Of a stretch of 32,099 bases of DNA, positions 1 to 32,099 are shown in pieces (the first letter of the stretch is position 1; each line of letters begins with the position of its first letter). The DNA is taken from positions 1-32,099 of the forward strand of contig JBLMWN010000106.1 in the NCBI GenBank assembly GCA_050257255.1, in the 5' to 3' direction. The DNA is from Betaproteobacteria bacterium. GTDB lineage: Bacteria; Nitrospirota; UBA9217. The translations under genes were made by a program, and so were the position numbers. The notes under the pieces are model-generated. The model saw only the letters and a program-made list of their open reading frames with translations, was not told the origin of the DNA and made no database searches.

Positions 1-2
1 GT

Positions 3-662
3 ACGGGATGCGCAACCATCGCTAACAACGGTATCTATTACTCCTGCAGCAAATTGACCACTGGATCAGCATGCGCGGGGGCAGCGGCTCCCCTTGCCAG
101 CCAGGTCCAGAATCCGGTGGCGCTTCTCCCCACAGATTTTAATAACGGCATACTCGTGCGGCTCCCGAGCGTCCCTCCGGACGGCTTACCTTTAGTCGGC
201 GGCATCCTTGTGCTGGGGATCGGCACCCAGCCCAACAATATGCCTCCTACCGGTGTAACGACGTATAACACGGATCAGTTTTCCGGGGATATTGTCACGA
301 TTTTTAACGGCACCAACTACAGCAGTATCATAGACAGCGGCTCGAACGGAATCTTCTTCACGCCCCCCGCGGGAGTCCTGATTCGAAGCTGTGCTGATCC
401 CAGTTGGTTCTGCCCCTTGTCCATAATGACCCTTTCCGCAACGAATAAAGGGGCCAGCGGATCGCCAAGCGGCGATGTTTCTTTCCAAATAGGTAACTTT
501 ACCAATCTTACAAATTCGACCAACAAGGTATTTTCGGATATCGGCGGGCCTGCACCGGACCTGTTCGATTGGGGGCTCCCGTTCTACTTCGGGCGTAGCG
601 TCTTTGTGGGGATTGATAACATGTCATCCAGCGTGGGCACCGGTCCCTACTTCGCTTACTGA
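3..662 (+). CDS. DUF3443-family secreted protein, C-terminal part (5'-truncated by window)
   Basis: Frame is open from the window edge. Motifs NPV..LPTDFNNG, LVLGIGTQPNN, IIDSGSNGIFF, FDWGLPFYFGRSVFV and terminal GPYFAY match my recollection of DUF3443. Confidence 0.75.
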   Translation, partial: TGCATIANNGIYYSCSKLTTGSACAGAAAPLASQVQNPVALLPTDFNNGILVRLPSVPPDGLPLVGGILVLGIGTQPNNMPPTGVTTYNTDQFSGDIVTIFNGTNYSSIIDSGSNGIFFTPPAGVLIRSCADPSWFCPLSIMTLSATNKGASGSPSGDVSFQIGNFTNLTNSTNKVFSDIGGPAPDLFDWGLPFYFGRSVFVGIDNMSSSVGTGPYFAY

Positions 663-717
663 GACTGAACATTGGTTGTCCATATGTGTGACAGCCAATC
701 CGGAATAAGACTTGCTC

Positions 718-1929
718 ATGCACGACCACATAAAAAAATATACCGAGAAACTCCTCCGAGACCGGACTGCGGTGCCGGAGAGCATCCGTTTCTACCGTCT
801 CGACGACGTGGTGACCGCGAATCAACGGGACGACTGGCTGCCGGTATTTACCGAGGTATTCAACGGCTTGAACGTGACAGCCCTGCTGTTCGCGAAGCTT
901 ACTCTCCCTTTTGCCGACCTGCTTATTGAACGGTCAGGTCCGAAAGCCGACAGGCTTGTGCCGAACGACAGCGAGACAAGGGTCTTCTTGCACGACATTC
1001 CTTTTATACGAACGACCGAATGGGCCGGCAGGCCGAAGTCGGAACTCACGGACAAGATCATCGGCTGTCTCAAAGAGCGGAAGGCTGCAGTGATCCAGGG
1101 GCTCGGCGTCGTTGCAACGGGCGGGGTGACCGTCGAGCAGGCCTACATAGGGTTCTCGACTATTTTTCATACCACCTTCGTGAAATACCTTCTCGATCTC
1201 TTGACCGAAGGGTTCATGCTGACCGATGAGCAGCGGCATTTAGATGAATTCAGGAAATCATGGCTCAGACAGCCGGGCCTGGATGATCTCACATTCACCC
1301 CCGGGCCGCTTGAAAAAACAACAGAGGGAGAAGGGTATGGCGCAGAGCGTAAGATAATTTATGATGAAATGTGCCGGGTAGGCCGCTATACCGTCGAGAA
1401 GGGCTATGTCGATTCCTTCTTCGGGAACATCAGCTACTTCGACGGCAAGACGATTTACATCAGTCAGACGACCTCTTCACTCGATGAACTTGAAGGCCAT
1501 ATCGATCCGGTTCCGATGGATGAGTCATCGACCGCCGGGCTTTCGGCATCATCGGAGCTTCCCGCGCACCGGGGAATTTACCTTGCATCGAAAAACCATG
1601 CCGTTCTGCACGGCCATCCCAAGTTCAGCGTGATCATGTCGATGTATTGCGAAGAGGAAGACTGCGAGATCGAGGACTGCAGCCGGTTCTGCAACCGCGC
1701 GCGCTTTGCCTGCGGCGTGCCCATCGTTGCGGGCGAGACCGGCGCGGGCGGGTTGGCAAGGTCCGTCCCTCGTGCCATCAAAGACAAAGGTGTCTGCATC
1801 GTCTACGGCCACGGCATATTCGCTGCAGGCGAAAAAGACTTTCGAGACGCCTTCATGAAGATGGCGGACGTGGAGGATCGCTGCAGGGAAGAGTATTTTG
1901 AGCTCCTCAAGACAAAGAACAGTATCTGA
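718..1929 (+). CDS. Class II aldolase/adducin-family protein with a degenerate N-terminal aldolase-like domain
   Basis: C-terminal domain has GNIS, SSELPAH, HGHP and YGHG metal-binding motifs. N-terminal half has HDIPF and VIQGLGV, resembling a second aldolase fold. ATG 718 chosen; TTG 712 is an alternative. Confidence 0.75.
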   Translation: MHDHIKKYTEKLLRDRTAVPESIRFYRLDDVVTANQRDDWLPVFTEVFNGLNVTALLFAKLTLPFADLLIERSGPKADRLVPNDSETRVFLHDIPFIRTTEWAGRPKSELTDKIIGCLKERKAAVIQGLGVVATGGVTVEQAYIGFSTIFHTTFVKYLLDLLTEGFMLTDEQRHLDEFRKSWLRQPGLDDLTFTPGPLEKTTEGEGYGAERKIIYDEMCRVGRYTVEKGYVDSFFGNISYFDGKTIYISQTTSSLDELEGHIDPVPMDESSTAGLSASSELPAHRGIYLASKNHAVLHGHPKFSVIMSMYCEEEDCEIEDCSRFCNRARFACGVPIVAGETGAGGLARSVPRAIKDKGVCIVYGHGIFAAGEKDFRDAFMKMADVEDRCREEYFELLKTKNSI

Positions 1930-2025
1930 CGAGATGCGAGGAAAGGGGCGAAGAGGGAACATATAACTTCACCTTGGGTTAGTATGCTGCCCCCTTCGCT
2001 GTTTTTCCTTTTCCTTGTAAAGCCT

Positions 2026-2241
2026 TCACGCCGCTTTGGGCTTTGATTCCCGCGCTATATTGAACTCAAAGGTATAGACCCTGAAATCGCCTTCCGGGAA
2101 CGCCTTCTTGATCCTGTTGATGAACTCGTCAAAGACCACTTTTTCATACTGCTGGACATCGTAGTCTCTCGTGCGCTCGGTAACTCCCTGAAGATCCATG
2201 TCAAGGTAGAAATCCATGTCCGGTGAAATGCGTAACCGCAT
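2026..2241 (-). CDS. Small hypothetical protein (71 aa, MRLRISPDMDFY...)
   Basis: Strong RBS AAGGAGGTG upstream of ATG 2241 on the minus strand; host-like codon usage. Confidence 0.7.
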   Translation of the reverse strand: MRLRISPDMDFYLDMDLQGVTERTRDYDVQQYEKVVFDEFINRIKKAFPEGDFRVYTFEFNIARESKPKAA

Positions 2242-2356
2242 ACCGCTCACCTCCTTGTGCAACCGGAGTCACGCGAGATCCGGCTGACAGTTTCTCTCAC
2301 TAATCATATTATACCGCTTCCGTTCACCGGAAAAAATTCAGGCCCTTCATGCCGGG

Positions 2357-3823
2357 TTACGGTTTGATCGTGAGATAGACCGAACCTCCGTCCCGGTAGA
2401 TGAGCAGGAGCACGGTGTCCTTTTCGCCGATCTTGGAAACCGCCTGATCAAACTCTTGCGCGCTCTGGATCGGCTGCCGGTTCACTTCCTGGATCACGTC
2501 GTTCGCCTGCAGAATGCCCTGCGCCGGGCTGTCCGAACCGACAGCGGTGATGACAACGCCGTTCAGCTGATCCGGCAGATTCAGCTTGTCCCGCAGTCCC
2601 GGGGTCAACTCCTGGACCGTAACACCCTTCAGAACATTATTGTATTCAGTCTTCTTGACGACCCTTGTCTCCTTGAACTCGCCAAGCGTCATCGTAATGG
2701 CCTGCTCTTTGCCTTCCCGGATGATCTTGGCCTCGATCTTTGTCCCCGGAGCCGTTGCTGAGACCATGTTCCGGAGGACCGTTGAATCAGTGACCTTCTT
2801 GCCGGCCAGTTCGACGATGAGGTCGCCCCGCTTGAGGCCTGCTTTGTCTGCAGGACTGCCTTTTTCGACGCCCGCAATCAAGGCGCCTTCCGTTTCCTTG
2901 ATTCCCAGCGATTTCGCAAGTTCGGGAGTAAGGTTCTGGATGCTCACGCCCATCCATCCGCGGATCACCTTGCCGTGCTTGATGATGCTGTCCATCACGG
3001 TTTTGGCCATGTCCGACGGGATGGCAAAGCCGATGCCCATGTAGCCGCCGCTGGTCGAGAAGATCGCCGTATTGATGCCCACAAGTTCACCGTTGGTGTT
3101 TACCAGGGCGCCGCCCGAGTTGCCGGGGTTGATGGGTGCGTCGGTCTGGATGAAATCCTCTAAATCGGCAAGGCCGATGTTCGAGCGTCCGACGGCGCTC
3201 ACGATTCCCATGGTGATGGTCTGGTTCAGGCCGAAGGGATTGCCGATGGCCAGCACGATGTCGCCGGTCTTCAGCTTGCCTGAGTCGCCGAACTTGATGG
3301 TCGGCAGGCCCTTGGCATTGATCTTGATGACGGCGAGGTCCGTTCTCGGGTCGGTGCCTACCACCTTGCCTTTGAATTCCTTTTTATCGTAGAGGATCAC
3401 CTTGATCTCCTCCGCCCCCTTCACCACGTGGTTGTTCGTGAGGATATAGCCGTTTTCAGACACGATGACGCCGGAACCGAGGGCAGATGATTTGTATTTC
3501 CGTTTCTGGCCGTGTTCGAACTGATCGCCGAAGAAGCGTCTGAAAAAGGGATCATTGAACATGTCGCCGAAGGGGCTTTCTTCCATGGTCACTGTCGACG
3601 TTGTGGATATGTTTACGACTGCCGGCCGGGCGACATCTGCTACCTCGGCCAGGGCATCGCTCAGTTTGCCGAGCAGTTGTGCGGATTCCCGTGATACCGC
3701 CTTGTCTTTGGCAGAAGCGATGCCGGCTGCAGATAGGCCGATTGCCAGTAAGAACGTCAGTATCAGTGCGAGAAACCCGTTAAATGTCACTTCCTGCTTC
3801 CTATGAACATTCAGAATCTTCAT
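2357..3823 (-). CDS. degP: DegP/DegQ (HtrA, Do family) periplasmic serine protease with two PDZ domains
   Basis: TNNHVV, TDLAVIK, IQTDAPINPGNSGGAL triad motifs; N-terminal hydrophobic signal; two PDZ domains; RBS AGGGAGG before ATG 3823. degP versus degQ cannot be resolved. Confidence 0.92.
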   Translation of the reverse strand: MKILNVHRKQEVTFNGFLALILTFLLAIGLSAAGIASAKDKAVSRESAQLLGKLSDALAEVADVARPAVVNISTTSTVTMEESPFGDMFNDPFFRRFFGDQFEHGQKRKYKSSALGSGVIVSENGYILTNNHVVKGAEEIKVILYDKKEFKGKVVGTDPRTDLAVIKINAKGLPTIKFGDSGKLKTGDIVLAIGNPFGLNQTITMGIVSAVGRSNIGLADLEDFIQTDAPINPGNSGGALVNTNGELVGINTAIFSTSGGYMGIGFAIPSDMAKTVMDSIIKHGKVIRGWMGVSIQNLTPELAKSLGIKETEGALIAGVEKGSPADKAGLKRGDLIVELAGKKVTDSTVLRNMVSATAPGTKIEAKIIREGKEQAITMTLGEFKETRVVKKTEYNNVLKGVTVQELTPGLRDKLNLPDQLNGVVITAVGSDSPAQGILQANDVIQEVNRQPIQSAQEFDQAVSKIGEKDTVLLLIYRDGGSVYLTIKP

Positions 3824-4039
3824 TGATGGCCTCCCTGAAATAAGAAAAACTGGATTTGTACTGCATAGCTTCATCCTCAAGATCCTTCAGCTTCGTCAAG
3901 CCGGAGGGAAACTGTTATTTTGACACCAAAGAATCTGAAAAGATTATTTTTTGCGGAGACGAAACACATATCTCATGTACAACTATACTACGATTATACT
4001 ATGATTTTTTAACAGGTGGGAAGAATGGAGAATTATTCA

Positions 4040-7000
4040 TTATACTTTGGTCGTCAGTTCGAGCCGAGCGCTGTCGAGGAAGAGGAGAGATCCTTCGACG
4101 CTCCGGAGTCGGAATACGTCCTTCACTGCTTCACAGTAGATCTGAATTTGCGGGCGGTAGTGATCGCGCCAAGCCTTGAGAGCCTCTTCATCTTCAATAA
4201 GAATGGCCTTGAAGTCGATGACGTATCCTTTGTCGTCCATGATGATCAGCCGGTCGATGATGCCGCTCACGAGCGCGTTTCCTCTCTTGTACAGAAAGGG
4301 AAGCTCCGCATAGGCGTTCCCCCCGCGCCCGAATATCCACGCGAGTTCCTTATCCGTTAGGACCCTCGTCAGGACCGATTCCGCGTCATTGATGAATTGA
4401 TGAAGGGATTCTTTTTCCAGAGACAGGATATCGGGATATCCAGCAGTGATCAGCCCGAGATCGTATGAACCGGTTTTCGTATATTCTTCGAGGCAGCGGT
4501 GAAGCACGCTCCCGCGGGTGAGGGGAGAGACGACGGAAGTCTGGAGCGGTAAGAGTTCAAGCGCCGCTTCTCTATCGTGGTCAATAAAATCAGTCGCCCT
4601 CTTCCATTCCGGCGTTTTTGAAGGCGGGATCGGGGAGAGGTTGATGATGATCTGTTGCACATCTATCTGTTTTTCCGGACTCTGTTCAAGTTTCTCCTGA
4701 TCCCCTTTATTACCTCGGGGGAGGGGGGATTGTTTCTGGGGGCCGCCTGCTTCTGTCGAAACGCCGGGGTCGGAGTACACGCGAATCCCGGGTGGCGACT
4801 CAATCGACGCATCGAACAGCGGCTTCGGCGCTGCCGCATGCAGGTAATCCAGCCAGGTATTCTGTTTTAAAGGTTTCTTGCCGTCTTTCAGCGTGCCGAT
4901 CATTACCAGATGGTCGCGGGCGCGCGTCATGGCCACGTACAAAAGCCGCTGGTGTTCCCGTCTGAGCTCTTCCTTTTCCTTCTCCCACATCTCGGCGTAG
5001 AGCGGGGTTACGGCGTCTTTAACCGCCATGCGGACGCCGCCGTCTCCTTCGACAATGACGAGGGGGCCGCTCGTGGTTGATTTGGGCTGCTGGTTCATTC
5101 CCGGCAGGAGCACGATCGGAAATTCCAGGCCTTTGGCCTTGTGCACGGTCATGATGCTTACTGCGCCCTGGAACCCGGGCAGGTTCATGTCCGCCGTGGC
5201 TTCGCGCTGTTCTGCCTCGCGGATGTTCCTGACCCATTCCACGAAATCCTGAAGCGTTGTGTAACCTCGTCGGTCGAATTCCCGCGCCGTGTCCAGCAGT
5301 TTGTCGATATTGAAGATCGCCTGCGGGTTGCGCCTGCCGAAGCGGACGAAGGCGCCGGTCTCTTCGACGATTCGATGAATGAGTCCGGCGAGCGGGACGA
5401 GTCCGGCAAGGTTCATCCAGGTACGCAGGAGTTCCCACTCACGCGGTCTCCGGTTTCGAACGGCGTTGATCATGTCCCCGCCGTCTTTCCTGAGGTCAAA
5501 GACGTCCTGGTCTGTGAAGCCGAAGAGCGGTGATTTAAGCGCTGCTGCGAGTGCGAACTTGTCGTCACGATTCCAAAGGAAGAAGAGGACATTTATCAAG
5601 GCTTGTATTTCGTCCTCTTCATAGAACCCGATGCCGCCGACCACACGGAAGGGCATGCCCTCCGTCTGGAGCGCCGCTTCGTACTCTTTGAGCTTTGCGC
5701 GGGACTGGATCAGGATGGCGCAGTCGCCGTATCCGGCCGGCCGGGTTTGCCAACCTTCTTCCTGGCCATTTTGTAATCTTCCCGCGCCCCTCTTTATCAA
5801 AGGAGGAATATTATTAGTTCCTTGCGAAAAGAGGTCGAGCTGGAGTGGTTTGTCACTTCCCCCTTTGGGAAAAGGGGATCGAGAGGGATATGCATTCGGC
5901 GTCCGTTCATAGACCGTTGTCCCGCGTTCGATAAGTGATTTCAACTCCCGCGCGAGAATCTTCGCTTCGGTCGGTTCTGCGGACGTTTCATCCGCTGTTC
6001 CCGGCGTAAGTTCGATAAGTCTCACGGTCCCTTTGTGGTCTATACGGTCTGCTTCCGAGTGTTGATAGACATCTCCCCAGAGATTGAAGAATACCTGATT
6101 TACCGTATTGATGATCTGCGGAGTGGATCGGAAGTTCTTATGGAGCGTCAGGATCTCACGAGCTGCAGGGGGGAGGAACTTTTCCATCTTCTCCCGGGCA
6201 TCTTCGATCAGACGGTAGTTTGCCTCGCGGAAGCGGTAGATGGACTGCTTCTCGTCGCCGACCACGAAGAGCGTAGGGGACATGAGCTTGTCAGCTCCAA
6301 GGCCTGCGAAGATCTCTTCGGTCAGCTTGTTCAGGATAGCCCATTGCATGTCGCTCGTATCCTGGAACTCGTCTACGAGGAAATGGAGAATCCTCCGGTC
6401 GAGCCAGTAGAGGATGTCCGGAGATTCCACGCCCTGCAGCAGGCCGTAGGCGTGGATCTCGAGATCGTCGAAGTCCAGCAGGCCTTCTCGGAGTTTCGAG
6501 TTCTGATAGTTCTCTTCAGCCCGCTGGAACAGCCGGATCAGGCCGGTTGCCTCATAACACGCCTGCGCACGACGATACCCTGAAAGGAACCGGGACAGGA
6601 CATCTTGAACTTGCGCATAGAGCTTTTCATAGACGGCGTAGCGAGAGGACCGGTTTGCCCGAAATGTGGTCCTGGGAATAGGGGGTCTTTGGCGGGGCTC
6701 GGCCTTTTGTGTGAAATAAAGCGGTATGAGCGATTCCGCAATCCGGTACGCCGCATGGATATCCTTTGCCTCGGAGAGCGCGAGGTGTCCCGATCCGTTA
6801 CACTCTTCATAAAAATCACCCTGAGACCTGAGGAAGAGTTCCATCTGCATGAACAGGGCGCGCCATTCAGGGCTTTGAGCAAGTGATTGTATTTCCGACT
6901 CCAATACGGCGACCCCCATGCCGGAACGGACTGCCCGAAGGAGACCTTCTGCTCCACCGGCATCGATCTCCATGCGCTTGAGCCTGCTCCTGATCGTGAG

Positions 7001-7495
7001 TAAAAACGCGACTGTCGCGATAAGGTCGTCGGCAGTAAATTTCCTCAGCGGCCCCATGATTTCCTGGTCCCGGTCGGATTCTTCCAGAGCGTCTTCGATG
7101 GCCTTTTGAATTTTGTATGCCTGGTCCCGTGCGTCAAACACGCCGAAGTCCGGCGGAAGCCCCGCCTGGAGCGGATAGCGCTTGAGCAGGTTCATGCAGA
7201 AGGAATGGATCGTCGAGATGCGGAGGTCCTGCTTGCCGCGGATGATCTTCTTGAGCATGGTCTCGGGCAGGTCGTGCATTACACGTTCTTTGATCTCCGC
7301 CGCAGCCTTGTCCGTGAAGGTGATCGCCACGGCCTGATCGATGTTGAGCCCGCGGTTGTCGAGCACGTCGAGCAAGGCGAGGTAGCGGTCCTTGAGCGCG
7401 CGAGTCTTGCCGGAGCCGGCGGAGGCGGACAGGTGGACCGACTTGCCAGTGTCGGCGGCTCTCTCCGTAGTCCGGTTTTTAGGGTCGGTGCTCAT
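4040..7495 (-). CDS. addA: AddA/RecB-like SF1 (UvrD) helicase with C-terminal PD-(D/E)XK nuclease
   Basis: ASAGSGKT, LVDEFQDT, VGDEKQSIYRFR, KNFRS, TVHKAKGLEF, LLYVAMTRARD helicase motifs; GIIDRL..VIDFK and QIQIY nuclease motifs; directly downstream of an AddB-like gene. Confidence 0.88.
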   Translation of the reverse strand: MSTDPKNRTTERAADTGKSVHLSASAGSGKTRALKDRYLALLDVLDNRGLNIDQAVAITFTDKAAAEIKERVMHDLPETMLKKIIRGKQDLRISTIHSFCMNLLKRYPLQAGLPPDFGVFDARDQAYKIQKAIEDALEESDRDQEIMGPLRKFTADDLIATVAFLLTIRSRLKRMEIDAGGAEGLLRAVRSGMGVAVLESEIQSLAQSPEWRALFMQMELFLRSQGDFYEECNGSGHLALSEAKDIHAAYRIAESLIPLYFTQKAEPRQRPPIPRTTFRANRSSRYAVYEKLYAQVQDVLSRFLSGYRRAQACYEATGLIRLFQRAEENYQNSKLREGLLDFDDLEIHAYGLLQGVESPDILYWLDRRILHFLVDEFQDTSDMQWAILNKLTEEIFAGLGADKLMSPTLFVVGDEKQSIYRFREANYRLIEDAREKMEKFLPPAAREILTLHKNFRSTPQIINTVNQVFFNLWGDVYQHSEADRIDHKGTVRLIELTPGTADETSAEPTEAKILARELKSLIERGTTVYERTPNAYPSRSPFPKGGSDKPLQLDLFSQGTNNIPPLIKRGAGRLQNGQEEGWQTRPAGYGDCAILIQSRAKLKEYEAALQTEGMPFRVVGGIGFYEEDEIQALINVLFFLWNRDDKFALAAALKSPLFGFTDQDVFDLRKDGGDMINAVRNRRPREWELLRTWMNLAGLVPLAGLIHRIVEETGAFVRFGRRNPQAIFNIDKLLDTAREFDRRGYTTLQDFVEWVRNIREAEQREATADMNLPGFQGAVSIMTVHKAKGLEFPIVLLPGMNQQPKSTTSGPLVIVEGDGGVRMAVKDAVTPLYAEMWEKEKEELRREHQRLLYVAMTRARDHLVMIGTLKDGKKPLKQNTWLDYLHAAAPKPLFDASIESPPGIRVYSDPGVSTEAGGPQKQSPLPRGNKGDQEKLEQSPEKQIDVQQIIINLSPIPPSKTPEWKRATDFIDHDREAALELLPLQTSVVSPLTRGSVLHRCLEEYTKTGSYDLGLITAGYPDILSLEKESLHQFINDAESVLTRVLTDKELAWIFGRGGNAYAELPFLYKRGNALVSGIIDRLIIMDDKGYVIDFKAILIEDEEALKAWRDHYRPQIQIYCEAVKDVFRLRSVEGSLLFLDSARLELTTKV
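5775..5889. repeat. Bipartite CCCCTTT..AAAGGGG palindromic element inserted in frame in addA
   Basis: AATCTTCCCGCGCCCCTCTTTATCAAAGGAGG and TCCCCCTTTGGGAAAAGGGGATCGAGAGGGAT, in inverted arrangement; related copy at 4701-4731. Confidence 0.6.
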
Positions 7496-7534
7496 GACAT
7501 TCCTTTTTTGATGGAAGGGGTGCGAAACCCGCCT

Positions 7535-10500
7535 CTATGATGATTCATTTTCACACATCATCTCATTCGGACAGTACCTGCACTTTTTCTCATCCTGCGG
7601 CGTGGAGGTGAAATCCCCTGCCAGGATGCCTTCGACTGCTTTACGAGCCTTGTCCATGCTCTGTTTTAATATCGTCTCGAATTCCTGAGCGCTCTTGGGG
7701 CTTGCCTTCGGTTTGGACGAAGGATGGTCATTGCGTGCATCTTTATTGAAGAGCACGACGTCGCGCGCTTCGGCGCCGGTCTTACCCGCGAGATCATAAT
7801 AGGCGAGTCCGACAGGTTTCTTAAGGCGGAGGCCATTGCCTTTCAGCGCTGATTGCGCCATGACCGCATAGACCGGGAGTTGGAAGATTTCCTGGTCAAC
7901 ATTCATTTTCGGCAGGGGATACGCGCCGGTCTTGTAATCCACGACGATGAAATTGCCGTCAGCGTCCACATCAATGCGGTCGATCTTTGCCGAGAGATCA
8001 ATTTCCGCGCCATTCGAAAGAATAAGCCGATATCTCTCGATCTTCTGCTCCAGATATGCCGGGCGCATTCCCTGTTTCCAAAATTTTTCCTCCGCATCGA
8101 GGAACCGTTCCGCCATGACGGCGAGGAAAAGTTCCTTTTCGCGCCGGTTGCGGAAGGTATCGGCTTCCTGATCAAACGAGGAGTCCGCAAGACTTCTGAG
8201 AAGCGAACGGGCATCGGCCCTGCTGTCCTTGGTGACTGCCCTGTTCCAGGAAAGGTAGAAGTTGCGTAGGATCGCATGGACCTTGCTGCCGCGGGCCATA
8301 GGCGAGATGTCCTCGGTTACTTCTTCGAGCGGCTCGATCCCGAGCACATGTTTGACATAATAATCATAGGGGCAGGAGATATAATTGTCCAATTCCGTGA
8401 CCGAGAATTCAGCCTTCCGCAGCGACGCGGTTGCCGGGGTTGCTCCCGCTGGTTGATAGTTGATCGCCCTTCTTATACCGGACAGCCCTTCGATATTCGA
8501 GTTCAGAAGCCCGTCCAATCCCTTGATGTCTCCCGCAAGGCTGATCGCCTTGGCCAGCTCTGGAATGCTGCAGCTCTCTTCAATATGCAGGCTGAACTGG
8601 ATGCCCGATATCTTCTCAATACCGCGATTCAATAAGCCGGCCGTTTTGAGCGGCGTGAGCTCTTCGAGAAAAGGCGACGGTACGACGGGCCGATCTCCTT
8701 CGTTCTCAGGATAGGTCAGCGTCACCTTTGGCGCCGAGAGAAGAAGACGGTAGAAGTGGTATGCCGCGGTCATGCGCGCCCGCTCAAGGGTGCGTACGCC
8801 GAGGACCTCGAGGGTCTCCTCGGGAAGGAAGATATTCTGCGGCAAGCGCTGGGGAAACTTGCCGTCGACAAGACCGCCTAAATAGATCTCATTCCACACA
8901 CGGCCGGTGCTTTCTCCGAGACCCAGGATCTGGACCCCGCCTTCATCTTCCGGAGGCACCTGGAACCGAGTGTGCATGAAGGTCTTCCTGAGCAGGAAAA
9001 GCCATTCACTGAACGTGTACCGGTATTCCGGAAAAAGTTTTCCCGCACGGCTCAGGGATGTGAGGGTGTTGTTCATCTTGGTATAAGCCTGGAGATTGAT
9101 GTTCAGAGGCCCTTTGATTGCTGCAACCCGTGCGCCCAAGCCCGACCAGGCAATGAGATCCTTCAGACGCTCCATCCAGAGGCCAAGCGGGGCTGCATCC
9201 TGAAGAGAAAAAGGTCCAAGTGCCTTGAAAAGGTCGTTCAGCGGCTCCGAGAGAATGTCTTTATCGTTTTCTTCACGGATATGATGCTTAAGCGCAGCGA
9301 GCAGCTTCTGTTTACCGCCGGGAATACGTTTGTTCCGCATGAGCCGGTCGAGCGCCGGCGCGAGGGACGGGTGTTCGCCGAATTTGAGGAACGGCAGGCT
9401 GAAGATCCGCATCAGGGAAGGGCCTGAAAAATCCTCCTGACAGGCGCGCAGCAGCGAGATTACAGCAGTCGTGACCGGGGAGGTCCCAAGCTGTCTGCCG
9501 AGCGCCCGGTTGTAAGGAATGCCGTAATCAATGAAGATCTCTTCAATGAGCGGGCCGTACTCGTCGAGTGCGGGAAAGGTCACGAGGATAGTATCAGGTG
9601 CGCTTCCGCTCCGGAGGGACCTCTTGACCAGACCCGCTATGAAGGATGCCTCCTCGCGGGTATTGACCGCAGAGAGCAGGTTGATCTCCTTTGAAAAGGA
9701 TGCGGGATTCGGCGCACTTTTTGCGGCCTCGGCAAAGGGCTTGTCCGAGAACAACGTCTCGCTCAAAAAGCGGTCTTCCGGGCTCAGGGTCGCTGAAGCC
9801 GCACCGGGAGATATCCCGAGGCCGCCGAGAAACTCCCTGATGAGCCGGAGCGGATGATAGTCTTTCGCTTGCTTGATGCTTTCCGCTGAAGGAGCTTCGA
9901 CGAGGAGTGTGCAGTTTTTATGCGCCGCGATCCTTCTGAGAATTCCGGCTTGGAGCTCATTCGCATCATGGATGCCGTCGATGATGATGCGCGAGTACTT
10001 CGCGATCCAGGAAGGATCGAAGCGTTCAGCGAGAAGAGCAAGAGTGCCGCCGGGGTCAAGAAGGCCTTTTTCGGCAAGCATTCGCTCGTACCGTCCGTAA
10101 ACATCGACGAGCAGCCTGACCTGTGCCTTGGCCAGGAAATCGTTTTCAGCCATCACAGCAGAGAGCCTCTGCGAAGTGATCCCTGCTGACGACAGCTGTT
10201 CAATCATGTCAGCAGCAGAAGCGGAGAGGGAAGGGGCCAGAATATCCTGATTTTTGCTGAAGGCGTATGCGCCGGAGATGAGTTCCTTAACGATCCCTTC
10301 GAGCAGCACGAGCCGGTTGTTCTCATCCATGAGCAGCGGTCCGCCAATATGCGAATAGAGATGGTGAAAGTACTGGTGAAGGGTCTGAACCTCGGGCTGG
10401 ACCATTGCAGAACTTCCATAAAGCCTCAGAAGGGTGTCGAGGAAGATTCTTCCATAAGCCCTTTTCATCCGGGTTGAGGGCACGAGAATTAAAACATCGT

Positions 10501-10603
10501 TATAGATGAACGGCGGTCCCGGATGCGAAGAGAGAACCTCTTCAACAACATGTGTTTTTTCACTCCATGCCGCATTTCCGTATGGCAGAACTATCGATTT
10601 CAT
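7535..10603 (-). CDS. addB: AddB-like inactive-helicase/PD-(D/E)XK nuclease with iron-staple cysteines
   Basis: SCPY, RGSKVH, KIDRID..VVDYKTG, QLPVY and terminal CRYCPNEMMC (1+3 Cys [4Fe-4S] staple); paired with addA. Confidence 0.85.
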   Translation of the reverse strand: MKSIVLPYGNAAWSEKTHVVEEVLSSHPGPPFIYNDVLILVPSTRMKRAYGRIFLDTLLRLYGSSAMVQPEVQTLHQYFHHLYSHIGGPLLMDENNRLVLLEGIVKELISGAYAFSKNQDILAPSLSASAADMIEQLSSAGITSQRLSAVMAENDFLAKAQVRLLVDVYGRYERMLAEKGLLDPGGTLALLAERFDPSWIAKYSRIIIDGIHDANELQAGILRRIAAHKNCTLLVEAPSAESIKQAKDYHPLRLIREFLGGLGISPGAASATLSPEDRFLSETLFSDKPFAEAAKSAPNPASFSKEINLLSAVNTREEASFIAGLVKRSLRSGSAPDTILVTFPALDEYGPLIEEIFIDYGIPYNRALGRQLGTSPVTTAVISLLRACQEDFSGPSLMRIFSLPFLKFGEHPSLAPALDRLMRNKRIPGGKQKLLAALKHHIREENDKDILSEPLNDLFKALGPFSLQDAAPLGLWMERLKDLIAWSGLGARVAAIKGPLNINLQAYTKMNNTLTSLSRAGKLFPEYRYTFSEWLFLLRKTFMHTRFQVPPEDEGGVQILGLGESTGRVWNEIYLGGLVDGKFPQRLPQNIFLPEETLEVLGVRTLERARMTAAYHFYRLLLSAPKVTLTYPENEGDRPVVPSPFLEELTPLKTAGLLNRGIEKISGIQFSLHIEESCSIPELAKAISLAGDIKGLDGLLNSNIEGLSGIRRAINYQPAGATPATASLRKAEFSVTELDNYISCPYDYYVKHVLGIEPLEEVTEDISPMARGSKVHAILRNFYLSWNRAVTKDSRADARSLLRSLADSSFDQEADTFRNRREKELFLAVMAERFLDAEEKFWKQGMRPAYLEQKIERYRLILSNGAEIDLSAKIDRIDVDADGNFIVVDYKTGAYPLPKMNVDQEIFQLPVYAVMAQSALKGNGLRLKKPVGLAYYDLAGKTGAEARDVVLFNKDARNDHPSSKPKASPKSAQEFETILKQSMDKARKAVEGILAGDFTSTPQDEKKCRYCPNEMMCENESS

Positions 10604-10634
10604 TGCGTGATGATTATGCCATAAGTAAAAATTA

Positions 10635-10663
10635 TTGACAACGATTAGTGCATAGTTTATTAT
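10635..10663 (+). promoter_or_regulatory. sigma70-type promoter for the ferredoxin-trxA genes
   Basis: TTGACA (10635-10640), 17 bp spacer, TATTAT (10658-10663). Confidence 0.7.
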
Positions 10664-10679
10664 TACAAACAGTTGTTAT

Positions 10680-10880
10680 ATGCAATTCAAAATCACGACA
10701 GATAAATGCACCGGATGCGGGACGTGCAAGGACATCTGCCCCACCGAAGCGATCATAATTGAAAACGGTAAAGCAGAAATCACCTTGGAGTGCATCGACT
10801 GCGGAGCGTGCCCACGTGCCTGCCCCGAGGGCGCGATCAAGACCCAGGTGTCGTCCGCACTGGTATCAACAGTAAAATAA
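10680..10880 (+). CDS. 2x[4Fe-4S] ferredoxin
   Basis: [12 protein letters not shown] and [12 protein letters not shown] motifs. Confidence 0.92.
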
Positions 10881-10896
10881 TTTTGAGGAGGCTGGC

Positions 10897-11220
10897 ATGG
10901 CGGAAGCGGTTACGAGCGCAACATGGGAACAGGAAGTGCTGAAAGCGTCAGGTCTTGTCCTGGTGGACTTCTGGGCGGTCTGGTGCGGGCCCTGCAGGAT
11001 GGTAGCTCCGATTGTAGAGGAGATCTCGAAGGAATACGAAGGAAAAATCAAAGTCCTCAAACTTAATACGGACGAGAACCCCGATGTGGCCGGAAAATAC
11101 CGCATTATGGGCATTCCAACCCTGATGTTCTTCAAGGGCGGGCAGACCGTCGACCAGGTGGTCGGGGCCGTTCCGAAGGCGCAGCTCAAGACAAAAGTTG
11201 ATGCGCTGCTCGCGAAATAA
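10897..11220 (+). CDS. trxA: Thioredoxin
   Basis: [15 protein letters not shown]; RBS GAGGAGG. Confidence 0.95.
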
Positions 11221-11278
11221 GAAGTGACGCCCTTCAGCATGCTTCGGGCTCAGCTTTTCGCCAGGTGTTAATTCAATT

Positions 11279-11306
11279 GCTGCCCGCCTCAGGCGGGCAG
11301 TTTTCA
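11279..11306 (+). terminator. Probable intrinsic terminator after trxA
   Basis: CTGCCCGCC / GGCGGGCAG hairpin followed by TTTT. Confidence 0.6.
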
Positions 11307-11340
11307 TTTTTGTTCTGCGCAGCACAAGGAGATCGGTTCA

Positions 11341-11829
11341 ATGTTCAAAAGATTTTTTGCAGTATCCGTTCTGATTATCGCGACCCTGTTCGCCTGTACC
11401 GAAAAGAGCGCCCAGTCAGGCGGCGCCGTCGCCTCCGATTTCACCCTGCAGGACCTGAACGGGAAAAACGTTAAGCTCTCTGACTATAAGGGGAAGGTGG
11501 TCCTTCTCGATTTCTGGGCGACCTGGTGCCCCCCGTGCCGCGCGTCGATTCCTGCCATCGAGAAGATCCATAAGATGTATAAGGACAAGGGGCTGGTGGT
11601 GCTCGCTGTCTCGCTCGATGACGGCGGCTGGGATTCTGTGAAATCTTTTATCACCGAGTATGGCATTACGTACACCGTGCTCAAAGGCACTGAAGATGTG
11701 GCCGTGAATTATATGGTTCGCACGATCCCGATGCTGCTTGTCCTCGACAAGCAAGGCCGGATCTCAAAACGGTATCTCGGGTTTGGAGATGAAGAAGACC
11801 TGGAGAACGACATCAAGGCCGTCCTGTAG
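11341..11829 (+). CDS. TlpA/ResA-like thiol-disulfide oxidoreductase lipoprotein
   Basis: Lipobox LFAC, DFTLQDLNG, DFWATWCPPC. Confidence 0.9.
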   Translation: MFKRFFAVSVLIIATLFACTEKSAQSGGAVASDFTLQDLNGKNVKLSDYKGKVVLLDFWATWCPPCRASIPAIEKIHKMYKDKGLVVLAVSLDDGGWDSVKSFITEYGITYTVLKGTEDVAVNYMVRTIPMLLVLDKQGRISKRYLGFGDEEDLENDIKAVL

Positions 11830-11962
11830 CGGTTTGCACTTCCGGTTTTTGGGTGACTCCGAAACAGGCATCAGATTCTCGGTGAATTGAAACAATCCTC
11901 CCTTTCTGACAGGACCGCGAAAGCGTTTGATACCGCTGGATGTTCTTATTCTGTTTTCGTGG

Positions 11963-11991
11963 TTGACATCATCTATGCCTGCCGCTATAAT
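11963..11991 (+). promoter_or_regulatory. Consensus sigma70 promoter of tRNA-Gly
   Basis: TTGACA (11963-11968), 17 bp spacer, TATAAT (11986-11991), 11 nt before the tRNA. Confidence 0.88.
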
Positions 11992-12002
11992 GTTTTTCTA
12001 AA

Positions 12003-12078
12003 GCGGGCGTAGCTCAGCTGGTAGAGTACAAGCTTCCCAAGCTTGGGGTCGCGGGTTCGAAACCCGTCGCCCGCTCCA
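12003..12078 (+). tRNA. tRNA-Gly (anticodon CCC)
   Basis: Acceptor GCGGGCG/CGCCCGC, D arm AGCTCAGCTGGTAGAGT, anticodon arm CAAGC-TTCCCAA-GCTTG, T arm GCGGG-TTCGAAA-CCCGT, encoded CCA; 76 nt. Confidence 0.97.
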
Positions 12079-12091
12079 ATTTTCGGTTTTT

Positions 12092-12120
12092 AATCCGTGA
12101 GTTTATCTCACGGATTTTTT
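12092..12120 (+). terminator. Intrinsic terminator after tRNA-Gly
   Basis: AATCCGTGAG-TTTAT-CTCACGGATT perfect stem followed by a T run. Confidence 0.8.
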
Positions 12121-12610
12121 GTTTGTCCAAGAGTTGTCCGAGTCCATCCACCATCCAAGCCCTCTGCCGTATCTTTCTCTTTCTCCGTCCTGATGCCGTG
12201 TACGGCCCTCCCGCGTTCGAGGATTTCACCAACGACAACGTACGAGACCGAAAGATTAAGCAGGTCTCATGTTCTCGCAGTTGGCAACCTGGGAGCACGT
12301 GTCATCAGGCGTATACGTGATCTCGCCGCGTCGTTCTAGTACGAGCATATGGGGCAGGATATGCAGGATATCTGGTAAGAGCATTAAACATGTCATCAAT
12401 GTGAGTGATCGGTGCGGATTTTGCCCAGTCCAGGACGTCGAAGAAGGGATGAATAGCTTATCTACATTTCGTTTGACTTCGCGTAGGCGAGAGGATGCCC
12501 GGGCCGTTGGTCATGACAATTTAAAATTTCCCCCCTTACACAAACGCTGATGAACGTCATCCCTTATCCATGATAAATACAAAATGCTATGCTCTATATT
12601 AGAGCTGCCT

Positions 12611-13027
12611 ATGAAAAACTTTATTTACTTACTCGCTGCGCTTGCACTTTTCGCATGTGGACAAGACAATCAAGCGCCCCCCGTAGTAGACCTCTCAAAT
12701 ACTACTATAGTGTGGGAAGGTAATATTCAAGAAAATTCGGATTTCATGGTCACCTATAATGATGTAAAGCAATGCCTCGAATCTTTTGGCTTAGTGAATA
12801 ATGCCGTGCCGCCTTATGTGGTTCTCACTGAGAAATTTAAAACATTTATCTGCGACGGGCAGGTGGTCACCGGCTGTGCTTTATTCAACACAAATACCAT
12901 CTATGTGCCAGAACAAGCCACATGGGGCACACAATATATCTTTAAACATGAGCTGGTCCATATAATTTCTCATCTCGGTAATGATGCCCATAACACGAAA
13001 CCTTGTGTCATCTGCTCCGAAATGTAA
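12611..13027 (+). CDS. Hypothetical lipoprotein with HExxH (HELVH) zincin-like motif
   Basis: MKNFIYLLAALALFAC lipoprotein signal; FKHELVHIISH; visibly AT-richer than flanking genes. Confidence 0.65.
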   Translation: MKNFIYLLAALALFACGQDNQAPPVVDLSNTTIVWEGNIQENSDFMVTYNDVKQCLESFGLVNNAVPPYVVLTEKFKTFICDGQVVTGCALFNTNTIYVPEQATWGTQYIFKHELVHIISHLGNDAHNTKPCVICSEM

Positions 13028-13578
13028 GTATACTATACATTATGATTCCTGATTCATGTCTGGCCGTCCTGCTTTGCACTTAGCTGCAACAGGTTGCACC
13101 CCTGCTGTTGACATGGTCAACGGCAGGGGATCATTCGCTGAATTTCACATGAACCCTGCGGTGGCACGGCAGAATGTTCCTGTGTATAGCATTCGGGTGG
13201 ACCGTCTGCATCGGCAACAGTTACTGATCGGGCGGCTACGAATAAAATCGTTCAAAAACTGTAATGCTAAAAGCCTACAGTAAACATCGTCCTATTCGTA
13301 GATTTACCATATGGTATAATTCATTTATACGACTATCCATCTCTCACAATTTAACAACTAAAATATATATTCAGTTCCCGTTTGAAGAATACAATAACGC
13401 TTGAATGCTCAAGTAAGTCATCGGACGGGGCTGAAGCAATATAACATCACCAAGTTTATATCAAATATAACTAAATATCTTTATAGCTAAAGACAGAACG
13501 TTGCAAGAGGATTATGATTTTGTTTTCTCTGGAACGCGCGGTTGGGATTGTGACCGGAAGCGCACAAAGGAGGATTGA

Positions 13579-16302
13579 ATGGCTATTTCACGGAGAGGTT
13601 TTATCAAGATTTGCGCCCTGGGCGCCGGGGCCGCGGCAGGATCGCACTTTTTCCGCCTGGCCGATGCGATCCCGGGCATGGAGCAGCAGGAGGGCACCGG
13701 CGTGCTTGAATACGTGCGGTCCACCTGTTCGCCGAACTGCACCGGAGCCTGCGGATTTAATGCCATGGTCTACAAGGGCAGGATCCAATCCCTGGTCCAG
13801 GCAGCCGACTACCCCGAGGCGGAGTACAATCCGAGAGGATGTCTCCGGGGGCAGTCCTCGCTCAACCTCATCTACGGCCCGGATCGGCTCAAACAGCCGC
13901 TCGTCAGGGTCGGCAAGCGGGGCGAGGGAAAGTTCAAGGCCGTGAGCTGGGACGAGGCCCTTGACTACGTCTCGGACAAGCTCGCCGGGATCACGCAGAA
14001 ATACGGGCCCGAGTCCGTGGTGGGTAATATCCAGGTGCCGGGCACGGGCTACGTGCACAAAGGTGCGCTTATGCGCCTCGCTTCCATGAATGAATGGAGC
14101 ATCATCCACGCCTATACGATGAACGGCGACCTGCCGGCGTTCTGGCCCATGACCTTCGGCGTCCAGACCGAGGAGCTGGAATCTCTGGAGTGGACCAATT
14201 CGAAATACACGATGATCCTGGGCTCCAATGTGATGGTCACGCGCGTGCCCGACGCAAAGTTCCTGAACATCAGCAGGGAGAACGGCAATAAGGTTGTCGT
14301 GGTCGATCCGAATTACAGCCCTACGGCAGCCAAGGCCGATGAATGGATCCAGATTAATCCCTCCTCCGACGCCGCTTTTGCCATGGGCATCGTGAGCGTT
14401 ATCGTGAACGAAAAGCTCTATGACGAAGAATTCATCAAGACCAACACCGACATGCCCCTCCTGGTCCGGCTCGACAACAACAAAAAGCTCCTTGCAGCCG
14501 ACGTGGCTTCCCTGTCCGGCCGGGCGAAGGAGCGTAAGAAAAAGATCCCCGAATACCGCGACCTGTACGTTGTGTATAACATGAATACCAAAGGCTATGC
14601 CATCCCCGATCCCGAAAACCTGAAGCGGGACTTCGATCCCGCGCTCGAAGGGGAGTTCGAGGTTTATCTCACCGGCGGGAAGAGGGTGAAGGTGAAGCCG
14701 GTGTTCCAACTCCTTACGGAATACGTGAACGCCCATTATACGCCGGAAATGGCGGCCCGCATCATCGCTCCTGAAGAGTCCCGGATCACGGAATATACAG
14801 ATATGATCAAAAGGATCGCCCGTGAAATGGCCACGCACAAGCCGCTCCATATCGTCTACGGCGCGAGCAACTACCAGTGGTACCACGGTGACCTGAAGGG
14901 CAGGGCGCTTTCACTCATCGTCACCCTGACCGGAAACCTCGGCAAGTCCGGGGCGGGCATCTCGACTTACGCGGGACAGTATCGCGTCCGCTGGCCCCTG
15001 GGCGCCTGGTGGGCCTTCAAGGGCAAGATGAACAAGTGGACGAACTACCTGCTCTGGATGAACGACGAGTACCGCAACGGCGAGGAGTTCAAGAAATACG
15101 GCAAGGATATCCCGTATCCCAAGAACGGGATCAAGGCCTTCATCTACGGCTGGGGGAACCCCTTCGACCAGCACAACATGGCGAACCGGATGCGCGAGAA
15201 GGCCACAAGCGGAGAGCTCGAACTGATCGTGACAACCGATTTCCAGATGAGCACATCCTGCCTCTGGTCCGATGTGGTGCTTCCCGGCGTTGCGTGGTAC
15301 GAGAAGTACGAGCTCACGGCAACGATCCCCCATCCCTACATCCAACTGCAGCAGCCCGCCATCGAGCCCCTGTTCCAGTGCATGCCCGAACTCTGGATCT
15401 ACAAAGAGATCGCAAAGAGGCTCGCGCACAAGACCGGCAACCAGGAGAACATCAAGAGCATCGCCGAATTCTATCCCGATCCGCAGGTGTACTTGGAGGA
15501 AGAAGCTGCGAGAAAGAACGGGACCTGGACGCTCAAGCTCGCACGTCAGCTCACGAACAAGGCCTCGCTCGATGCCGCGGCGCTCATGCTCAAGACCGGC
15601 GGACCTACGGTGAAGGACATCACCATTGACATGCTTAAGCAAGGCCCGGTGAGAATGAACCTGGCCACGCCGAACAAGAGGCAGATCATGTTCTACGAGC
15701 AGGTACACGATCAGAAGGCGTTCCCGCCCCCGTCCTTCCCTGCGCCTCTCCCGAAGACGGCGCGGTTCGTCAAGAGCGGCAGGATCGAGTTCTACAAGGA
15801 CGAAGACATCTTCATCGAAACAGGCGAGACGCTGCCCGGGCACAAAGACCCCTTCAAGGACACGGAGAACCGGAAACGGGGGGAGAAGGACAAATACAAG
15901 CTCGCCCTGATCACGCGGAACTCTCTTTACCGGGTCCACTCGACGCACAGCAACAATATCAGCCTGCTCGAACTCCAGGACTTCAAGCCGAAGATCTGGC
16001 TCAATCCGAAAGCAGCCGCGGAGCGGGGCATCAAGGAAGGCGACCACGTGGAAGCCTTCAACGACCGGGGCAAGGTCCTGGGGTACGCGGTCCTCGACCC
16101 CGGCCTGCACCATGCCGTGGCCGTGTTCGAAGAGGGTTGGTGGAGCAAGTATACCTTAGGCACATCCTATAACACACTCACCTATCCGTGGATCAAGGCA
16201 GCGCATGTTATCTACTTCACGCCCGGCATTTGGGAGCCCACGACGGCCTGGAACGAGTGCGCCTGCGAAGTGAAAAAGGCCGGGGAGGTAAGCCATGCGT
16301 AA
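13579..16302 (+). CDS. Tat-exported Mo/W-bis-PGD oxidoreductase catalytic subunit (DMSO reductase family, type II/Nar-like)
   Basis: Tat motif SRRGFIK; FS0 motif CSPNCTGAC-x29-C; NGDLP..P.TFGVQT matching the NarG Asp-ligand loop; VDPNYSPTAAKADEW; SDVVLP; C-terminal RVHSTH domain; RBS AAGGAGG. Confidence 0.9.
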   Translation: MAISRRGFIKICALGAGAAAGSHFFRLADAIPGMEQQEGTGVLEYVRSTCSPNCTGACGFNAMVYKGRIQSLVQAADYPEAEYNPRGCLRGQSSLNLIYGPDRLKQPLVRVGKRGEGKFKAVSWDEALDYVSDKLAGITQKYGPESVVGNIQVPGTGYVHKGALMRLASMNEWSIIHAYTMNGDLPAFWPMTFGVQTEELESLEWTNSKYTMILGSNVMVTRVPDAKFLNISRENGNKVVVVDPNYSPTAAKADEWIQINPSSDAAFAMGIVSVIVNEKLYDEEFIKTNTDMPLLVRLDNNKKLLAADVASLSGRAKERKKKIPEYRDLYVVYNMNTKGYAIPDPENLKRDFDPALEGEFEVYLTGGKRVKVKPVFQLLTEYVNAHYTPEMAARIIAPEESRITEYTDMIKRIAREMATHKPLHIVYGASNYQWYHGDLKGRALSLIVTLTGNLGKSGAGISTYAGQYRVRWPLGAWWAFKGKMNKWTNYLLWMNDEYRNGEEFKKYGKDIPYPKNGIKAFIYGWGNPFDQHNMANRMREKATSGELELIVTTDFQMSTSCLWSDVVLPGVAWYEKYELTATIPHPYIQLQQPAIEPLFQCMPELWIYKEIAKRLAHKTGNQENIKSIAEFYPDPQVYLEEEAARKNGTWTLKLARQLTNKASLDAAALMLKTGGPTVKDITIDMLKQGPVRMNLATPNKRQIMFYEQVHDQKAFPPPSFPAPLPKTARFVKSGRIEFYKDEDIFIETGETLPGHKDPFKDTENRKRGEKDKYKLALITRNSLYRVHSTHSNNISLLELQDFKPKIWLNPKAAAERGIKEGDHVEAFNDRGKVLGYAVLDPGLHHAVAVFEEGWWSKYTLGTSYNTLTYPWIKAAHVIYFTPGIWEPTTAWNECACEVKKAGEVSHA

Positions 16303-17044
16303 ACTGGGAATGGTCATTGATCTCAATCGCTGCATCGGGTGCAGGAGCTGTGCCGTAGTCTGCAAGATTCACAACTCGCTTCCGCCGGGGACCTGGTGGC
16401 AGCGCGTCGAGACCGTGGGATCGCAGGAACACTTGATCCCTGTCGGCGAATACCCCGATCTGTCCGAAGTTTTTCTGCCGGTGCCGTGCCAGCACTGCGA
16501 CAACGCGCCCTGCGTCAAGGTCTGCCCGGTGAAAGCCACCTGGCAGCGGGAAGATGGGCTCGTGCTTGTGGACTACGAGCGCTGCATCGGGTGCCGGTAC
16601 TGCATGACAGCGTGCCCTTACGGGGTCCGGCAGTTCAACTGGCAGGATTCCGAAAAAAGCTTCAAGGAAGGTTTCAAGAAGGCGGGCTTCGAGGAGAACT
16701 GGTTCGCGGACAAAGACTATCGTTTCGGCTACCCCCTCGACCATCGGACAAAGGACGGAAGGCTCGTGTTCACGCAGAAGAGACCCAGGGGCGTGGTGGA
16801 GAAATGCACGTTCTGCGTCCAGTATGTGGACCAGGGTCTCCTTCCCGCATGCGTTCGCGGGTGCCCGGGCAACGCCAGAACCTTCGGCGACCTGAACGAT
16901 CCGGACAGCGAAATTTCCAGGATCATCCGCGGTCGGAACGTGTTCAAACTGATGTCTGACCTTGGCACGGAGCCCAAGGTTTTCTATATTCCGCCGGCGC
17001 GGAAGGAAGGGAAAGGAGGCATCCACTATGGAAAAAAGGTATAA
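16295..17044 (+). CDS. 4x[4Fe-4S] electron-transfer subunit (DmsB/NrfC/PsrB type)
   Basis: CIGCRSCAVVC, CQHCDNAPCVKVCP, CIGCRYCMTACP, KCTFC...PACVRGCP. Confidence 0.93.
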   Translation: MRKLGMVIDLNRCIGCRSCAVVCKIHNSLPPGTWWQRVETVGSQEHLIPVGEYPDLSEVFLPVPCQHCDNAPCVKVCPVKATWQREDGLVLVDYERCIGCRYCMTACPYGVRQFNWQDSEKSFKEGFKKAGFEENWFADKDYRFGYPLDHRTKDGRLVFTQKRPRGVVEKCTFCVQYVDQGLLPACVRGCPGNARTFGDLNDPDSEISRIIRGRNVFKLMSDLGTEPKVFYIPPARKEGKGGIHYGKKV

Positions 17045-18299
17045 CTCTGTCGTGGCGATCCTTGCCGTACTGGTGGGCGTCGGCGTGGTCGCCTGGATAT
17101 ATCAGCTGAGCACGGGCCTGATCGCGACCGACATGAGAAACGGTTTTTCCTGGGGCTTGTACATCGCGACCTGGGCGTTCTTCGTTGGAACCGCTGCAGG
17201 AGGTCTCGTAGTCTCCTCCGCCATCTATCTTTTCGGGGCCAAGCAATTGAAGCCCATCGCCAAGGTGGCATCGCTCACGGCCTTTCTCTTCGCCATGGGT
17301 GCGATGATCATCCTGCTTCCGGACATCGGCAGGCCTGACCGGCTCTATTATTTTCTGCTCCATCCGAATTTTAAATCCATGCTGCCCTGGGACGTGATCG
17401 TCCTGTCGGGCTACGCCGCGGTATCGGCAATCTACACCTATACGCTGCTCTATCCCGATATCGTGGCCCGGGGAGTCGCAGTGCCGTTCATCGGTGTTGT
17501 CGGCAAAAGGAACGTAAGCGAAGCTGAGCTTGCCAGGCTCCGGGAGATATCGGATAAACGCGCAAAGAACCTGGCGCCTGTGGCCCTGCCGCTTGCCATC
17601 CTCATCCATACGGTCACCGCCTGGGTGCTCGCGACCCAGATGGCGCGGCCTTGGTGGTACGGCGGCGTGCTGGCCCCCACGTTCATTGCTGCCGCCCTGG
17701 CCAGCGGCCCGGCCATCGTGATCCTTGCCTCCCTCGTCGTATACGGGTACAAGGAAAAACTGGAGGGCACCTATGCGCTGCTCGCCAAGGTATCGGCTGT
17801 CGCATCGGTCATTATGCTTTTTATCTACTACAATGACTTCGTCGTGCGGCTTTGGTGGAACGCGGGACGTGAGTTCGAGGCATTAAAGCTGGTGTTTACC
17901 CGGTATCCCCTGTTCCACGCCACAGAGGTGGTCTTTATCTTGCTGGCAACGATTATCTTCATCAAGTACCCGAAGGACCCGAAAAAGCTGGTCCTGGGGA
18001 GCATCTCCGTCGTTGTGGGCGTTTTCGCGCATCGTATCCTGCTCCTGCCGCCTGCCTACAATAATATGCCGCTCAGGCTGCCGGTAATGCTGCACAACGA
18101 GACGATGGAGTGGTCCTATCCCATCTCTGTGGGACAGGTGCGAGGCTCTCTCCTCCACCCGCAAAAAATATTCATGTCGTTCTATGACTATTTCCCTTCT
18201 TCCGTGGAAATCATAATCACTATTGGCGTTATGGCTCTTCTCGGCCTCGCGTTCCTGGGACTGATGAAGATGCTGCCGATGAGGGAGTCTGAACAATGA
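17028..18299 (+). CDS. NrfD/PsrC-family membrane anchor (quinol-interacting subunit)
   Basis: WGLYIA..FFVG.AAG, DIGRPDR, PNFKSMLPWD, IHTVTAW, RPWW; many hydrophobic helices; RBS AAAGGAGG before ATG 17028. Confidence 0.9.
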   Translation: MEKRYNSVVAILAVLVGVGVVAWIYQLSTGLIATDMRNGFSWGLYIATWAFFVGTAAGGLVVSSAIYLFGAKQLKPIAKVASLTAFLFAMGAMIILLPDIGRPDRLYYFLLHPNFKSMLPWDVIVLSGYAAVSAIYTYTLLYPDIVARGVAVPFIGVVGKRNVSEAELARLREISDKRAKNLAPVALPLAILIHTVTAWVLATQMARPWWYGGVLAPTFIAAALASGPAIVILASLVVYGYKEKLEGTYALLAKVSAVASVIMLFIYYNDFVVRLWWNAGREFEALKLVFTRYPLFHATEVVFILLATIIFIKYPKDPKKLVLGSISVVVGVFAHRILLLPPAYNNMPLRLPVMLHNETMEWSYPISVGQVRGSLLHPQKIFMSFYDYFPSSVEIIITIGVMALLGLAFLGLMKMLPMRESEQ

Positions 18300-18799
18300 A
18301 CCCCTATCGGTATTTTTCGCTGATTTTTTCCTATCCCACGGAGCAAAACAGAAGAGACCTCGGGAAACTATCACTGGTCGAGGGAGTGGCGGGACTTCGT
18401 TCCGCGGAAATCCTCGGCGCCGTCAGCCTGGAGGAGCTTCAGGCGGAGTACACGCGGCTTTTCATTTCCGCCTACCCAAAGCTTATCTGTCCGCCCTATG
18501 AGTCATACTATAGAGAGGGGATTGTCTATGGGAATTCCTCGATCGAAGTAGGAGAGTGGTACCAGAAGCGCGGTCTCGACTTCATCTGCGAGGGAGAACC
18601 CGCGGACATCGTCAGCGCAGAGCTGGAATTTCTGGCGATCACGAACGACGGCCCGTTTCTCAGGAGAATGAAGAAATGGATCTTCGAGTTTACCGGCAAC
18701 GTGAAGCAGAACTCAACGATCTATGGCCCCTGCGCCGATGAATTGGAAAAGTTTTTAATGCAACAGGAGGGAACGGAGACGGCCGTTCCGGTCGTATGA
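18296..18799 (+). CDS. TorD/DmsD-family molybdoenzyme maturation chaperone
   Basis: EYTRLF, PPYESYY, EPAD...ELEFL motifs (His of the usual DH replaced by Ile); ATGA overlap with the anchor gene. Confidence 0.82.
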   Translation: MNPYRYFSLIFSYPTEQNRRDLGKLSLVEGVAGLRSAEILGAVSLEELQAEYTRLFISAYPKLICPPYESYYREGIVYGNSSIEVGEWYQKRGLDFICEGEPADIVSAELEFLAITNDGPFLRRMKKWIFEFTGNVKQNSTIYGPCADELEKFLMQQEGTETAVPVV

Positions 18800-19041
18800 A
18801 ACCAGCGACCGCATGAATGATGGGAGTGAAGCAGGGAAAAAGAAGCCACACCCCGAGACCCCGCATTCAAATCGGTCTCAGCGGGAAGGAAAATCACGTT
18901 TCAAGAATACCCGGAATATTTTCCGGTTTGATCCTCGCTGGACGGCGAATATCAGCAGCCTTTAATGTCGCATTGAAGCCCGCCGCAGAGCCACGGAGAA
19001 ATAGATTGATTGCAGAGAACTTGATCAATGGGAGGAAGATC

Positions 19042-19695
19042 ATGTCCATCGCTCAGAGCGCTGCATCTCGAGTCATATCTGAATTCGAAACATTGCTCCA
19101 AGAATCGGCGAAGACCCATGGCCACCTTTGCCCCGGCCAGGTGCTGGGAGTCAGGATGTCGCTTCTCGGCCTCGGGGAGATCGGCGTCTTGGACCCAAAG
19201 GGAAAAGACCGGAAAAGCATCATGGTCTTCGTCGAAATGGACAGGTGCGCCACGGATGCCGTACAGTCCGTCACGGGATGCAGCCTGGGACGCAGAACCA
19301 TGAAGTTCCTGGACTACGGCAAGATGGCGACGACGTTCCTGAACCTGAAGACGGGCAAGGCTATGCGGATCATTGCCCGTGAGGACTCTCGCGAGAAGAC
19401 ACGGCAGTATTTCCCTGACATTGAGAACAAATACGCGGCACAGCTTGAGGCATACAAGGTCATGTCCGATGCAGAGCTTTTCGACGTGATGGAGGTGACC
19501 GTTAAAGTCGCCCCCGAGGACTTGCCCGGGAGGCCGATGCGAAGGGTGCGGTGCGATTCGTGCGGCGAGCACGTTCAGGATATGAGAGAGGTCTATCGGA
19601 ACGGAAAGGTCCTGTGCCTTCCCTGCGCCGAGGGCGGCTACTATTACGAATCGAACAAACCCTTTTTGGCGGTGCGTTATGCGAAAAACCCATAA
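19042..19695 (+). CDS. FmdE/FwdE-family protein with C-terminal Zn finger
   Basis: HGHLCPGQVLG, VEMDRCATDAVQSVTGCSLG, CDSCGE...CLPC; RBS GGGAGG before ATG 19042. Confidence 0.88.
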   Translation: MSIAQSAASRVISEFETLLQESAKTHGHLCPGQVLGVRMSLLGLGEIGVLDPKGKDRKSIMVFVEMDRCATDAVQSVTGCSLGRRTMKFLDYGKMATTFLNLKTGKAMRIIAREDSREKTRQYFPDIENKYAAQLEAYKVMSDAELFDVMEVTVKVAPEDLPGRPMRRVRCDSCGEHVQDMREVYRNGKVLCLPCAEGGYYYESNKPFLAVRYAKNP

Positions 19696-19697
19696 CG
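19675..19697. promoter_or_regulatory. Candidate ModE operator overlapping the modE start codon
   Basis: Perfect inverted repeat CGTTATG-N9-CATAACG resembling ModE-box half-sites. Confidence 0.6.
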
Positions 19698-20042
19698 GCC
19701 TGGATATAAGATCAAAGATATGGATCGAGCTCAACGGTGAACCGGTCTTCAGCCGGGGCAGGCGCTTTCTCTTGGAGGCCATAGACACCCACGGTTCTAT
19801 CAACAAGGCGGCGCACGATGTCGACATCTCCTTCCGCAAGGCGTGGGGCCATATCAAAGCCATGGAAGAGCGGCTCGGCGAAGCTTGTGGACCGGCAAAC
19901 CGGCGGAAAGAATGGCGGAGGCACGAAGCTAACGGCTGATGCGCGGAAATTTTTGAAAAAATACGAAGCCCTGGAAAAAGGCATTCAAGAGTTCGTCGAT
20001 AAGCGATTCAGGACCATCTTCAAGGGAGGCTCCCATGTGTGA
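19679..20042 (+). pseudogene. modE: ModE-type winged-helix regulator (HTH only), frameshifted near 19880
   Basis: KIWIE..GEPVFSRGRRFLLEAIDTHGSINKAA..ISFRKAWGHIKAMEERLG continues in the next frame as KLVDRQTGGKNGGGTKLT; junction GGC-G-AAG-CTT. A sequencing error is possible. Confidence 0.8.
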
Positions 20043-21237
20043 CAGCGTTCATGATCAGCAAAGACATGGTACGAAATCCATACCCGTTCAGCAAGCCATC
20101 GGTACGGTCCTCGCCCACGACATAACCGAGATACGGCCTGGTGAATTCAAAGGCTGCGCTTTTAAGAAGGGGCACATAATCAGAGAAGAGGACGTTTGCC
20201 ATTTGCAGAGAATCGGCAAGGATCATCTCTTTGTGCTCCAGGTCGCCGAAGATGAAATGCACGAAAACGATGCAGCCTATGAGCTCGCGAACGCCTTGAT
20301 GGGAGAAGGGGTCGCTATCAAGGGAGAGCCAAGGGAAGGCAAGATCAGCATCATCGCGGACCGCGACGGCCTTCTTAAGATCAACAAGGATGCGCTCCTG
20401 GCGTTCAATATGCTGGGAGACGTCATGTGCGCCACACTTCATAACAATACGGTTGTCAAAACAGGACAGACCGTAGCAGGTACGAGAGCGATCCCGCTGG
20501 TCGTGAAGAAGAGCGTGGTTGAAGAAGCTGCCAGAATTGCGAGGGAAGTTCAAAGTTCCACGTTCAAGGTTCAAGGTTCGGAATCCGCACTCCGCAATCC
20601 TAAACCCGAAATGAATAAACCCAATGGAATCATAGAAGTCAAGGAACTCAGAAAGCCGAGAGCCGGCGTGGTCATCACGGGCAACGAAGTCTATCACGGC
20701 AGGATTAAGGACGCTTTCGCGCCGATCATTGCCAAAAAGATCGAAGCATGCGGCGGCGAGATCATGGGCATTTATTATGCTCCCGATGACGAGCACTATA
20801 TCGAAGACAGGCTGCGTGAACTTTTGAAAGCCGGCGCGGATCTTCTGGTCACCACTGGTGGCATGTCAGTCGACCCCGACGACGTGACCCGCTTTGCAAT
20901 TCGGAACCTCGGCGTGACGGACTTCATCTACGGCTCTGCCGTGCTGCCGGGAGCCATGTTTCTGGTGGCGTACCTTGAGAGAGTGCGGAGTCCGGAGTGC
21001 GAGGTTCGGAGTGAAGAAAACTCACAACATAAGACGCGAAACGCGGATCTGATCCCCATTCTGGGGATTCCCGCCTGCGGCATGTATGCGAAGACCACGG
21101 TTTTTGACCTGATGCTCCCTAGGGTCCTCGCTGGGGAGAGGCTCGGGAGGACGGATCTTGCCGAAATGGGACACGGCGGCTTGTGCATGCACTGCGAGGT
21201 CTGCCGTTACCCGGTTTGTCCCTTCGGGAAAGGGTAA
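20035..21237 (+). CDS. MoeA-like molybdopterin-binding protein with C-terminal Cys cluster
   Basis: AIGTVLAHDITEIRPGEFKG, VITGNEV, TGGMSVDPDDVT, YGSAVLPGAM, PACGMY, terminal GGLCMHCEVCRYPVCPFGKG. Confidence 0.85.
   Translation: MCDSVHDQQRHGTKSIPVQQAIGTVLAHDITEIRPGEFKGCAFKKGHIIREEDVCHLQRIGKDHLFVLQVAEDEMHENDAAYELANALMGEGVAIKGEPREGKISIIADRDGLLKINKDALLAFNMLGDVMCATLHNNTVVKTGQTVAGTRAIPLVVKKSVVEEAARIAREVQSSTFKVQGSESALRNPKPEMNKPNGIIEVKELRKPRAGVVITGNEVYHGRIKDAFAPIIAKKIEACGGEIMGIYYAPDDEHYIEDRLRELLKAGADLLVTTGGMSVDPDDVTRFAIRNLGVTDFIYGSAVLPGAMFLVAYLERVRSPECEVRSEENSQHKTRNADLIPILGIPACGMYAKTTVFDLMLPRVLAGERLGRTDLAEMGHGGLCMHCEVCRYPVCPFGKG
20548..20610. repeat. In-frame heptamer tandem repeat inside the MoeA-like gene
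   Basis: GTTCAAA GTTCCAC GTTCAAG GTTCAAG GTTCGGA ATCCGCA CTCCGCA ATCCTAA ACCCGAA (9 units, 63 bp). Confidence 0.8.
20981..21015. repeat. Second heptamer tandem repeat inside the MoeA-like gene
   Basis: GAGTGCG GAGTCCG GAGTGCG AGGTTCG GAGTGAA. Confidence 0.75.
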
Positions 21238-21372
21238 ACGAACAGTTATGTGATCGGGCTTTATTTGCGGGATCGAATATAATTTTTATGCCCTTGCCTC
21301 GAGACCCCTGCCTCCTTCCGGAAAGCCACTTGTAAAGTAAAATTGAGGTGCTTTTGATAACAAAATTAAAGA

Positions 21373-21402
21373 TTGACAGTACCTATCTCTTTGATTTATT
21401 AT
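21373..21402 (+). promoter_or_regulatory. sigma70-like promoter pointing into the att-like repeat
   Basis: TTGACA (21373-21378), 18 bp spacer, TATTAT (21397-21402). Confidence 0.55.
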
Positions 21403-21423
21403 CTTTCCGGGTCCGGGGCAGCA

Positions 21424-21451
21424 GCGGGTTTAAGACCCGTCGCCCGCTCCA
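21424..21451 (+). repeat. Duplicated tRNA-Gly 3' end (att-like direct repeat)
   Basis: GCGGGTTTAAGACCCGTCGCCCGCTCCA vs tRNA GCGGGTTCGAAACCCGTCGCCCGCTCCA; three mismatches, all in the T loop. Confidence 0.88.
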
Positions 21452-21490
21452 TTTAAATTAAACAGCATTCCATCCGTTACTATACTGTGA

Positions 21491-21521
21491 CCCCGCCTGA
21501 TGATACAGGTGGGGGTTTTTT
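21491..21521 (+). terminator. Intrinsic terminator downstream of the tRNA-end repeat
   Basis: CCCCGCCTG-ATGATA-CAGGTGGGG stem followed by GTTTTTT. Confidence 0.75.
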
Positions 21522-21535
21522 GTCTAGGAAACGCC

Positions 21536-22189
21536 ATGGCATCACTAATATTAAACATTCTGTTTGCAGTTGCCCTGTTTTTTTGCGGTCCTGCATGGGC
21601 GGAAGACCGGGTCGTGATCGCGGATTTTTCGTCCGGCGTCGATTCTGCAGGCATACCGGTCGGGTGGCAGGTTAAAGAAAAATCCGGCAAGGCGGATTTC
21701 TCGGTCGTCAAGGACGGCGACATCTCAGCGGTTCGGTTCCGGAGCGCGAACACGTCTTTCTCCCTCCAAAGAGAAGTGAATGTGGACCTCAAGAAGTTCC
21801 CGATTCTCACCTGGAAATGGAAAGTGACCAAACTGCCGGCTGGAGGGGATTTCAGAAAATCGAAGACCGATGATCAGGCTGCGCAACTCTTCGTTGCATT
21901 CACCAAGACCAAGTCGATCGTCTACATCTGGGACACGAGCGCACCGCAGGGTCTTTCGGAGGACACGACGCCGGTTCCCTTCATGCATGTCAAGGTGGTA
22001 GTCGTGCGATCCGGTCCTGCAGGGACGGGGATGTGGATCACCGAGACCCGGAACGTATATGAAGATTACAAGAAGCTCTTTGGCGAGGAACCACCACCGG
22101 TAAACGGCATGCGGCTCCAGATTAACTCTCAGCACACCGGGACATCGGCCGAGAGTTACTTTGCGGATGTAGCGTTTAAAAAACAGTGA
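21536..22189 (+). CDS. DUF3047-family exported protein
   Basis: Signal peptide ..PAWA; PILTWKWKV, DDQAAQLFVAF, IVYIWD, WITETRNVYEDYKKLFGEEPP, SQHTG..AESYF. Confidence 0.8.
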   Translation: MASLILNILFAVALFFCGPAWAEDRVVIADFSSGVDSAGIPVGWQVKEKSGKADFSVVKDGDISAVRFRSANTSFSLQREVNVDLKKFPILTWKWKVTKLPAGGDFRKSKTDDQAAQLFVAFTKTKSIVYIWDTSAPQGLSEDTTPVPFMHVKVVVVRSGPAGTGMWITETRNVYEDYKKLFGEEPPPVNGMRLQINSQHTGTSAESYFADVAFKKQ

Positions 22190-22200
22190 AGCGGTTTTTG

Positions 22201-22268
22201 CCACGAACTTGCACGGGAATTAGGCATCAGAACGATTCAATCCGTGTTCATCAGTGTTCATCCATGGT
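22201..22268. repeat. Intergenic decamer repeat element
   Basis: ATCCGTGTTC ATCAGTGTTC ATCCATGG with loosely complementary left arm CCACGAACTT GCACGGGAAT. Confidence 0.6.
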
Positions 22269-22289
22269 CCCAATGATTTAGGCTTTTCG

Positions 22290-22811
22290 ATGGCAGGGAA
22301 AATTTATTTCATCACCGGCGGAGCGCGTTCGGGGAAGTCGGCATATGCCGAGAATCTTGCACGCGGCCTGACCGGCAAGCGGGCATACATCGCGACGGCA
22401 CAGGCGCTTGATGCCGAAATGGCGGCGAAGATCGCAAAACACCGCAAGGACCGCGGCGACACCTGGGATACCTATGAAGAGCCGCTTGCCGTGGCGGAGC
22501 TCCTGCGGAAACTCTCAAGCCGGTACCAGGTGGCGCTCCTCGACTGTCTCACGCTCTGGCTGAGCAATGTCATGGCGCATACGCACGGCGACGACGCTGC
22601 TCTCTCCCGCGTAGAAGACCTGGTGAAGGCCATTACAGACTTCGGCGGCATGTGCATCGTGGTATCGAACGAGGTAGGGCTCGGCATTGTGCCTGACAAT
22701 CCGCTTGCAAGGAGATTCCGGGATTTCGCCGGGATGCTGAATCAAAAGGTTGCGCAAACAGCGGATGAAGTGTATTTTACGGCTGCGGGAATACCGGTGA
22801 GAATAAAATAA
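22290..22811 (+). CDS. cobU: Adenosylcobinamide kinase / adenosylcobinamide-phosphate guanylyltransferase
   Basis: ITGGARSGKS, YIATA, TYEEP, DCLTLWLSN, VSNEVGLGIVP, RRFRD. Confidence 0.95.
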   Translation: MAGKIYFITGGARSGKSAYAENLARGLTGKRAYIATAQALDAEMAAKIAKHRKDRGDTWDTYEEPLAVAELLRKLSSRYQVALLDCLTLWLSNVMAHTHGDDAALSRVEDLVKAITDFGGMCIVVSNEVGLGIVPDNPLARRFRDFAGMLNQKVAQTADEVYFTAAGIPVRIK

Positions 22812-22848
22812 CGTAGGACGTAAGGAGTGAGGAGTTGGAGTTCGGAAT
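22811..22848. repeat. Intergenic heptamer repeat between cobU and cobT
   Basis: ACGTAGG ACGTAAG GAGTGAG GAGTTG GAGTTCG GAAT. Confidence 0.55.
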
Positions 22849-22884
22849 AAAAAAGCATGGTGATAGGCTGAGAGGAGAAAAACC

Positions 22885-23964
22885 GTGGGAAAATTGCAAG
22901 AGGTCCTGAAAAAGATTCAGCCGGTCGATGTTTCGCGCACCAACGCCATCCAGGCGCAGCTCGATAACCTGACGAAGCCGCAAGGGAGCCTCGGCAGGCT
23001 TGAAGAGCTTGCGAAGAAATACTGCCTTATTACAGGCAAAGACAAGCCGAAGATCCGGAACAAGATCATTTTCACCTTCGCTGGCGACCACGGGGTGACC
23101 GAGGAAAACGTGAGCGCCTGGCCGAAAGAGGTGACTCGCCAGATGGTCTTCAACTTCCTTCACGGCGGCGCCGGCGTGAACGTACTCGCAAAGCATGTTG
23201 GCGCGCGGGTAATTGTGGTTGACATAGGCGTTGATTACGAGTTTGAGCCCATGGAAGGGCTTGAGGTCCGGAAGATCGGCCACGGGACGAAGAATATGAC
23301 GAAGGGCCCGGCCATGACGCGCGAAGAAGCGGAGCGCGCGATACTCGCCGGCATCGAACTGGTGGACAAGTACAAGGACGGCCTCGACCTGCTCGGGACC
23401 GGGGACATGGGCATCGGGAATACTACGCCTTCGTCCGCAATTGTCTCGGTCATCACGGGAGTTGATCCGGAAAAGGTTACCGGCCGGGGTACGGGTATTA
23501 GCGACCGGGCCCTCCAGGTCAAGGCTACCGTCATTCGAAATGCGATCGCCGTCAACAAGCCAAATCCCAAGGACGGCCTCGACGTGCTGGCCAAGGTCGG
23601 CGGCTACGAGATCGCTGGCATTGCCGGCCTCGTGCTCGGCGCCGCACTGCACCGTATCCCCGTGGTGATCGACGGCTTCATTTCCACCGCCGGCGCGCTC
23701 ATCGCAGCCGAGCTGAATCCCCTGGTCAAAGGATACATGATCGCCGCGCACCAATCCGTTGAAATCGGACACCGCAGGATGCTGGAGCACCTTGAGCAGA
23801 TACCGCTCCTCGACCTGAACCTCCGTCTGGGCGAGGGCACGGGCGCGGCGCTCGGGATGTCGCTTGTAGAAGCGGGCGTCAAGATCCTCGGCGAGATGAC
23901 GACCTTTGCCGATGCGGGCGTTGCCGAGAAAAGCAGCGAAGAGGTAAAGGCGTCAAGGCGATAG
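22885..23964 (+). CDS. cobT: Nicotinate-nucleotide:dimethylbenzimidazole phosphoribosyltransferase
   Basis: [41 protein letters not shown]; GTG start with RBS GAGGAG. Confidence 0.96.
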
Positions 23965-24101
23965 GTCGTGATGTATAAAGAGTATGGCGTGACGGCAGCT
24001 TGGAGCGTATCAGCAGACTGAGACGGCCCGATTAAAACAAGGGAAGTTTTCAACGCGCGTGGCTGCCTCATGAGGCGAGGAAGGAGAACCAAAAAAGAGC
24101 G

Positions 24102-24887
24102 ATGGTCAAAAACTTCATTACTGCATTGCAGTTTCTGACGATATTCACCGTGAGCAAGAAGCACACTACCGAGGAAGGGGACCTGGCGAAATCCATGGTG
24201 TATTTCCCGGTGATCGGCTTTTTGATCGGCCTTATTCTGGTATATGCCGACAAGTTTTTTACCGTGGCGGCACTGCCTCAAACCATCGGCAATCTTCTCC
24301 TCCTGGCTCTTGTGGCTCTGGCCACACGGGCTCTGCACATCGACGGCCTGGCCGACACGTGCGACGGCATCATGGGAGGAAAAGACCACGGGTCGCGTCT
24401 CTCCATTATGAAGGACAGCAGGCTCGGGACTGCCGGAGCGCTCAGCATTATGTTCGTCATGTTTCTCAAGTACCTGTGTCTCAACAACCTGTACAACAGC
24501 GAGAAGGTGGCGGCCCTTTTGACCGCCCCGATGCTTGGGCGCTGGTCGCAGACTCTTATGGTGTTCAAGGCGAACTATGGCCGCGAGGACGGTATGGGCA
24601 GGGTCTTCGTCGGGCACCTTCGTTCCAGCGGCCTGATCGCGGCATCGGTGATAGCAGCCGGCCTGACGTCATTCGTAATTATCCGAGAATACGGCGAGAC
24701 CCTGGACCCCAGGTCGGTATTTCTCGTCTTGAGCCTGATCAGCGGGGTCCCCGTGTTGACCTACGTCGGGAAACGGTACCTAGTCAGGAAGCTCGGCGGA
24801 GTCACCGGCGATGCGATCGGCGCAATGAGCGAACTGAACGAGGTACTGGTGTTCCTCCTTTTTGTGATACTGTCATTCGGAAGTTAG
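24102..24887 (+). CDS. cobS: Adenosylcobinamide-GDP ribazoletransferase (cobalamin synthase)
   Basis: ALQFLT, LHIDGLADTCDG, IMKDSRLG, GGVTGDAIGA; multi-pass membrane protein. Confidence 0.95.
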   Translation: MVKNFITALQFLTIFTVSKKHTTEEGDLAKSMVYFPVIGFLIGLILVYADKFFTVAALPQTIGNLLLLALVALATRALHIDGLADTCDGIMGGKDHGSRLSIMKDSRLGTAGALSIMFVMFLKYLCLNNLYNSEKVAALLTAPMLGRWSQTLMVFKANYGREDGMGRVFVGHLRSSGLIAASVIAAGLTSFVIIREYGETLDPRSVFLVLSLISGVPVLTYVGKRYLVRKLGGVTGDAIGAMSELNEVLVFLLFVILSFGS

Positions 24888-24891
24888 TCCT

Positions 24892-25488
24892 ATGCCTACC
24901 AGAGTGTACCTCATGCGCCACGGCGAGGTGGAGAACGGCGGCGAGAAGCGGTACAACGGCCATATCGATGTTGATATCACCGAGATCGGCGTTCAGCAGA
25001 TGCAGCGGCTTGCCGGACTGCTGTCCGTGAAGAGCATCTCTGGCCTGTATTCGAGCGATCTTATACGGTCGAGGAAAGGCGTCGAGATCATCTCCAAACA
25101 TGTCGGGGTGCCGTTCACTCCGCTGCGCGAGCTGAGGGAGCGAAGTGTGGGCGCATGGGAGGGGTTGACAGCCGAAGAGATCAGGGTGCGCTTTCCCTCA
25201 GAATATGCAAGATGGCGCGCAGACCTCCTCAACTACCGTCCTCCGGGCGGCGAATGTCTGATTGATGTAAAGGACCGCATACTGCCAGTATTCAAGCGGT
25301 TGACGGCATTGCATCCAAATCAGGAGATCGGCATGCTGCTCCACGGCGGCGTGAACCGGCTGATCCTTGCCGACGCGCTCGGCATGGACATGATGAACCT
25401 CTTCCGGATCGATCAGGCTTTCGGCGCGCTGAACATCATCGATTACCAGGAAGACGGAATGGCCGTGGTCAAGCTGCTGAATGGTTAA
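24892..25488 (+). CDS. cobC: Alpha-ribazole-phosphate phosphatase (histidine phosphatase family)
   Basis: RHGE, YSSDL, G.WEGL, PPGGE, HGGV; directly follows cobS. Confidence 0.85.
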   Translation: MPTRVYLMRHGEVENGGEKRYNGHIDVDITEIGVQQMQRLAGLLSVKSISGLYSSDLIRSRKGVEIISKHVGVPFTPLRELRERSVGAWEGLTAEEIRVRFPSEYARWRADLLNYRPPGGECLIDVKDRILPVFKRLTALHPNQEIGMLLHGGVNRLILADALGMDMMNLFRIDQAFGALNIIDYQEDGMAVVKLLNG

Positions 25489-25547
25489 AAGTGCTCGAAA
25501 AGCTATTGACTTTGACTTGCCGGTCCTGTATTGTACAACCATCATAA

Positions 25548-25632
25548 AGCTGGGGGAGCCGAATTGGCTGAGAGTCCTGCGGGAGGACGACCCTTAGAAC
25601 CTGATCCGGGTTGTGCCGGCGTAGGGAAGGCG
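25548..25632 (+). ncRNA. TPP riboswitch aptamer
   Basis: GGGGAGCC..GGCTGAGA...ACCCTTAGAACCTGATCCGG....GCCGGCGTAGGGAA; upstream of the thi operon; candidate promoter TTGACT(25506)-17-TATTGT(25529). Confidence 0.95.
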
Positions 25633-25659
25633 AATAATAAGCAACATAAAACCCTTCGT

Positions 25660-25685
25660 GCCGTATCTCCGGATACGGCTTTTTT
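25660..25685 (+). terminator. Riboswitch expression-platform terminator
   Basis: GCCGTATC-TCCG-GATACGGC-TTTTTT between the aptamer and thiS. Confidence 0.85.
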
Positions 25686-25703
25686 GCGTTTATAAGGAAA
25701 TGC

Positions 25704-25934
25704 ATGAACATTACACTGAATGGAGAGAAAAAGACCGTGCCTGACTCCATTACGGTCCTTGGCCTGCTTGAGTTCTTGAAAATCCAGCATCGGCGGGTGG
25801 CGGTCGAGCTGAACGAGACGATCGTGAAGAAAGACCGGTACGCGCTGATGACGCTGAAGGAAGGCGACACTCTGGAAGTGGTGAGTTTCATGGGAGGAGG
25901 CGAGTCGTTTGCGTCACATAAGCACTCCAGATGA
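25704..25934 (+). CDS. thiS: Sulfur carrier protein ThiS with C-terminal extension
   Basis: MNITLNGE, VAVELN, LKEGD.LEVVSFMGGG followed by ESFASHKHSR. Confidence 0.92.
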   Translation: MNITLNGEKKTVPDSITVLGLLEFLKIQHRRVAVELNETIVKKDRYALMTLKEGDTLEVVSFMGGGESFASHKHSR

Positions 25935-25969
25935 CGCAGAGATCGCGGAGAAAATATCCGAGGTGAAAA

Positions 25970-26749
25970 ATGCATGACGATAGACTGATCATTGCGGGAA
26001 TTGAGTTTCTGTCCCGGCTCTGGGTAGGTACGGGAAAGTACAAGGATTTCGCGGAAACGAAGAAGGCCATCGAGGTTTCCGGCACGGACGTCGTTACCGT
26101 GTCGGTCCGGCGCGTGAACATCATCGACAAGAGCAAGGAAAATCTGCTCGATTACATCGATCCGAAGAAGTACAAGATACTGCCGAACACGGCTGGCTGC
26201 TACACGGCAAAGGACGCAATCCGCACGGCCATGCTGGCGGCAGAGGCGGGAATCACGAAGCTCGTGAAGCTCGAGGTCATCGGAGATCAGAAAACATTGT
26301 TCCCGGACAATGAGGCCACGCTCGAGGCCGCCAAAGTCCTGCTGAAGGAAGGTCTCATTGTGCTCCCGTACACGAGCGACGATCCGATCATGGCGAAGAA
26401 ACTGGTGGACCTCGGTTGTCCTGCAGTCATGCCGCTTGCTGCGCCGATCGGCTCGGGCCTCGGCATCAGAAACCCCTACAATATCCGCATCATCATGGAG
26501 ACCGTGAAAGTACCGGTGGTTGTTGATGCGGGCGTCGGCACGGCTTCCGACGTAGCGCTTGCCATGGAGCTTGGATGCGACGCGGTGCTCTTGAATACTG
26601 CGATTGCCGGGGCCAAGGACCCAATCGCGATGGCCGAGGCGATGAAGTACGGTGTGCTCGCAGGCAGGCTTGCATACAAGGCTGGCAGGATTCAAAAGAA
26701 ACTCTACGCCACCGCGAGCAGCCCGATTGAAGGATTGATCGGGAGCTGA
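25970..26749 (+). CDS. thiG: Thiazole synthase
   Basis: [45 protein letters not shown]. Confidence 0.97.
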
Positions 26750-26801
26750 GAACAGAGAGAAAAACTATACTCCATGCACTATGATCTTATGGAGGGATTT
26801 A

Positions 26802-27428
26802 TTGGCCGTTGACTTCAAGCTCTACCTCATTACAGACCGGAAGAAAACGGAGCTCCCTCTTTCCGAGGCTGTCCGTCAGGCGCTGAGAGGAGGCGTCAGG
26901 GCGATTCAACTCCGGGAAAAAGACCTGCCGGTCAGGGAACTGCTCGCTCTTGCTCAGGAGATCAGAACGATCACTGGAGCGTTCGGGGCTAAGCTGTTTA
27001 TCAATGACCGGGTCGATGTCGCCGTTGCCGTGGATGCAGATGGTGTGCATCTCGGCAATCAGAGCATGCCGCCGGAGGCGGTCCGAAAAGTTGTAGGGAA
27101 ACGGGTCCTTATTGCTGTTTCTACCCATAATTTGGATGAAGCGATTGCGGCCCAAAGGGGAGGAGCAGACTTCATCACGTATGGCCCAATTTATCACACA
27201 GAGGCAAAGGTTAAATATGGCATGCCTGTGGGATCAGAGTCTATAAAAATCATGAAAAATAGCATTAATATCCCTATTTTTGCCTTGGGAGGAATAAAAA
27301 GTGGTAATATCCAGAATGTTTTAGATTCTGGAGCTTACGGAATTGCCATGATATCCGCAATATTTTCAGCAGATGATATTGAGGCGGCATCGCGGGAGAT
27401 GGCGGCAATAGCAGGGCAGGCAAGCTGA
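26802..27428 (+). CDS. thiE: Thiamine-phosphate synthase
   Basis: LYLITD, QLREK, INDRVD, DGVHLG, STH, ALGGI; TTG 26802 after RBS GGAGGG preferred over ATG 26781. A TenI-like paralogue is not excluded. Confidence 0.85.
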   Translation: MAVDFKLYLITDRKKTELPLSEAVRQALRGGVRAIQLREKDLPVRELLALAQEIRTITGAFGAKLFINDRVDVAVAVDADGVHLGNQSMPPEAVRKVVGKRVLIAVSTHNLDEAIAAQRGGADFITYGPIYHTEAKVKYGMPVGSESIKIMKNSINIPIFALGGIKSGNIQNVLDSGAYGIAMISAIFSADDIEAASREMAAIAGQAS

Positions 27429-27447
27429 CCACGGAATGAGGTAAGTC

Positions 27448-28755
27448 ATGACGCAGATTACGGAAGCGCGAAAAGGGAATAGCACCCCTGAGATGGAAGC
27501 CGTTGCAAGGGCAGAAGGCGTGAGCCTCGACCATGTGATCGAAGGCGTCGCCCATGGCACGATCGTTATCACACAGAACAACCGTCATACGTCCATCACG
27601 CCGCTCGGCGTTGGGAAGGGGCTCAGGACGAAGATCAATGCGAACATCGGAACCTCAAAGGACCGCATGTCGATTGAAGGGGAGATCGAGAAGCTGAAGG
27701 CGGCTATTTCTGCCGGAACTGATGCGGTCATGGATCTTTCGACCGGAGGCCCTATCGTCGGGATACGCAAGGAGATTCTCAAGCAGTCCACCGTCTCTGT
27801 TGGCACGGTGCCTATCTACCAGGCGGCTGTCGAGACTGTCGAACAGGGCAGGGCCATTGTTCAGATGGATCCTGATCTTCTGTTCGGGGTAATCGAACAG
27901 CAGGCGGAAGAGGGCGTGGATTTCGTGACCGTACACTGCGGCGTCACCATGTCGAGCGTGGACAGGCTCAAACGCCAGGGCAGGATCATGGACGTGGTGA
28001 GCCGGGGCGGCGCCTTCCACCTTGAGTGGATCATCTACAACGAAACCGAGAACCCTCTTTACGCGCAGTACGACCGGCTCATCGAGATTGCGAAGAAATA
28101 CGACGTGACGCTTTCGCTCGGCGACGGCATGCGGCCGGGTTGTCTGGCCGACGCCACGGACCGCGCACAGATCGAGGAGCTTATCACCCTGGGCGAGCTT
28201 CGCGACCGGGCTCATGACGCCGGTGTGCAGGTGATGATCGAAGGGCCGGGCCATGTGCCGATCAACCAGGTCGAGACGAATATAAAGATCCAGAAAGAGC
28301 TTTGCAAGGGCGCGCCGTTCTATGTTTTAGGCCCGCTCGTGACAGATGTTGCTCCCGGGTATGACCACATCACTTCTGCCATCGGCGGCGCGATCGCGGG
28401 CGCTTCGGGGGCGGACTTTCTCTGCTACGTAACTCCGTCCGAGCATCTTCGCCTGCCGGATCTCGAAGACGTTCGGGAAGGCGTGATTGCATCCCGGATT
28501 GCCGCCCATGCCGCGGATATCGCAAAGGGCGTGAAAGGCGCGATCGAGTGGGACAAGGAGATGTCACGTCGCCGGAAGGCGCTCGACTGGAAGGGCCAGA
28601 TCGAAATCTCGATGGACCCCGTAAAGGCGCGCCGCTTACGTGAATCAAGCATGCCAAAGGAATCCGATGTCTGCACCATGTGCGGCGAGTTCTGCTCCAT
28701 GAAAGGGGTTAGCAAATATTTGAAGAAAGAGGGCAGCGGCAGCAGGGGGACCTGA
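27448..28755 (+). CDS. thiC: Phosphomethylpyrimidine synthase (short form)
   Basis: TKINANIG, MDLSTGG, GTVPIYQ, SRGG, SLGDGMRPG, EGPGHVP, PGYDHI, CYVTPSEHL, CTMCGEFC. Confidence 0.95.
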   Translation: MTQITEARKGNSTPEMEAVARAEGVSLDHVIEGVAHGTIVITQNNRHTSITPLGVGKGLRTKINANIGTSKDRMSIEGEIEKLKAAISAGTDAVMDLSTGGPIVGIRKEILKQSTVSVGTVPIYQAAVETVEQGRAIVQMDPDLLFGVIEQQAEEGVDFVTVHCGVTMSSVDRLKRQGRIMDVVSRGGAFHLEWIIYNETENPLYAQYDRLIEIAKKYDVTLSLGDGMRPGCLADATDRAQIEELITLGELRDRAHDAGVQVMIEGPGHVPINQVETNIKIQKELCKGAPFYVLGPLVTDVAPGYDHITSAIGGAIAGASGADFLCYVTPSEHLRLPDLEDVREGVIASRIAAHAADIAKGVKGAIEWDKEMSRRRKALDWKGQIEISMDPVKARRLRESSMPKESDVCTMCGEFCSMKGVSKYLKKEGSGSRGT

Positions 28756-28811
28756 TGCGGCGTGTCTCATGCGGGATACGAAAAATACAAACAGAACAAA
28801 AGGATTTCAAC

Positions 28812-29663
28812 ATGACCAGATTAAAAACAGTGTTCATTCTCATAGCTGTTGTGTGCATGCCGTGCCTGGTTCATGCAGAGGACAAGCAGGTCCAGAATCA
28901 GATTATTCTTGAACCGGCGAAACCCGGACCCGGTGATATTATGGTCGTCACGATCAAGAATTCTTCCGGGCCCGTCGATGCAACGTTTATCGGCAAGAAG
29001 GTGTATTTTAATCCGTCGACAGAGTCGCTCAAAGCAATCGTGGCCATCGACTATTTTACCGAGCCGGGGAAATACGAACTGACCATTTCCGCAAATGGGT
29101 CTGTTTTTAAGCGGGTCGTGGAGGTCATCAAGAAAGAGTATCCGGTTCAGCGCCTGACCCTTCCCAAGGGCATGGTGGAGCTTTCTCCTCAGAACGAGGT
29201 GCGCGTAGAGCGGGAACAGCGCAGGATGGCGGCCCTGTGGCCCAACGAGACCGACCGCTCTTGGAATGGCGATTTTATTAATCCTCTGGAAGGCGAGATC
29301 ATTACGCCGTTCGGCGTCCGGAGGTTCATCAATAATACACCAAAGAGCCCGCACACCGGCGTTGACGTGGCAGGGGAAAAAGGCGACAAAATACATGCCC
29401 CGAACAACGGAGTGGTGGCTCTCATTGACAACCAGTTCTTTGCCGGCAAGGCGCTGGTGATCAACCACGGACAGGGTATCTATACCATGTTTTTCCATCT
29501 CTCCAAGGTGCTCGTTAACCCCGGACAGTCGGTCAAAAAGGGAGACGTTGTGGCGCTCGTCGGCGCGACGGGACGCGCTACCGGTCCTCACCTGCACTGG
29601 GGAGCCCGTGTTCAGGGCGCGCGGATCGATCCTCTGGAACTGGTGCATCTGAAACTGGAGTAG
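28812..29663 (+). CDS. M23-family metallopeptidase with signal peptide
   Basis: HTGVD, INHG, HLS, GRATGPHLHW. Confidence 0.92.
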   Translation: MTRLKTVFILIAVVCMPCLVHAEDKQVQNQIILEPAKPGPGDIMVVTIKNSSGPVDATFIGKKVYFNPSTESLKAIVAIDYFTEPGKYELTISANGSVFKRVVEVIKKEYPVQRLTLPKGMVELSPQNEVRVEREQRRMAALWPNETDRSWNGDFINPLEGEIITPFGVRRFINNTPKSPHTGVDVAGEKGDKIHAPNNGVVALIDNQFFAGKALVINHGQGIYTMFFHLSKVLVNPGQSVKKGDVVALVGATGRATGPHLHWGARVQGARIDPLELVHLKLE

Positions 29664-29755
29664 GGCAGCGAGGAGCAGAGAGAAGGTCTGAGTCTATTCT
29701 CTGGATGTTGACTCTGCCGCCTCACTCCTGTCTTTTCACTGTTCACTTTTTCATA

Positions 29756-30550
29756 ATGATCAAAGTCCTCTCCATAGCCGGTTCCGATCCTTCCTCGGGC
29801 GCCGGAATCCAAGTCGATCTCAAGACCATCCAGGCGCTTGGGGCGTTCGGCATGGCAATACCGGCCGCGCTCACTGTCCAGAGCAGCCGCGGTGTCTCGG
29901 ATGTCGAGCCGGTCCCGCCCCGCATATTCTCGAAGCAGCTTGCAGCACTTCTTTCCGACATCAAACCCGATGCAATCAAGACCGGTATGCTCTTAACGAA
30001 AGAGAACGTGAATGCTGTTGCACAGGCCGTCAAAAAATTCAAGATCGCAAACCTCATCATAGATCCCGTCCTTCGTTCCAGCTCTGGGAGAATGCTCCTT
30101 CAGCAGGCCGCCATCGGATTGCTCAAAAAAAATCTCTTCCCCCTCGCTCTTATCGTAACGCCGAACGTTCCCGAGGCGGAGGTGCTGACAGGCATGTCTA
30201 TAAAAACCGAAAGGGACATGGATTATGCTGCAGGGAAACTACTCGACATGGGACCGTCCTACGTCCTTATCAAAGGCGGCCATCGTGGCGGGCCGGCAGA
30301 GGACACGCTGTACGGGGGAAAAAGCGTGCTCAGTTTTTCCACTCCACGCCGGAACGGCGAGTTTCACGGCACCGGGTGCGTGCTTTCCTCGGCTATTGCC
30401 GTGTTCATAGCCGGAGGATTACCTGTGGAAAAGGCTGTGGAAAAAGCCAAAGAATTCCTGGATAAGATGTTGAAAACAGCGAAACCCGTTGGGAAGAACG
30501 TGAGAGCGTTGTATTTCCATATCGGATGTCATTTACCGCAGCGAGCATAG
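29756..30550 (+). CDS. thiD: Hydroxymethylpyrimidine/phosphomethylpyrimidine kinase
   Basis: SIAGSDPSSGAGIQ.DLK, IKTGML, IDPV, TPNVPEAE, KGGH, HGTGC. Confidence 0.94.
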   Translation: MIKVLSIAGSDPSSGAGIQVDLKTIQALGAFGMAIPAALTVQSSRGVSDVEPVPPRIFSKQLAALLSDIKPDAIKTGMLLTKENVNAVAQAVKKFKIANLIIDPVLRSSSGRMLLQQAAIGLLKKNLFPLALIVTPNVPEAEVLTGMSIKTERDMDYAAGKLLDMGPSYVLIKGGHRGGPAEDTLYGGKSVLSFSTPRRNGEFHGTGCVLSSAIAVFIAGGLPVEKAVEKAKEFLDKMLKTAKPVGKNVRALYFHIGCHLPQRA

Positions 30551-30613
30551 CGCCCGGGTAAAGACGCATTGGTTTTTTCTGCGTCCTCTGCGGTGAAATC
30601 GTTAGGAGGCTTC

Positions 30614-31321
30614 ATGCGCGTCGACGGCAGGAAGGCGGACGAACTCCGCAGGATCAAGATCACGAGGAATTACATCAAGTCCGCCGAAGGTTCGGTGCTG
30701 ATCGAGATGGGCGACACCAGGGTCATCTGCACGGCAACGGTCGATAATTCCGTTCCACCATTCCTCAAGGGAAAGGGCACGGGCTGGGTGACGGCGGAGT
30801 ATGCCATGCTGCCGCGCTCATCCGCGCAGAGGATACAGCGTGAGCGGAGCAAGGTGGGCGGCCGTACGTACGAGATCCAGCGGCTCATCGGGCGATCCCT
30901 TCGATCGATCGTTGATATGAACGCGCTCGGAGAGCGGTCCGTGCTGATCGACTGCGATGTGATCCAGGCCGACGGGGGGACGCGCACCGCGTCGATCACC
31001 GGCGCCTATGTGGCCCTCGTTGATGCGCTTCGTCACATCAAAAAGTCCGGGCTGATCGAAACGGTGCCGGTCAGCGACTACCTCGCGGCGATCAGCGTGG
31101 GGATCGTTAACGGGACAAGGATGCTGGACCTCTGCTATGTCGAGGACGCAGCTGCGGAAGTGGATATGAACCTCGTGATGACGGGATCAGGCTCGATCGT
31201 GGAAGTGCAGGGCACGGCCGAGGGCGAGCCGTTCTCAAAAACGGAGCTGGACAAGCTTCTCGCGCTGGGCGAGAAAGGCATCAGGGCGCTGATCAAGAAG
31301 CAGCGGGAAATGCTCAAATGA
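30614..31321 (+). CDS. rph: Ribonuclease PH
   Basis: [52 protein letters not shown]; RBS AGGAGG. Confidence 0.97.
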
Positions 31322-31884
31322 CGGCGTTCCTCACGTCCCTTGCGATTGTTACCCTCGCGGAAATGGGAGACAAGACCCAGCTCCTTGCAATGGCCTTTGC
31401 CTCGCGCTTTCGGTGGCAGACGGTGATGCTCGGTGTGTTTGCTGCAACGGCAGCGAACCATTTATTCGCTGTCTCTGTTGGAAATTATCTCACGAACATC
31501 ATCCCGATCGCATATATCAGGATCGCGGCCGCAGCATCCTTTATTCTCTTCGGCCTCTGGACCCTCCGGGGCGACACCCTGGATGACGAGAACAAGCGTT
31601 TCAACTTCAGCCCCTTCTGGACGGTCACGGTCGCATTCTTCCTTGCGGAGATGGGGGACAAGACCCAGCTTGCCACCGTGGCCCTCGCAGCTGAATTTAA
31701 CACGGTTGTTCCGGTATGGGTCGGTACCACGTCCGGCATGTTGATTGCCGATGCTGTCGGGATCATCGCCGGGATCGTTCTCCATAAAAAAATACCTGAA
31801 AAACAGATCAGATGGTTCGCCGCCCTCGTGTTCATTGGGTTCGGCCTCTGGGGTTTGTATGATTGCCGTCCGACAGGCAACTGA
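31318..31884 (+). CDS. TMEM165/GDT1 (UPF0016) family Mn2+/Ca2+ transporter
   Basis: Two AEMGDKTQL motifs in a six-helix membrane protein; ATGA overlap with rph. Confidence 0.92.
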
Positions 31885-32099
31885 CAAATCCCGCTTCATC
31901 TGATGTCGATTTCATTAGAGGCTCCCGGTTGGTCCTCACGCTCTGTTTCCGGGCAGGCTGATTTTCGCCAAACCATGAAATGCATGGGGCAACGGAATAC
32001 TGCCGCCTGCTCATTTCCGCCCGGCCGTTCGGCCGAGCTCGCCGAGCTTTTCCAGACATGCCAGCGCCTGATAGGTGCTCGGCGGGGTCGTACCGAGTC

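Follow-up and report, generated by a model that had tools for sequence, protein, structure and literature searches.

The tRNA-Gly(CCC) locus

The window, the whole 32,099-nucleotide stretch of DNA that was analysed, comes from a fragmented MAG (334 contigs, 86.6% complete). It carries an intact tRNA-Gly(CCC) gene, and the 3' 28 nt of this gene (12051-12078) are found again at 21424-21451 in the same orientation with three mismatches, 9373 nt away from start to start. The features at and around the two ends are:

11963..11991, plus strand: tRNA promoter-like site, TTGACA-17-TATAAT, 12 of 12 (consensus scan)
12003..12078, plus strand: intact tRNA-Gly(CCC) (ARAGORN; Rfam tRNA, 66.1 bits)
12051-12078, plus strand: attL copy of the direct repeat, the 3' part of the tRNA
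12092..12116, plus strand: T2, island-borne terminator hairpin now ending the tRNA transcript (terminator scan)
12092..12502, minus strand: tyrosine-integrase gene remnant in three pieces (about 12098-12154, 12156-12235 and 12426-12502; tblastn/blastn against the G006 integrase)
21352..21423, plus strand: conserved right arm of the island (alignment of seven right ends)
21373-21402, plus strand: outward-facing promoter-like site in the right arm, TTGACA-18-TATTAT, 11 of 12 (consensus scan)
21424..21451, plus strand: attR copy of the direct repeat, the displaced original tRNA 3' end, 25/28
21491..21514, plus strand: T1, the original tRNA terminator, orthologous to the hairpin directly 3' of the tRNA in empty-site genomes
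21537..22189, plus strand: DUF3047 gene, outside the island (PF11249)

The three mismatches of the repeat are all T-loop positions, and the two copies agree throughout their last 17 nt. With up to three mismatches allowed, the 28-mer has two matches in the window against 0.00 expected from 100 dinucleotide-preserving shuffles. None of these gave a chance match, so the displaced tRNA end that an earlier note on this DNA had placed about 9.4 kb downstream is real. The 17-nt core, with one mismatch allowed, occurs at just the two att places in the whole 2.54-Mb assembly. An insertion at the tRNA 3' end is thus bounded by a direct repeat of that end, and the evidence supports the repeat as a true attL/attR pair of a tyrosine-integrase element. 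The flanks are housekeeping genes on both sides, as had been described; AddAB and a TlpA/ResA-like thiol-disulfide protein lie upstream and, beyond the DUF3047 gene, cobU-cobT-cobS-cobC lie downstream (Pfam). The tRNA is syntenic with the upstream TlpA-like gene in 14 of 14 congeners.

Genes between the repeats

Pfam searches returned the gene content given in the earlier note, a four-gene oxidoreductase operon followed by fmdE-, modE- and moeA-like genes. The island interior reads:

12561..13578, no strand: AT-rich, foreign-looking spacer, 41.5% GC (composition)
12611-13027, plus strand: small lipoprotein-like ORF with an HExxH-like motif, in the AT-rich spacer (GC3 0.435, percentile 0)
13506..18821, plus strand: 5.3-kb block, genes A-D and 73 nt upstream, 89.3% identical to a G004 copy at a different locus (blastn)
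13579..16302, plus strand: A, catalytic Mo-bisPGD subunit, 907 aa, twin-arginine leader (PF04879, PF00384, PF01568)
16295..17044, plus strand: B, four-cluster FeS subunit, 249 aa (Fer4_11 and related families)
16962..18299, plus strand: C, NrfD/PsrC-type membrane anchor, start codon uncertain (PF03916, 4.3e-63)
18296..18799, plus strand: D, NarJ/TorD/DmsD-like chaperone (PF02613, 2e-16)
19084..20039, plus strand: FmdE (zinc ribbon) and ModE-N-like HTH (Pfam on ORFs 18817-19695 and 19679-19939)
20035..21237, plus strand: MoeA-like protein (PF00994, MoCF_biosynth, 2.2e-19, the sole domain recognised)

Subunit A has an RRGFIK motif visible in its translation and is predicted to be Tat-exported as part of a periplasmic quinol-linked module. 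Its best NCBIfam match is TIGR03479, whose score of 510.4 bits does not reach the cut-off of 984.75 for that type II DMSO reductase subfamily. The best solved relative is chain A of 4ydd (3.6e-111), in which Asp170, which we take to be the Mo ligand, aligns with Asp184 of subunit A; an aspartate is thus present at the Mo-ligand position. Subunit A is related to the type II DMSO reductase family and belongs to a widespread, uncharacterised branch near it. Subunit B scores best with DsrO (203.7 bits), ArrB (197.3) and TtrB (189.8), and TIGR03478 gives 134.7 bits against a cut-off of 480.7. The operon does not have a NarH-type beta subunit with a haem-containing gamma subunit; B is nearer the DsrO/ArrB/TtrB models and the membrane subunit is NrfD. 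The DmsD and type II chaperone models match gene D below their cut-offs.

The FmdE and HTH ORFs gave FmdE plus zf-dksA, and HTH_1 (ModE-N-like, TIGR00637 9.2e-11). tblastn with a single 343-aa fused orthologue (L039:9166-10197) matched its residues 27-212 in frame 1, 222-289 in frame 2 and 291-343 in frame 3, which points to a broken gene or an assembly error. For the MoeA-like protein all MoeA models were far below their cut-offs. The lipoprotein-like ORF has no Pfam, NCBIfam or PHROG match and has six homologues of 71-90% identity; the AT-rich spacer has no DNA match by blastn in any congener locus. The cargo had been called host-like in codon usage, which is the case for the Mo genes (percentiles 21-99 of the genome's 1026 long ORFs) but not for 12561-13578, where the GC content compares with 54.7% for the genome.

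Integrase remnants

The tRNA-adjacent integrase of the congener G006 (L031:1320-2111, PF00589 4.9e-20) was used as the query. It is a 263-aa ORF with a catalytic domain that abuts the tRNA and is convergent with it; a possible N-terminal part lies just upstream in another frame. tblastn against the region 3' of the tRNA in the window matched residues 242-260 (16/19, E 9e-7) and, more weakly, residues 160-183 (14/26, E 0.009), both in one frame with residues 184-241 absent. blastn to the gene matched 12092-12153 at 95%, 12156-12211 at 75% and 12426-12502 at 82%. The catalytic region is gone, and no PF00589 match, hence no intact integrase, was found in the window. The earlier view that no integrase is recognisable is correct for an intact gene but overlooks the fragments. 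With these beside the tRNA, the island is not truly integrase-less. Their state bears out the suggestion that the island is old. Remnants at the same position become progressively shorter from G002 (residues 167-255) to G004 (195-257), G011 (209-259) and the window. PF00589 searches of the whole assembly gave two full genes (C26 and C273), with 22-31% identity to the integrases of G006, and two fragments of 88 aa, both at contig ends. Nothing closely homologous to the cognate integrase was found elsewhere in this 86.6%-complete assembly.

The site in related genomes

The site is empty in 5 of 14 congeners (G001, G003, G007, G010 and G014), with contiguous flanks: downstream of a single tRNA, the T1 hairpin and then cobU come within about 100 nt. 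Window positions 21424-21529 align to the tRNA end and downstream flank of G001 and G007, and T1 homologues lie at L021 2501-2524 and L022 2275-2298. The empty site had been predicted to run from the tRNA through the terminator and DUF3047 to cobU. The tRNA, terminator and cobU were found in that order, and DUF3047 was absent. That gene never lies between the terminator and cobU in genomes with both on one contig, it is found elsewhere in G001, G002, G004, G010 and G011, and its codon usage is at percentile 0; it is a separate addition between T1 and cobU.

Four of the 14 congeners have other inserts between the same repeats. Those of G004 and G011 are 1730 bp each (1.7 kb) with a multihaem cytochrome c, that of G002 (12.8 kb) contains IS transposases as well as three copies of the core, and that of G006 (15.9 kb) contains three PF00589 integrases. 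The remaining five have an island-type left flank, and tandem elements are present at the site in two genomes. In this genus, for which record titles give Nitrospirota, the tRNA-Gly(CCC) site is thus a hot spot, being empty, filled with other cargo or occupied in tandem. Nothing like the cargo of the window is found at the site in any relative, contrary to what a cargo shared by all relatives would predict. A single-locus tree (1.2 kb, weak backbone) is compatible with one ancient insertion followed by losses or with repeated insertions.

Conserved island ends

Islands of differing cargo have the left-end hairpin and the right-end arm in common. The T2 hairpin is found 3' of the tRNA in the occupied genomes G004, G006, G009 and G011, with variants in G005, G008, G012 and G013, and is missing from all five empty sites. 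Alignment of the seven right ends shows no change in TTGAC or in most of the second hexamer, and a variable spacer. An exact pattern search for the right-arm layout matched 5 of 64 family genomes and gave 0 matches in the control; the layout is also present in another genus (G044). The 12/12 promoter-like site lies 5' of the tRNA in two empty-site congeners as well; in the two empty-site genomes scanned, the tRNA promoter is the sole consensus promoter from the terminator of the upstream gene to cobU.

Hexamers kept in 7/7 right ends while the spacer drifts, and a layout that recurs in G044, suggest a speculative and rather improbable reading, that the element family is self-compensating. Integration would sever the cobUTSC operon from the tRNA promoter. 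The arm promoter, apparently a conserved, outward-facing sigma-70-type promoter some 20-30 nt ahead of the displaced tRNA end, would let transcripts run on into T1 and the cob genes again. If so, the tRNA would be a permissive landing pad at which cargo, including whole respiratory modules, is swapped serially. Another candidate role for the arm promoter, making a tRNA-minihelix small RNA, had no covariation support (0/10 predicted pairs with a compensatory change).

Distribution and exchange of the cargo

At E≤1e-100, 4 of 64 family genomes have subunit A; one is the genome of the window, and the copies in the other three are 93%, 81% and 79% identical. The cargo is accessory, as had been supposed. 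Outside the family, subunit A has its closest relatives, by record titles, in Dissulfurispiraceae, Caldimicrobium, Thermodesulfobacteriaceae and Thermosulfurimonas. In G004 it has a cytochrome gene on one side and nuoA on the other, 28 kb away from the tRNA, and contigs of the window's genome end at this type of locus. In the other genomes that have the operon its surroundings are ordinary chromosome, and neither a tRNA nor a mobile gene is close by.

Identity to G004 at 4-fold degenerate sites is 71% for A, 63% for B, 80.6% for C and 85.7% for D, against 48.3% for AddB, 36.1% for TlpA, 45.5% for cobU, 46.2% for cobT and 63.5% for orf124 among the core genes. The codon usage of C and D is ordinary (percentiles 58 and 47), so codon bias does not explain their similarity. 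The similarity breaks between the chaperone gene and fmdE, and FmdE is 44.6% identical at these sites. From these identities genes A-D appear to have been exchanged with the G004 lineage more recently than the split of the two species, and the module is mosaic relative to its closest relative. G004, and not the window's genome, could be where the breakpoint between D and FmdE arose. The cargo is thus sporadic in distribution, with excess similarity of A-D to G004 and an AT-rich part of 1 kb, although the Mo genes themselves are host-like.

Origin of the island

The segment 12079-21451 is best explained, with a probability of about 0.8, as what decay has left of an integrative element in the 3' end of tRNA-Gly(CCC), now with respiratory cargo that is mosaic and was acquired horizontally. 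The observations behind it are the layout of the att sites, the congeners in which the site is empty, the leftover pieces of the integrase gene, a cargo found in few family genomes and the excess similarity of genes A-D. Site-specific tyrosine-integrase recombination would have put the element into the tRNA 3' end. The element would have given the tRNA, which stays intact, a new 3' end and its own terminator, forming attL, while the original 28-nt end and its terminator would have been pushed 9.4 kb downstream to become attR, just before cobUTSC. The integrase gene beside the tRNA would later have been worn to fragments, and without a catalytic region the island would now be fixed. In the order of events that we infer, the respiratory module did not arrive with the island, which was resident first; the module later came into it or was remodelled within it. 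Two points count against the explanation as a whole: no other genome examined has the module inside an island of this family, so that delivery by the element is no more than a possibility, and the Mo genes are host-like in composition. The island is of a familiar kind and its mechanism is not new.

The whole 9.4 kb, comprising the integrase, the AT-rich part and the seven Mo-related genes, might instead have been one element delivered in a single event, of which only the integrase decayed later. This strict form of the earlier note's 'respiration island' is a less probable reading that nevertheless has some weight. The whole cargo has the integrase remnant on one side and the conserved right arm on the other, and enzyme and cofactor genes do occur together in other taxa (MoeA-like homologues near the enzyme genes in 8/80 related loci, FmdE in 5/80), with the order A-B-C-D-FmdE-HTH-MoeA repeated in L039. 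Against this, the module is in none of the other islands at the site, the other module loci have no tRNA (0/6) or mobile gene in the flanks examined, the divergence from G004 differs sharply between A-D and FmdE, and the remnants in G002, G004, G011 and the window resemble one old gene decaying in place. The idea that enzyme and cofactor genes were packaged together in the element gains no support from the ordinary chromosomal context of the operon in other genomes. The earlier note also allowed for trans-mobilisation, in which case an integrase from another locus could still move the island. The attL and attR copies agree at 25/28 nt, with 17 identical, and related integrase-bearing elements exist in the genus, but the two full PF00589 genes of the 86.6%-complete assembly are too distant to be close homologues of the cognate integrase. 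No excision joint (12078 to 21452) was found in the contigs of three runs, which is weak evidence as contigs drop rare variants. Continued mobility is very unlikely.

That the 28-mer is a relic of a second, tandem tRNA-Gly gene with no mobile element involved is barely credible, although the fragment has a strong promoter-like site about 20 nt to its 5' side, in the manner of a tRNA gene. The empty-site genomes have one tRNA and one T1, and the fragment in the window is followed by the flank that there follows the intact tRNA. The intact tRNA of the window is followed by element sequence including the integrase remnants, the same fragment-plus-promoter layout bounds inserts with integrases or IS elements, and there is no conserved acceptor-stem pairing (again 0/10 predicted pairs with a compensatory change). 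A mis-join of the operon to the tRNA-cob region at the repeated tRNA sequence is likewise improbable by a wide measure. Its basis is a low-depth, fragmented MAG with tRNA-bin depth inflated by other organisms (162 vs 2-9) and with attL unbridged: among the contig pieces listed, none bridges attL (12039-12104) or 12598-13765, so contiguity there rests on the deposited assembly. However, one independent piece of 1092 nt (21123-22214, 1 difference) bridges attR and spans the MoeA-like 3' end, T1 and DUF3047. The left junction runs into integrase-remnant sequence as in five congeners, and a chimera would need both ends joined in register with the att anatomy.

On the preferred reading of a decayed island with acquired cargo, a complete quinol-linked molybdoenzyme module of an uncultured Nitrospirota (the record-title label) is part of the flexible genome. 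Its place is a decayed island in a tRNA gene that serves as a hot spot, only 4 of the 64 family genomes have it, and it appears to have been recently exchanged between species. Metabolic traits read from such an operon in a MAG would therefore be strain- or species-variable rather than traits of a lineage. The series at this one site begins with empty sites and ends with tandem arrays, by way of a mini-island of 1.7 kb and islands of 9-16 kb, and it shows the decay of one integrase gene at five stages; it could be a compact natural example of island domestication and cargo replacement.

Comparison with known systems

Classical tRNA-targeting tyrosine-integrase islands, prophages and ICEs integrate at the tRNA 3' end, reconstitute the tRNA and leave the displaced 3' end as attR; the integrase gene lies beside the tRNA, and elements accrete in tandem at one site. 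ICEclc sits in a tRNA-Gly of Pseudomonas and has an outward-facing promoter at one end that drives the integrase after circularisation. The island described here shares the 3'-end integration, attR, tRNA-adjacent integrase, tandem accretion and outward promoter. It differs in that no conjugation, replication or phage genes are left in the window and the integrase is dead. Because its integrase gene and the tRNA are convergent, the promoter at the right end would be unable to drive that gene after circularisation, unlike the promoter of ICEclc.

The nearest precedent is the perchlorate-reduction island (PRI) of Azospira. In the sections of PMC4623255 that describe it, a respiratory operon and chaperone lie between direct repeats of 48 bp of tRNA-Pro, the flanking genes are contiguous in island-free strains, the same tRNA hosts different islands in related genera, and a site-specific recombinase lies inside the repeats. 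On that description the two are alike in having a type II DMSO reductase-lineage operon with a chaperone between tRNA-derived direct repeats, flanks that are contiguous without the island, different islands at the same tRNA and a recombinase inside the repeats; the present island differs in its target, tRNA-Gly(CCC), in a repeat of 28 nt and in a fragmented recombinase (PMC4623255). The enzymes also differ. No chlorite dismutase family member was found (PF06778, 0 matches in the 86.6%-complete assembly; the search control was positive in 7 of 14 known genomes). The catalytic subunit, below the subfamily cut-off, is not PcrA, and the residue aligned with position 164 of the 4ydd chain is Ala, not Phe. 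As partners it has DsrO/ArrB-like and NrfD-type subunits in place of a NarH-type subunit and a haem protein.

The MOLY cluster, a proposed marker of sulfur disproportionation, consists of molybdopterin oxidoreductase A and B subunits with a TorD/DmsD-like chaperone and is found in Desulfobacterota and Nitrospirota, according to the parts of PMC9676032 and PMC12998232 that deal with it. No NrfD subunit is mentioned for it in those parts, whereas the module here has one (PMC9676032, PMC12998232). By description and by the taxon labels of the relatives, the bases of this comparison, the module resembles the MOLY cluster in its A and B subunits and TorD/DmsD-like chaperone. With relatives in sulfur-disproportionating lineages, the enzyme is a reasonable target for biochemical work.

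The displaced tRNA end

The island lies against a tRNA gene:

12003-12078, + strand, tRNA-Gly(CCC), the only tRNA placed (ARAGORN, Rfam)

The last 28 nt of this gene (attL) occur again in the same orientation at 21424-21451 (attR). The final 17 nt are identical, and the T-loop accounts for all three mismatches. The two copies are spaced 9373 nt apart and form the longest two-copy direct repeat among the matches listed for 11-23 kb. Allowing up to three mismatches, the 28-mer is found twice in the window but in none of 100 shuffles, and the 17-nt core has no further copy in the 2.54-Mb assembly. The claim that a displaced tRNA 3' end lies about 9.4 kb downstream was thus borne out, and the gene content between the copies is as the earlier note described it.

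A tyrosine-integrase element entered the 3' end of tRNA-Gly(CCC) and restored the tRNA by supplying a 3' end and a terminator from the element. The integration displaced the original tRNA end together with its terminator, T1. The segment 21424-21529, consisting of attR and T1, aligns to just the tRNA end plus flank of two congeners that lack an island (G001 and G007). T1 was called as a terminator in the window (21491-21514) and in two such empty sites.

Excision junctions were sought in contigs of three runs from one study, aligned over 10800-22800; one run holds 63% of the sampled words. Contigs of that run cover the whole stretch at low depth. One 1092-nt contig piece bridges attR; among the pieces listed, none bridges attL or 12598-13765. 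No contig from the three runs joins 12078 to 21452, a comparison in which contigs cannot show rare variants.

Empty and occupied sites in the genus

All 14 congeners keep the tRNA in synteny with the TlpA-like gene upstream of it, and the site downstream is found in three states. It is empty in five (G001, G003, G007, G010, G014), each with a single copy of the core. In these, T1, a hairpin rich in G+C and accompanied by a T-run, follows the tRNA by about 35 nt and cobU starts some 20-30 nt further. The arrangement predicted earlier for an empty site, tRNA followed by the terminator and then DUF3047-cobU, therefore held for tRNA, T1 and cobU, which are contiguous in these five of 14 congeners, but DUF3047 is absent there.

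The site is occupied, with both ends on one contig, in four congeners (G002, G004, G006, G011). The sister species G011 (L025:1956-3685) and G004 (L026:2593-4322) carry a 1730-bp mini-island flanked by these att repeats; its sole cargo is a multihaem cytochrome c gene (Paired_CXXCH_1), and it retains an integrase remnant. The G002 insert, 12.8 kb long, includes three copies of the core as well as DDE and ISL3 transposases. That of G006 is 15.9 kb long with three PF00589 integrases, and another 3.4 kb precede cobU. A PHROGs scan of 25 proteins, 21 of them G006 ORFs, gave on the G006 element only integrases and one weak replication-initiation match. The middle copy in G002 (L029:13632-13800) and a copy in G006 (L030:5560-5777) are attP-like junctions made of right arm, core and left-end hairpin. 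Since the left-end hairpin, instead of T1, follows the downstream copy, these are junctions between tandem elements. The remaining five congeners (G005, G008, G009, G012, G013) have an island-type left flank, with the right end on a different contig or not found; in G013 the tRNA fragment, T1 and cobU are on a second contig.

The tRNA-Gly site has thus been used repeatedly within the genus. In a single-locus tree of the flank, four empty sites (G001, G003, G010, G014) fall in one clade and G007 stands apart. Either an old insertion with later precise losses or several separate insertions would fit this tree, whose backbone is too weak for counting gains and losses.

The integrase remnant

In G006 a 263-aa ORF abuts the tRNA and is convergent with it (PF00589, 4.9e-20; PHROG integrase, 6.5e-30); a possible N-terminal portion of this integrase lies in a different frame. 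In tblastn this integrase matches the minus strand of the window directly past the tRNA: residues 242-260 with 16/19 identities (E 9e-7) and residues 160-183 with 14/26 (E 0.009). The two matches are adjacent and in one frame, so residues 184-241 are missing from the window. In the G006 protein this segment holds the Arg-His, Gly-His and Tyr motifs, which are visible in the sequence. DNA identity to the G006 gene is 95% over 12092-12153, 75% over 12156-12211 and 82% over 12426-12502. At this position G002, G004 and G011 hold longer remnants (residues 167-255, 195-257 and 209-259, respectively).

The earlier note took the island to be integrase-less. The fragments at 12092-12502, beside the tRNA, overturn this; the window holds the most eroded copy of the series and its integrase decayed in place. 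Elsewhere in the assembly PF00589 is found only in two full genes, 22-31% identical to the G006 integrases, and in two short fragments at contig ends.

The ends of the element

At the left end, a hairpin terminator past the tRNA (12092-12116 in the window) is common to the occupied genomes and overlaps the 3' end of the integrase gene. Islands of differing cargo share a conserved arm of about 75 nt at the right end. This arm includes:

21373-21402, outward promoter-like site directed towards attR, TTGACA-18-TATTAT, 11/12

When seven right ends are aligned, TTGAC does not vary, nor does most of the second hexamer, whereas the spacer does. The exact pattern of the right-end layout was found in five of the 64 family genomes, including G044 of another genus, with no control matches; a mismatch or a longer gap puts the copies of G004 and G006 and the right copy of G002 outside this pattern. 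Scans of two empty sites gave a single consensus promoter in the interval from the upstream terminator to cobU, namely the 12/12 tRNA promoter.

A small RNA expressed from the right-arm promoter was considered and rejected. Taken alone, one sequence gives a good fold (z -2.82), but the seven-copy alignment is unsupportive: none of 10 pairs shows a compensatory change and the covariation term is unfavourable.

G044 (L118:2286-2400) has the same promoter-like arm and a tRNA-Gly 3' fragment with a different downstream flank; no tRNA or cobU lies within 5 kb. The arm and fragment in this other context mean that the element family extends beyond the genus.

Genes beside the island

Between T1 and cobU, in the window only, lies one further gene:

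21537-22189, + strand, DUF3047 gene

Homologues are found elsewhere in G001, G002, G004, G010 and G011, and 4.3 kb upstream of cobU in G009. DNA identity to the copies of G005, G009, G012 and G013 is 81-86%, versus 72-78% for neighbouring core genes. The DUF3047 gene is outside the island and represents a separate event, possibly another small mobile gene.

Further along, a TPP riboswitch (25542-25644, + strand; 70.4 bits, gathering score 54.3) lies downstream of a cobC-like gene.

Cargo genes

The segment 12561-13578 has 41.5% GC, versus 54.7% for the genome, and holds a lipoprotein-like ORF. The main features of the cargo are:

12611-13027, + strand, small lipoprotein-like ORF with a HExxH-like motif (HELVH) near the C-terminus, very low GC3 and foreign codon usage
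13579-16302, catalytic subunit (A), with a twin-arginine leader and three Mo-bisPGD domains
19084-20039, + strand, FmdE (zinc ribbon) plus ModE-N-like HTH, in three frames versus a single fused 343-aa protein in L039

The lipoprotein-like ORF matched no family in Pfam, NCBIfam or PHROGs and has six homologues of 71-90% identity, on short contigs. A fits best, though under the cut-off (510 versus 985 bits), to the alpha subfamily of type II DMSO reductases. Among solved structures A is closest to 4ydd chain A (3.6e-111), a perchlorate reductase. Asp184 of A aligns to Asp170 of that chain, presumably the Mo ligand, and an Ala aligns to Phe164. B is a four-cluster ferredoxin whose nearest models are DsrO, ArrB and TtrB, C is an NrfD protein and D is a NarJ/TorD-like chaperone. 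This architecture predicts that C oxidises quinol, B passes electrons and A reduces a periplasmic substrate.

The three frames of the FmdE/ModE-N-like gene mean that it is broken or that the low-depth assembly carries two indel errors. The depth of the run contigs is lowest at this gene (1.13 in bin 19622-20022), so either cause, genuine decay or indels of the assembly, may lie behind the frame breaks. A MoeA-like protein is the last cargo gene. Upstream of the operon no Moco or other riboswitch was found by Rfam at gathering thresholds, which gives only the tRNA and the TPP riboswitch window-wide.

The A-B-C order is kept in 74 of 80 related loci, and the remaining six end inside or just past A or B. 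Counted by tblastn at E<=1e-8, a strict threshold where proteins are short, a D-like chaperone is found in 15 of the 80 loci, a MoeA-like gene nearby in eight, FmdE in five and the HTH in one.

Origin of the molybdoenzyme module

At E<=1e-100, A is present in four of the 64 family genomes, the window's own included (identities: G004 93%, G059 81%, G078 79%), and in two of 15 genomes of the genus. By record title, the nearest copies outside the family are from Nitrospirota or Dissulfurispiraceae (81%), Caldimicrobium or Thermodesulfobacteriaceae (70%), Thermosulfurimonas (66%) and many Bacillota (about 50-56%).

The operon of G004 consists of A-D and FmdE without the HTH or the MoeA-like gene. 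It is flanked by a multihaem cytochrome gene and nuoA, and its contig also carries the tRNA-Gly, 28 kb away. In L038-L040 the operon stands among ordinary genes. No tRNA was found in any of the six loci L038-L043, and no integrase or transposase was found among 25 flanking ORFs scanned around operon loci. The multihaem cytochrome gene (about 450 aa, PF13447) is immediately upstream of A in G004 (L027:13620-15011), L038 (8576-9952) and L040 (8610-9956), three loci labelled Nitrospirota. The window is without it, and homology to G004 reaches only 73 nt upstream of the start codon of A. A locus arranged as in G004 (tRNA-Pro, cytochrome, operon, nuoA) but lacking the operon was sought in the window's genome as a possible ancestral state; the matching contigs, C154 and C110, stop at the borders of that region.

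Over 13506-18821 the window and G004 share 89.3% DNA identity, versus 69-76% for the flanks of both loci and 71.5% for fmdE. At 4-fold sites identity is 71% for A, 63% for B, 80.6% for C and 85.7% for D, against 48.3% for AddB, 63.5% for orf124, 36.1% for TlpA, 45.5% for cobU, 46.2% for cobT and 44.6% for FmdE. Codon usage of C and D is average, so codon bias is not the cause of their similarity to G004. The excess over flanks, core genes and FmdE indicates that A-D were shared between the lineages after their divergence, with a breakpoint between D and fmdE.

The host-like codon usage claimed for the cargo applies to the Mo genes, which lie at percentiles 21-99 of fit among 1026 long genome ORFs, A and B being among the best adapted. 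It fails for the lipoprotein ORF (percentile 3); the DUF3047 gene outside the island is at percentile 0. The odds are about even that the Mo module joined an old scaffold later or was remodelled there; arrival of the whole unit in one event is less likely.

Comparison with known systems

A search for molybdoenzyme islands in Nitrospirota found nothing on this locus. Further searches returned only papers on MOLY, a proposed marker cluster of sulfur disproportionation (PMC9676032, PMC12998232), which serve as a lead for function only, and a note about the NrfD-type complexes of Acididesulfobacillus that has no bearing here.

The closest described system is the perchlorate-reduction island of Azospira. 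That island is bounded by a 48-bp tRNA-Pro repeat and its flanks are contiguous in strains without it; a xerD-like recombinase lies inside, and relatives hold other islands at the same tRNA (PMC4623255). By comparison, the window island uses a different tRNA, its integrase is dead, cld is absent (no gene of the chlorite dismutase family is in the assembly) and the enzyme's partner subunits differ. The feature is real but ordinary, a tidy comparative series with one open idea, that of the right-arm promoter.

Follow-up and report, generated by a model that had tools for sequence, protein, structure and literature searches.

The operon described here lies on the forward strand of a 32,099-nt stretch of DNA from a Nitrospirota bacterium (the whole stretch is hereafter called the window). 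It very probably encodes a periplasm-facing, membrane-anchored respiratory oxyanion reductase, the bacterial orthologue of Archaeoglobus fulgidus AF0173-0176, which arrived by horizontal transfer within an insertion at tRNA-Gly(CCC). Judged by its sequence, the complex is of the AF0173-0176 type, a kind already known, noticed first in that archaeon and represented here by a bacterial copy. What is new here is its location in a roughly 10-kb insertion at this tRNA gene.

The first gene (13579..16302, +) encodes the 907-aa catalytic alpha subunit. Its ORF, which is preceded by AGGAGG 6 nt upstream of the ATG and has 1135 scored homologues at E<=0.001, is a real gene rather than a chance pattern. 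The N-terminus carries the Tat motif MAISRRGFIK, after which come a hydrophobic stretch and ADA. The CSPNCTGAC motif provides C50, C54 and C58 of FS0, with C88 coming 29 residues further on, and since NGDLPAFWPMTFGVQT begins at residue 182, the Asp is numbered D184. All three elements quoted in the earlier note, namely the Tat signal, CSPNCTGAC-x29-C and NGDLPAFWPMTFGVQT, were found in this ORF, and the pocket residues are A178, Y179, N182 and Y468. Pfam matches comprised Molybdopterin (8.5e-45), Molydop_binding (3.2e-20) and Molybdop_Fe4S4 (1.8e-08), and the NCBIfam models TIGR03479 and TIGR01580 scored 510 bits (cut-off 985) and 276 bits (cut-off 1084), respectively. The best match among solved structures was PcrA (4ydd; 3.6e-111, 376 bits, residues 51-835 aligned), with EbdA as the second-best family (4.6e-73) and NxrA at 3.4e-51. 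By its sequence, alpha is a type II member of the DMSO reductase family that has Asp as its Mo/W ligand, holds FS0 by four Cys and carries a Tat signal.

The second gene (16295..17044, +) encodes a beta subunit of 249 aa without signal peptide, whose 16 Cys form four complete groups; four [4Fe-4S] clusters are therefore predicted. Group III reads CIGCRYC, as in DmsB, its second Cys being absent from PcrB-like, ClrB and NarH proteins in the alignment, and it shares an insert of about 45 aa between groups III and IV with the Archaeoglobus and Moorella beta subunits. With NCBIfam, beta scored higher against DsrO (203.7 bits), ArrB (197.3) and TtrB (189.8) than against the type II beta model TIGR03478 (134.7). 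The Tat signal present in the DsrO, TtrB and NrfC profiles is missing from beta, and the profile matches begin at positions 38-43. The third gene (17028..18299, +) encodes an NrfD-family integral membrane anchor of 423 aa with about 10 hydrophobic segments (PF03916, 4.3e-63), for which the ATG at 17028 is a likelier start than the TTG at 16962 where the ORF opens. Its top NCBIfam match was DsrP (146 bits, under the cut-off), and no haem-binding family was detected in it. The fourth gene (18296..18799, +) encodes a 167-aa chaperone of the NarJ/DmsD/TorD type, associated with Tat proofreading and cofactor insertion (PF02613, 2e-16), with weak NCBIfam matches to DmsD and the type II chaperone. 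From alpha to the chaperone, successive genes share 8, 17 and 4 nt. The 249-aa Fe-S subunit and the NrfD anchor named in the earlier note were both located, and its account of the anatomy was right: alpha is a type II (Asp) protein whose FS0 has only Cys ligands, its Fe-S partner is small and resembles those of Psr and Dms, and the anchor is of the NrfD kind.

The active site was compared across 121 clade proteins, the window's own and 120 listed homologues, counting only rows with a residue at the position concerned. D184 was conserved in 119/119, C50 and C58 each in 112/112, and C88 in 118/118, while a C-x3-D-x3-C variant occurred in 14/112. When alpha was aligned by HMMER to 4ydd and 3ir5, D184 fell on D170 of PcrA (YGDHP) and D222 of NarG (YCDLP); the identity of both Asp residues as Mo ligands is given in the consulted part of PMC8301774. 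As for the gate of PcrA, Tyr165 corresponds to Y179 in alpha, whereas Phe164 is replaced by Ala and Trp461 by Tyr. Across the clade, the Phe164 position holds A, G or P, and the Trp position holds Y (97/121) or F (24/121), where all Nar references have Glu. This aromatic residue tends to speak against a Nar-like pocket.

The likeness to A. fulgidus AF0173-0176 that the earlier note had offered as unverified proved to be orthology. Alpha shares 69% identity over 99% of its length with the Archaeoglobus protein GenBank AAB91056.1, which is probably AF_0176, based on the accession, source names and the descriptions in papers. In a quick LG+G4 tree with few named references, from which EbdA, SerA, DdhA, NxrA and Azospira PcrA were left out, 28/28 AF0176-type rows fell in one clade with the Archaeoglobus protein (SH-aLRT 100), on the Nar/Pcr/Clr side and apart from DmsA. 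Within it, the Nitrospirota/Thermodesulfobacteriaceae subclade that includes the window's protein is sister to the Archaeoglobi subclade. Gene order is equally conserved: beta and NrfD genes followed alpha in all 75 distinct related loci having at least 2300 nt downstream, the third gene matched PF03916 in 8/8 representative loci scanned and the fourth PF02613 in 4/4, and a chaperone gene followed NrfD in 20 of the 70 loci whose downstream DNA reached 3000 nt or more. Because alpha falls within the AF0176 clade and the subunit set is the same in 75/75 loci, the operon is not a new hybrid. It nests in a clade already described with the same subunits, although the substrate assigned to that clade is putative only.

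Several known systems share part of this architecture. The A. fulgidus AF0173-AF0176 cluster, a putative periplasmic (per)chlorate reductase designated "pNar-like", has relatives in Ferp_0124, GAH_01285-01288, CHY_2082 and Moth_1908. It has in common with the window the alpha-beta-NrfD-chaperone order, the Tat signal, the all-Cys FS0, the Asp ligand, the 16-Cys beta subunit with the same insert, and a Dsr host without a detected chlorite dismutase. In contrast to this hyperthermophilic archaeon, the host here is a Nitrospirota bacterium, apparently from sediment or soil, and the operon is carried by the tRNA-Gly insertion with FmdE-like and MoeA-like genes downstream. Azospira PcrAB (4ydd) is likewise a periplasmic, Tat-exported type II enzyme with an aligned Asp and a shared gate Tyr, but the first FS0 ligand is His in PcrA and Cys in the window, the PcrB-like reference lacks one Cys of the four 4-Cys groups, and the window combines an NrfD anchor with neither a PcrC-type cytochrome nor an adjacent cld, its TIGR03479 score falling far below the cut-off. 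NarGHI of Escherichia coli and pNarGH of Haloferax mediterranei share the DLP…(W/F)G.QT Asp-ligand motif and, overall, the same fold family; export by Tat is found in pNarG as well, and Nar enzymes reduce chlorate too. They differ by an H-x3-C-x3-C motif, Glu at the Y468 position, Tyr at the N182 position, a larger NarH without the second Cys of group III, and anchors that are either a dihaem NarI or, in Haloferax, a Rieske/cytochrome b module. PsrABC, PhsABC, TtrABC and DsrOP resemble the window in their small ferredoxin (four [4Fe-4S] clusters predicted), their haem-less, quinol-interacting NrfD-family anchor and their periplasmic catalytic subunit. Psr, Phs, Ttr and Arr use a Cys ligand, whereas the window's alpha falls in the type II branch, where the ligand is Asp.

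The insertion begins at tRNA-Gly(CCC) (12003..12078, +), detected by ARAGORN and by Rfam RF00005 (66.1 bits), whose 3' part (12051-12081) forms one copy of a flanking repeat. A degenerate, att-like copy of this 3' end (21424..21454, +; 27/31 nt, 4 mismatches) closes the 9.4-kb module holding the operon. Its exact 17-nt core (21435-21451) occurs twice in the window, with 0.00 occurrences expected from 100 shuffles. A redoxin gene followed by tRNA-Gly was kept in 10/10 same-genus genomes examined. In four of the ten the site was empty, the tRNA being directly followed by CobU, and a fifth same-genus genome carried a phage-type integrase at the same tRNA; none was found within the insertion itself. 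The orthologous enzyme was found in only 1/14 same-genus, 0/10 same-family and 0/16 same-phylum genomes. On its left side the insertion is low in GC (0.486 over 12001-14000) and contains a 147-aa ORF (12584..13027, +) with a lipoprotein-like N-terminus (…LFACGQ) that gave no Pfam match at E<=0.01 and no NCBIfam match. A 93-aa ORF at 12269-12550 is likewise not assigned to a family. Between the repeat and cobU is a DUF3047 gene (21500..22189, +; PF11249, 1.1e-37), which constitutes a second inserted module because it is absent from the empty sites too; its homologues in 9 same-genus genomes were not beside tRNA-Gly, redoxin or CobU.

Two further genes lie downstream of the chaperone. The first (19042..19695, +; ATG at 19042 in an ORF opening at 18817) encodes a 217-aa protein that combines an FmdE domain with a C4 zinc ribbon at its C-terminus (PF02663, 6.5e-33; PF01258, 3.6e-07). 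It matched no NCBIfam family and may be a maturation factor; FmdE genes adjoin the operon in 6/75 loci, from Nitrospirota, Archaeoglobus, Methanoperedenaceae and Desulfotignum. The second (20035..21237, +) encodes a 400-aa MoeA-like protein with a molybdopterin-binding MoCF_biosynth domain (PF00994, 2.2e-19), which remained under every curated cut-off (TIGR00177, 57.9 bits against 85). Homologues with 66-68% identity were found downstream of the operon in two other loci (L009 and L010).

No purified enzyme from the AF0176 clade was found in literature searches, so the reaction it catalyses, its substrate and the metal it uses (Mo or W) rest on inference. There is about an even chance that the main natural reaction is nitrate to nitrite. 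Gene neighbourhoods lean this way, circumstantially: 16/86 loci had nitrogen-cycle neighbours (Hcp in 9, HPP in 6, an HAO-like cytochrome in 4; two kinds in three loci) and 70/86 had none. HPP is described as a putative nitrite transporter in the consulted portion of PMC7438415. The HAO-family cytochrome, with eight CxxCH motifs and 4qo5 as best PDB match (1e-50), lies directly upstream of alpha in locus L018, the closest relative among the matches listed; it is absent from the window, and the one PF13447 protein of the host genome is only 25% identical to it. Nitrate reduction is reported for D. metallidurans and Desulfosporosinus sp. I2. Table 1 of PMC10949509 scores the two as "-" for NapA and for NarG of the E. 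coli type, and both have an AF0176-type enzyme; D. hippei, D. fructosivorans and D. lacus also carry one and are listed, in the part of that source consulted, as not reducing nitrate. The host genome, 86.6% complete, encodes TatC and a DsrA scoring above cut-off, with no Cld (PF06778), NarG or NapA over cut-off.

A dedicated (per)chlorate reductase is a less probable alternative. As has been proposed for A. fulgidus, perchlorate and chlorate would yield chlorite in the periplasm and, in the absence of a chlorite dismutase, sulfide produced by the cell's Dsr pathway would destroy the chlorite abiotically, the oxidised sulfur species then being re-reduced. The clade's only experimental link, as given in the excerpts consulted, is to (per)chlorate, through proteomics and physiology of the (per)chlorate-induced AF0173-0176 in A. 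fulgidus (PMC8322695, PMC6299022, PMC3949148, PMC4150442). PcrA is the closest solved structure, the aromatic Y/F at the gate-Trp position is shared with a PcrA-like enzyme that is linked to cld on a plasmid of Alisedimentitalea, the Moorella homologues are named "perchlorate reductase subunit alpha" by their sources, and the host has DsrA and no detected Cld. Consistent with the earlier note, tblastn with two Cld proteins found no chlorite dismutase in the window, and none adjoined the operon in 86 loci. However, only one of the three PcrA gate residues is identical, and the neighbours in the 16 loci above suit nitrite and NO handling. Perchlorate would be an unlikely selective agent for such wide-ranging carriers, which include rumen and gut Firmicutes, Coriobacteriales, Desulfobulbaceae and Methanoperedenaceae. 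A. neptunius has the cluster, yet is reported, in the section of PMC8322695 consulted, not to grow on nitrate, chlorate or perchlorate.

Other oxyanions as a whole have a low probability as substrates, and a role specifically with selenate, tellurate, arsenate, tetrathionate, thiosulfate or polysulfide appears improbable. The top scores of beta (DsrO, ArrB, TtrB) and of the anchor (DsrP), the 284.6 bits of alpha with the DMSO/selenate model TIGR02166 and the sulfur-cycling, DsrA-bearing host would fit such a role; the invariant type II Asp, the position of alpha in the tree and its lower score with PsrA (2vpw; 193 bits) than with PcrA argue against it, and no sulfur- or arsenic-specific neighbour recurred in 86 loci. 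An oxidative role, in which the complex would reduce quinone as a dehydrogenase or oxidase, acting like NXR (nitrite) or like EbdA-type hydroxylases on an organic substrate, is very improbable: type II includes oxidative members, EbdA and NxrA match alpha, and the C-x3-D-x3-C of some clade members is the motif of Nitrospira NxrA, but the window's alpha keeps all four Cys, the carriers are presumably strict anaerobes with low-potential menaquinone chains, EbdA-typical aromatic or steroid catabolic neighbours were absent from 86 loci, and a haem b gamma subunit like those of Ebd, Ser, Clr and Ddh is missing.

The reading as a periplasmic, quinol-linked oxyanion reductase, already put forward in the earlier note, is supported. 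The NarJ-type chaperone would retain alpha in its apo form until it has received the bis-PGD cofactor, after which Tat would export alpha and beta jointly. Menaquinol would be oxidised by NrfD, and electrons would reach Mo(VI/IV) by way of the four [4Fe-4S] clusters and FS0; Mo would take one oxygen atom off the oxyanion outside the cytoplasm. In this Nitrospirota host, the acquired complex may act as a promiscuous nitrate/(per)chlorate reductase.

The operon lies on the + strand from window position 13579 onward and consists of densely packed genes, with overlaps of 8, 17 and 4 nt between successive genes and an AGGAGG ahead of the first ATG. The first gene (13579-16302) encodes the catalytic molybdopterin subunit, alpha (907 aa; Pfam Molybdopterin, Molydop_binding and Molybdop_Fe4S4), and all the motifs quoted for it in the earlier note were found in place in the translated ORF. 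It is followed on the same strand by a beta subunit of 249 aa (16295-17044; Pfam 4Fe-4S dicluster families), an NrfD-family membrane anchor (PF03916 NrfD, 4.3e-63), which probably begins with the ATG at 17028 (423 aa) although its ORF extends upstream to a TTG at 16962, and a NarJ-type chaperone of 167 aa (18296-18799; Pfam Nitrate_red_del, PF02613). Downstream, also on the + strand, are a protein with FmdE and zinc-ribbon domains (Pfam FmdE and zf-dskA_traR; ORF from 18817, likely start 19042) and, separated from it by a gap, a MoCF_biosynth-domain protein of 400 aa (20035-21237). A stretch of ~210 nt between the chaperone and FmdE-like genes (18822-19030) has no counterpart in the closest related locus (L018) and lengthens the FmdE ORF by 75 apparent N-terminal residues. 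Rfam searches at gathering thresholds detected no Moco riboswitch upstream of the operon, only tRNA and a TPP riboswitch (25542-25644, 70.4 bits) being matched, the latter upstream of thiG, thiE, thiC and thiD.

Protein searches with alpha returned, at the top, Nitrospirota and Thermodesulfovibrionales proteins of 74-93% identity. An Archaeoglobus protein (P0040, 896 aa; GenBank AAB91056.1) shared 69% identity over 99% coverage, with lower values for homologues of Carboxydothermus hydrogenoformans (59%), Moorella thermoacetica (56%; labelled 'Perchlorate reductase subunit alpha' by one source), and Desulfosporosinus and Desulfitobacterium (52-54%). P0040 is taken to be AF_0176, since papers single out AF0176, among three A. 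fulgidus clusters, as the one resembling Nar and Pcr. In a maximum-likelihood tree of 41 rows with few named references (quick search, LG+G4, rooted on DmsA), all 28 AF0176-type rows, the alpha orthologues of the A. fulgidus AF0173-0176 complex, formed one clade (SH-aLRT 100), sister to a group made up of one cld-linked PcrA-like protein, ClrA, Haloferax pNarG and two NarG. The window alpha fell within a Nitrospirota and Thermodesulfobacteriaceae subclade, whose sister is an Archaeoglobus/Ferroglobus/Geoglobus subclade (100). EbdA, SerA, DdhA, NxrA and Azospira PcrA stood outside this tree, their relation being read from phmmer scores alone.

The organization of the loci is conserved. Three collection scans were made, and the tallies given here come from the first two, which yielded 146 loci, 86 of them distinct and 75 with at least 2300 nt past alpha. 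Beta and NrfD homologues were both present in 75 of these 75 loci (tblastn), and the third gene was confirmed as NrfD by Pfam in 8/8 representatives (Archaeoglobus, Thermodesulfobacteriaceae, Moorella, Desulfosporosinus, a deltaproteobacterium, Methanoperedenaceae, Lachnospiraceae and Thermincola). The NarJ-type chaperone was confirmed by Pfam in 4/4 loci, the Archaeoglobus locus (L089) carrying both NrfD and PF02613; of the 70 loci whose downstream DNA was long enough, 20 had a detectable chaperone gene, which in Bacillota mostly went undetected. The likeness to AF0173-0176, which the earlier note had suggested, proved to be real orthology, with 69% identity, a fully supported clade and a matching order of alpha, small Fe-S beta, NrfD anchor and NarJ-like chaperone. 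The anatomy described in that note also stood, but the complex is not a new hybrid: since beta and NrfD accompany alpha in all 75 loci, the 'hybrid' layout is the constant, defining set of an already described clade, of which the window operon is a bacterial member.

Dridge et al. reportedly published, in 2006, a modelling paper on the A. fulgidus enzyme. The available portions of two papers describe AF0174-0176 as a DMSO II, Nar-associated periplasmic enzyme and name as its relatives Ferp_0124, Moth_1908 and homologues in Desulfitobacterium, Desulfosporosinus and Carboxydothermus (PMC6299022, PMC8322695); the accessible part of a Methanoperedenaceae paper holds no discussion of the clade (PMC7327174). 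Carriers were found in Archaeoglobi, Nitrospirota, Thermodesulfobacteriota, many Bacillota, Desulfobulbaceae, Methanoperedenaceae, and rumen Lachnospiraceae and Coriobacteriales. Members of the clade are frequent in MAGs from rumen and gut, assigned to Lachnospiraceae, Oscillospiraceae, Coriobacteriales and Eggerthellaceae (loci L050, L052-L061, L063, L066, L068, L071, L072, L074 and L086); many of these have Tat genes and genes for a polyferredoxin, a HisKA_3 kinase and a LuxR-type response regulator on either side of the operon. No purified enzyme of the clade was found in the literature. What is modestly new here is a clade-wide residue signature and a tRNA-Gly island with empty sites.

The residue signature was drawn from 121 aligned clade sequences, namely the window alpha and 120 listed homologues (P0006-P0125). 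In printed alignments, D184 of the window alpha stands under PcrA D170 ("YGDHP") and NarG D222 ("YCDLP"), both named as Mo ligands in the available text of PMC8301774. The earlier note's claim of an Asp ligand therefore holds, the possibility that this residue might not align with the NarG ligand having been disposed of. D184, together with Y179, N182, L185 and P186, was invariant in 119/119 sequences. The first FS0 ligand was Cys (C50) in all 112 sequences with an N-terminus, and His in the NarG, pNarG and ClrA references, so that the window departs from the type II H-x3-C-x3-C motif; C50 aligned with the NarG His49 position, at which the best-scoring NarG structure, 3ir5, shows Cys in its printed sequence. 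At the second FS0 ligand, the same 112 sequences had Cys (98) or Asp (14). The resulting C-x3-D-x3-C, a motif known from Nitrospira NxrA, occurred in P0051, P0053-P0057, P0059-P0061, P0077, P0078, P0100, P0115 and P0122.

The aromatic gate of PcrA is defined as Phe164/Tyr165/Trp461 in the portions of PMC8301774 at hand, and the window has A178/Y179/Y468 at these positions. Across the clade, a small residue replaces Phe164 (A in 58 sequences, G in 50, P in 11), and Trp461 is replaced by Y (97) or F (24), the position being Glu in all Nar references. Given these residues and the absence of the Glu, the pocket predicted for the clade is neither Nar-like nor Pcr-like, with one of three PcrA gate residues identical and two of three aromatic. 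The best NCBIfam model for alpha was TIGR03479 (DMSO_red_II_alp; 510.4 bits, far below its cut-off of 984.75), with NarG, EbdA and DmsA models at 270-285 bits. Among solved structures ranked by phmmer, PcrA (4ydd) came first at 3.6e-111 over residues 51-835 (785 residues), ahead of EbdA (4.6e-73), NarG (~1e-68), PsrA (7.9e-56) and NxrA (3.4e-51). Alpha carries the Tat motif SRRGFIK, whose RR is kept in 107/108 clade sequences with an N-terminus, and TatC was found in the host genome.

The 16 Cys of the beta subunit fall into four complete groups of the type C-x2-C-x2-C-x3-C. The third, group III, reads CIGCRYC, as in DmsB, and its second Cys is missing in the PcrB-like, ClrB and NarH references, an absence linked to the [3Fe-4S] cluster FS4 in the available parts of PMC8301774 and PMC8840923. 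The window beta shares with those of Archaeoglobus and Moorella an insert of ~45 aa between groups III and IV. Among NCBIfam models, DsrO (203.7 bits), ArrB and TtrB all scored above the type II beta model (134.7). The DsrO equivalog is passed marginally (cut-off 200), so automatic annotation could name this subunit DsrO, yet beta sits in a molybdoenzyme operon and has no DsrO signal region. The anchor displays about ten hydrophobic segments, and its best NCBIfam match, DsrP, was below cut-off.

Compared with known systems, the complex differs from NarGHI in that alpha, cytoplasmic in NarGHI, bears a Tat signal, beta has a full group III where NarH has a [3Fe-4S] cluster, and the anchor is NrfD instead of the dihaem b NarI; alpha scores 275.9 bits against a TIGR01580 cut-off of 1084. 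PcrABCD is associated with an adjacent chlorite dismutase and a c-type cytochrome partner, whereas neither occurs at the window operon, and no CxxCH was found in any frame of 11830-13600. One cld-bearing locus, on the Alisedimentitalea scapharcae conjugative plasmid NZ_CP123588.1 (L164), combines cld with genes for a cytochrome c, a TorD-like chaperone, an Fe-S beta and a PcrA-like alpha; this alpha is 33% identical to that of the window, its first FS0 ligand position being occupied by Asn and the position of the PcrA gate Trp by Tyr. The Psr, Phs and Ttr systems share with the window a four-[4Fe-4S] beta (16 Cys here) and an NrfD-type anchor (PF03916), but belong to a Cys-ligand catalytic branch, Cys being the Mo ligand of Psr and Ttr, whereas the window alpha has Asp, groups with Nar/Pcr/Clr in the tree and scores 193 bits with PsrA versus 376 with PcrA. 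The parts of the complex and their ligands are evident from the sequence. By analogy with established Nar, Dms and Psr systems, the chaperone would hold on to the Tat leader while FS0 and the bis-PGD cofactor are being installed, and alpha and beta would then be exported jointly via Tat. Menaquinol would be oxidised by NrfD, and electrons would pass through the four [4Fe-4S] clusters and FS0 to Mo or W, which would take an oxygen atom from an oxyanion at the outer face of the membrane.

The operon lies within a genomic insertion whose left end is a tRNA-Gly(CCC) gene (12003-12078). The last 31 nt of this gene are repeated at 21424-21454 (27/31 identities), including an exact 17-nt core that occurs twice in the window (expected 0.00; 100 shuffles). 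The left flank, composed of AddB, a small ORF, a redoxin and the tRNA-Gly, is kept in 10/10 same-genus genomes examined. Four of them (G001, G003, G007 and G010) have an empty site, with CobU within ~70-100 nt of the tRNA and, on contigs that reach far enough, CobT next to CobU; in the window, CobU/CobT begin at 22254. The other six have different DNA past the tRNA, including a phage-type integrase (G006), a multihaem cytochrome (G004) and a LysR regulator (G008). With CobU directly after the tRNA in four genomes and varied content in six, ~12.09-22.25 kb of the window is therefore inserted DNA, and the site a hot spot. Within the insertion, the repeat separates a 9.4-kb module that carries the complete operon from another module with DUF3047, whose homologue in nine same-genus genomes is not near tRNA-Gly, redoxin, CobU or MoeA. 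No integrase or remnant was detected among the five ORFs of 12080-13560 (Pfam, E<=0.01). The tRNA-Gly gene (11963-12116) and its partial copy (21373-21514) are each framed by a near-consensus sigma-70-like promoter (12/12 and 11/12, respectively) and a terminator-like hairpin.

An orthologue was found in only 1/14 same-genus genomes, 0/10 others of the same family and 0/16 of the same phylum. In the sole same-genus carrier (G004), the operon lies ~27 kb from the tRNA-Gly in a different context, and nucleotide similarity to the window is confined to 13506-18821 (89%) and 19031-19649 (71%). This distribution, the G004 context and the bounded similarity are consistent with transfer of the operon. 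In one soil metatranscriptome study (X2, X7), alpha, NrfD and the chaperone were matched by contigs that differ at 0-1 positions over 188-304 nt, whereas 12154-13569 and 19234-20295 were not matched. The matches are Logan contigs built from RNA libraries, which show neither transcription nor strand, and the flanks may differ in that population; they give a weak hint of operon expression.

On balance, nitrate would have about an even chance of being the substrate, (per)chlorate seems less likely, and another compound would be less likely again. The sole experimental link in print, as far as the available text of four papers goes, is to (per)chlorate, AF0173-0176 being one of three clusters with proteins raised on (per)chlorate in A. 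fulgidus (PMC8322695, PMC6299022, PMC3949148, PMC4150442). The pathway proposed there, in the same portions of text, needs no chlorite dismutase because sulfide scavenges chlorite. An A. fulgidus-like (per)chlorate reductase working without this enzyme would fit the host, whose genome encodes DsrA above cut-off and yielded no Cld-family protein at 86.6% completeness; Cld was likewise found neither in the window, as the earlier note had observed, nor in any of the 86 loci. The gene neighbourhoods, however, lean away from (per)chlorate, with Hcp, HPP or an HAO-like cytochrome in 16/86 loci, including those of Nitrospirota, Thermodesulfobacteriaceae, Bacillota and a Desulfotignum MAG. The hybrid-cluster protein Hcp adjoins the operon in nine loci and an HPP-family protein, a putative nitrite transporter according to the available part of PMC7438415, in six. 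Four loci have a cytochrome with eight CxxCH motifs; the solved structures that match it best are 4qo5 (1e-50) and hydroxylamine oxidoreductases (~2e-23). A further 16 loci encode LuxR-type response regulators and nine HisKA_3 kinases, which is the NarXL architecture but is not specific.

The HAO-like cytochrome gene lies directly upstream of alpha in L018 (93% aa identity to the window; 5170-6561), as well as in L009 (5576-6952), L011 and L036, its carriers being the nearest Nitrospirota relatives and one Desulfosporosinus MAG; no such gene was found upstream of the window alpha. The single PF13447 cytochrome of the host genome (C292) is only 25% identical and is therefore not a displaced orthologue of the relatives' upstream cytochrome.

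Physiological records point both ways for nitrate. D. metallidurans and Desulfosporosinus sp. I2 carry the AF0176-type enzyme and are nitrate reducers scored '-' for E. coli-type NarG and NapA (PMC10949509, Table 1). Against nitrate, the enzyme is also carried by D. hippei, D. fructosivorans and D. lacus, listed as not nitrate-reducing (PMC10949509), and the cluster by A. neptunius, which uses neither nitrate nor (per)chlorate according to the available text of PMC8322695. In the host genome, neither NarG nor NapA was found above cut-off, the best NarG-model match being the window alpha, which is therefore the sole candidate seen if the host respires nitrate. Other molybdopterin oxidoreductase genes of this genome, with in-frame TGA (contigs C73, C126 and C221), look like selenocysteine formate-dehydrogenase-type genes. 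In A. acetoxydans, two molybdopterin oxidoreductase clusters with an NrfD gene are ~13-fold up on nitrate (PMC10949509), but could not be tied to the clade because Acididesulfobacillus and D. acidiphilus were absent among the 80 loci kept from the third scan. Nitrate ammonification in Thermosulfurimonas and Dissulfuribacter was set aside as a parallel; it uses Nap (PMC5276818) and so has no bearing on the AF0176-type enzyme.

Returning to nitrate as the favoured substrate, we tentatively propose a broader joint reading, whose parts may well not all hold together. The AF0176-type complex would represent a third, hitherto overlooked class among the respiratory nitrate reductases, Asp-ligated, NrfD-anchored, haem-less and located in the periplasm, with which anaerobes lacking Nar and Nap could ammonify nitrate with Hcp, HPP or HAO-like partners. 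(Per)chlorate reduction would be a side reaction of an enzyme that moves between archaea and bacteria, and as cargo of the tRNA-Gly island it might give a sulfate/sulfite-reducing Nitrospirota bacterium a high-potential electron acceptor.

For annotation, the operon is best named an AF0173-0176-type periplasmic Nar/Pcr-like oxyanion reductase, avoiding NarGHI, PcrAB and 'anaerobic selenocysteine-containing dehydrogenase', and DsrO for beta. The tRNA-Gly insertion and the empty sites of congeners offer a concrete, datable case of the spread of a trait. The clade itself is widespread across archaea and bacteria. If its substrate is (per)chlorate, a perchlorate reduction that relies on sulfide and dispenses with chlorite dismutase would be much more common than has been assumed. 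If it is the nitrate reductase of organisms scored as having none, marker-gene surveys would undercount nitrate-reducing potential, and this undercount would touch anoxic sediments, soils and guts.
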